Of a stretch of DNA of 64,000 bases, positions 1 to 64,000 are shown one piece after another. The position numbers and the translations under genes were made by a program. The notes beneath the pieces are model-generated. The model did not search any database. It worked only from the letters and a program-made list of their open reading frames with translations, and was not told where the DNA came from. Source of the stretch: Vermamoeba vermiformis. Lineage: Eukaryota. Where the stretch lies: NCBI GenBank assembly GCA_045837725.1, contig JBEWZL010000272.1, positions 186,001 through 250,000 on the forward strand. Direction: 5' to 3'. Position 1 is the first letter of the stretch, and each line of letters opens with the position of its first letter.

Positions 1-52
1 GGTAAGAAACTTATTAGTATTGCCTTAGAATCGTTCTGATTTATTATTCTAG

Positions 53-1235
53 GTCAGTTTGATATTCGAATTGTGTTCATGAAAGCAATTTGCAAGAACA
101 ACTTATGGGCCTTTCCTATCCACCAGGTGGGGCGTGCACTAAATATAAAGCAACCGAGAAGCTTTACGCACTTTTTCAACGCCCTGGCACAAGTTGAATC
201 GTTTGCGCAGGAAGTAAAGCGTGCTGCTCAACCAGAGGAGATTGTTCGACACTTTCCAATATTCCCCGAAAATCCAGAGCCAGGAAGAAGGTCTGCTAAA
301 GAGCCTAAGAGTGATCAAAACACAGGCAACAATAACACAAACTCGGGGAGTAGCCGTCAACATACGTCTTTCAAGCAACAATTTTTGCCAAATTTGGAAG
401 GAACGTTGAAGGATGTGAGAGAATTCGAAGAGAATTGTTATTCTGCTATTTGGAAGCGCGGAGATGAAGCCGAAGACGTGTTTATCATCACAAAGACTGC
501 TTGTGACACTCGTGAGATCGAATTTTTGAAGGAAAGCAACTGTCGAACGATTGTCAAGCTGTTACACTCAGAAATCAACTCACAAACCGAAGGTATTAAT
601 TATTATTTATATGCCTCACATGTCAAGTTACACTAACCAGTTTAAAGATGAAGTTACGTACACGTTAGTATTGCCATTTTTGGAAGTGGAAGATTTTGTG
701 CCCTACGGACTCGTTAATCACCTAACATTTGCTCGCGATATTCTCGAGGCGATAGATCATATCCACACAAAGCATATAGTTCATCGAGATATCAAACCGG
801 GCAATATTGGACGATCGCTAGATGGAAATTGGATCTTGTTCGACTTTAACAACGCAACAAGGTTATTAGAAGAAAATAATTACAGGTCATTTAGTGAAGG
901 TGTTGGCACTGAAGATTTTATGGCTCCTGAAGTCATGAAAGTGGATCCGCAGCTTGGTTATGATTGTAAAGCGGATCTATTCAGCTTTGGCAAAGCATTG
1001 TTAGAAATGTGTCAGACGAATTCGGTAACTAATATTGATATACTTTGGTGGTATTTTAACTTCGTATTAGAGAAAATTTTATGCCCCAATCCAGCTAATC
1101 GCGGATGTGTGCACGAGAGCTGATCCAAACCAGCGACCAGAAATCAGCGACTTGTTGCAGTTTGTGCAACTTAATCTCGACAAAGTTATGTTGAAGAAGG
1201 AAAAGCAAGCTGCGAAGAAAACAATCTCTGATTAG
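53..1235 (+). CDS. Ser/Thr protein kinase, 5'-truncated by the window edge; possibly a CR-type nuclease-fold+kinase effector
   Basis: Spliced exons ~53-592, 641-1050, 1095-1235. Kinase motifs HRDIKPGN, DFN, GTEDFMAPE, ADLFSFG and C-terminal DPNQRP. An Asn/Ser-rich linker precedes the kinase, as in the gene at 57-60 kb. Confidence 0.8.
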
Positions 1236-1270
1236 GGGCGTGGACAACGTTTTCGAAATGCTGCAAACTC

Positions 1271-1682
1271 GCACATGTGTTCTGTTGGTATGCATTCAAG
1301 CTACTCAATGGTAAGGCACTCATATGTTAAACTTTTTACGATGTTATCTTCTGCTCTGACTAAATGTTGGTTGCAAAATAGCGGGTGCGGATCCAACGAT
1401 CCGAAACAACAAAGCTGAAACACCGCTTGATTTCGTTCCTGAACTCTTAGAATACTGCAAAGATATCTATCCGACATTGAATGGAAATAATGCGCACAAT
1501 ATTTTGCAACTCTGTATAATTCTGTATGAGATGGAACACACTGGCAGAAAAAATAAAGAAGCACGCGCACTCCGTCAACAAATCAAAAGACAAAGCTTTA
1601 GAACTTTAATTTTTAGTATGGCAGGAATTATTAACGACCAACAATGGAAGCAACGAAAGTCGAGTTGGTGGACGACATCTGG
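1271..1682 (+). repeat. Copy 1 of a ~410-bp segmental duplication (copy 2 at 6483-6901): orphan last exons of an F-box/ankyrin paralog, the intergenic spacer and the first 13 codons of the next gene
   Basis: Near-identical by eye to 6483-6901 with a few indels. Encodes VFCWYAFKLL|GADPTIRNNKAETPLDFVPEL with no upstream gene body. Confidence 0.9.
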
Positions 1683-4600
1683 ATTTACATTTTCAACTTC
1701 CTGTCGCTGTATGAAAAAGCCAAATTGTCCCAGGTAAATAATTGTTATCGATGTATTAGTAAATAATAATTGACTTTTTTGTTTCGAATAAGCAGAAATT
1801 ATTTTTGGTCGTTGAATCCACTTATGCGCTCATAATTAACCTTATTAAATTTGAAGCAGTCCGTATGTTATATTTATTAACAATAATAGAAAATTAGTAC
1901 GAAATTAATTCGGTATCAATAGATCTCGAAGAGGTTGCAATCTATATTGGCCAACCCTTCAACTTGGCCAGTCATCGAGATAGAAATAACAAAAAAGTCA
2001 TCTCCTCCGTTCCATGAGCGTCTCTTTTGGAATTTTTTCGCCAGGTGTTGCACATCTGTCGTTGATCTGAACCTCACCGTGCAGTATTCGTCGATACAAA
2101 AGTACATTAGCCAACCGAATGTACGAGCAATATAATTCGCTTATTTTTGAATTAATACTGATGTTTTTTTACCAGCACTTGCCCGCTTCTATGATCATGA
2201 ATCACATCTTTTCGATCAAAACTCTTCGTAGACTCAAAATCGATATGAGCGTTATGAAAAAATTGGATTCATTTAAATTGACAAAGCAGCCAGCGTGTCA
2301 AGATCTGCGACTGCTCAACTTGGAAGAGTTTGTCCCATTCGCTGATAATGAAACCGAGGCTCTGGTGTTTTCTGTGAGTATAATGTAGTTAAGCATAATA
2401 TTAATATATGAGTATTTTGCTGTTTTAATTAAGTTGTAACACGAAATGTCATTTTCGTAGGGACTTCCAAATTTGGAGGAGCTTTATTTGCCCCAGGTTA
2501 AAAATATCAGTAATTTGAGTCACTTAAAGAAGCTGAAGCGATTAAAAATTGCACAATCAACTTCTCACGAGCAAATCATAGATCAGATCCCGTCATTAAA
2601 ATACTTGCTCTGCGACCAAATAACCGCCAATGCAAATGACGTTTTCAGCAAGTACGTCTCCAAGTATCGAGAAACGCTGATAGTGAACGGAGCAGTATTT
2701 GAACGACTATTCGAACTGTCGTTGGATCAAGTCAAATTGTTGGCACCGCTCATCACTCCGTACAACTCGAACAAGCCTTATTTGACTTCACTTATGGAAC
2801 AAATATTTTATAACGAAGAGATACTTGAGTATTTGGTGAAAGAAGTAGGCTTGGATGTCAACGGAGAGTAAGTAACGGTTGCGGACCGGATCTGCAAAAC
2901 CGCTTATTTAAGCGTAATATCCTGCGGTATCTCGAAAAAATTAATATGCTTGGATATGACTGCTAGATACTAAATGAAATGTTTTAGGGATTTTCTGAAA
3001 TATCAGTATCGACCGCCTTGTACAGGAGCCAATGTATGTGCCGTTGATAATTTTGATTTTCACTAAAGTACCATCTTTTAGGACTATAAAAGTTACGTAA
3101 TTCCAACATTTTCCTATCCCATTGCTCCAACTATAATCAGCGGAGCAATCTCGAAGTTTTCAAAGTTGGTGGAGCTTGGTGCAAAACCAGATCCGGGCCA
3201 AAAAAGTTTGTTGAGTCATGTCGCAACACTTCCGTTATTACTCAAAATGCTCGAACTTGGTGCCGATCCAAATTTACCGGTTGATGATGCAGGCACTCCA
3301 GCGTTTATGGCGTTAATCAGCAGCATGCCAGGTAAAGATTAAAATTAATTAATAGAAATAACTAGTGCTAATGATGAATTTTAGATTCAACGGATCTCAT
3401 TTCAGCCCTTATCAAGGCCAATGTCGACATTAACTACGAAGATCCGAAGACAAATCAGACTCTTCTTGAGGTACGGACCAAAATCATACTGAATTAATGA
3501 ATTCGCGGAAATAACCTGAATAAATAGAGAGCAATCGTCTTCAAAAGAAATGAGGCCGTGAATGCATTATTGGCAGCAGGCGCAAAGATCGCAAAACAAT
3601 GCGTCACACCTCTCTTAACGAACATGCCAAGTACACTAGTACGCTATTATAATTATCTGAATGGAGTATTTGAAATGTCTAATGTTCATCTACTCAGTTC
3701 GCAGAGCTATTGAAATCTCAACGGATCAGTCCTGGCATGATCACGATGAACGACGCCGTCATTGCCATTCATGAAGGCTTAGCCCCCGATCTGTAAGTAC
3801 CGTTGAAGCTCATACCAAACCCAATTAATATTCTTTATTTGTAGGGCAGAATATTTTAAACAAAATAGAGACGTGCGCGATGAAAACGGATTGACGCTGC
3901 TGCATCGAGCAGTGTTGATTACTTCTAACATTAAAAAGAAGAGGCCTCTAATCGAAGGATTGAACAGACCAGAATTCACCAACTATCAACTTATTGGCTC
4001 TTCATTCGTAAAGAAACCCAGCAATTACGCGTCAGAAATACAGTCGTACTCGTCACCCTTGCAATTACCACAAACAGCCGTATTGCCCTTAGCCAATTCA
4101 AAGTTCGTATTTGCAAGCACAACGCCCTTGCAGCCTGTCGCAGATGTACCAGGATTCAACTTTTCCAATGTTCCGTTAGAGCTGCCCTCATTCTCATTCA
4201 GCAAACCAAACAAGTCAGATGATACTAAATCCAGTGCTATTAAGTCCTCTGGCTTCACTTTTTCGGGCATTCCATTGGAGCTGCCCTCAGTTGGCAGTCC
4301 GACAGCCGTGAATGAAACCAAATCGGGCACTACCCCGAAGTCGTCTGGATTCAGTTTCAACACAAACAGACCCCTAGAGCTGCCTTCTCTCTCGTTCAGT
4401 GAACCAAACAAGTCAGTGAACAGTCCCGCCAGTACGGCTTCGTCACTTGGAGGATTCGAGTTTGCAACTGGTCCACTATCATTTGGCGAGAAAAAGTCCG
4501 TTGAGACCAAGCTTGATACTACTACAACTCCATCGAGCGCTACCTTTGGAACTAGCAACACCGATGCCCAACAACTGCCGTTGTCATTTGGCAATCCATC

Positions 4601-6736
4601 AAAGTTCACCTTCTCTTTCGGAGACAGTCAATTGGTATCATCGCCAAGCTTTGACTCTTTAACACATTCGAAGAATTCAGCTTCGCAACAACAGCCCAAG
4701 CCCAGGCCAACGATTGTTGCTGGCGTATCACCGGCGCCTTCTGGAAGCTTACGTGGCATTCGGCATTGGCTAGACAACTTTGACTCGCTAATTGAGCTGC
4801 TAAAAATTGACGTTGATGTCAGAGCTTCATTTGGCGAAACACTGCTGCTTCTAGCGTGCAAAGCCAAAGTTGATCAAAGCGCCAAGTTGAAATACGTTCA
4901 GTCGCTACTTCATCACGGAGCTGATCCGAATGCTTGCGTAAGTGAACCATCATTATGGCTACATTTAGAATAACATCGATGTTTAGGATAATAACAAATG
5001 GACGCCACTTCACGCGGCATGCTACTTGAGCGAATGGCCTGTCGTGTTTGAACTGCTCAAGTATGGAGCAAACATTAATGCACAAGACTCGCTTGGCATC
5101 ACACCACTCATGGCGGCACTCTACGGATTCAAACACAATCTTGAGTTCCTTTGCAATGAATTCGAAGACTATTTTGCAAAAGTACTGACGGAATACTCAG
5201 TTGACTTTTCGTTGACCGAGAAGACAACAAAACGAACACTTCTTCATCTTCTGTGCTGCGTTGCAGGACCTGACATCGTTGTGCCATTTGCTAAGCACAT
5301 GAACGTGAACGCAAGGTATGCTATCGATGAACGTTGTGACACTTTTGACACTTGATGACAGGGACGCGTCAGGCTTCACACCACTTCACTACGCAATCTT
5401 GTTCGCAAATGACCAACTGCTCGAACCATTGATAAAGTGTGGAGCAGATGTGAATGCACAAACAACATCGCTCAAACTCACGCGTAAGTTGAACTGACCA
5501 ATGGTCGCCTCTTGTTGCTTTTTACGAATTTCTTTTTAGCCTTAATGCTCTTCTTGAGTCTGTTCCTACCCAGTCCGTATGGATCATGCCTTGCCAATTA
5601 CAGCACTCTACTGCGCAGTCGATTCAGCTCCACCACCGTTGAAGTGTAAGTAACGCAATATAGACCACAAATGTTGTTCTAACGGACAGTGTAGCCCTTC
5701 ATCGTGGCCACGTATGCAAAAACCTGAATTCATCAACCCACCTTGGTACTCGACCACACCTTATCCTTGGTAAGTTTAAACGAGATAAAAGTAATTATTG
5801 CTAAACGTTATTAACAACAGGTGGCCTGCTACAGCGAAGTGCGGAGTAGTGATCGACATACTTCTGCCGAAATCAGATCTGACATTAAAAGACGTTGCGA
5901 ATAATAACGTGCTTCATTTGGTAAGTCAAAAACCAAACGCTAAAGTCAACTTTTGGTAATGTTACATACGATAGTTGGCCACGTGCGATACATACTACCA
6001 CACTTACCTCGCGAAATTTCCCGAACTAAGCCAGCTGCTGAGTCAATCGAACGATGACAAACTGCTGCCCGACATTCACCAGCCCATTTTTGACTTAAAT
6101 ACACAGCCAGAAGAAGTTGACTCGTTGGTAGCATGCGTGCGAAGGGTACGTTAGGACTGACTTTAACTGAAGGCTAGTGTTACTAACGCGATCTATTCAG
6201 ATTCTAGAAGACGCTAGACGTGTAAGTATCATAGCTAATTCGAAAGATTATGTTTTAATATGATTGCAACAGGCCTGTAAAAGCGATTTGCACGAGCGAT
6301 TTAACGAGCTTCTTGCACGAACAGGTACGTCAAAAGTACTTCTTTTGCTCCTGTCTTAACGTTTGTTAGACGTTAACTACGAGCGCGACCCACACGGCAA
6401 CACAGCACTGCACATTGCATGTCAGTTCTTTCATCTCGGCGTGCTGGACTCTCAACACGGCAAACTCGACAATGAACGTGAAGCACGTGTGTTCTGTTGG
6501 TATGCATTCAAGCTACTCGATGGTAAGGCACTCATATGTTAAACTTTTTACGATGTTATCTTCTGCTCTGACTAAATGTTGGTTGACTAGCGGGTGCGGA
6601 TCCAACGATCGGAAACAACAAAGCTGAAACAGCGCTTGATTTCGTTCCTGAACTCTTGGAATACTGCAAAGATATCTATCCGACATTGAATGGAAATAAT
6701 GAGCCAATATTTTTTGCACTCTGTAATTCTGTATGA
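1644..6736 (+). CDS. F-box - LRR - ankyrin protein with FG/FxF-repeat insert, copy A (multi-exon)
   Basis: Exon 1 MEATKVELVDDIWIYIFNFLSLYEKAKLSQ|ISKRLQSIL...W is an F-box. LRR-like LPNLEELYLPQVKNISNLSHLKKLKRLKI. Ankyrin motifs GADPN, DSLGITPLMAA, DASGFTPLHYA, DPHGNTALHIAC. FSF/FTF/SFG-rich region at ~4100-4630. The exons I traced splice in frame to TGA 6734-6736. Confidence 0.85.
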
Positions 6737-6901
6737 GATGGAACACATGGGCAGAAAAAATAAAGAAGCATGCCTAATTTTACACTCCTAACGTCAACAA
6801 ATCAAAAGACAAAGCTTTAGAACGTTAATTTTTAGTATGGCAGGAATTATTAACGACCAACAATGGAAGCAACGAAAGTCGAGTTGGTGGACGACATCTG
6901 G
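6483..6901 (+). repeat. Copy 2 of the ~410-bp segmental duplication (3' end of copy A, spacer, start of copy B)
   Basis: Matches 1271-1682; identity ends right after the ...GACGACATCTGG (DDIW) codons. Confidence 0.9.
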
Positions 6902-9900
6902 CGACGAGTTTTTGCTTTACTTCCGGTGACCCAAAGGGCTCGATGCACTTTGGTACGTAAAATTACAAATTAAAACTGTTTATCCTCGCGTAGTTTTACG
7001 ATCTGCTGAGTACTTATTAATTTAAAATTAATTTCTTAGTAATGTCGACTAACCAAATAATACCAATAAAATGCGACAAATATTAGCGTTTAATTTATAC
7101 TATTACCAAAAATTAAAATATTAAATTCAGGTGGCAAAAAAATGGCGCGATCTTATTTTGCATCCGCTTGTTTGGCGCTCTGTAGAAGTCTCTTTTAGCA
7201 ATTTTAAGCACATTTCCCGTACCCACGTAAAAATTGGCACAATTTATTACGAGAAAGGTGCCACCAAGAGCGCTTCCATCCAAATAGTGCGAGAGCAGCT
7301 ACGCACATCCGGTTTCTTTTCATTCTTCCCAAAGATCAGCTCTGCAATTGTGGACCTAAATATCAGTGTCTATATTTCCGAAGCCAACTACGCGGAGATT
7401 AAGCAATTGGACGCAATCTTCCAAATCCGCACTCTTCAACGATTCAAATGCAATTTTCTGTCAGATCCATCGACCCGCATAGATTTGTATTCTTATACTA
7501 CAACAATGGTGCCAGCATGCAAAGACTTGACGTTGCTCAACATGTCCCCTCACAATTGTGTGTCCATCGCTCCCGAGTCACGTCGTACTGTTTTCTCTGT
7601 ACGGTACTATCGTAATTGTATATCATATTGCTTATTTTGTACAAAATAGGGAATGCCTAATTTAGAAGAATTTTACGGAGGATACGGGGAACCATTTAGC
7701 GCGGATCAGATCGCAGACTTGAAGGCGCTGAAACGTCTTTATCTGATCAAGCTCACATCAAGCCCGCATCAAGTCATTGACGACTTGCCTAATTTGGAAT
7801 ATTTGATATTAAAGAACGAAGATAGCGTTGGCCGTTCACTGATGGAGTCGTTGGATCAACCTTCAGTTGGCGGACATCACTTGCTGAGAAAATACAAGAA
7901 CACGTATATCATCTTTGCAACTATATTCGATAGAGTGCACTTGTTGAATAGCGATCAATTGAACATTTTGAAGCCTTTATTCACGACCTACACCCTTGCT
8001 GGTCAAGCGTTTTTGAGCTCTATCGTGGCGCAAAGCGAGACATTCACGAACATCGTTCCATCATTTTTCATTAAAGAACTAGGCTACGATGTTAATGGAA
8101 GGTAAGTAAATTGAAAAGAGTCAATTGAAAAGTTGAATTGAATCAATTTTAATTTTTGCAGGGACATTCCGGAGTTCCCTTATCGACCTTCATTCGCTGA
8201 ATCAATCCTTGATGGCCTCGTAAGCGACAAATGCAAATTAAAAATCTTAAAGTAAAGTGCAATTACTAAGCTATTAATAGGACCAATTTGTGTCGCCTAT
8301 CGACGTCGCCGTTTGTTTTTCCAAATCATATGCCAAAGTCAAAGAATTGATTGAATTCGGGGCCGATGTTGATCCACCAGAGCATTCATTGCTCTATCGT
8401 CGTATCGAAGTCAATGAGGCACTGCTGCTACTACAACACGGAGCAGATCCGCATCGTATTGTGGACACCGATTGAACCCCGGCATACGCATACTTACTTC
8501 ATTCATTGTTGAACAGTTCAGGTATATATTATTATAGGAAATGATCACATGACCTAATTATTTTTAGATCCGTACTTGGTCGTTGAAGATCTAGGCAAAA
8601 AAGGCTGCGACTTTAATTACATAGTCCACGATTACACCTTACTAGACGTAATATATAACTACTTATTGATTTCTTCCGTAACTCAATATTCTTTTAATTA
8701 AGCACGCCTTCACTGCGGGATTCCCGAAAGTTGCAGAGTTAATGTTGGATTACGGAGCTAAGTGGGAATGGACCGATCGCGCCAATTTCTTCGTTCAAAA
8801 TAATACACAACAAGTATAATATATATATTTCTTTATATTAAGCTCGTAACTTACTGTGATTTAATATTATTATAGTTCCACGAGATGCTCAAGAAAGGCA
8901 AAGTTGATATCACGAACATGCCTTTGGACGCTGCTTTATTCTGTTGTGGTCACAATATGGCTTATTTATTGTAAGATATACGTGCAATATTGTAGCGATT
9001 CTAATGTTCACATCTCATGCGCTTAGGGTCGATTACTTCAAGGACAAAAGAGATTCTTGTAATCTACATGGATTGGGTCTGGCACATCTGATTGCGTTAA
9101 ATCCCCAAGGCTCGGAGCAGGTCGAGATTACCAAACCGAAGTGGAGATCAACGAAAAAATTTGATCGATGGGTCGTTGTTGCTGACACTGTCACACTGCC
9201 AAGTTTCAACTTCTCGTCGAATTCATCGACTTTCAATACAAGTGGCACAAATACATTGGCTGAAACCAAACCAGCTACGACTGGCTTTAATTTTTCAAAT
9301 CTCTCAATGCCGTCGTTTTCTTTTGGCTCCACAAATGGCTCAACCGCACCTTCAAACAACCCTGCTCAGAATCTCCCAGCGTTCTCGTTCAATTCAAATA
9401 GCGGTCCTCTTACTTTGCCAACGCCCTATTTAAGCGCAGCACCTCCAACTCCGAGCTGGAATTTCTCGTTGAAAAGCACGAACGAAACACCTGCACAGCC
9501 AACATCTTCATCGCCGCCGTTGTCTTTCACATTGCCTGTCACTAACGAACCCAAGTTCTCATTTGGCACCGCAATCCCACCGCTCGATAGTACAGCGGCG
9601 TATGTGCCTTCACCGGCGAAATTGCCACCGTCAATTTGGTTCGACTTTGATGCGAACAAAACTGAGGAAGAAAAACAAAAGATTACTAGTACTTCACCTT
9701 CAGAAGGCTATTTTTTCTTGCCTAATGCTTGCACTTGGTCACAAGACTTCACGGAAATCTTCATCAAGCAAGTCAAGATCGATCTCAATACTGTTAATGA
9801 CAATCAATACTCGCCCTTGCAGTTGGTGATTAAGTGCGACTTCAACAAAGCTGTTAAACAACGTCGTGCGTTATTATTGCTCGAACACGGAGCAGATCCA

Positions 9901-11576
9901 CACTATCAGGTGACTATCTTTCGCATATAAATATAAGAATAAGTACTAACGCATCTTCAGAACCCTTTAACTAAAGAGACGGTGTTATCTAAAGCATGCT
10001 ACTACGGCTTGTGGGACGTCGTTTTTGCATTGCTGGACAAGTACGAAGTGAGCCTCACAGTGACTGACTTGATGTTTGCCATACTCGGACACAAGCACAA
10101 CGATATTGATCCACAGACAGACTTCGTTCCGAACTTTAGCCGTTTGTTGACTAACTATTCGCACTTCGACGCAACTCGGGTGGCTTATCTTCTTGCGAGC
10201 TTAGGAATAGAAGAACTCATATGTCCATTATTGGATAAAATTTATGTCAATGCGAGGTACGTTGCAAAATATCGTAAAAATGACGTTTGACACTTTTGAC
10301 ACGTTGACACTTACGAAATTATTTGGCTTTTTGAAGTGCTCAATTGGCGTTTAAAATGACTTGTTTGACACTTTTGACACTTGATGACAGGGACGCGTCA
10401 GGCTTCACGCCACTTCACTACGCAATCATGTTCGGCAATGATCATCTGATCGAACCACTGATAAAGTGTGGAGCAGATGTGAATGCACAAACAACATCGC
10501 TCAAACTCACGCGTAAGCTGATCCAGTTCTCAGCTGTTTCTGACCCATTTTGACCTGTTTTTCTTCACAGCACTGATGCTACTATTGCACATCACAAATC
10601 CCAACTCACCGTACAAGTGCTACTTGCACCACTACGCCACTTCGCTGTTCGGCTCGTTCAGTGGCATGACCTCAATCAAAAGTGGAGCTCGTGCAGATCA
10701 ACCAAACATGTCACGTGCTCGACCATTCACGTAAGTTTAGCCGCTAGTTTCGAATGCACTAATACTGAGTAGCACGCGATTGAAAAATGTTTCTCAAATG
10801 ATAGAACTGTTGCGCTCAAAGTCAGATCTAAGTTTGACTGACCGATTCGACAACTCCGTTCAGCAACTCGTAAGTAGGCACACAGATATTGACTACTGAA
10901 TATTAAGATGTTACTATTAGCTCGACAATGGCCCCATAAACACATCTCTGCGCCAAGCAGACGAACATCCGCCGTTGCTTAAGTTCATTAAAAAGGTTTG
11001 TACTGCCCTGCTGATACCTACGTTAGACTGACGCTATGTCCTGCAGTTGTTTGAGAACACTCATGAGCTAGTTGATTGGATAGCAGTGATTGAATCGTAT
11101 CTAGAACCCAAAAATGAGAACAAGATTGATTTTACGTGTTTTGACATTTTTCTGGCTCCTCCTGCAGATGACGCTATTATTCACGCACGTGATGCACACG
11201 GCAACACACCACTTCACATTGCATGTCAGTTCTTTCACACCGGTGCTACTGACTCGATGTTTGCGTGCCTCGAAGATGAACACCAATCAGCTCCGTATTG
11301 TCTTGTTGCATTCATGCTCTTGGAACGTAAGTGATTGGTCTCATAGTGATTGTTTTGCTATCACTATCTGCGTGCTAAATTATTTGGTTTTTTTCAGATG
11401 GAGCAGATCCAACACTGAAAAACAACAAAGGTGAAACACCACTCGACTATGTTCCTCATCTGAAAGAACGATCAATGAATGAATACAAAAAGCTTCTCAA
11501 AAATGCGTCGGCAGCTATTAAGTATAACCTGAAACTTAACGAGAGCAAACATACAACTGGATTTCAATTCAATTAA
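6863..11576 (+). pseudogene. F-box - LRR - ankyrin - FG protein, copy B; one in-frame TGA at 8473-8475 (recent pseudogene, readthrough or base error)
   Basis: MEATKVELVDDIWRRVFALLPVTQRARCTL|VAKKWRDLILHPLVW. Exons are colinear with copy C. GADPHRIVDTD*TPAY aligns with copy A DDAGTPAF and copy C IDGQTSPAY. Downstream exons stay open to TAA 11574-11576. Confidence 0.7.
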
Positions 11577-11734
11577 AGAAGTTAAATTAATTGATCGGAT
11601 CCAGCGCTAAAAATAAATTCAATTCACAATTAGAAAAATCTAAGACAAACACGCGACGCACGTTGAAATGCATAATTTTGACAATTGCTTTATGTTCGTT
11701 TGTCCTTGTCGCACGGCAACTAATCTTTTCGCAA

Positions 11735-14700
11735 ATGGAGCTTGTGGATGACATCTGGCTCCGAATTTTTGGTCTGCTGCCAACTATCCAACGATCTAAA
11801 TGTATTTTAGTAAGTCGTGTACACTAGATATTAATTTTTGGGCCACGTATGCTCCTTATCATCGAAACGGCGTGGATCTTAATTTTTTCTGAATTTATTT
11901 ATTACACACGCTTTTCTGGCCTATACTAAAAATTTCTTAAGTGCATTCAATATTTAATTATCTAATTTTAAAATAATTTAAATAGGTCTCCAAAAAATGG
12001 CGCGATTTGTTGATGCTGCATCCAATTGTTTGGCAGACAGTCGAAGTATCCTTCGACAAACAAAATAACGCGCAGCATATTGGCCTCAAAATTGACGAGA
12101 ATCAATCTGAAACTGAAGCCGATCAGCTGGCTTCTGTGTCCCGCACAGACAACTTCTTTCAATTTTTCCACCAGATCTGCTCTTCAATAGTAGATTTAAA
12201 CTTAGAGGTAGATATGATGAGCACAAAGGAAAGCATGTCAAAAAATCTCGACGCAATCTTTCAAATCCGCTCGCTGCAACGTTTCAGATGCAAGTTCGTA
12301 AATAATGAAAAGACAATAAAGCTTGGCCCAGCAGCAGCAAGAACGTCAAAACAAGTTAATGAATATCATACCACGGCAGTACCAGCGTGCAAGGATTTGA
12401 AGATACTGAACCTCGAGTTTGCCAAAGGACTATTTATTTATCCAAAAGTGTATCAGATCCTTTTCTCGGTAAGCAAAAATTATCATGCTCCGCTTATTAT
12501 TAACGCAAAACACAGAACTTGCCTAATTTGGAAGAGTTCTATCCTGTCGCAGGAATGCCTTTTGATCCGAATCTGTTCTCTAACACCCCAAAACTCAAAC
12601 GTCTTAGTCTCTGTACTTTTGCATATGTTAGCGATGCAAAAAAGTTTATCGACGCATGTCCTAGTCTGGAATACCTAATCTTACGAGAAGAGAATGTATT
12701 GGATCAAACCGAGTTGGCTACGTTGGATCTCGTCGGCTGCAGCAAACTCAGGAAATATAAGAACACTTATATCGTCTTTGCAACCATATTTAACGATATA
12801 AGTGCGTTATTGAACGATCAACTGAACATCTTGAAGCCACTTTTCACTCCCTACACAACCTTTGATCAGCCGTACTTGACCTGCGTAGTCGCTCAGAGCA
12901 AAATGTTTCTTAGCTATGCATTGAATTTCCTGGTAAATGAAATGCATTACGATATCAACGGAAGGTACGTAAGTCTTTTTTAACGAAGGAAAACGATCTG
13001 ACTATTTTTTCAGAGACATTCCAGATTTTCATTATCGCCCTTCATTTTGCTTTTTAAACCCAGATAAAAACGTGAGTAATATTACCATTACTATAAAAAT
13101 TTAGCTAAACGCATCCAACTCTAGCGAGTGTTTCCTATTGAAGAGGCAGTTGCAGATCCAGAAAAATTAAGGGTACTGCTTGAATACGGTGCTCAAATAG
13201 AGATACCAGAGACTTCACTATTCGTTCACGCCCAAAAAATCGAATCCGCATTGATGTTGCTTGAAAAAGGAGCGGATCCTAACAGAATTATAACCATCGA
13301 TGGTCAGACATCTCCTGCTTATATTACCTTGCTTTATGCTCTCAACTGGGATGGCAAAGGTACTGTTATTATACTAATTCACCGGTTCTAATGCCAGTTT
13401 ACATCAGATCCGTACTTGGTCTTTCAAGAACTCGGCAAGCGTGGATGTGACTTTAACAAAGCAGCATGGAAATCGCCACTAAACCAAGAAGAAAGCTCAT
13501 TACTAGATGTAATGCTTATGTTTATTTAAACTGAGTGTATTAACTCTTTTGGGCAGGAACAAATTCGAACACAAAATGTTCGGGCCATTGAAGCGATGTT
13601 GGACTATGGTGCTGAATGGCGATGGACGAGACATGCTATTGAATTCGGACATAAATATCCTCAAAAGGTAATGATTTATATTAAATTTCTTGCCTATCCT
13701 AAGTATGTTCTAACGACTTTATTTTATCAGCTTGAAACGCTCTTGAATAAAGGCAAAATTGACGTTAAAGGCATGCCAATTACTCTGGCCTTGCTCTTGT
13801 GTGAAAAGAATATGGCTCCGTTACTGTTAGTACTTATTATTATACTGCTAATGTTTACTAATTACTTTTGACATCGATCAGGATCGAGTCTTTCAAAGCC
13901 AATCGAGATTACCGCAATGCAAATGGCCTAAGTCTAGCTCATTTGGTTACACTAATACCGCCATCTGGCGTTCCAAACAAACAAGTTCCTCCGCCAAAAA
14001 AGAAGTCGTTGACGAAGTTTGACCGATGGATCGAAGACACTCCCAAACCTTCTTCCTTGACAGGCTTTAGCTTTTCAAATGAGTTAAACCCCGCATTTTC
14101 GTTTACTCCTGTAACTACAAAGCCCACAGTAGACGCAAGCACGAAGAACGCTAAATCTGGATCTGGATCTGGATTCAGTTTTTCGACCTCAACGCCATCC
14201 TTCTCGTTCAATTCATCAACATTTACTTCACCCAATGCGCCACTGCCATCAGGTTTCTCATTTGGCAACAATCAATCAACGACACAACCGTTGTCTACCC
14301 CGTCTATCACGCTGCCGGATCCAGCTAACACGTTTAGTTCAAAGACGGACACACCAGCTAAGAGTGCGAGCCCAGCGTTCTCATTCACATCGTCAATACC
14401 CCCTCCCAATCATGTTGCCTCACTCAGTTTCAACACTGCTCCAACATCGAACACGAGCTCGGCCTTTTCCTTTAGTTCAAGCAGCTCTCAGCCTAGTAAC
14501 ACGCCGAACCCAACATTTTCGTTCTCAACGCCATCACCTTCGAATGCTACGCCAAACAGTTCTGCCACACCTGAGCCTCAAACCAGTGTCCCAAAGTTCT
14601 CGTTCACCTCGTCAATACCGTTGCCAAATCCGAATGCTGCCTTCTCTTTCAGCAACAACTTGCCATCAAACACTACCAGCCCGACATCTCCATTCGCATC

Positions 14701-16801
14701 GTCAATTACCCTCCCCAGTCTAAGCACTGCATTTGGCGCTCCATCAGTGCAACTGCCACCCTTGCCATCGTTCAACTTTTCATCGGACAAGACGGCTGAT
14801 AAGATGCAAGATAAAAGTGCTCCTGTCTTCTCTTTTGGAGGTATATCAGCCCTAACAAAGACTGAAGAAACGAAGAAATACGATTGGTCACGTGACTTGA
14901 CCGAAATCTTCATCAAAGAAGTGAACATCGATCTTAACGCAAAAACGAATAGAGGCGACACTCCGTTACATATTTTGATGAAAATTCAAACCGATTCATT
15001 TGTCAAATTGCTACGTGCGATTGTACTGATAGAACACGGTGCAGATCCACTTGCAAAAGTAAGTCTTTTTCGGTTTGACTTAAGTAAGATGCTAATAACT
15101 ATAGAATGATACTCAAATGTCAGTATTATCAACGGCATGTCAACACGGCGTGTGGGAGGTCGTTTTCATGTTGCTGGACAAGTACAACGCGAACATCAAT
15201 GATCGATGTACCAACGGCAATACACCACTGATGTTTGCCATTTATGGACACAAACACAACGACATTGTTCCGCAAGACGAATTCGATGTTAATTTCACAA
15301 GACTGTTGACAAAATATCCCGTCGACTTTTCGATCCGCGATGTAAGTTCAGGACTACAAACTCTAGGTGAAGTCGTATTAAATTGTTTCCTTATTAGGAG
15401 TACGGTCGATCATTGATACATCTACTTGCAAGCCTGGGTGAAAAGGAACTGCTAACTCCTTATTTGGACAAGATGGATGTCAACGCGAGGTTCGTACTGG
15501 AAAGACAATTTGACGTGTGACACTTTGACACTTACGAAATTATTTGGCTTTTTGAAGTGCTCAATTGGCGTTTAAAATGACTTGTTTGACACTTTTGACA
15601 CTTTGACAGGGACGTTTCAGGCTTCACGCCACTTCACTACGCAATCATGTTCGGCAATGACCATCTGATCGAACCACTGATAAAGTGTGGAGCAGATGTG
15701 AATGCACAAACAATATCACTCAAACTCACACGTAAGCTGATCCAGTTCTCAGGTGTTTCTGACTTATTTTCTTTTCAGCCCTGATGCTACTATTGCACAT
15801 CACAAATCCCAACTCGCCGTACAAGTGCTACTTGCACCACTACGCGACTGCATTCTTCGGCTCGTTCAGTGGCATGACCTCAATCAAAAGTGGAGCTCGT
15901 GTAGATCAACCAAACGTGTCACGTGCTCGCCCATTCACGTAAGTGTACTTAATGTTATTGACATTGATACATTGAGCTAAATGCACCTTCAGCACACGAT
16001 TGAGAAACGTTCCTGAGACGATTGAACTGTTGCGCTCAAAGTCAGATCTAAGTTTGACTGATCGATTCGACAACTCCGTTCAGCAACTCGTAAGTAAAAT
16101 AATTAATATTTGTCGTTTTCTATTCACTAAATTGACCTTATAGCTTGATAATCGACTCGCTAAATCAACACCGAATCTCATTAACGACGACGGGGATCAT
16201 TCGTTCATGAAGTTCCTGAAAAAGGTTTGTGCAATATAATATGCTTTATGTAATTGCCTTATTAAACTAATGTCTCTGTAGCTGTTCCAAAACACTCACG
16301 AAACTGACGGAGATTGGCTGGCCATGCTCGAAGAATATCTTGCGAAGAAAGGTATACATAACGTCGTTTCATTTCACAAGCATCGAATTAACTCGTTTTT
16401 TCGTTCAGACGACACTATTATTCACGCACGTGATGCACACGGCAACACACCACTTCACATTGCGTGCCAGTTCTTTCACATGGGTGTTGCTGACTCGATG
16501 TTTGCGTGCCTGGAAGATGAACACCAATCAGCTCCGTATTGTCTTGTTGCATTCATGCTCTTGGAACGTAAGTGATTGGTCTCATAGTGATCGCTTTACT
16601 CACTATCACTACGTGCTAAATAATTGTTTTTTTTCAGATGGAGCAGATCCAACACTGAAAAACAACAAAGGTGAAACACCACTCGACTACGTTCCTAATC
16701 TGAAAGAACTATCGATGAAGATGTACGAACGAGCATTAAAGGATACCAAAGAGATGATTGAACGTAACCTGAAATGCAGATCCAGTTTTATGTTAAACTA
16801 A
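11735..16801 (+). CDS. F-box - LRR - ankyrin protein with FG/FxF-repeat insert, copy C (multi-exon)
   Basis: MELVDDIWLRIFGLLPTIQRSKCIL|VSKKWRDLLMLHPIVW F-box. LRR PNLEEF..TPKLKRLSL..CPSLEYLIL. Ankyrins NRGDTPLH, TNGNTPLMFA, DAHGNTPLHIAC, NNKGETPLD. Longest FSF-rich insert of the three (~14060-14840). Confidence 0.87.
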
Positions 16802-16961
16802 TAAACATAATTGGTATTTATCCCGACGGGAAAAACGCTTCGGACCTCTTTCGAAAAATCCGAATTTTAATTTTCCGGATCTATTTTTAGGTGATTATTT
16901 TTAGCTTTGTGTCACAGATTGATGCGAGATTAATTTAATTTAAATTGAAAGAGAATACAAC

Positions 16962-17920
16962 ATGAGCCAAGAGTGGAGCGAAGCAGCACATTATTATGAT
17001 TATTTTGGTCAGTTCACTAAGCAATTTGCTGTGCGAACGGTGGATCTGGTCGAAAATGAAATTGAAAAGGAGCGATTTACTGGCCAAATTAATATCCTAG
17101 ACGTTGCTTGTGGCACTGGCAACGTGTCTTTAGCATTTTTAAAGCGAATGCCGCAAAAAGTAAATGTTTTGGCCGTCGATCTGTCAGAACAAATGGTGAA
17201 TATTGCCGAGCAAAAAATTCTGGCTTTAAATGCAGCCAATGCCTCGACTAAAGTTATGGACGGTCAAGTATGATATAATTGTATTTTTATTTAATTTATT
17301 TATCGATTTTCTTGCAGGCTCTTTCCCTTGACAGCGATAGTTTTGATGTATGCACGAATCTGTTCAGCATAATGTACTTTCCCGATCGAGCAAAGGGCTT
17401 CCAGTATGTACTTATACTTCCGATAATTCTCATAATTAATGTAATTAGTGAAATGTTTCGGGTACTGAAACCAGAAGGAATGGTGATCTTGGGTACATGG
17501 CACGCAATCCAAACAGTAGATATTGGCCGAGCTATAGCAAAATTTTATAATGCATCTCATAATCCAGATTTGGACCGAGTTCTTGCGCTTGCGGATCGAA
17601 GTTTAATTACGAAGGTAAATTTCAAATTCCGATTTAATTGATCCGCCGAGAAACTCAAATTCACCTTTCTATTTTAGGAAATGACCGACGCTGGATTCCG
17701 AGATATTGTCATCGAAAGAACAATTGTCTATTGGGTTATCAACGATAAATCCGTTTTTGAGAAGGTGATCGTGCATACGCCACTCTTTTCGCACGAACAC
17801 GATAGAGAAAAGTTAGCCAAGGATATGCCTGATATATTAGAGACCGTAATACCAAACTATAAGACCATTTCGACGTTCCAATTGAAATGTGTGGCAAACA
17901 TGGCTTATGGATTTAAATAA
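16962..17920 (+). CDS. Class I SAM-dependent methyltransferase (UbiE/COQ5-like)
   Basis: ILDVACGTG motif I, AVDLSEQM, DSFD..., MFRVLKPEG across 4 exons. Confidence 0.9.
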
Positions 17921-18066
17921 AAGTCTCGGGACAGCTCCGATCACTTGTAACATTAAAATAAACACTCCTTTTTGTATATTGAAATACTATAATTACATGT
18001 TTTATCGTCTAATAACAAAATTCCAATGCAATACTTAAACTGCGTTGGGATCCAATAAATAAAATT

Positions 18067-20497
18067 TTAAAATGAAACTCCAACAGGCACGCTAACGGCA
18101 GCATTTTGAATATTCTCGATGTTTTCGTTATTAGCAGCAACCTTTTGTTTCTTGGCAGCAGGCTCTGAAGCAGATGCGTCTTCGAGCTTTCGTTTCTTAA
18201 TCAAGGTAGCAATGCTAGGCTTAGTAGTTGGTCTAGCGACAGCCAAAGGTGCTTTAGCGGCTGTCGTAGAAGTAGACTTGGTAATAGCAGGCTTAGTAGT
18301 AGCAGTGGTTGAAGTCTTTGTAACGGATGTGGATGTTGCGGCAGGCTTGGTGACAACAGTGGTAGGCTTAGGAATTAATGACTGTCGAGGAGCAGCTGCT
18401 TTAGTAGTTGCAACCTTAGGTGCTTCAGGCTTAGCTTCAACCTTGGGTGCTTCAACTTTTTCGGATGTGGTTTCAGTCTTAGTTGCGGGTTCAGCTGGTT
18501 TGCTCTCTGCTTGAGCGGCCTTAGCAGCAGCCTGTTGCTTCAACGAGGCAGCAGTTATAGGCTTAACAATGTTTGACTTGGCGGGCAAACCAGATGCGAT
18601 CTTTGACACGGCATTAGTAGGCTTGGTAACCGTTGATGGACGAGAAGGAACCAATGACTGTCTTGAAACAGGCTTAGTAATCATTGAAGGACGGCTAGCA
18701 ACAGGCTTTGTGACTGTCTTGGTAGCGGATGTAGCAGCAGATGTGGGGAGCAAACTGCGTCGGGAGTCGATCTTGCTTTGAGCAACAACAGGCTTAGTAA
18801 CAGTTGAAGCAACACGTGATGAAGCAGTAGCAATTGAAGCACGAGGCTTGGCTTGAGTGGCAGATCCAGCGTCCTTAATGTTGCTCAAGTTCTTCGTTCC
18901 AAGAACGTAGTCACCATTACTAGCGGTAGATGCCTTAGTAGCAGCAGTAGTAGTCTTGGTCACACCAGTCTTGCTTTGAGTCTTAACAGCAGGGTTTAGC
19001 AGTGTTTGAAACCTTCGCGTTATTCACTGCAGCGGATGCGGCAGATGTGAAGGAAGATTTGACCGCAGAAAAGCCAAACTTGGATTGAACACCGCGAGAA
19101 GTGCCTGAAGGTGTAGCTGGAACAACCTTTTCGACTTTAGGATTGAATTCGAAGCCAGTTTGACCAGGAGCAAGTTTAACTTCTTCCTTCGGCTTGACCA
19201 GATGGGCTACAAACTCATCAAAAGTTTCAGGAATAGGCTTGCCTCGATTAAGCATAGAAGGCGCCTTACTATAAGAGAAGAGTTTAGACTAAAGAAGCTT
19301 ATTCAAGATCAGATCGAGCCAACTTACGAAATGAGCTGTTGTTGCTGGATGCGTTCCTTCTTGCGCTCGAGGAACTTGTCAATGTCTTCCTCGTTAAGAG
19401 GAATTTCGTTGGCCTCAGCAGAAGCTTCAATCTCGCTCCAAGTCAATGAAGATTTCTTCTTGGGCGTATCAATCGAACTAGTAATAAGCAACGATTAGCT
19501 TCAAATACTATTATACTTATATATAATATGTCATGTACGTACTCGTCAATCTTAGGCAATTCGGTGGGCTTAGTGGTGCGCTTGATAACGGAAATCTTGT
19601 CGACAACCATTTCAAGAGCCTTTCGTTTCTCGCCAAGAATAGCACTACGAAGGATGTTAATATAATGTAAACATGTCATGAATCAACTATTAAATTAAAT
19701 GATTCACAAGATTCGAAACGGCTATAAGAAGGATTTGCTTACATCTTTTTGTTCTTTGACTTTTGTTCGTGGTTCTTTCTAATACCATCGACTCTCTTCT
19801 TAGTACGAGGAGTCATCGGTGCCTTAGCAGCGGGTTGCATTTCAGAATAGGGAAGTAAAATGGGAGCATTAGGATCTGTTTCAGTTTTTCTGAAATATGC
19901 AACCATGTTAGAACGACCTCGATCCTTGTTAACATCATTAACTTACACCTCGTATGGTGGGAACTCGATCTTAGGCACGGGTGCTTGATTGACTTCGATA
20001 GGAGCCTCAGTAACGGTAGACTCGATCTCCATCTTGCTTTCCGATCGTTCTTCAGATTTTTGTTCCTCGACTTCAGAAGCAGGCTCCGATTCCATAACGC
20101 TAGTCTCTTCCTTGCGTTCCTCGACGGCGCTCTCTTCTTCCTTCTGTTCAGGAACGATGTCCATTGTTTCAACTTCAGATTCTGCCGCAGATTCAGCAAC
20201 AGATTCAGAGACAGAAGAAGGCTCAATCTGCGAACTCTCTTCAACCTCTGATTTATCCTCATCTTTCGATTCTTCTTTGGCACCGGTCAAATGCTCTTCA
20301 TGATATTTACGAAGCTTCTCCTTCATTTTATCGGTCTAAAACCGCAAAATATATCAGTAAATAATTCAAAATTGTCTTGAAATATTATTATTAATTACCT
20401 TTAAGTTGGCTCTGATGCCAAACTTCTTGCAAAGAGCTTGAATGTCGGATCTCGACATGTTCTCGAGCTCATCCACATTAAAATACAAATCCTCCAT
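18067..20497 (-). CDS. SAP/HeH-like N-terminal domain protein with an acidic segment and a long Lys/Ala/Thr/Pro-rich basic tail (NuSAP-like, putative microtubule/chromatin binder); apparent +1 indel at ~18993
   Basis: N-terminus ELENMSRSDIQALCKKFGIRANLK resembles the NuSAP/SAP N-terminal motif. Repeated SRQSL/TKP motifs and an NLS-like KKRKL...KKQK. Removing one G at 18992-18994 joins ORFs 18983-19255 and 18067-18963. Confidence 0.65.
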
Positions 20498-20710
20498 GAT
20501 ACTTACAAAATATATACAAGACGCGTGGCGTATACAACAAATAACGAATGAAATGACGAGAAAACATTCAAATCTATTTAAAACTTGGTTGGCGCGAAAA
20601 GAAACGGTCAAATAAGAAATCTCGTGCTCGTTGACCAAACGTTGACCGAAAGGAAAATACTCAAGCCAAGCTCTTGCCTGTCGTTCTACTAACTACACAA
20701 ATAATACACA

Positions 20711-21189
20711 ATGGTACGTGATCAAAATTAAGCACGAATGACGCAAGATACAACGCAAAAATTTTTCCGTTTGACTCGATTCAGATGACGAGGCTAACTT
20801 TATCATTGCAATTAGAGCGGACGAGCTATTACTAAAAAGGTTGCCACTGGTGGTGCTACTGCTGGTTTGGGCGATGGTTTCTTGCGATTCAACGTCGGAG
20901 ACTCTGCTGGATTGAAGGTGTAAGTAAATTTTGATTTTTTAATTCAAAAAATTGAAATTAAAAATTGATGACATGTCTTCATTGCTTGTCTTAGCACTAT
21001 TTAATTATGGGCAATATTTTATGAATTATTAGCACGAGTACAAGCGAAATTAGAAAAAAAAAATATCTCGTGCAATGATTTTGACCTTACTTATATTTTA
21101 GCGGACCCACCGTCGTTTTGGGTATGAGCTTGGCCTTTATGGCTTTTGTTGCCGTTTTACACATTGTTGGCAAGGTTTACCGAGGATAA
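20711..21189 (+). CDS. SEC61B: Sec61 translocon beta subunit (3 exons: 20711-20713, 20816-20919, 21102-21189)
   Basis: Spliced product MSGRAITKKVATGGATAGLGDGFLRFNVGDSAGLKVGPTVVLGMSLAFMAFVAVLHIVGKVYRG* has the Sec61beta signature (RF...D..GLKVGP..VL.MSL.F...LHI.GK). Absent from the ORF track. Confidence 0.92.
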
Positions 21190-21349
21190 GCTTGCAACTA
21201 CCTGTACATGCTCAATAAATAGCTTTATCAAAGCTTGAGCAAGAAACAATAGAATAGCGCACAAGATGATAACAACGAAGAACGCAAAGCTCAGTCCAGC
21301 ATTTTCGTACTGGTCGGGCTCTCGTTTTTCGCGACCGTCGGACAACAAC

Positions 21350-21423
21350 GGCCGTTTAGCTCAGTTGGTTAGAGCATCGTGCTAATAACGCGAGGGTCCC
21401 AGGTTCGATCCCTGGAATGGCCA
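21350..21423 (+). tRNA. tRNA-Ile, anticodon AAT
   Basis: GGCCGTT/AATGGCC acceptor stem, D-arm AGCTCAGTTGGTTAGAGC, anticodon loop CTAATAA, T-arm GGTTCGATCC, followed by a poly-T Pol III terminator. Confidence 0.97.
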
Positions 21424-21576
21424 ATTTTTTTTTCCTTTTGCATTTGCTCTTGCTTACGAGGAAAGAGATTGAATACCACCAATATAGGTTGGTTGACTAC
21501 CACTACGATATGCATTCATTCGTAGACCATCTCGCCGGATCTGGATCACAGCGATAGAAAAACTTTACACTGTTTA

Positions 21577-23060
21577 TTAATTGTCGACTTCAAGAACTTG
21601 CTGAGGGTTGAGTCCTAAATACAATTCAGCTTCTTCGTGCATAGCAATAGCGCCGAGCCAAGCGTAAGTGTTAACCAGTTCAGCGGTGAAGTTGAGTTGG
21701 GTTTGGACGGTGGAAAGACCTTCGCTTTCAGCTTGCAACAAGTGAGCAGTAGCGGTGGCTGTGGCTTGTTGGATTTGCAAGTATTTCGCTGCTTCGGCCT
21801 TGGCGTTAATAACTAGACGAATGAAAAGTTAGCGATCCGCAGAGTTGCGCGATCCAGTTGTGAAACAGATTCTCATAATTGCATCGTATTGATATGCATG
21901 TACTTACCAGTGATGTTACCAGCGTTCTCGCAATTAATGACTTGCGTAGTAGCATTGACTACGGCAGTGTTGTACTCGTATTGAGCCTTGATGATGCCTT
22001 GTTCAGCGACGATAGTATCTGTTCAATAAGCACGAGTTAATATAAATTCATAGTAGCCGAGAGGTACGTTTGAACGAATAAGGTGCGAGACCTAAAGTAG
22101 TTATGCATACCTTGAATAGCGTCTTCGAATTGTGCAGGCAACTTAACGCTGTGCAATTGGAAGTACTCGACAGTGGAGTGCAAGTTGCTGGCAAACAAGC
22201 CTTGAAGACCCTTCAATATGTCCGAGGCTATAGTAAAAGTTATTAGAAACTATTCGGTTCATCGCGCTACGGATCGAGTTCCGGATTCGTAACAGAAGTT
22301 GTCTTTAGGCCTGAAATGCTTAACTTACCAACATCAGATTGGTTGTTGAAGAACTGATAAGCAGTAAAGTTGGTGCACAACTGGCCAATCTTGCTGCGAG
22401 CTACATCGAGATAGACATCCAAGTAGTTCTCACCGAAAGACATGTAGAGGTCAAACAATTGATCGGGAGTAAGCTTATATTGGAAACTAATAGTAAGAAA
22501 TGAGTATACGAACAATAGAACGATAAAGCGCGTCGTCTCGTGGATGGATCGTAATCGACCAAGCGCCTTTATGACCGAACATTCGAATCTAACAAGGTAG
22601 GCTATAAAGAATATTGTACTAACCTTAATCCTAAGCTGACCGGTAAACCGTCCGACGAGAAGGCCTGAACGAACTTATCGCTAGATTCGAACTCGATCGT
22701 TTGCAACATGCGCGGGTATTTAATAAATGAATGGCCTAAACCCAAGAAATAAAGGCCGCTAGTATAGACTTTAGTGTCGACTTGTTTGTTATTGTTGTTG
22801 TAATCCAGGCCGTATCTGTTTTAAAAAAATCAGTAAATTACTGATCGTAATATTGGAGGTATTACTATGATATTTTGATCGTTTAGAGCGTATTAATTGT
22901 TAATTTTGGAATTCCGTTACTACACCGAAGTTTTTAAATTCTAAACTGCTTACTCTGTGGCGTCTAGCGAGCTGAAACTAACGCTGAATAATACTATAGA
23001 GGGTACTAATACGAAGATGACGAAGGCACCTCCGACAATAAGATTTCTGCGTTTACCCAT
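21577..23060 (-). CDS. SPFH/band-7 (prohibitin-like) membrane protein 1
   Basis: N-terminal TM, then SLDATEYGLDY...SGLYFLGLGHSFIKYP, SSDGLPVSLGLSFQYKL, LHSVKCPAQFEDAIQ and an Ala/Gln-rich coiled coil. Confidence 0.85.
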
Positions 23061-23274
23061 CGTTAAATATCAGATCCTTTCCAACGAATCCACTTCTTGC
23101 CTTTTCTTTTGATAAATGAGAAGATGAATATGACTTCTCTTTTTACGGCTAATATAATAAGACCACAAAAAGAGTTCTTTGGCAAGTTCTAGAAAACGAA
23201 AAACGGAAACGAAAAAGTAGAATTGCAGATTCGCGCTTGGTTCTTATTTTCTCGACCGATTTGTATTTATTTAC

Positions 23275-24790
23275 ATGCAACCTCTTCAAGATATAATGGA
23301 GGATCGTCAATACGAAGTTAGAGAGTACGGTGGTGCAAAGTGCGAGATGTCGAAAAAGGCAAAGGGCGCTCTTATCGTCCTCGGCGGTATTTTACTTGTC
23401 GTTGGTGTTATTATTTTTGCAGTCAGTTGGGAGACATTAGAACCACTTGAATATGGTTTAGTAAGTACCCGCAACAGCCACAAATATTAATTTATAATTT
23501 ACAATCGAAAGGATATTTATAGAATTCCAATTATTCAGCTCTTTATATTATGATCGCGCATTATTATAATATTATCAAATTGTTTTGATTAAAATAACTC
23601 CTAAATCAAAGCGCGATCCGATGCGCCAAAATTGGAATTTCATATTTGTGCACCATTTAACTTCTTTCTCGCAGGTCTATAACAAGGTTACTGGTACAGT
23701 TAATACAAACGACGTCTACGAAAGTGGACGTTACATTATTGGCCCTGCCCATACTTTCATCAGATTCCCTCGTGCTTGGACCACTCTCGAATTTTCAAAC
23801 CGAGATGGTGCTCCTGAGTCACCCGTAAGTATACTATTATAATAACGACCGCATAAACTCGAAATTGCAACTTATAAGAGTATCGAAGATCTGATCTCCG
23901 ATCTCGAGCCGTTACATAGCGTTACGTACTAACCTTATCGAATTCTGACTATAGATCGTTACTCGTACGCGCGATGGTGTTCCAATTACAGTATCTTTCT
24001 CTTTCCAATACCAGATCAAGCGAGAAAACGTGTCTCAGCTTTACGAAAAATACGGCACTAACTACGAAGGTAAACTAAATATAGCGCGACTTTAAGACCG
24101 TTCATGAATACTAACTCGATGCTATTTTTAGCTCCTATGACTCGTGTTGCTCGTAACTACATCTTGCAAGCCGCATCTAACTACGAAGCGTTGGCTTACT
24201 GGCGAAACCGCACTCAAGTCGAAGTTGAAATGTTCGACTTTATCCAAACTAACGTCGGTCAAAACATGCACGTTGAAATTAAGATGATTCAGTTGTTGAA
24301 GATCGAATTGCCGCAAAAGTTCGAAGACTCCATTATCAACTCGCAAGTGCAACAACAACAAATGCAAACTCAAGAGTATTTGCAACAGACTACTAAGATC
24401 TTGTTGAAGATCAAGCAGCTCTACGCTGAGGCTCAATACAACTGCACTTTGATTGGTAAGAACGGATCCAAAGAAAACTTAAAAAATTTCCTTTTATGGA
24501 TCCGTAAAATTGGATCTTGCGTCCTAACTTTCGTTTTGCACGTAATATCGATACTAACGCTATATTATATGACTATAGCCAGTTCTGCCGATGCTACAGC
24601 AATTGGTTTGCAAAATCAAGCGCAGTCAACAGCTTTCCAGTTCACGCAAGACACTCAAGCCACGGCTATTAAACAATTCGCCGATAAATTGGGCATGAAA
24701 TCGAACGAGCTGTTGGAGTACTTGAAGATCCGCAACATTCGTAACAAACAGAACGGCAAGACTTTGAAGGTTGGATTGACTTATAATTAA
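23275..24790 (+). CDS. SPFH/band-7 (prohibitin-like) membrane protein 2
   Basis: TM, then LEPLEYGL...SGRYIIGPAHTFIRFP, TRDGVPITVSFSFQYQI, LKIELPQKFEDSI and a Gln-rich coiled coil. Paralog of the adjacent divergent gene. Start could be 23275 or 23296. Confidence 0.85.
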
Positions 24791-24850
24791 TTTGTTTAGC
24801 ATCAGTGTTTAAATGTTTATTTCTGAAAAAAACCATGGCGATAAAGAGTG

Positions 24851-27800
24851 TCACTCTCCATCTGCTGTTCTCTGTGGCATTTGATATTCAATCTCAAGAC
24901 CTGCCAAATTAATTGTGGAGTTATCTTTAAGAGGTGGTGGTGGTGCACCTGCAGTTCTGGGAATACCAAGCTCAGGGAAATATTGTCCATTTAGCTCTTC
25001 AAGGTATGGTGTGATCAGCAAAATCGGGTGTTTTTTACCCTTCTCAGAAGAATTCCATTTTTGCACCATGTGCCAAACCTCAGGTGCAAAGCCTTGTGCA
25101 TAAACAGCCTGCAAACATTGAGATCAGCTTTGATATTAGAATTGTACTAAGTACTTACTCTAACCCAAAGTTTGTCTTTGATAGTTTCATGCATTGTTTC
25201 ACGCCAATGACTTCTGTTAGCTGCAACATTGCGACCTAAATGATAGAAATTGACGTAGTTGGTGACTGGCAATGCTTTTTCCATAAACACCTTCTTGCCG
25301 ACTGAGTCTTTCAAATTCTTTGTTTGAAGAACAAGGTATCCAACCACTTTGTTTTCATCTTTCAACAGCAAAATTGAATCTGGGCCAAGCATATTTGGCT
25401 GAAAGTTAAATGGCAGCAGCTTTGAATAGTGTATTTCATTGAATATGAGATGGGGCATTGGCAGTCCACAATCTACTGGGGAAGTGACAATAATATTTTG
25501 CTGCAACTTGAGGTGCATTATCTCTTCAGGCATATCGCAGTGTGGAGCCAATTCAAACAGAGGTGTTTGATATTCAGACATTCGCTTGAGGATGAGAGCA
25601 ACGAAGCACTCTCCAAGTTTACCAGCCAGACCTGAAGCATCCAGGTAACAGAACATCTACAAAAGAATTTCATAACTGTTCTAATTCTGTTGTGATTCAC
25701 TTACTTGCAATAGTTTTTCATAGGGAAGCTTTTTGAAGCATAAATGGATGTAGTAATCAAATTGAAGTGGTTTTTGGGTACCATCCAGGGGAGTTGGAGC
25801 AGGGATTGAAGGTGCCAAGCCCAACTGCACTAGCTCTTGCACAACAAAGGGGTTTGTTTCAATAATTTCATCAGTAGATAGACTGGTTTTCACCACAGTT
25901 AGCAGTAGCTAAATATTGTTAGAAGCAACATAAACTGACTTGCAACTTACATGTTTGTGATTTCCCTTTAAATTTTTGTCTTTCTTTGCAGGTGCCAGGC
26001 AAATATCTTCAACTAATGGGAAAAGGTGGGCTTGTGCAACATAATCTTGGGCCCGTAGTTCAGCAGCTGCATCTCCTTTTACCAACCATTTTTGCAGAAA
26101 TTGCTCTAATGTGTGGTTTGCAGGTAAATCATATGGCAAGGCCTCGAACAACTTGAACAAATACAAAGGTCTAGAGGATAGCCTGTTAAGTTGGACTGCA
26201 TGGTTTTTCTTAAGCAATACCGCAGCATTTGTTCCAAAGGCAGAGGTAATCAGGGAATAGAATCTCTGTAGTGTCTTTCTGGGATCTTCTGCCACCCAGT
26301 AACCATGCACTGGATACCTCTCTTTGACAATTTTACTTGCTGGTAGCTGGTTCAACACACTCCCAGATGTTGAGATCATTAATTGCTAGTTAAGTGTTAG
26401 AAACAATCATTAAAGTTAAAATAAACACACTGGAATATTCTTAGCTGTAAATTTCTCCATGGCTAACATCAAAAGGTAGAAGACTGAGGTTTGTCTTTGG
26501 AAATTTGCAGTTGGTTTGAACTTATTTTGCTGTTCTATTCTTAGCTGCTTTAGCTACATTAACACATTAGAAGTTGTACTTAATTCCAAGCAGCTTTAAT
26601 TACCAATGATCTTTTGTGTTTCTCTTTTAATGCTCCAGCATCCTGCAATAACTGCCCAGCTAACATTGTTTCAGCCTCATGAACTTCATCATAGATAAAT
26701 GCAGTCAATTTGTTGTGAAAGGCCACATTCAGCATCTCAGTTTCAAATGTGGAGAAGCTGTCCATCTTGCTAATGTATGACAAGTTTTTGACAAACATGT
26801 CAAATAGAAGATTTTTTCCGCTGCTTAGTGTTGCACGAATGAAAGCCAAATGGAGATCTTCTTGCTTAATTTTTCCATGAGCTGCTAAATATTAGACAGG
26901 CAAACCATAAATTGATGAAGGTACCTTCTGCAAAAAAATACTTGGCAAATTCCAGAAATGTCAAAGGAATCAATTTAACAACATTCACAGCCATGTTGCA
27001 AAACTCTTCTTCTTTTTGAAACTGATCATTGATAGATAGCCTATTGTCACCATAAGCCATCTGCCTTGCTGCTGCAATAAAATTTGTAGCTTGCTGAAGA
27101 ATTGCATGATGAAATGATCTTGAGAACCACATGACAACTGCACCATGCTGGATGGCATAGGACAATGCAAGTTGTGTTTTGCCAACTCCACTCACTACAG
27201 AAAAACAGGTTAGAGCAGGAATGGTGATTCACAACATGTACTTTGTACCAAGGCAAGAATGTACTTTTCTTGAGCACTCTTCTCTCTTATTTCTTTCAAT
27301 TGAGACTCCAACTCCATCAACTTATCTGACTTTGCTAAATCATCAAAAAAGTAAGGTGACCACCTGCATCCTTCAGAAGATAATGGCAGTGGATTCACAA
27401 TGAGCTTGCTTAGTTTTTGTTGCTGATAATGTGTGTCCTTTGATAATTTCATGACATGTGCCACATTTGCTACCAATTCTGCCATCTTTTCTTTGATAGA
27501 TTCTTCAGTAACAGTTGTTGGTAGTGGTGCCCAAATGAGGTCTGTGGAATTAAAGCTTAATAAAAATGACTTCATTGATATTATTCTTACTTTCTGTAAG
27601 TTTATCAATGGCCACACGAAGTCTTGAAGCAAGGCTTGCAGAAAAAACTTTCTCTTCTCCCTTTTGTTGGAACAGATTCCAGAACGTCTGGCCTGCAAAG
27701 CCACGATTTCTTATTGTACGCAATTCTTGATTGGTCACTGGAAGCTGCTTAATCCATTCAATCAATTCTTCTGCACTCAGTTTGATAACTGCGAGTGTTG

Positions 27801-28258
27801 GTTATTAGAATCTGCAAATTCGTTAAATTATGTCATACATGGTTTATCAGAGTGGGGTAAGCGTAGTTCTTGCTCTCGTAAAGAGATTATCGTGCTAGTG
27901 GCCAAGACAGCGGGGCTTGCCAGCATTGTTCTGGTAGGGTGCAGTGGACCAAGAGCAGAATCGTGAAAAGCGCTACCATAGCATTAATTGTAAAGTTTAT
28001 TTAATTGAAAATTACCGTTTAGTGCACGGATTTTTGGCAGCGAATAAGTTTTCCTCGTCATTCTTTTTTTTTACCGAGGTCAATTTAAGATCTGACTTCA
28101 CGTAGGTAATAACTGGTTGCAATTGAAACTCCATTAAATAATTCCGTCATTATTATGATTTTGCCTAATTGTTACCTACACTTGCTGCCAGATCGCCCGA
28201 AACGCAAATCTGCCTTGCGAAACGCGTGTGAACTCACTCGTTGAATGAGGCGAAACAT
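24851..28258 (-). CDS. Crinkler/RHS (CR)-type effector-like protein: possible mitochondrial presequence, SAM-like header, P-loop NTPase and PD-(D/E)xK-like nuclease
   Basis: Spliced model: MFRLIQRVSSHAFRKADLRFGRSG...; SAM-like LSAEELIEWIKQLP...RGFAGQTFWNL...LASRLRVAIDKL; Walker A QMSGVGKT; Walker B AFIYDEVH; nuclease-like GPDSILL...YLVLQTK. The 5' exons are less certain. Confidence 0.7.
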
Positions 28259-28507
28259 CCTTCCAAATTCACTAAATTAGTTCAATTGAACAAGACTCTG
28301 CCTCTTAGTCTTTAAGAATGCAAAAAGAGTTTTTTGGTCATTTTTAGTTCGAAGTCGAACGTAATCCGCTGGTCTGATTTAAGAGGTAGGTCGTTAAATT
28401 TGTGGGGTTTCAACTTGTCCCGAGACGAAAATTGCTAGAATAGATTTTTTATTTCCAGAAAAAGCTGCATTCAAGATCCGGATCTTCAACTTGCCTTCCT
28501 CCGTTCA

Positions 28508-31500
28508 CTACAAAGCTACCACGTTGACGTTCGGAGTGAGGTACTGTAAATGCAGTTTCATATTCATCGCGCCTTTGTCATCAATAAACACACTTCTTGG
28601 AGTAATGTACTCTTGAATGTGCGGTAATTCGTCTTCGTTGGCTAAACCACGAACATTTTTACGTTTGTCTTCGGGAACGAGATAATTCTTCAACAGGAAA
28701 GTCGTCCATGTGTTGTGCTTGCTTCCGTAGGTGAAAATATATGATCCGTCTGTGAGGACGAAGAATTAGGACTTATCGTGGCTTCATAATAAAAATGACA
28801 GGTGTCAACGACGAGCAATGCCATTTGACTCGTGTCAAAGAGGTGTCTTTTCGCTTACCGAGATTCATGTTATCGACTTGCTTGTTTGACGTGGACAAAA
28901 GAGTCAAGACGAAGTTCGAGAAACAATGTTTCATAATTGACTCGTTGTTATGGACTAGCCCGTTAAGATTAGCATGACTACCGCTTGACAATAATAATCG
29001 TAGTAAGTTACTTACGCCCAAATAGATCATTTTCTTCGAGTATCAAACTGACCCAAACAACGTGTTGATCTTTTTTTCGAGTCCAACTTGACACGCCTGC
29101 AGAATACATCAGTATTGTCATATAATATCATGCTTTGACTTACCAGCTGTGCTTGCCGGCCTTAACAGGTTCTGATATAATTTCAAAAGTTTTGTTCTGC
29201 CAGAGCGCATCGAGACCGGTGAACTTCACATCGACAGAAAAGAATTCATAGTCCAAGCGAGAAAGACTAGTATTGATATCTAACAGAATTGCATTATTAT
29301 CGATTGATTGATATGGAATTTAGAGTTTAGGGCTACGTACAACTTAACGGTGAAGATGATTCGAGTGCTAAGTTATGCGTCAAAGCTTTGCCAGAATTTT
29401 CGCAAGGAACGATGATGTCCAAATAGAAGCACTGTAACATGCCTTTAACAACGAGGTTAGAATTAATTTTGCGGTTTTAGTGGTGCGTACTCGATGCGTA
29501 AGTTGAGAACTCGGTTTCGTTCAATATTGGCTTGAATTCTTCAACGGAACTTGCGACTGGCAATTTTGGTTTGAATTTGCTAAATTAGGAAATGTTAATA
29601 ACCGCGAATCATTCTTTGATGACTTACTTCAAGTAGTACTGTGCATTGCCCCATTGGTGGTTCGATAATTCGATTGACACAGATTCGTACCTCGGAGCTT
29701 CGGCCTTGAAGAATTTAATACTACCGTTAGTATTGATTACCATATAAGGAAATTTAATGATCAGTTAGTTTACGTACCCAAAATTGTCGCAATTGATCGA
29801 CAGTCAACAATGCCAAGTCGCGTAGTTTAGCGTATTCTTTTGACAGACTATTTTCTCCAGCACGTTTCAATGCATCATTTTCTAAGAGTGACCAACGCAT
29901 ACGACCGATCGAGATGCTAAAAGTTAACGAATGAGTTAGTTGGAGCGAAATTTCGTGGGGTAAATGTGGGACTTGCCCTTTCTGCCAACGAAGATTCCAA
30001 GCGGTAATTTTTGAGACTAACCGCTCAAAATTGAAGTTATATAGCGTCCTTGACAAGAGAACTACTTTAGCGAGGCTCATTAATTCCACTAATTTATGAA
30101 CATTCGACGGCAACTCTTCGACACGTGGATCTTCCGGCAGATCGCAGTCTGAAAACCAAAACAAGCATCATGAATAAATCATACATATATTTCCTAATAT
30201 AGTAATGTACTTACCAAATCCACCTAGTGCGTGATTTCTGAGAGTGTACGGCAAACAAGTAGAAAATCCTCTTTCATCGTACTTTGAGAGCCTCGTGTAC
30301 TGCAGCTTATTTGACAGATTCATATCACTGTCTAAAAAGTTGAGAGCAGTACTCATCGATAATACGAAGCGGGGTAAGGCGAGGACTTGACTGCCGTTGT
30401 AGCCGACGGTTATACAGTCCAAGTCGAAGGAGCACAACACTTCTGTTGGAGACTTGTACAATCTGTTTGCGAGTTAATAAAGTGATATAACCATTATATA
30501 TGTTAAATAATAGTCATTATATATAAAATGCAGCCGTTGATAATTTTGTGGCTGTCGTATTCGGATCCAAATCCCGAGGTCGTTCGCAAAGTCAACACTG
30601 TATGAGTTTAAGGTATTGCATTACGTACCCAGTAATGACTTGAATAGGCCTAAATGGCAAATCGGCAAAGAAAGTAAAAGTGTTCTTCGTTTTCAGGACA
30701 TGAAGTTTTCGGTCGCCGATCTTGCGTTGTAAGACATCCCAAATGTGTTGCAACTAGGAATATGGCGTTAAAAATTGCAGCGAGAAATTATAAGTATTTA
30801 CAAAAGTAATCTAAAGCTCTACAAAAAAATTTGGATCCCACATCCGAATTTTCTTGCGGGTTTTTTAAATAGAACTTCGTATTACCTTTTCTTGAGCACC
30901 TTTCTTTTCCAAACCAACCAAATAGAGATCGATATCAGAGGTACTGTTGCCTCCTGGCAAGTTGCGCAAACAAGCCAAGACCGATCCGCCAGCAGCAAAA
31001 CAATTCGACCAATCCAATTCGTCCAATAGACCACAAGTGAATGTACTCCAATTCTTTTTGAAAGTCTCGTGGTCTACAACAGGGCCTAAAGCTCGGTACG
31101 AGTCGTCTTCCATGTAGTATTCATCGTCGCTGCTATCGAGGTTCTTATTATTTTGTTTCGAATAGTCAAAGCCACAAATAATAGTATCCTGATAAAGTAA
31201 GTCTGTCAGAAAAAAGCAAAACAACCAATTTTTCGGATTCGATCTGTTTTGTACTGGCTAAAAGCAGCTCACCACAATATACAAATAAGCTACCGCCAGT
31301 AAAATAAGCACTGCGGTATCTAATAGTATACTTACAGGTGCGCATTCTAATTTTGTGGTGACAAGGCACTTGGCAGGAACTTCCTCGAACACGTTCAAAA
31401 GGATCTTGTCTTGGTTTTCGAGGAGGTATTCATTTTCAGGTGCGTATTCATATAAATAACGCAGCATGTCTTCTTCTTGCTTCATACTACGTAAAATATG

Positions 31501-32388
31501 CGTTAGGATCAAGGTCAGATCGACAATCCCACGAATATCCCAGAAATGGAAAGAAACGAATAGAGGCTGAATTGATTTTCGATAACATTAAATGTTTGTA
31601 TCGGAGTTAATATTTACCAACTAAGCAAGGTCGGCAAAGTATCTTTTGTCGGATGCGCTAGCATGTCCCAGATGTCGTCTCCGTAGTACTTTTTCAACGC
31701 GGTGAAGGTAAGCTGTGGCAAAATACCCTTCTTAGCATGCTCAGGCAGTTGTTTAAGATTGGCAAACAGCGCTAATACGAGCTAGTTAGAAAAAGGTCCA
31801 ATAAGACCGGATCGAAGTTTCTTCGTTCTTACTCGGGAGTTGATCTGCCTGCTCCTTCGATGCAGTAAGAGTATTGATCACCTTCGTAATAGAGAATAGA
31901 GCGTATTGAAATAAGGTCGGTATGCGGTGGGTAGAATGGCACTCAAAAGAAGAATTCAATTCGACGCCTGATGAAAATCAATGTCAGATCCATTTACATT
32001 AAAAATTGAGGGGTAAATTTTGATTATTGGGATATAATATCAAAGATTGCGCTTGAGTTAGCGACTCAAGATGTCATTACCTCCCGTGGCATACTTTCTA
32101 CTCTCTTCTTCCTCGACAGCTTCTGTTATTTCTAATCTATCGTCGGGGCCTGGAGCGAATATTTCCTGAATAAAATAAATAAATAAACGATTAATTCAGA
32201 TCTGATTGCCTCGCTAGACACGGGGCGCAAGAGGATTTTTGCAATATAATAATTTTAATTAAATCTCTATGGTAATATTATTCGTGGTCAAACTTACGCC
32301 TTGCAGAAAGTCGTTGAAATTATCTAAAAACAACGGATTAGATTTTTTGTGATTTATTTTGTATGTTTCGAGGGTTTATACCGTTCAT
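28508..32388 (-). CDS. Pol-beta-superfamily nucleotidyltransferase-like domain fused to a C-terminal MATH/TRAF domain (multi-exon; apparent indel in the T7 run 29071-29077)
   Basis: FAAGGSVLACL...SDIDLYLVGL, RPIQVI, YKSPTEVLCSFDLDC, RLSKYDERGF. C-terminal ISEPVKAGKHSWRVKL..DQHVVWVSLIL..FSNFVLTLLS..YIFTYG..TWTTFL..FIDDKGAMNMKLHL follows the MATH beta-sandwich pattern. Confidence 0.75.
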
Positions 32389-32814
32389 TGTGGTGTTCTA
32401 CACGAGAAAAAATGATAGAATGGCATTTTTTATTTCCAGGAAAAGCTAAGACTCGCATCAGGTCAATCCGTTTTAGATCTTCGAAGATCTTTAGAATCAC
32501 GAAAACCAATATTTACGTGGCAGTGTATGGTACACTAAAATAAGGTTGTAGACGAGAAGCCATCCTGTGGCTGAGGTGCGTTGATGATCACGTGGCGGAT
32601 CGGTGAATTTCGTGGAAATTACAGCGCTACTGGCTGCGAAAGCGGTACCAACAAAATCTGCTGGGCTCAACGCGAACCATTTCCTTTTAACTTTAATCGT
32701 GTATTACCACGCAGCACAAAAGACTTACCGAATAGTCTTTGATTGTATTTTATAACTTTTTTGTATTTTTTGTTTTGTACAGTATCTTTCCAGATCTAAA
32801 CCACACATATCATC

Positions 32815-34653
32815 ATGGCTGATAATCACGAACAAAACGGCACCGCCAAGACTACTACTGTCGTCACCAAGCCCAACAGCGCCGATCCTGAAGTCGAGCG
32901 CAAGTTGCGTGAGATGAAGAGTCACTTCCCTTTGAAGGAACAAGAGGCACACTACTTGGTATGTACTTTGCTTTATTAATAGGCAGAGATCGATCAGTAC
33001 ATTAAGAATTAACAAAAGACGAAGTATCACAAAATCTTTTGGGATGTCGTTGCAAATACGAATTATTAGTAATTTTGAAAAATAATCTACCGCGGTCTAT
33101 TATACGTACATGTAATATACAGCGCATTTAAAGCATTTTTGAATTTTATTTGTTAATTTAACCGTCGCAGTTTTGAACTCGTATTTGCACGAACTTCGTT
33201 CAATTAAATGTTCATCGCGCATATATGCTATCTATTATTAAGGTCTCCTATTCTAACGTGTTATTATTAGCTTGGTGAGAAGAATCAGAGCTCAACGATC
33301 GACATCAACAAGGAGAAAGCCACAATCTTTTTCAAGGACTGCGTTGACGGCGAATACGTTATTGAAAGCACTTGCGCTCGTATTTTAATCGGTAAGAATA
33401 TTATATCGATGTTATAGAAGTTAATAGACGGGTTTCAAGTTCGGATCAGCGATGATTGTAGTTTGTTTTGTTAGCAAATTTATTTTTACTATTTCGAGGT
33501 TAAAATAGCTTATTAATGATTTAATGTAGAGGATTGCCACAACTGCAAAATTACTGTTAATGGCCGTGTTATGAGCAGCGTGATCGAAGCCTGGAAATGC
33601 GAAAACTTGAATATTACCGTAAGTTGAACGAGAAAAAATTATGATTATAATAACGTGTAATATTTATATTACGATTTATGCATAATCTTAAATTTGGGTC
33701 CGTCAGTTTTTAAACGATTATCGGATCTTCCTTTATTCAAATATTAGGCCGAACAAAATAAGTCTAATTATTGTTATTTTATTATAGAACAACACTAAGG
33801 TTCACACGCTCCAATTCGACATCAGCACGAACATCAATGTTCACTTCAACAAGAAAGACGATTTCCACATGGTGATCTGGGCCGGTCTTCATGATTTTAC
33901 TATGACTTTTGGCAATGATGGTAAGTACTATACTAAGGCATTATTAATATTGTCATATACTTTAATTAGAGCGTTTTGGCATTTTGCGCAAAATTCCTTC
34001 GCAACATAATTATTTTCATCGCGTACTGACTAATTGAGTCCTAGTTACACTTTCATTAAAATAAGCTAATATAATGTTATTATAATGATATAGATATTAA
34101 CGTTATTATTTTCAAGCTACTGTTTTGAAGACTGGTGTCGCTCAAATGAAGGAGACTTATGGCGCTGAGACAGTTGATGACCGACAGTCTCAATTCATCG
34201 TCCGATTCATCGAGGGTTCATTGCTCTCTGAGCGCATTGTTCGTCTGCCTAACGGTTATCCTACCACTGAACGCGAAAAGAAGATCTACGAAGAGAACCA
34301 ACAGAAGAAAGAAGACGAGCTCAGGAAATTACTTCAGGTAAATATACTAATATATGTTATAGTATTTTAATACCAATCAGTTGGTTTGCTATTTTTGGTC
34401 GCGAATTACGAATTTAAAGCTAAATTTCTGATCTCGATCGGGACGCGATCCGACGCACTTTAATGATGGTTAACTGACCAAAATTAAATAGATGGTTCCT
34501 TCTGAAGTTATTGCCAAGCAAATCCAACAAAGCAGCACTATTAACGAGATGCGTCAAATGATTAGAGCCAAGCCTAGCGACCCTAAAGTTGGCCGAAACG
34601 ACGATTGCCCGTGCGGTAGCGGCAAGAAGTACAAGAAGTGCTGCGGCAAATAA
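32815..34653 (+). CDS. C-CAP/cofactor-C-like beta-helix protein with a C-terminal SEC-C zinc motif
   Basis: Spliced [38 protein letters not shown] repeats. Ends [22 protein letters not shown]. Confidence 0.85.
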
Positions 34654-34915
34654 GACCTTTAATATATGCCCCTCAATTGACCCTTTGTACACCTTCTTTA
34701 TCGCGAAGTTTATAATTAATTTATTGAAATGAAACAACCTAAAGAAATAAACAACAAATAACAAAATATGTCTTATGCAAAATGTTTTTGTACGATGGAT
34801 CGACCGCAGCGGCTGCACCGGATCAGCCTCGTTTTTTCCTGGAATTAGATCGAGCCAAAAGGAAAATCTCTTGTTTTTTCCTTCTTCAATAATATTTTTT
34901 GACGACGTACCACAA

Positions 34916-37900
34916 ATGGCACAAAGTAAAATTACGTAAGTAGTTTAAGGTAATATTTGCCGAGCTAATGCGTAATTGAACGCAGATCTTTCTTTGGAGG
35001 AGGAAAAAAGCCCGCCATTAAAGAGGAAAATAATACAAAACCGCTAGAAATTAAATCTGACCCAGAGGGTAAATATTCGAACGGTATACCTCAGTATTAA
35101 TTATTTCAGACGCTGAAAATAAAGTTGGCAGCACGTCACCAAAAAGAAAGGCAGATCCGACAACATCCTCACTTGCAGAGGTAAAATCTAAATATGAATA
35201 ATTAATAAAATTAATAAATTGTTTAGCCACCGAGTAAGAAGCAAAAAACAGGTACGAGATCAATATAAAAATGTGCTCCAGTTACTGCACCAATCTGTTG
35301 AAATATGCAATACAAATAATAATAATAATGAAATAGAATCGAAAGCACGAGGAATATTGACGTCGGATCCAAATTTTCCCGATCGCGAACCTGTTTATGG
35401 ACCTGTCCTGGATGCGTGGTGGCCTGAGGGCTCAAGGTATGAACCAATACGATTGATTAGCGTTGTTAAGCATATTATAGTGTCCCTTATATTCATCTGA
35501 GCCGCACATTTCAAGAGCTGGAAAAACATACGAAAAGGTAAGATCTAATCATGTCTGACATTTACTCGATTACTAACACTATTATTATCATAGAACTACT
35601 ATTTTGGAGCTGTTAACATTAATGTTCCTGCCTGTATTGAAATACTCGCCTGACGACTTCTTGTCCGTATTCTACTTGTGCGTGCATAAAGTACGTACTT
35701 TCGGTTGCCTTGTAATTTCCTTATATGGAAATATTTAACATTATTTTAATGTAGGTGGCACCTGTATGGGAAGGAGTAGAGTTAGGCGTTGGAGATTCAA
35801 TTCTGTTCAGCGCTATTGCCGAGGTAACTGGTCGGTCAACAGCGGAGCTGAGAAAAGATTTTGTAGCCCTGGGAGATTTAGGCGACGTTGCACAAGTACG
35901 TTTTACGAGCCAATTACACCATTTAAGGCTATAATAACCATATTTGTGCTTAGAAAAGTCGAAGTCATCAAAAAACAATGTTCACACCAAAACCTCTTTC
36001 GGTGCCACAAGTCTTTGCAGCGATGAAAGAAATAGCGTTCATGAAAGGCAATTCCGTACGTTATTAATATAGTCGAAAAATAATAGGGACTATAATTTAA
36101 TGAAGACTATAGTCACAAAAGCAAAAGAAAGATAAAATGAAAGGATTGCTCAGCAGTTGCCGTGAGGACGAAGCGAAGTTCATTTTCAGAACTCTTAGTG
36201 TACGTATATAAGTACGATATAATAGGAACAATAGTACGAACGTAAAATAGGGCAAATTACGAGTACGCATGTTAGAACGAACACTCATCGCTGCGCTAGC
36301 AAATGCATTGTATTATACGCAGAATGAGAGTGCATACCAGCAATTTCGTGCAATTGTTTCTCAAGGCAGTACGTATTTCGTTACTCACTTATTATACGAA
36401 TTATTAATTTTAAATTTTTTCTGTGCAGAGGCTGCCGATCTTATGGAGGTCATTGAAATTGACGATGATGAAGACCTCATTCTTCAGCCTAAGAAAGTTA
36501 AGAAGGCGAGCAAGACGGGTGCAAAAGAGAGCGAAGAATTGAAAGAAAAACTCCGCTGGGCTCAAGAAATATTACGCGTCGTGTTCAATGAAATGCCTTG
36601 CTACGACGAAATTATTCCGCTTTTGCTGGAGAAGAAATTATCCGAACTCGAAGGAAAATCATTCTTAAAGCCAGGTACGTAAAGTCTAACGCAAAAATTT
36701 CCTTTTATGGTAACTCACACGTGCATTATTTTTTAGGCTTCCCGTTGAAACCAATGTTAGCCAATAGAGCTGACGGTATTGCTGAAGTTCAAAAAAGATT
36801 CGGCGACAACGAATTCATTCTTGAATACAAATACGATGGTGAACGGGCACAGGTACTGAGGTTTATAAATTAATAACGAGACTAATACACTATCTTAGAT
36901 ACATAGAACAGATGATGGCTCAATTAAAATTTTCAGTCGTGCTTGTGAAGATCACACTAAGAAATTTCCCGACGTTTTGTTGATGCTGCCGGAAATTGTA
37001 AGTAATCTTTACTAATTACTTAGACCATACTAATTATTATGGTAGCTATTGTCTCCTGATACTACGTTCATCATTGACTGTGAAATCGTTGCAATTAAAG
37101 AAGACGATGCCGTTATGCCGCCAGCACCCGAAGCAGAAAAAATGACCGGGCCTGAAGAAGCGAAATCTTCTCGTGGATTTAACATTTTGCCGTTCCAATT
37201 GTTAGCTACAAGAGCACGAAAGGTTTGGGCAACTGGGACTGTTTCGGTTTTTGACGTTTTTATTGACACGTGTCATTTCGTAGGAAGTCAAGCTCGAAGA
37301 CATCAAGATTCGCGTGGCACTGTTTGCATTTGATATTTTATATCTCAATGGCCAGGTAACAAAATAACTTAATTTAATAGGCATGTAAATTAATACTAGT
37401 GTTCTTTTTGAAGTCGTTGATCAAGTTTCCGTTACATCAACGAAGAGAAAAGCTGTTGGAGAATTTTAAGATTGTTCCAGGGAAATTTCAGTTGGTCGAA
37501 TCGATCAGCAGCAAAAACAGCAGCGTGGAAGACATGAGCAACTTTTTGAAAAAAGCGATCGATGATAATTGCGAAGGCCTAATGTGCAAGATATTAGCTA
37601 CTGATGACGCGCACTATCAGCTCAGTAAGAGGTCGAATTCGTGGTTGAAAGTTAAAAAAGATTTTGCGGGCATGGTGGATTCGTTGGATCTGGTCGTGAT
37701 TGGCGGTTATTACGGACGAGGCAAACGAGTTGGAACATATGGATCTTACTTATTAGCTGTTTATGACAGCGACAACGATACATTTCAAGCTATTACTAAG
37801 GTACGTGCAAATGAGAGTTCGTTCACTGAACGCTACATTCATGAACGGCAAAAAAACTAATTTTTATCGATTTTAGTGCATGACTGGCTTTACGGACGAA

Positions 37901-38314
37901 TTTTTAAGTAGTACTGCACAATTCTTTGAAAATCATAAGCTAGCAGGACCTCCTACATATTATTTATGTTCGCCCAGTCAAGCACCTGATGTGTGGTTTG
38001 AGCCTGTACAAGTTTGGGAAATTCAATACGCTGACTTTTCGATATCGCCGGTACACAAGGCTGCCATAGGATTGGTCCGTATTGACAATATACAATATAG
38101 GTCCCTAGTATTATGCTAATATAGTGTTATTTAGGTTGAAGAAGATAAGGGCATATCAATTCGGTTCCCGCGATACATCAGATCTCGCGATGACAAAACT
38201 CCGGAGAATGCAACCACGGCTGATGAGATTGCCGAGATGTATCATAGACAGAATAGCAAGGTTGTTAATAGTCTTGGATCTAATAGTAATCGCAATGTAA
38301 ATACCGACGAGTAG
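34916..38314 (+). CDS. LIG1: ATP-dependent DNA ligase I-like
   Basis: N-terminal PIP box [79 protein letters not shown]. Could be a LIG1 paralog. Confidence 0.9.
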
Positions 38315-38432
38315 ATCCAAAAATAGAAACATGAAGATTTTGTCAACTCTTGATTATTTTATTTCTGAACGTTAACTCAATACCACACAAGACAATAATA
38401 TTATGCGAAGAGAATATTAAAATTGTATATAG

Positions 38433-40318
38433 ATGTTTTGGACCTTGATCTTGGTGGTTTGTATGGGATTAGGAGTTGGAGCAGCCTATCTTTACAAATT
38501 TAAGGTTACTGACCCTAAGAAAAATTATATACCGCCTCCTTCTGACGCGCTAATAGATCAAGCATTACCAACCGTAAGTCTTTGATCCAAAAAAACAAAA
38601 AATTATTCAAATAATTTCTAACGTATTATTAATAGGAAATAATGCATTTAATAATGCTAGAAAGTGATCTTCAAACGCTATTAAATATTTCTGAAGTCAG
38701 CAAGTATTGGAATTATTTATCAAACCAGGATTTCATTCGTGATCGCGTTTATAAGAAAGAGTACGTCATTATTAGAAAATATTAATATTAGTATTATAAT
38801 TAATGTGCATATAGAGGAAATTATAGGCCAACAAAAGAAGAATTTGAGGCGGATCAGCGACGAGAAAATAATACCAACTTTATTCCTTATGAGTCAATGC
38901 AATGGCTACAATACGATCGAGTAATACATATATGATATCGATTATAATAGGAAATATTATTAACTTGACTGTAGGAAACGCACCCTCCCCATTGGATCGT
39001 TGAAGATCTACATCTGTCGAAAAAACGCGATAAGAAGATTATAGACGCACCACTTCCAGTACTTTATGACTTCGAACGTAGTTTAGGATATATACCAAAC
39101 GGTGTTACTAGAGAAGTGCACACTCGCATGACAAAGTAAGTTCAATTTGTCGAACCACATCCAAAAAAGTGAGAATTTTTTCGAAACCAAGAATTATTTC
39201 ATAATAAGCAATTAATATAATTTTTAGGTATCTCGTTAAATTGAGATTGAACTCGGTCGCAATTACAGTACTCGACAATTGGAAATTTCGTGAAGGCGAC
39301 AACAAAGATCTGACGATTATTATTCCAAAACAACAAATTCAACCAGAATGGAAATTCATTCAACACGTGCCAGTGGAGATTATATCAGATATGATTGCAT
39401 TGTTACCTGGCGTTGTGTATCTTCGCAACATCGAGCGCTATCGTGTGATTGACAACAGAAAACTGATTGCAGGTACTTGATAAACTCAATTTAAATTAAT
39501 TAATTAAATTTAATTAGTTTAAAATTCCTGACTAAATTGTAATTTTAATTTGTCAGCAAATTACAAGTTCTTTCAATTGATGCAGCAATCTACATTTACT
39601 AAGTTCCACTAGTACTCTTTTAAACAATATTTCCTAATTAGGAAGGTTGCCAAGGGATGATTATCTTGTAAACTTGCTTTTTCTCCTGCTCATACCATGC
39701 TTAATGATGGATTTATGGACCATGCCAAGTGGATTTCAATACGTCATTTATTACATTATTGCAGTTGTCAGTGTCATTACTGTTTTTATATTTGCAGCTG
39801 TAGCTCTATGGCAAGGAAAGCAGTGGGAGTTAGTCAAGGGATTTATATTTTTTACGAGCATTATTTTGACTATATTGGCATTTGGACTAATTTTCACACC
39901 ATGGATGATCACCTTAAGAATTGGATTCTTTATTGCAACTCTTCACATTACGACACAATACTTTGTAAATACACACAAGTATATCATTCGATCTTACCAC
40001 AAATATGCACTTGCCATATTAGGCTATATTGGAATTATGATACTTTTTGTGCTGGACTGGAAGTTAATGGCAGATTCACTGAAAGACGGAACAACTTGGC
40101 CAACATTACTGTACAATTGCTTAATTTACTGTGGATTCATTGCATTTTTGTTCTATTTAAACTTTGGCAGAAACTCAACAAACCAATACATGCAACGAAC
40201 TTGGACCTTTAAAGGAGCAATGAAAATAGACAAGCCACTCAAGATCTATTTGATTGTAAGTGCACTAGTAAGTGTGCTACTTGCTTTGTGGGCACCAAAT
40301 TTGTACAAAGTACTGTAA
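38433..40318 (+). CDS. Membrane protein with an N-terminal TM, an F-box and a C-terminal polytopic (~6 TM) domain
   Basis: MFWTLILVVCMGLGVGAAYLY (TM); ALPT|EIMHLIMLESDLQTLLNISEVSKYWNYLS (F-box pattern); hydrophobic ORF 39647-40318. Joining of the middle exons was not fully verified. Confidence 0.6.
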
Positions 40319-40566
40319 ATAAATGAACTGGAAATGAACGAGAAGATTTATTTGGTTGAACTCTGCAAACTCTAAACTTTGAATCTAACTCATAAATTGC
40401 AGCAACCTTGTAATGTCGGTGCTAGCTGTGATGCAGTGTAGGATTATAATTGGACTTAAACTGCGACTAAACGATCGTATTTTTGGCCTGGAAAAAATAA
40501 ATTTTTGCTCGAATTACATTGATCCACGAATTGCTTATCGAAGAGTTTAAATTTATATAAGCACAC

Positions 40567-43097
40567 TTATATACGATGCATCTCTTCCATATCTTCAGGA
40601 ATATGAAACTGTGTTTGCAGCTTTTGACTTTTTGTCTCGGGGATCAAAAACGTCGCACCAAATCCAGCTGCTGCAACAACCGCGCAAGCCAAAAACGTCA
40701 TACTATAGCATATGTAAGTATATATATAAAATGATATTATAATTATTCTAGTCTTACTTGTATCCAAAAGCGGAAGAAAAAGGTTCAAAAACAGATGCAC
40801 CAATAATTGCACCAATTTTTCCAGCAGCAGATGAAATTCCGTGACACGTGGCTCTAATTTCAGTAGGATAGGCTTCACTAGCTACGACATATGTCGTAGT
40901 ATTCGGACCAAAGTTCGAGAAGAAAAACGTCAGTGCGTAGACGACGACGAACAACCAGCCGATCTCGATCAGTTGTTTGTAGAGCAGACTCATCAATAGG
41001 AACAATATAGTGATAGCTGCAAATCCTGCATATTAAAAGAACACTATTAGTTGCATTCTATAAACATAAGAACCATTTTTAGATTCGGATCCGAAGTAAT
41101 TCAATTTCTTTTTCATTCACGAAAAATATTATAGACAGCACTTATTTCCATATATGGTAATAACATACCCATAAATTGAATCGGTCTTCGGCCCCATTTA
41201 TCGATCAAGAAGACGCTGACCCAATAGCCAGGAATGGACAGTATTGCAATGACCAATGACGAGACAGCAGTGCGGAATAATTTGTCTTCATCGGAGCCTG
41301 TTCCGCTGAGTCCGAGCAACATGAATACTGTCTCTTTGAACAGACCATTGCCATAAAAGGTAATGTCGAATAATAGCCACGTGCCTGCTGTTCCGAGCAG
41401 CACCAATTTATAATCCTATATTAACATAGTATATATAAGCATATTATATAAAAAATATAGCTAATGTTGTTTAGAAAATAAATTTCATTAAAAAAATCGA
41501 TTTTTTGGATCCGTGTTTGTACCTTGAAAATCAATCGTGCCGTGGCCTTGACAGAAGGTTTCATACTTTGACTCTTTTGGAACTGCACTGAGTCCTCGAG
41601 CCTCAAGCGGTAGTACAACGTGCACAAGCCCGGAATACCTCCGAAGCCTAATGTAATGCGCCAAATGTACTCCTCGGGCACGTGTAAGCCAACCAACAGC
41701 AACACTGCAAAAATAACGCAAATTAACATCATATTAATAACTTAAATAATAATATGTTATAGGGTAATATATAATGATATGGAAGAAGCATAAAGCTCAT
41801 ATAAAAAAAAATGAAATGCGGATGTACCTCCACTGTTAGCGAATTTTTTTGGATACTGCACGTGCACTAATATAGACATAAATGCGTCATACTTACCGAC
41901 AAGAGGAGCTAATAAATAACCGAATCCTTGCATCGCGAATACAATGGCCATCGTTCGTCCACGCGTCGCGGGATCCGTTGCGCCTTCAGCAGCGAGTGTC
42001 GCACTGAGTGGATATTCACCGCCAATGCCAAAGCCGAGAATTGTTCGGAATATGCCTAGTGTCAAATATATATACCTATAATATTATAATTAGTGCCTAA
42101 TCAATCAAATTACTTGATCAAAAAAAAAATTTTGTTCGGGATCAAAAAAAGCAGATCCGATTAAAAAAAATTATTCAATTTGCATATCACGCACGTTAAG
42201 TAGCAAGCGAAATTAAATTGTTTTTGGTTCAGTGAAATAAAAATGAACGGAAGATGGACTGGTTAGTGAGTTACGCACTGATTGGTCGGGAATGCAAATG
42301 CGCACAAAAATGCCATGACCGTGATGATAATCAACGTGATGAAAAACATTTTGCGACGCCCTATCTTATCACCCATAACACCGAAGAATAATTGTCCTAT
42401 CGTCGTTCCTAATAAACGAAAATGTTAGTATCGTTCCAAACAACTAATGGATTTTTCCTAATTTGGTAAGTCATTCTTGTTAATTAATTGAGTTCCAGTT
42501 GCGTTACTTTAATTGGCAAAAAAAATTCGCACGTGGAGCACGGGAAGTTAATTACCTAATAATACTGCTGTCGCGAGCAAGGCTTCTGCTGTCGTATTTT
42601 GTCCGTAAAGTCTTCGAATGATCACTAAAACGATGCCGATCACGAAGAGATCGTAAGCGTCGGTCATAAAACCGATTGAAATGACCAGCATGCGTACTGC
42701 TGGGCTTAATGGCTTCTTTTTGCTGCCAGATATGCCTTCTATATCTAATTCTGTGTCTGTTAAGCCCTAGAAAAAATCGTGTGTCAAAATCTAGAAATCC
42801 GGATCTCGAAAAATTCTTGCAATTTTTGTTAAAATAGAAATACCGTATTTGCGTATCCTTCATTCGATTCGATAAGTCCTTTTTTGACTTCTTTCTTTTC
42901 TGTTTTTGGATCGGTAAAGTCGTACCGACCCGGTCTATCATTTTCGTGTGTCGAATCGCCTAATTAATTAAAATTATGAAAATAATACTTAAAAAATTAT
43001 GGATAATACCATTGTTTAACATTACTTCGTCTTCTGATTCGCTGAAGTGAACTGCGATATTTTCTTCAAGCGGCACGCTCTCTGTTTCTTGATCCAT
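40567..43097 (-). CDS. PHO84: MFS phosphate:H+ symporter (PHO84/PHT1 family)
   Basis: [84 protein letters not shown]. Confidence 0.92.
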
Positions 43098-43577
43098 TGC
43101 TGAATATTTGTTAATATTATTTCATTTATATGGGATATTATAGTAAGAGGGTCCGATTTTGTATTTGATCATTGTTTTTGAAAAGATCGGAACCGAATTT
43201 TTTAAAAAATTTATTTCGTTTTGTATTACTTGTCTAATTATCATTTATAGATTATTTTTACTATTTAAACAAATTTCTCGTCAAGACTTCCACTTACTCT
43301 TTATTTGGAGTGTAGATTAGCTTTGTATTTGTTTACTTATTCTAGAATAAATATTACGTTGAGAAGAGTTAGTATTTCTGCTGGTTACAGTGAATTCATC
43401 GTAGCGTGTGTTGCGTCTCTTCAATTAAAAGTTCCCTTTCGTTTTTTCGAATTTGTTCTTCCGAGGGTCTTAAAGTGTGAAGCCGATCAGGCCGGCTGAA
43501 AGTCTCCAGTTTTCTTTTTTAACGTCTATCAGTGCATCACATAGGCGTCATGTATTATTACATTACGTTTCTTTTAT

Positions 43578-46500
43578 TTACAACAAAAAAACTAGCGAAT
43601 TCAGGTCGCTACAAAAATGGTTGGATGTCGCTTCGTCAAGGTATTTACAAATCAATTCAAATAAGCGACTATTGTTGCGGATGATTGACGACATATAATG
43701 TTTGCGGCTGGTTGATAGTAATCGTTTGATAAATCGTGTGCGTATTAACGTACGGCGTCGTATAATTTCCTTCCTTGAAATGCGCGGGCGTGTAGTAGAC
43801 CGGATCCCCGCATTGCCTTCAATTTCCTTAGCCTTAAGTGCAGCATTGTGAATCATAAAGTTCGCTCCTGGTGCATGAGGGTTGTACACGTTCTGCTGCG
43901 GATTCATAATGGTCAGATTTCGACCGTCGTAACTTTGAACAGCTTGAGCAGGGACGTAGACATTAGTACCGTGGTCAGAGGTCGAGTCAGAGATATATGA
44001 CGTGTAGTTGGGCGATGAAGGCACGCTAGTCACAGCCAATGGATCCGGTTCGGCTTCTGAATCTTGCATAGGATCCGAGGGACTTTGACTGGCATAGGAC
44101 GTCAAAGCGGATACAGGATTGACGAACTGATGCATGGCACTAGTCTTTTCAATCTCGTCGGCTGGTGAAGGCACGAGACAGTCTGGAATCACGACCAAAT
44201 GTTTCAACGGACACAGGGGGTTTTCACCTCTCGTCAGGCCCTTGAGATGATGCAAACATGCACGCGCCAAATCAAACTTGCCCGAGTAGACGTTCAGTAT
44301 GCCTTCAATCTATAGTCATAATAAATAAATTGTTAGTAAAGTGAAGATATGGTTCAAAAAGCGAAGGATCTGGCGCGACTAAAAAATTGCGCAAAACTGA
44401 ATCATGCGCTTGTGCTAAATGCACTTGCAACAATTCATTGAGCGTTAATTTAATTCCGCCATGCCATTAAATCAATAGTTATTCCGCCAAAAGATTTTGT
44501 GACACGCGTCATAATCATCGCAGATCCAGCGATAACTAGCGCATCTAGCGCAATTGTGTCTGCATAAGGATAATATACCACTTCATATTTAAATAATGAC
44601 CGTATTAACGCGTAAAATAAGCTTCATAAGAATTCCAAAAAAAAGTTATTTGGTGCCGTACCTGCTGTTCCAGATCGTAGTCTCTCATCGCGAGTGCGAA
44701 CTGTCCCACAACAAAGTACAACGAGATGAGCATGAACTGGTCTTGGAAGTGTTTGTACTGATAGAACTTCTTGATCACACTCGAGCACAGCGTCTTTGCG
44801 TACGTAAAGTTTTGGATCAGCACGTGGTACCAAGCCTTGTAGATCTCAGCGCGGCACTCAGTCTCCATCCTATAGTGCCATACTATTAGTACCGTATTAT
44901 CATCGTAAACCGCCCGTTCTAATAATAGTGCCAGTCAAACTTCAAAAAAAGTTAAAAATATTTTGGATCCACAAAGACGCCGTTGCAGATCTTAATATGA
45001 AATTCTAATATAGATATATAAGATAGTAGTACTTACTTAATCTGAGTATTAATAGTGTTCTTATTGATCAACGTAACTTTCTCGAGTTCGTTGCTGATAT
45101 GAGGAATCATGCCTGATGTTCGAACATCGTTAAAAAAATCATCGCGTCTCTTATTGATGGTGTTGAACTTGGTCAGTTGGTGTTTAACCTAATTAGGAAA
45201 TGATTAGCGAAACTATAGTTTGAGGTACAATACGCGACCAAAAATCGGATCCTATTTGCACTTTTAACTTGACAATTCTATCACGTATCATAATCGGTTG
45301 TAAATAGTTTAGAAGGTATGATATATAGAGGTGCCAGGTGAAGTTCACAAAAGAACGACATGAGGATTTTTGGTCCAAAAATGGCAAATTCAAATTTAAA
45401 ATCAAGTAGGAATTATTCAAAAAATCGGATACAATAAGAAATAAAGAATAACGTTGTATACTAATAAAATTTAACGCTCGATTATTTCAAATTAATCGAA
45501 GTAGTTAGTTGGAACTCAATTTAACGAAAGGTAACGGATCGCTTTGTTGTCATCAAATACTAAGATAATATGACTAAAGGTAGTCTACTTACCTTGAATA
45601 ATAACCGATAGATATCCAATAATGTATTATGATAGCTCTTTGGAATAACACCGTCGAGTGAATCGATTAATCGTTGTGCATCAGGTCTATAATCCAATAA
45701 GATTAATACCACGATTATTATACTATTATAGTCAGTAGAATGGAATCGCGTAACTACAAAAGGAAAAATTTCTCGTGATCTGAACGAAACTAATTACGAG
45801 CTGTTACACGAGCTTAGAGCACCTTCAATATTTAAAATAACTATATATGTCACTTGACTTACGTGCTAGGACTAACGCTAGACAGCCACAAGTTGATCCA
45901 CTGTCCGATCTGGCGCGTGTCCACGATCAGACCCTCATTGCCCTCCACGTTGTTATTTTTCAAGCGCCATTTAGCATCAGCATTGGAAGGTGGGTTATTG
46001 AATAGATGTGTTTGCACTTTGAGGTAATACGACCTTGACGATAACATTTCACCACGAGCAACGTAAAACAAGCCAAGATTGTAGTACGAGGCGATAACGA
46101 CCGGATCTCGCAGATCTGTTAACTCTGCTGCGTATTTGCTGCGTATAAATACCATTAATACCTCTGTTTTTGAATTACTGCTATTTTAATGCTTACGCAG
46201 CGTGAGTGATAAAGCGATCTGCCTTGCCAGCAGCGCCGAGTGTAAGAGCTCCGTGACCGAGCATTGTATATGTTAACATTACCAAAGGCATCCCTAATAA
46301 ATGAATATGATTAATACCCGTCTATTACCACTTGATATCTTGCTACAATGACGCTAAAGTATGGATGCGATCCGACAAAAAAAATAGCGCGTGAGTTTTG
46401 CAAACGAGGTGATATTGTCAAAATATATACTACAGTAGTACTTACGATCTTCGGTAACAAAATTAGCAGGATTAAGCATGATTTTAACTCCTGTAAAAGG

Positions 46501-48145
46501 CTGGACCCAGAAGTTGTATTGGTCGACCAAATATTGAATATCGCACGACGTTTGCAGCCACATCGCGTTGTAAATATGGAGCATTCTCTATAAATACAAG
46601 TTTCATATTAGTACGATTGCCACGTTGCGTTGAAAAAAAACTCGAAATTTACGCAGCTGAAAATTTAATTCGTAGAAATTCGCTGAATTAATATTATAAT
46701 AGCAGCCGGATCGATGTCATACAGAACGCACTCATAATCTTTAAACTCTTAACATATAAGTTGGTTATATGTCATCATGTTACGCCGGACTAACAAAGTT
46801 ACGAATGTACACATAACCGTTGCGACTCATTATTACGCGACAATATCTCGGAAACTAATTGACTTAGTCTATATAAGATAAAAGACCTGCGTTAGGCATT
46901 TGAAATATTAAGGTTGAGCGTTTTAGACTTTTTGTAAGGATCGATGGTGAGCAAAACTAGTTAAGTAATCATTTAACTGTTTTGTAGCGTAGCATCGCCT
47001 ATAGTTTCGTTATGGTGTACTTATAGTGGTTTAGATAATTTAGCCGATAAAGTTGAAACGGATGTGCTGACATCAAAAATAACGGAACCACTAATTAAAC
47101 GTAATTGAGCTATTACGACTACTAAAGATATGTATTATGCCAATAAGTATAATAGCACCGAATCAGCACAAATCGTCGTTCATGAACGAAAGGCTGTGTC
47201 AAAAATAGCTACTGCCTTTTTCAATTCTCGCAAGAATCTACCGGCAAAATAGCGAGATCTGATAATTAAAATAATCGAGTTCTGATAGTATGTCTTATAC
47301 ACATATCACCATTAGTCTATCCGCATAACGAATTTTCGTGCTTCAGAATTTTGCAGCGGAGTAAGAGTTATTCCGTCTCTGAGCCGGATGTCGTTCGATG
47401 AAGACAGTAATGAATAGTATAAATATGCCTCTATATAAAATAAAGTAACTTACCAATTCTTGGATTTTCTTTTGCTTTTTTAGCTCGTCATTTCGTTGTT
47501 GAACTGACTTCAGATTTCGCTCTTCAACTTTTAATTGATCGATTTGTGTTCGTAATATAACCTCTATACAAATAATACATGATCAATAACGAGTACAATA
47601 ATCGATGATAATAGACTAAAACTGTCAATAATGTAAGTTTTGATCGGATTCGTTTGGGCGTGTCACAAAAAATCACTTGGTACTAATACGAATACCTTTT
47701 GGTGACGCATTAGAGTAGGTGCACGTTTTGCCGCGTTCAGTACATGTTTTGCACGGGTAATCACCATTGCCTAATTGCAAATAAATTAATGTCGATTAGC
47801 TTTAATTGTGAGATCTGAATGCGCGGAGAAAGAGCGCTTTAACGGCAAAATAATTTAATTACGCTCGCAATAATAGTGCCGTTTCATCGCTATTACATAA
47901 AACGATGATTTGTTCGATTGTAAGGAGCGGATTTCAAGCACGATTATTAATTTCTTTTCTTAGTAAATCAGCTTACACTTTGCGTGCTGCTTTCGACAAA
48001 CATCACATGCCCTATTATATCCTTTTCCTTCCGATGAGTATTTGCTGAGCTGCGGATCTTGAGAATTTATGATCTTATTTTTCTTTGGTTTATTTACATC
48101 CAGCGTTTTGAAAACGAACTTCTGTTCTATCGGCTGATTAGACAT
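43578..48145 (-). CDS. Zn(II)2Cys6 binuclear-cluster transcription factor
   Basis: RACDVCRKQHAKC|NGDYPCKTCTERGKTCTY split by an intron, followed by a coiled coil and a long multi-exon C-terminal region. 3' end approximate. Confidence 0.8.
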
Positions 48146-48955
48146 ATATAAATATATATATTACAAGAACACAAGCTGTGTTGTTCTGACTCGTGTTATG
48201 AGAAACTAAATAAAAATCTCCACGACAGGATCTTGCAACGACTTATTAGGAAAAATTTCATTTCAACGTTGTGCAGATGTTCCCTTTATTCCCTATGCAC
48301 AGTATTAATTCCGCTTTTGAGGAGGAACTTCGATTGCTTCTTTTTGTTTCAGATGAGATACTTGTAACGGCTAGATTATGTATCGAAACACGGGAGCTCC
48401 TACTTAATCATATTTTGCCATTAAAAACCCTCATTGCTGTCTGTACTCTTTAATTACATGGATTTCAACTCATTGCAGTTCCGATGTTTTAATTCTTCTA
48501 TAGCACAAAGTCACCAATCACGTCTTCCGATATAGCGAAGGAAATCTTCGCTGGTGAGCATAGCTCAGAAGAGTTATTTTCAAAAATTAGTTGCGCGGAT
48601 ACATCCAAATGAGGCACACAGGGAAGCGATCCACGTAACGAAAGTTCAAATAAAAAAGGAGAACGAGTGGTCTATTGTTAGTACTATCAGCTGGAAGAGA
48701 TCCAATATGTATGACCATCGCTTAGCACCTAATTTCTTGCCAATTTGATACAAATATTCAGTTCTAATTTCTTCCACGGATGCGGCTCATGCAAATGTTC
48801 AACTATGTGAGCGCAGACGTATCAAGGCATCGTTATGTAATTATTTAATGCATCTATTATCGATTCATCCCGCTTCCGGGGTGGCAATTTCGGAAATTGA
48901 TTCAAATCACAGATCTGGGTAGAACTGGCTTATAAACAACTTTTATCGTATGAAT

Positions 48956-51900
48956 TTACATGTCTTGTAATAGTACTGCGAAGTCCGGACTAGGGAAGTA
49001 ACAGACCTTGGTTTCCGTTTTAACTTCATCGTCGAACAACGAAGATCTGCTGACGACAATTGAACGCGTGTAGATCGCACGTGTATCCAATAAATACTCT
49101 ATGAGCTGCTTAATTATAGCTGGACGGAACATAGTCGCTTTTTCTAATAGCTTCTCCTATTCAAAATAGTTGTTAGCCACGCGGATTTAGTAATTTACAC
49201 GTGTGAAACTGCCAACAGCAATTCATTTAATTCGAATTCACTTTATTACGGCCGGGCTTTTATATTACGTAGTAATGTGATTCTTGGGTAGTAAAGCAAT
49301 TTCACATCCGCAGCCGTAAAAATTATCTGACAATTACGTGCCTAAATTTTGATTTCTTGATTTGCTGCGATTTCAATTATCAAAAAAGCAATACCACAAA
49401 AACAAGCCAATTACCGAAAAAGAATTAAATGTCATATGTTATCGATGATAATGCATAGAATGATTACGTACTTCGCTAATACCAGGATTCTGATGAACTA
49501 AGCTGAAAATATTCCTCTTCAATCTTGACAGCGTCGCTTTGTCGACAGATCCATCCAACTTGATCCAAGGATACAACACCACGTGGCTGTCTTTAGCGAA
49601 CGCTACGACCTCTTGCAACATTCGACTATAACAGAAGCCGACATTAGTAACAATATTATAACAATACTAGCATTGAGAAGCGATTGTGAGTGTGACAATC
49701 ACTCAGCCAAGTCCGTAACTGACACGTGTCATTAGATCCGCTCATTACTTACGGCTTCTTAGGTGCAGCAGCAATGACTTGAGGCTCGCTTATAGGTGCC
49801 TTTTCAGCTTGATTCTGTTCATTTTCTTTATCAGTCGTGTTATTGTTGTTGGAGCTCTCGGTAGTGGCCGTTGCTTTCTCGCTGACACGCGAACTCGTTC
49901 TTTGACGCTTCTTCTTAGGCTCGTCTTTTTCACCCTCATCAACACTAACATTACTAGCACTTGACAACGCTCTCTTTCTCTTTCTCGTCAAAGGTATCTC
50001 CGCTTCTTCCGCTTGCGCAGTGTTTGTGTTGCTCGCAGCCTCTGTTAATTTGACCGCACTGGCTGCATTGGCAGCTGTTGCAGCTTCTTCACGAGGCTTG
50101 ATGATTTTGTACGGGGTGACAGTCCATCTATAATAAAAGAATTAAGAACTGAAGCAAAAAGTAATCGGATCCAAAATTAAAAAATAATAGTTCGAATCTC
50201 AGTAACCAAATCTTAACATGATTGCAGTTCTAAAGGTCTCCTAGGTTATGCAGCATCATCAATTCGAAAATAAACATCAAACAATTATCACTATGCCACT
50301 TAATGGCTTGTTATTGGATCAACCAGATCGCAACGAATTTCATTGTGGGATGCAAAAGGAAGAGTATTATACAAATAATACGATATTTGTAATCCTTCTA
50401 TAGTAATAATCGTTTCTAAATCACTTTGAAGTTCTTTACGTACCTTCCCAAGAATTTTCGTTCGACCCACGCGTACTCATTGACAGCAGTCACTCGCTCA
50501 ACAATTCCACTCATGTGCAATGCATTCAATAGCTTATCAAAGTTCTCTACGTCTTTGAAATGCTCCTATAAGTGGTATTAGAAAAAATTCATTTCGCTAG
50601 CAGATCCGGATCGTACCTTCAACCTGCTTTGATTGACTGCAGCTGCTGCAAAAGACTCAATAAAATCATAAATCTTCTTTGCGCTATCAATTTCAGCAGC
50701 AGTAAGATGCGTGATTGGATCAGCATTAGTCTCTTCATCCACATTGTCGTTGAAGTACGGCACAGACTTCAAAAACTCAGCGCATTCGGCCCACGAGCTG
50801 ATCTTTGGAGGCATTAAAGTCTAATGAAAAATCAGTACCAAAGCTATAGAGGTCGATATCATAATACTTACGCGATCGTCATTGGCGGGTGGCACACGAT
50901 TTTGTGGTGGATTTTCTTCGTCTTCGTCGTCAGCGGTCATAATGGCGTCGGGGAATCGCCTCTTAAGGAATTGAACGTGCACTTCAGGTACTTTGATCTC
51001 GGACAGGAGATAATTTCGCATTTGTGGCTCGTCTTCTTCGTCACTAGCGTCACTTTCGATATCATGTACCGATGATTTTTCACCTTCATTTTCACTCTCG
51101 TTCTCTTCGTCCACACTGAGGTTATTGTTGTTGTTCTTTTTCTTGCCCTTGGCAGGTGTTTTCTTCGCGCTCTTTTTGCCCTTCTTGGTCTCCTTCGTTT
51201 TGTTCTCGTTCTCTTTTTCTTTAGCGCTCTTCCATCGCCTTCGCTTTGGTTCAACTTCTTCAATTGAAATTTCAGGATGAAGCTGCCGAGCCTACGTTAA
51301 AAACCGCCTTTTGAAACACATCCAAAAAAAAACTTACGTTTTGACGAATCAGGTTCAAAATTCCTTGATGGACCATGCCACCAGCAGGTGCTATTTCTCC
51401 TTTAATTATCATATCATCTTCCTCCTATAAACGAGTTACTATGGTGTTCAGTGAACGAAGACTAGAGGACTTACATTTTGCGTGCTTAATTTTTGCTCAA
51501 ATTCCGCAGCTTCGCTAATGAGTTGTTCCGCAATAGGCTTGCCGAACATCTGTTGATATTTGAACGAAATTTTGAATCCACGACTTGACTTTGGAGCTCC
51601 AGCGTAAGATTTGGTTTGAATGATAATTCCTTCTTTGCGCAGCACTTCAAAACTCTGCGTGATTTCTTCTCGATCGAAGTTAGCCAAGAATTTGTATGCT
51701 GCTTCAGGAAGATATTCATCTTCGGGAATCATCAAGATACACTAAAATTGACATTAGTAATAATTTCATAATATTTTTTAGAAATGGCCATACCTTCAAG
51801 TAATCAGCCAATACGGTGTTAGCAGCAGTAGATAATTGCAGCTCAGGCTTCTGCACGGACTCAACATCGAACAAATTCTCGAAGTCTTTGATTGATTTCG

Positions 51901-54900
51901 GCAAGTCGAAGGTAATAGACTGCTTTTCTAATGTCGTCAAAGCACTGCTCAGAGCAGACATGTCACCAGCGTCCTTCGAAACAGCAGTGTTTTGTTGTCT
52001 GTGACGCTGTTCGATGGCAGCTTGGACGGCACGTTGACACTGAGTGAATCGCATCAAGTACTTCAAACGCTTCTTGCATGCCTCTGGTGGCTTGTGAATG
52101 ATGTTTGCAAGTGCTGTCCAATCAACGTCGTCTTGAGGACCCAACGACGGATTATCCGCTCGTTGTACGGTGTAATGTTTCAAGATGATAAAATCTTCCT
52201 CTGAGTTCCAGAACACCTTTCGTGTGGGTCTGACACGTGTCTTGGTGGCTTGCTGCTCTTCTTCCAAGTCAAATTCTTCCTCTTCTTCACGTGCATATTC
52301 CAGTTGGTTCTCACCAGGAGTAGCGCTTTCAATGGCACCGCGAAGAGCCCCGAAATTTCCCGTGTCGAATCGAATAGAAATACTTGGTCGTTGAGCAGCA
52401 CCTGGTCTCTGCGGACGATTGAAACTTCCGAATAAAGTGTTGGATCCAGCTCTCGGCTCTTCAGTTGACATTTCATCTTCTTCAGCTGTGGCTGTCGCGG
52501 CTTTCTTCTTGCCAGATCTACGACGTGGAGCCGTTGTGTTTAAGTCTTCAATCTCTTCTTCGATTTCTTCTTTCTCAGTTCTTTGTCTGGCCTCTTTCTT
52601 CTTTGCAATAGTTCTCGCTCGTTTGAGTGCGCGTAACTTGATCTTCTTGTAGTACATGAGCACTTGTTGAGCAGATAATCGAGATTTCTTCGCGACTTCT
52701 TGAACTTTCGGCGTGATTTTCTCGTACTCTTCGTTGTCTTCAGTGACATCCTCTTTGTTGTCATTGAGCACTTTCTTTTGGTAGTTCGTGAGGACGTTAA
52801 GACCAGTCCAGTTATATCGCACGAGGACCTCGGGAGGCAGATTGGAGTTATTTGAAGGCGTGACTTCAGCAACCTCTTCAACAGAGTTCTCATCGTCATC
52901 GTTTTCAAGGACTCGATGCAAAGCGATATATTCTAATTCAGACCAGTATCTCATAACCTCAGCCAAAGAATCAAACCTGAACATTCATTAGCACCGAAAA
53001 TTTTGAGGTCAAAAGAGCGTCGTTGTACACTTACTTGTAAGTACGTGTCTCAGGCGGCATTTTCGCTGTGTCTTTAATGCGACCGACTTTTGTCAAGTAG
53101 AAGGCAGGTGCATCAGCTTGCAATACGACAACACTTGACGCGTGTGTCGGATCAACATTTTCGTCGCGCGAAATGGAAGAGATGACAAGACCTAACCTCT
53201 TGAGCGTGTCTAGCAATAAAGCTAGCCGCTTGAAGCTATAGCGCTTGCGCATAAGAATTTGCCTAAAAAGAGAATAATTAGCCCGGGCTAGTTAAAAGTC
53301 GGGTCAAGATCTAAGGATCTGAAAAAAAAAAGTATAGCCCTCTTGCTAGGCAAGACGAGATTGAAGTAGCTCGGCTTACTGTAATTTGAAGGCATTTGAA
53401 ATAAAAATTAACATCGTAAAATGTAAACGACGTTAAATTTGGTCATTGAGTCGGTGCCAGATCCCGTTGACTTTCATTGTGGGAAAAGTTCACAAGCCAA
53501 TTAGGTTTTGACTTACTTGATATGCTCGGGGACCTGTCCAAAAGTCACGTTTTGGTCACGAAGTTCGTCGAGCTCAGCAATTTCTTGCGTGGATCCAATA
53601 ATTTGCAAGTACAAGTCCAACGGCATTCTTCAAAAAATCAATATTAGGACGAAATTAATTTAAATGCAATTGACTTACTTGTTCAAGATATCGTGGACTT
53701 GGAAGGCTCCAAAATCATCGAGATCTACGGTGTCGTCCTCCGTAGTTTGTTTTTGACCCGACCCCACGGGCGTGTTTGCGCTGGTAGTACCGCCCGTAGA
53801 TTTCTTTCCTTTTTTGGACTTGTTATTTTTAGCCGTGTCCTCTTCGACCTCCATAGCATCGTTGTTATTGTTAGGTCGTACGGCTTCACTACTCTGCGAT
53901 AAAGTCGTTTCAGTTGTCGGTCGGTAAGCGGATCCGACCAAGTTCGTCAACAAGGCATTCGAGTCCACTACTTTGTTCTTCTTATTAGACTTTGGTGTAG
54001 ACTTCTTTTCGCCAGTGGTGAGCTCAGTAAGCTTTTCTTTTTCCTTTTCAGTCATTTCTTCGGGGTACTTCGTCTTGCCTTGTCCAAGGATCACAGACAC
54101 GTTCTTATTGTTGTTTGCATTGCTGGTGCTGTTGTGGCCTTCAAAGACTTGCAGCCACAAGAATTGATGCAACATCTTCACACGGATCATCTTCGCACGA
54201 ACATAACCGTACTGAAGTGACGTCTGCATGTTCAAGCCCTAAAAATTTAATTAGGCGATTAGCGTCATATTTCCTTTTATGGTAATGAGCTCTACTTACG
54301 TCGCCTGGTGGTTTTTTGACAGTGACAGGCAGCTGCTCGACACGGTCAACTTCTTCAAGCTCGACAACTTCCTTGTTGGCCTTGAGTTTGCTCGGCGTGT
54401 TGGCTTGTTTGATGACGAACTGCGAGTCGCGCAATCTTTCAATGACGTCTTTGACTTCAGGTGATTCAATAGTCAAGTGCGGCATGATCAGTAAAGTGAA
54501 CTTCTTCGGTGCACCAGACATTTGAGGCACGCTACGAGAATTGGTTAGTTAGTTTTGAATGACTTGCCTAATATGGAAATAAGAGGACTCACGTGGTGTT
54601 CAAGATCTTGAGTTCGTTGTCTTTTTCCATTTTAGACACCATTCTCTTAATAGTCTTCAAATCGATCTTAGTCTCGCTCGGAACTTTTTCTTCGAGCACA
54701 CGACGCAAATTTGTCTCGAGCAATACTTTGTGCTTTTGCAACTCATCGAGAATAACTTGTTTGCGTTGACTGTTTTGAAGGGTAACGACTGTTCGACGGC
54801 TCGGAGTTGCTGCTAAAAATAGAAGCAATAAGGATCACGTGCAATAGAGCAAAAATAGTGTTGTGACTTTACCTCCTTCAGATTCACCCTGTGAAGTCTC

Positions 54901-56991
54901 ATCAGTACTTTTAGCGGGTGTTGACGGTGGACTAGTGACATTAGTGTTATTTTTAGCAGGTGTAGCCTTGCTCTTTTTAGCAGTTTTCTTTGGCGTCGCA
55001 AACACTTCTCCCTCAGCTGGAGCCTGTGTGGCCTCACTTTGACTCGACTCGTCAACGACTATGGCTGACTTGGTCGGTGTAGTCTTTGACGGTGTCTTTC
55101 GCTTGACATTGAGTTCTTTCGGCAACACCGTGGAAGTCACGTGCTGCAAACTTTGATCGTTCATGAATCTGCTCAACACGAACCGATACGCCGTTTGTTT
55201 GCCGTGCACTTCAGGAATAGCCAAGATATCGTACTCGCTGTGATAAAATCGACCAATCAGAACCATTAAAGCAAAGAAATTTCAGCACGGCCAAATCATA
55301 CCTAGTCATCGTGTGCATTTTGTTCGTTAAACTTCTTCGACTAAGTGCATTAATAATTCTCGCAATATCATTTTTGAACACTCCCGATGCACCAGCTGCC
55401 TCAATGAACTTGTAGATCTGATAGTCGATCGATAACTCAGCCACTGCTTTTCGTGTCTCCATAGCTGTTGCGCTGCTCATGCCTTTTTGGTCGTCTAGAA
55501 TAATGTAAATTAACTCATTGGTCGATTTTTAAGATCCACAGGAAAACTAAAATATTTAGGTTGTACGTACCTTTAGAAGTATAAGGCTTCAATAATCTCA
55601 CGCACGAGATTAATTCTTCCGAATCCGGTAACTTAGCATCAAACAGCTTGATAAATCCGTCCTCCGTCAAATTTTTACGGATTGTCGGCCAGATCTTCTT
55701 CGAGCCCATCATAATATTCTATCATAATACAAGGGTTAGCTTCATATATACACTTAAGTGTTATATTAATATATGCGTACCAAAGCTCTATTGATTTCAG
55801 ACTCTCGTAAGATATTTTGTCGTGCACTGGATAACATGTCACAAACACGTTGTTCAATAGAGGTATAATAAATGAATTCTTTTGAGCCAGTAGTCTCTTG
55901 CTCTTCTTCATCTTCATCGAGCTCTTCACCGTCATTTTCAGCTGCGTCACCTCCCGCGGATGAATCGCCACTGAATCGTTTCAAATGAATGATGTTTGTC
56001 TTGGTTGACGGTTTGCCTGGAACTTGTCTTAACACGCTCTTACGAACCCTATAATAAATATTAATATACTATAATAATAATACATGAAGGTACGTACAAT
56101 AAGCCGTGGACTTCAAGTTTTTTCAAATGAAAAAATACTGTTTTTGCATCAACGTTCAATTTTGCTGCCAAATCCGTTTGAAACATGCCATTTGTTCGCG
56201 CTAATGCGAGCAATTCTAAAATGCGATATTGAATGTCGTTCATGAACAAGTCAGGCTAAAAATAAAAATCAAAAATTAGATCTCGCGTAAAAATGCTTCA
56301 TAGGCTTCTAATACACTATATTATCTATTATACTTACGTCAGTAATTCCTAGTGCTCTGTCGCGCGAGTCTTGATCCATAACAATGCGAAATTTGTTGCC
56401 ATGAGCAGTCAACTCGGCAATTGATTTATTGAGTGTAGCTTCATCTGCTTTCTTACGCTGAGGGTCGTAGCATCCGCGTAAACTAATATAAGTGAAGTAT
56501 AAGTTTCTGATAATATTGTAGGAAATTTTCGGCCGATCGTGCAAATGGCCGATCCACACCGCCAAAACCGAAAATAAATGTATAAGGTCGAGCTATAATA
56601 TTTTGCAATACATACCCCTTAATCTCAGATTTGGCTAAAGCTGGCTCGTCCTATTAGAGCGTGTATTAGCAAAAATAAATTTTTGATTATTATTTCGCGC
56701 TAGTAGCGTCTTATTCCGCTAATATATTCGTACCTTATCAGATAGAAAATATTCTAATTTTTTGGAAGGTCTGATTTGCTGCCAAATCCAGTTTTTCATA
56801 TAATCGTCGATCGTAAATTGTAATTCGCTTTCCAACAGAGTCCATAGCTCAGGAAGAGATATTCCTATGAAATATAAATTTAATTAATAATTGTGGTAAT
56901 TAGTATTTGGGTATTTGACCGGGTTCGAACTCTCACCATGTAATCCCGCCAAACCGATCGAATCTAGCGTGAAGTCGAGTATACGTTGCAT
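48956..56991 (-). CDS. GTF3C1: TFIIIC B-block binding subunit (GTF3C1/Tfc3)
   Basis: Very large multi-exon gene. QYRILELLALARTNGMFQTDLAAKLNVDAKTVFFHLKKLEVHGLL, KIDLKTIKRMV, YGYVRAKMIRVKMLHQFLW, LLDTLKRLGL and YWSELEY match the family pattern. Confidence 0.88.
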
Positions 56992-57138
56992 ATTGATACT
57001 CGTAAACTAATTATACAATGTTTTTTTGTTTATGCTACTCCATTAGCAGAGTGGTATGATAATAAATTGCTAACAAAAATTTATTTCGACCGGTACTGCG
57101 CATCTAGGCGTAGCACACTATTTACAAGAGATAGTCCC

Positions 57139-60080
57139 TTACTTCAACAATAAGCTGTTCGATACATCCGCAAAAGGTACTCGTAGCACAGATTGCTTGG
57201 AGTCTGGGCGGGCTTTTTTTGCAGGTGAGGCCGATCCGTCGTTCTCTGTACTACGCGCACTTGGTCGTCTGTCAGCAGGCGTCTTCTTGACCGATTTAGC
57301 AGTTTGTTGTGTTGGAGGTGTTGCCTTCGGAAGCTCGGCCATGATCACATCGGTGTCCTGCTTAGTGGCGTTTATCCGAAGCCGAAAAATCTCAGGGGCT
57401 TCACCAGCGAACAAAATGCTCTCGCGTCCTCCTTTCTCTTTGATCCACAAATCTTTGTACTCTTCACCGTACAGCACTTGGCGAGCCGTCGGACGATCTT
57501 TCGGATCGACGCTCATCAGGGCGTGTACGAGACGTTTGAAGGCCGCTAACATTTCCACAGTGACTCTGGCATCGATACTAGAGTAATTACAACCCCAAAA
57601 GCATGAAAAGCGCTGAGTAGTAGAGCTAAAATAGTAATTAGTATCGTTTCCACGAAATAACATCCGTTACAAAACTCTGTTTAAGCTTCATTTGCAATTA
57701 TAATTTAATATGATTTATACTGTTTAGCTTATTTAATTGCATCGTTTGTATTAAAAAACCGTAACAACGTAAAGTGCTTACGTATCGTGTACTAGCAGCA
57801 TTGACTCGCGGACTTCGGCGTCGGGTTTCTTGTGCCACTTGTAACCAGGCATGTTATTAATGAAAAATCTTTCGAGTGGCCCTCGATGAAACTATTGGAC
57901 TGTTAATAATCCTGGCTGAAAGTAATCGCATAGTATAACTTACAAGCTCAATTAACATCACTCCCACGCTGTACATCTCGGACGCGAATGAGTACGGCTG
58001 ACCCGAAAAAATTTCAGGTGCCACGTGCCCACGAGTGCCTACGAACTCTCTGTCTTGAACTAAGAGGTGTTAGAATTGAAAAATGAGCGATTAATAACGC
58101 ACCAGCCTCTAACGGTCCGGCCTGATCAAAATCGGCCAAATAAAACATTCCTTGCTTGACGAATGCATTGTTGTACTTGACATTGCCGTGCACAAGCCCA
58201 TGTTCATGTAAGTAATCAAAAGTCTAATGATGTAATAATTAGAATTATCGTTAAAGGTTTGGTTGTACGTACCAAAAATATTTCCCGTAAAGCACGTGCA
58301 AAGTACGAATGAATCGAGGTGCTGTGAGCGGTTTGATAGACCAATATGTAGCGCTCTTTGTCTAAAGTGCCCCAGCACATTGGTCTCAGAATGGTCCTCA
58401 ATGGCAATCTCTTGATGAGTTCCAGCTCGTAGTGAGTTCCATCGACGATTTTGCAACACTTCCCGAAAAATCGGTTCGAGCCAAAGTCTAGCCATATGAG
58501 GCTCTTTGAGCGGTGCTTCTCGACTGTGTATGGGCCAATCTTGGAGCCAACAGGGAACAACTGTAGTAACGTGTTGTCAAGCCGCTTGGATGGTTGTCCG
58601 CTTTCATCATCCTGCAATGTGTCGTTGCCTCTGTTGTTATTATTGCTATTTGTGCGTCGTCCGTCTGCCTTTTTGACTGCATTCAAAGCGTTAGATACAA
58701 CCTAAATCCTAATTGAGGTACTTACACAACGCATCCGAAACGCGAGAGGTTTTTCCTTTCGACCGAATAGCTGGCTCGAACAAAGACTTTTTGATATTCA
58801 CCCCCTTGAATTCTGGCTCAGCTAAGTTGAAGCAGACGTACAGGGTGAAGATCTGCGGGACAAAAGCGTAACTGTACTCGAAAGTGCAGTTCAGATGACA
58901 GTTCTTAAGCCAACGAAGCTCATAACGAACGGCATTTTGCCTCTCAACACAGGTGGCAATGAAGATGGTGCTCTGCTTTCCACCATTGACTTGGCCCATG
59001 ATGTGACGAAAAACACCCTGTTTGGCGTTCTCCTCGAGGGCACTCTGACACTCTTCGAACAGCTTGTACGTGTCTTTGTGACCCACCGCAGAATTCGACG
59101 TCTGACCATCTTCAGCGATCAGCAGTTGCTGGCCTTCTTGCGTGAACACCATAAAGTCTGGGCGTCTATTCTTCTTTTCTTTGTTACTGGTGCCTTAGTT
59201 AATAAGATGTCGATTCCAATCTATAACTTACGAATGCTGTGGGTAGTTTTTGAAGGCTACATCTGCCGAGGAATAAACCTTCCGTTCGTAGTCGGATTCA
59301 GAAACAAACGAAGTTTTTTCCTCTGTCGGATTAAGGAACCACGTCACGCCCTCCGCTAAATATGCCATTATCGCTTTGAAGTTGAGCTCGGGCACTTCAT
59401 TATTTAACTCCTATATCATAGAATTAGACGTCTGAATAGCAGTTTTGATCTTAGTTACATTTGCTTTTGCGATGAAATTGGTCCAAGAGGGCCCGAATGT
59501 ATCTTGTCTCATAGTTGGAGGGTTAATGTCCTAATAGATAAGTTAATCGAGTTGATAGCAATCTCGTGCTCTGAAGAATCATACCGCTTGAATTGCCTCC
59601 CTTAACGAGTTTATAATCAACCGATGCCGATCCGTTAAATGAGACTGCAACTCTTCTATGTAGTCTTCAAGCTGATGCGTGGAGGGCTCTAGATTCCATT
59701 TGATCGCATGTCGGGCCCCTGGAGGCAACTTCTCCACATCCGCTTCGCCGGGCAGCTCACTGTGCGATATTACTAAATTATATTTACTATATATAACGTA
59801 CGTCGTATATTCTTCTGCAGGCGCTCTCATGTAAAGGCCAGCCCAGCACCTATTTTTGTATTCTTTAAGAAACGAAACAAGCGCGCCAGATCGCTTCTTC
59901 GTCGCGTCTTCGAGTGCCTGCTTCTTCATTGAAATTTTTTCTGTAATTTTAAAAGGATAATAATTAGAAAGAAGCGCCTTTGTTCAATAATAATAGCCAT
60001 CTGCTCGAGAAAAAGCTTACTTGCAGGAACGCTGCTGGCAGTTAAGTCGCTCGTCGAGCTAATGTCTCCTTTGTCTTCAA
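57139..60080 (-). CDS. Nuclease-fold + probable pseudokinase (CR-type effector-like); start uncertain (clear ORF from 59929, probable extra exon ~60022-60080)
   Basis: RRPDFMVF..LLIAED..HKDTYKL (restriction-endonuclease-like), an Asn-rich linker, then a kinase with VHGNVKYNN, LADFDQAG, GTRGHVAPE and DPKDRPTARQVL. Confidence 0.7.
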
Positions 60081-60395
60081 CTAGAACAGTTGATTATTAA
60101 ATTAATTTGTTAGCTCGGCGCCCAAATTTGCAACCAAGCTAAATGAAGTCGGAAAAATCTAAATTTGGAACCAATTTCTATCGTTATGCGCGAGTAGCTC
60201 CTTCAGCCGATTGGCTTGTCCTTTTGAAATCTTATTTTGGTTGATTATAAGTTGATGTGTTGGGTTTTGCATAAGATGAACTTGATGCTACTGACGGGTT
60301 TTCTTGGGAAGTTCAGCCTTGTTTGGGGTAAATACCTAAATAATTCGTTCCACCAGTTAGTATTGTTCTTTTAAACAGCGCAACAAGCCACTCGT

Positions 60396-63300
60396 ATGAT
60401 ATTATTACGACATTTAGTGGCTTTAGCTCTTTTTACCTGGATCGTTGTCGCGTCATCAGCGGCTTCTTCAAAAGAAGCTTTTACTGAAGAGCTCCTTGTT
60501 GTACCGTTACCTGATGGCAAAGCATTGACTCATTTTCAATTTACTACGCAATGGCAAGTCGATGCAAGCAAATTCAAGAACGATTGTAAGCAGATGGAGC
60601 GTATGCCTTTCAAAAAATTAATTAATCCTTGAATAATAATTTGATAATTACCTACATGCACTATATGAATTTTAATACGAGTTATGACCATTTTATTAAT
60701 TTTTAAATATTTTAGTTCAATTTTTCAATTTGTTTCCAAAATCTTTGGGCCAGTTGCTGCACAAATATCAAGTAGATGAGCTCCACTTAACATTTACGCA
60801 AGGAAGATGGATGTACGAGCGATGGGGTACGTAATTATATTCATCAAAGTAATTTTAAAATTGCAATGGCGGATCAGACGTCAGCCAAATTTTATTCATC
60901 CAATTTATTTGCTTAATATATATTCATGACTTATTATAGGCTATCCTATCCATGCCGCTCCATTCGGCGTCGAATTATACGCTTGGTTTAAACCTACAGT
61001 CGATCAGGCTTCGTAAGTTGCAAAAACATTTAAGCCTCATTTGTATTTATTAATTTAATTTTTTATTATTATTATTAGCGCTGAAATGCTATGGCGAGGC
61101 TTGACTAACGGTCTTTCGGGCCTTTTCTGCGCTTCTTTACAATTCTTGGACGACAGCGAAATGAGGTACCAGATCCACTCTTACATACAAATCCTTATTT
61201 ATTTATTACATATGAATATGATGCACTTGCCGCCTATGATGTCCTATATTAATATGAATATAATAGAAACAATACATTCGGAGAAGTCAGACAGTTTAGA
61301 CCCCACGGCCAAACAGCTCAGCCGTTCAAATCTTTCAGAGCCGAGGGAGATTTCAACGCACGTGATCGATCTGCGAACTCGATCATGTTCTACGGCACAT
61401 TGCCACACGAAGCTGTGTGCACTGAGAACTTGACGCCCTGGATCAAATTGTTGCCTTGCAGAGCTGAGGTAACTTCTTCGAATTTTAATTTTATTTGTTT
61501 TCGAGATAACGGCATTTATATAGAATAGTACAACCTTATTATATAATCTTTCGCTCGCGGATTCAATTTCTATTTCAAAAGAAATTTCGAGATCAGCTTC
61601 AAATTTTTTCTTGATCGATTATGAGTCTCCATTTAATATGAATGAATATATATAGCTCAGTAATATTATAATATTAGGCCGGTTTTGGCGCCTTATTGTC
61701 CAAGCCTCAAAAATTGTACGATGTTAACTTCCATTCGATGGGCATTCACTTCAGACCTATCTGCAACGATGTACGTACTATTAATATGTATTATAAGGTT
61801 TATATACTACCCTGAAATATTATTAGAAGGACTGCAAGACGAGTAAATTGGAGTTGGCTCAAACCTTGAGCATTGTAATGGATCCGCTCAAGGCTACCAA
61901 GAAGCGAGGTAATATTACATACGATAGTTTATTAGCGATATTGAGGTCCTTATTCAATACGAAATATTCAGTTTAAATATTCTTTTGGAGTACATCCAGT
62001 TTATTTGATAATGTTATCAAAAGCTGAAGATAGAGAGCTAATTATATAATATAAATAGACTTCTCTTTGCAATCGCTCTACAATGAAGGTTTCGTCAATG
62101 CTTGTCCTCTCGCCTCGCGCAGCACGATCTTCGTTGAGCCATCCAGCAACAACGCGTACTCGATCCAGCTTACTTCGTCTAACCAAGAGCTGCCTACTAC
62201 TATTCCATGGAAGACCTTCGGTGATAAGGGCACTAAGGACTATATTCCCTTGCAGTACGTCACTTTGAAGCCACACATTGATCCCGTGGATGTGCAACTC
62301 ACTTGGAAGGACCAAATGATTAATTACGGTACGTGCACTATCTATATACATAGTTGACGATGCATATATCATATTTTATATGAAGATTATATTTCGGAAC
62401 GTGACCTATCTTCGTGTAACGGATCAGTTTACCTGGATCCGCTCACTTTTATTTTAGCCATATATTTGCAAAATTGACTTCTATAGTAACGCTTAATATA
62501 CTAACCTATATTATCAGATGAATTGAACGCTCAAGTCGATATTTTGGCTCGTCGCTACGTTTCCGGATTTGGTCAACAACAAGGAGGTCTCGTCATGCAC
62601 TTTGAAAATAAGAACAAGAAAGATATAGCCGTCTCTTATTATCAAGCTGTGCCCTGGTTCATGAAGCTCTATTTCCACACCTTGAAGATTGTTCAGAACG
62701 GCGCGCAGATCAACCCTACAAACTGTAAGTCCTTTTTAACCCTTTAATTATAACTCCCTTTGAAATTATTATGAACAACTCATATAATATGATATACTTA
62801 TGTTTATAGTTTATTTTTCTTTCGCTATTCGAACAAACAAAATGGATGCCGATCTGGCTAGATTTGGCTCGTGCTTTTTTTTCGAAAGGATTACTTAGAC
62901 TAATATTATTGCATAGTCTTCTCGTTCAGAAGAATCGAACCAAGCGAAGACCGCAAAAGTCCAGCGATTATGGAGCTCGAATTCAAGTTGAAAGCCAACA
63001 CGACCACTTTCATCACGCTCGACTTTGACAAATGTTTCTTGCATTACACTGAACACCCGCCTGATGCTAATCGAGGATTTGATATTAGCGGTGCAGTCAT
63101 GACCATTCATTATGATCGAAACGCTGATGAAGGTAATTTCCTTTTATAGAAACCATCGCAAAGTTGCTGATCCGATCTGGATCTAACGCAAAAAAACATT
63201 CTCATTTTAACTTAAATTTTGTCTTATAATATGCTAATACGCGTACCATTACAATTGCATAATTATACTTTTGCAAATTGATATTTACGAAATCGAGATC

Positions 63301-63747
63301 TGACGTTGGATGTAACATTTTTCGTTTCAGTGAAAAAAGAAGGCATTCGCAGTTTGCACTACAACAATGGCCTCGAATGGTCTCCATTATTATACGATCG
63401 CAAACAATTGGCTGCAAATATTGCACCGAAGCAAGCGTCATTGCGCGTGTACACTGAAGGCATTTTAATGTCATTACCAACCCCTGATTTCAGTAAGAAA
63501 ATAACTTATATTATTATTACCATTTAAGGAAATGTCTTACTTAATTTTTCCTTATTTAGGCATGCCTTATAACGTTATTACATTGACTTGCACCGTTGTC
63601 GCTTTGTACTTTGGATCTGTCTTCAACACGTTAGAGCGCAGATACCGCGATGTGTTCATTGACAACGAGTTCGTGTCTGATAGACCGATATTCAAATTGT
63701 TGCGTAAGATTGGTGGTTTGTTCTCTGGAAAACAGAAGCAAAATTAA
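60396..63747 (+). CDS. PIGT: GPI transamidase subunit PIG-T/Gpi16
   Basis: Signal peptide, FTEELLVVPL, ELHLTFTQGRW, LSGLFCASL, EAVCTENLTPWIKLLPC, EHPPDANRGF, LPTPDFSMPYNVITLTCTV. Confidence 0.95.
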
Positions 63748-64000
63748 TACACGAGATCTGATCCAACAAAAAACAATCGTTTAATTATTTTATAAATAAA
63801 TGTAAAAATTTTCCATAATTACAACACGCGGTATAAAAACACCTAGATTATATTAGTGCGCGTAAGTTTTGCGTTTTTTCATCGCATTTCTCTCGACGTC
63901 ACTGTGCTTCTCTTCCTCGCCGTAAGATCGCTTCAATCTATTTGCAGGAGCTCTCAACGGCTGACCTCTCAACACACCTGGCACTTGGTGTCGTTGTGGG

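Follow-up and report, generated by a model that had tools for sequence, protein, structure and literature searches.

Three tandem F-box-like, leucine-rich repeat and ankyrin genes of Vermamoeba vermiformis share a Phe-x-Phe-rich insert and are candidate SCF receptors

Three colinear genes, g1, g2 and g3, lie in the 64,000-nucleotide stretch of DNA analysed here (hereafter the window), and each of them encodes, in this order, an F-box-like N-terminus, a short leucine-rich repeat (LRR) block, degenerate ankyrin-like repeats with an insert rich in Phe-x-Phe (FxF) motifs, and clear ankyrin repeats. The architecture and its assignment to an SCF adaptor are very probably correct, and a role of the FxF insert at nuclear transport receptors or the pore may be considered conceivable at somewhat less than even chance. 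The full proposal, namely that g1-g3 are candidate SCF substrate receptors from a small family restricted to one lineage, with an FG-type insert for transport receptors or the pore, is put forward tentatively.

Results

Gene models and transcription

Spliced-ORF search and hand curation gave three gene models whose limits, at ATG and stop codon, are exactly those given in the earlier note. The genes and a partial copy adjoining them are as follows.

1644..6736, forward strand: g1, 20 exons, 1282 aa, intact ORF (spliced-ORF model)
6863..11576, forward strand: g2, 16 exons, 1228 codons with one in-frame TGA (exon structure colinear with g3)
11735..16801, forward strand: g3, 18 exons, 1321 aa, intact ORF, transcribed (spliced-ORF model and X5 contigs)
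1275..1686, forward strand: near-identical copy of 6487-6905 (DNA alignment; tblastn 82% identity)

Introns of the three genes are 42-189 nt long, start with GT and end with TAG or CAG; in g1 all 19 are of GT..AG type (45-189 nt). The in-frame TGA of g2 occupies 8473-8475 in exon 5, where g3 has GGT CAG, and possibly reflects a pseudogene, an assembly error or an alternative splice. The copy at 1275..1686 spans the 3′ end of a g1-type gene, the spacer between genes and 42 nt at the start of the CDS that follows. According to the gene models, the four-part architecture proposed earlier is real and colinear, with one transcription unit per gene.

Verification by transcript contigs succeeded in part, since 5 of the 17 introns of g3 were confirmed (13360-13407, 13509-13556, 16090-16143, 16225-16281 and 16352-16408; the X5 contigs cross these GT..AG joints with 0 other letters) and none was seen for g1 or g2, which had no reads among four sequencing runs (X5 and X13-X15). 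The RNA runs X13-X15, carrying the same species label, placed 11, 13 and 30 reads, each out of roughly 12.9 million records; every read placed is a partial match at 95-99% identity to one of three short conserved spots, with loose ends from other paralogues. The runs are uninformative on the expression of g1-g3; the F-box start and the ankyrin core are common to the other expressed paralogues, whose reads have loose ends at 1657/1693 and 5444/5481. The earlier note had named skipping of the FxF-bearing exon (FG exon) as an outcome that would speak against the architecture. Since this large exon also encodes ankyrin-like helices at both of its ends, the FxF segment cannot be skipped alone, and in g3 spliced X5 contigs cover two parts of it (14238-14402 and 14615-14851).

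The FxF-rich insert

A Ser/Thr/Pro-rich segment with FSF, FTF and FNF motifs had been claimed for all three genes, and it was found in each of them.

4041..4763, forward strand: FxF-rich disordered zone of g1 (aa 560-800), inside exon 3845-4937
9154..9741, forward strand: FxF-rich zone of g2 (aa 575-770), inside exon 9027-9909
14012..14899, forward strand: FxF-rich zone of g3 (aa 580-875), inside exon 13882-15058

The number of FxF motifs exceeds that in shuffled sequences, being 8 in g1 against a shuffle mean of 1.54 (count reached in 0 of 5000 shuffles), 6 in g2 against 1.52 (9 of 5000) and 12 in g3 against 2.90 (0 of 5000), and by this count the three FG exons rank first to third among the 93 ORFs of at least 100 aa in the window. 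The zones are 200-300 aa long and contain 41-50% S+T+P, 8-10% F and 10-14% charged residues; for residues 26-337 of the exon in g3, AF2 predicts disorder, with pLDDT under 50 and no secondary structure elements. Most of the motifs are FSF, FNF or FTF, in settings such as PAFSF, GFSFS, GFNFS and GFTFS that resemble the repeats of Nsp1 and Nup62, and most are followed by S, N or T and not by G, with only 2-4 FG dipeptides per zone. The insert occupies the identical place in the solenoid of all three proteins, and the number and position of its motifs differ between paralogues. The motifs did not arise by recent repeat slippage, since TRF returned for the FG exons one 6-bp array of 3.3 copies and no tandem repeat with a period above 6. 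Because the three paralogues keep the insert despite saturated synonymous divergence and without any tandem repeat in the DNA, it is the FxF content and not the exact sequence that is conserved; FG nucleoporins are also known to keep motif content rather than exact sequence. A further low-complexity ORF of the window, at 18067-19023 on the reverse strand, is rich in T, A, S, K and P and has no FxF in its translation.

None of the three FG exons was matched by Nucleoporin_FG or Nucleoporin_FG2 of Pfam, even with E values as high as 10 allowed, and per-exon Pfam scans gave signals of F-box, LRR and ankyrin only, with no pore-anchoring domain such as a coiled coil, beta-propeller or autoproteolytic domain. 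The protein-atlas cluster nearest to the g3 zone is Nucleoporin_FG, with a language-model score of 0.78 that is sub-threshold and within the range of shuffled proteins.

We consider it plausible, at somewhat less than an even chance, that g1-g3 are F-box/LRR/ankyrin adaptors whose insert is unrelated to nuclear transport and would act as a flexible linker between ankyrin blocks, or offer linear motifs for another partner, sites of phosphorylation or glycosylation, or a basis for condensates. Such an insert is consistent with the unmatched Pfam models, the missing G of FxFG in most motifs, their variable count and placement, and the S/T/P-rich low-complexity coding elsewhere in the window (the ORF at 18067-19023); FG motifs also occur in non-nucleoporin proteins with other roles, of which one study mentions 12 in yeast (PMC3774778). 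It accounts less easily for the pairing of Phe residues as FxF, which in each of the three old paralogues far exceeds what shuffling yields, and for the lack of FxF in the neighbouring low-complexity ORF, and a pure linker would need no motif retention across saturated synonymous sites.

The F-box-like N-terminus and the repeat domains

The N-terminal motif is divided by the first intron in each gene.

1644..1733, forward strand: g1 exon 1, opening half of the F-box (PF00646, E 0.042); the remaining half opens exon 2 at 1923
6863..6952, forward strand: g2 exon 1, opening half of the F-box (PF00646, E 0.052); the remaining half opens exon 2 at 7131
11735..11809, forward strand: g3 exon 1 (25 aa), opening half of the F-box as judged by alignment; the remaining half runs from 11986

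An F-box was taken as a helical motif of about 45 aa scoring above the Pfam cut-off, which is 20.5 bits for PF00646 and 24.3 bits for PF12937. Positions 4-26 of the 43 in PF00646 match exon 1 of g1 and g2 at a sub-threshold 14.2 and 13.9 bits, respectively, and positions 26-44 of the 47 in PF12937 match the start of g2 exon 2 (ORF 7125-7649), likewise sub-threshold (E 0.062, 13.5 bits). The half-matches abut across intron 1, falling on adjacent profile positions within one Pfam clan and summing to about 27 bits; each remains below threshold because intron 1 splits the domain and single exons were submitted. In the per-exon scan g3 exon 1 and the three exon-2 translations had no Pfam match, and PDB profile searches with exons 1 and 2 returned chance-level matches and no F-box protein. 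The motif ELVDDIW..F..L is invariant in g1, g2 and g3, and KKWR.L...P..W is conserved along with it across saturated synonymous sites.

The LRR blocks and the clear ankyrin repeats map as follows.

2461..2867, forward strand: g1 exon 4 (third coding block), LRR and family-specific helical block (LRR_4, E 6.8e-4; alignment)
7650..8101, forward strand: g2 exon 3, LRR and family-specific block (alignment; LRR_8, E 0.07)
12516..12964, forward strand: g3 exon 3, LRR and family-specific block (AF2 and Foldseek)
4987..5483, forward strand: clear ankyrin repeats of g1, exons 4987-5315 and 5362-5483 (Ank, E 2.5e-11 and 2.3e-7)
9961..10512, forward strand: ankyrin exons of g2, 9961-10256 and 10391-10512 (Ank_5, E 0.0011)
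15105..15731, forward strand: clear ankyrin repeats of g3, exons 15105-15341 and 15610-15731 (Ank_5, E 3.2e-10; Ank, E 4.6e-9)

Leucine-rich repeats come directly after the F-box-like motif, which is the arrangement that defines FBXL proteins. The LRR_4 match scores 20.3 bits, below its cut-off of 27; LRR proteins account for 8 of the 19 HMMER profile hits, and their matches span query positions 2-122. The AF2 model of g3 exon 3 (pLDDT 85.8) consists of beta-alpha repeats followed by helices, and the best Foldseek rows obtained with it are LRR proteins, all of them weak (E >= 0.08), headed by FBXL5 (6vcd_B, E 0.08). In g1 the helical block leads into the first ankyrin-like repeat. Ankyrin repeats of 33 aa score above the Pfam cut-off of 21.1 bits at 4987-5313 (43.6) and 5363-5482 (31.2) of g1 and at 15611-15730 of g3 (36.5), and the core ankyrin exon of g2 has 93-95% nucleotide identity to its counterparts in g1 and g3. 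The many ankyrin repeats announced earlier amount to about 3-4 clear ones per gene downstream of the FxF zone, those upstream being degenerate.

It is rather improbable that the N-terminal motif is no working F-box, in which case the products would be ankyrin/LRR scaffolds with no ligase role or the array would be largely decaying and non-functional. The sub-threshold halves, the PDB profile searches, the stop codon of g2 and the lack of g1 and g2 reads in the four runs are the observations in its favour, and they have to be set against the adjacency of the half-matches in one clan at about 27 bits together, the retention of both N-terminal motifs across saturated synonymous sites, ORFs of 1282 and 1321 codons kept over 20 and 18 exons in g1 and g3, and the splicing and expression of g3.

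Relatives, divergence and selection

Exhaustive HMMER search of 1.84 billion representative proteins found relatives in the form of 9 exon-sized fragment clusters and no annotated full-length relative. Word-indexed protein searches were blank for the exon-3 alignment (longer proteins), the FG-exon alignment and the ankyrin part flanking the FxF zone in the FG exon of g3, the first two blanks being weak since 8000 word-sharing candidates crowded both; when metagenomes were scanned using the family alignment of 12 rows, 320 pattern matches emerged, 0 of which were confirmed. The combination of F-box, LRR, ankyrin and FxF segments was not found described elsewhere in literature searches or by HMMER, and the former yielded no already characterised family of this four-part architecture, in agreement with the earlier note.

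Amino acid identity among the paralogues is 29-56% over most domains. Over the greater part of the three genes synonymous sites have reached saturation, leaving per-domain dN/dS without a value (NaN) in 10 of 21 domain comparisons, and where computable it equals 0.14-0.44. Aligned FxF-zone columns of g2 and g3 have 43% amino acid identity and dN/dS of 0.21, values that are soft because the alignment is of low complexity. Judged from the saturated synonymous sites, the divergence of g1-g3 is old; together with these dN/dS values this leaves no sign of an arms race, and the earlier interpretation of tandem expansion and divergence as host-pathogen conflict is not supported. Adaptive evolution has been reported for large F-box families in nematodes and plants, and a tandem array of paralogues so diverged, with turnover visible in the relic copy at 1275-1686 and the g2 stop codon, might suggest a decoy whose insert mimics pore FG repeats and traps viral capsids or pathogen factors for ubiquitylation, but with no positive selection detectable, a family as small as 9 fragment clusters, no known pathogen partner and three sequences only, we regard this as highly unlikely.

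Discussion

The preferred reading, in which g1-g3 are SCF receptors with an FG-type insert, places them close to several known systems without coinciding with any. FBXL-type SCF receptors (Skp2, FBXL5) likewise have an F-box-like N-terminus followed directly by LRRs; g1-g3 differ from them by having only a few such repeats, then a long ankyrin-type solenoid and the disordered FxF insert. Poxvirus ANK/PRANC proteins carry ankyrin repeats followed by a C-terminal F-box. Legionella AnkB is described as having an N-terminal F-box and then ankyrin repeats, and Orientia Ank effectors as having ankyrin repeats and then a C-terminal F-box (PMC2790608, PMC5957444, PMC8406279, PMC11401901). AnkB, with its F-box joined to substrate-binding ankyrin repeats, has the same domain order as g1-g3, but it and the Orientia and poxvirus proteins are short effector or viral proteins with neither LRR nor FG-like insert, whereas g1-g3 are intron-rich eukaryotic genes. 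Unlike the C-terminal F-box of PRANC and Orientia proteins, the motif of g1-g3 is located in exons 1-2, and the C-terminal exons have only ankyrin matches or none.

FxFG/FG nucleoporins (Nsp1/Nup62, Nup153, Nup1/Nup2) are, like the insert, disordered, low in charge and S/T/P/N-rich, with regularly spaced Phe-x-Phe, but g1-g3 are unmatched by Pfam FG models, mostly lack the G, possess no pore anchor, and have ankyrin flanks and an F-box/LRR N-terminus. AGFG1/Hrb and nematode GLH helicases are non-nucleoporin FG-repeat proteins, and together with those of yeast they similarly join a folded functional domain to a disordered FG-type stretch that is not part of the pore scaffold; this likeness is by description only, and we know of no F-box, LRR or ankyrin repeats among them.

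If the preferred reading is correct, the F-box would dock Skp1 and cullin, the LRR and ankyrin surfaces would bind the substrate, and the FxF insert could serve as a multivalent FG-type module that binds nuclear transport receptors or dissolves into the FG phase of the pore. The result would be a ligase placed at the nuclear transport machinery or a protein of about 145 kDa carried through the pore. The more specific version, an E3 adaptor aimed at nuclear transport by FG mimicry, which resides in or passes the pore barrier or marks receptor-cargo complexes or pore components for degradation, seems unlikely at present, yet less so than the loss of F-box function weighed above.

The barrier of the nuclear pore has FG repeats as its functional core; to our knowledge, such repeats are rarely fused to enzymatic or adaptor modules. 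Should the insert prove to be only a linker, g1-g3 would represent an ordinary lineage-specific expansion of F-box/ankyrin genes. If it is truly FG-like, the family would offer a natural tool for studying how ubiquitylation reaches the pore or transport receptors, and could show whether FG-like motifs suffice for a large protein to enter or cross the barrier.

Gene Models and Genomic Setting

A spliced-ORF dynamic programme, run first by coding length and then with scores for codons and splice sites that had been trained on the long exons, with its output hand-curated against the paralogues, gave three colinear plus-strand genes (g1-g3), whose ATG and stop codons fall at exactly the limits that the earlier note had proposed.

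1644-6736, plus strand: g1, 20 exons, 1282 aa
6863-11576, plus strand: g2, 16 exons, 1228 codons
11735-16801, plus strand: g3, 18 exons, 1321 aa

The intergenic spacers are just 126 and 158 nt long, in a window (~40% G+C) where genes are densely packed and introns short. Most modelled introns start with GTAAGT or GTACGT and end with TAG or CAG; a motif resembling CTAAC or CTAAT often lies close to the 3′ end. Exon 5 of g2 carries one in-frame TGA (8473-8475), where g3 reads GGT CAG and has one codon more; g2 is otherwise open across all 16 exons. Because the sole bypass of this TGA would be an intron of 466 nt whose GTCAAT donor is weak, unlike all other introns here, g2 may be a young pseudogene, the product of an assembly error or an alternatively spliced gene. 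Two features of g1 are not kept in g2 and g3, namely a predicted 21-nt micro-exon (6201-6221) flanked by strong splice sites and a C-terminus (6722-6736) reading C-N-S-V, which formally sits where a CaaX box would.

The neighbouring features are as follows.

530-1123: protein-kinase ORF (Pkinase, E 4.4e-19)
16944-17920, plus strand: SAM-dependent methyltransferase gene directly downstream of g3 (Methyltransf_25, E 8.2e-11)
18067-19023, minus strand: T/A/S/K/P-rich low-complexity ORF of 318 aa without Pfam match
21350-21423: tRNA-Ile (AAT) gene
37381-37860: ATP-dependent DNA ligase exon (DNA_ligase_A_M, E 9.4e-17)

Just downstream of the kinase ORF, the segment 1275-1686 is near-identical to 6487-6905, comprising a g1-type last-exon region, the entire spacer and 42 nt from the start of the following coding sequence, and the likeness breaks off sharply after GACGACATCTGG. 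This duplicate may be what is left of a fourth copy since deleted, or a kinase-ankyrin chimera.

Transcript Support

Contigs of the sequencing run X5, whose label as RNA is a guess, match g3 letter for letter and leave out exactly 5 of its 17 modelled introns; these joints, with GT..AG ends, show that the contigs come from spliced RNA.

13360-13407, 13509-13556, 16090-16143, 16225-16281, 16352-16408: g3 introns confirmed by X5

The final g3 model was adjusted to the X5 joint at the last of these introns. Two further contigs lie within the large g3 exon bearing the FxF motifs (14238-14402 and 14615-14851), and an X5 contig covers the methyltransferase gene with 2 differences in 291 nt. The transcript check that the earlier note had called for upholds the g3 model at five introns; g1 and g2 have no cover among the X5 contigs. 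From three raw-read RNA runs bearing the species label of the window, 11, 13 and 30 partial reads were placed out of ~12.9 million records each, all confined to three short conserved stretches, one at the F-box start (1657-1693) and two in the ankyrin core (5444-5481 and 10473-10510). The loose ends of these reads do not agree with the window sequence, and we interpret the reads as coming from transcripts of other members of the family rather than from those of g1-g3.

F-Box-Like and Leucine-Rich Regions

The N-terminal F-box-like motif is interrupted by intron 1, and Pfam F-box scans were made on single exons or ORFs. Exon 1 of g1 and g2 matched positions 4-26 of the 43 in the F-box model (E 0.042 and 0.052), and an ORF spanning the beginning of g2 exon 2 matched positions 26-44 of the 47 in F-box-like (E 0.062), all below the Pfam cut-off; no Pfam match came from exon 1 of g3 or from the three translations of exon 2. 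The two half-matches abut, and ELVDDIW..F..L is invariant in g1-g3. Since the joined motif, judged by eye, fits the F-box consensus, an F-box is likely but not proven.

The following region is LRR-like (LRR_4, E 6.8e-4). The AlphaFold2 model of exon 3 (pLDDT 85.8 from 12 sequences) consists of beta-alpha repeats followed by helices, and Foldseek matched it to LRR proteins, FBXL5 at the head of the list, all weakly (E >= 0.08). An exhaustive HMMER profile search with the exon-3 alignment against 1.84 billion representative proteins returned 19 at E <= 0.001. Nine are exon-sized fragments of the g1-g3 family (P0001-P0004, P0008, P0010-P0012 and P0018), 23-49% identical to g3 exon 3 in the family alignment except for P0002 (97%), with P0001 close to g2 exon 3; a Pfam scan of six of them matched no family. 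The other ten are generic, with LRR proteins accounting for eight and an ankyrin protein and a repeat protein for the rest. Among these 1.84 billion proteins no annotated family member of full length was found, and word-indexed protein searches and a metagenome scan gave no relative.

Ankyrin Repeats

As early as the last part of exon 3, the sequence aligns with the ankyrin repeats of P0005, an unrelated protein. Repeats upstream of the FxF-rich zone are degenerate (best Ank_4 E 0.0027), and those downstream are clear (Ank up to 43.6 bits). A single 122-nt ankyrin exon has 90-95% DNA identity across the three genes, and in each of them a repeated TTTGACACT motif is retained in the intron that precedes it.

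5316-5483 (g1), 10257-10512 (g2), 15490-15731 (g3): 122-nt ankyrin exon with preceding intron

As the paralogues are otherwise saturated, this identity of exon and TTTGACACT motif suggests either gene conversion or constraint on a nucleotide element. The exon is also among the places where the RNA reads ascribed to other paralogues map.

The FxF-Rich Insert

In each gene one large exon begins and finishes in ankyrin-like helices and encloses the insert, hereafter the FG zone.

3845-4937 (g1), 9027-9909 (g2), 13882-15058 (g3), plus strand: large exon with FG zone
aa ~520-528 of g1 (window ~3925-3950): basic patch NIKKKRP just before the FxF zone
aa ~570-580 of g2: basic patch KPKWRSTKKF, likewise
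aa ~570-580 of g3: basic patch PPKKKSLTKF, likewise

The zone spans 196-296 aa, of which S, T and P together make up 41-50%, F 8-10% and charged residues 10-14%. FxF motifs number 8, 6 and 12 in g1, g2 and g3, where shuffled sequences average 1.54, 1.52 and 2.90, the observed count being reached in 0, 9 and 0 of 5000 shuffles, respectively; common contexts are PAFSFT, GFSFS, GFNFS, GFTFS and KFSFG. These exons take ranks 1-3 by FxF count among the 93 window ORFs of at least 100 aa, and the printed translation of the low-complexity ORF 18067-19023, an informal control, has no FxF. The motifs are not built on a tandem repeat in the DNA, and in the alignment they show no one-to-one correspondence from one paralogue to another. 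AlphaFold2, working from a shallow three-row alignment, modelled residues 26-337 of the g3 exon at pLDDT < 50 without secondary structure and with helical flanks. Pfam nucleoporin FG models gave no match to these exons; the nearest protein-atlas cluster is Nucleoporin_FG (score 0.78), which serves as a lead only. The basic patches look like putative nuclear localisation signals.

Divergence of the Paralogues

The three proteins share 29-56% identity across most of their domains and 18-43% within the FG zone. Of 21 comparisons by domain, 10 have saturated synonymous sites, and dN/dS lies at 0.14-0.44 per domain wherever computable. The divergence is old and under constraint, with no detectable arms race behind the host-pathogen conflict that the earlier note suggested. 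For g2 and g3 the C-terminal third (window 11047-16801) has dS 0.37-0.48 and the N-terminal two thirds are saturated; judged from these values, that third is either younger or gene-converted, and the history of the pair is probably mosaic, through gene conversion.

Discussion

Of the four parts ascribed to these proteins from the sequence, the LRR-like region, the ankyrin repeats and the FxF zone stand in g1-g3, and the F-box, with both halves below the Pfam cut-off, is likely. A full-text literature search found no protein with F-box and FG repeats; the pairing of F-box and ankyrin repeats is known from bacterial effectors, and FG-motif proteins outside nucleoporins have been described (PMC3774778). 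We conclude that the architecture is real, and no description of it was found in that search. The chief rival to a transport-related role is that the FxF insert serves as a linker or carries unrelated motifs. Most likely, the products of g1-g3 would be SCF-type receptors binding substrate through their LRR and ankyrin surfaces, and we infer only that the conserved FxF insert may be a multivalent module of FG type directed at transport receptors or at the pore.
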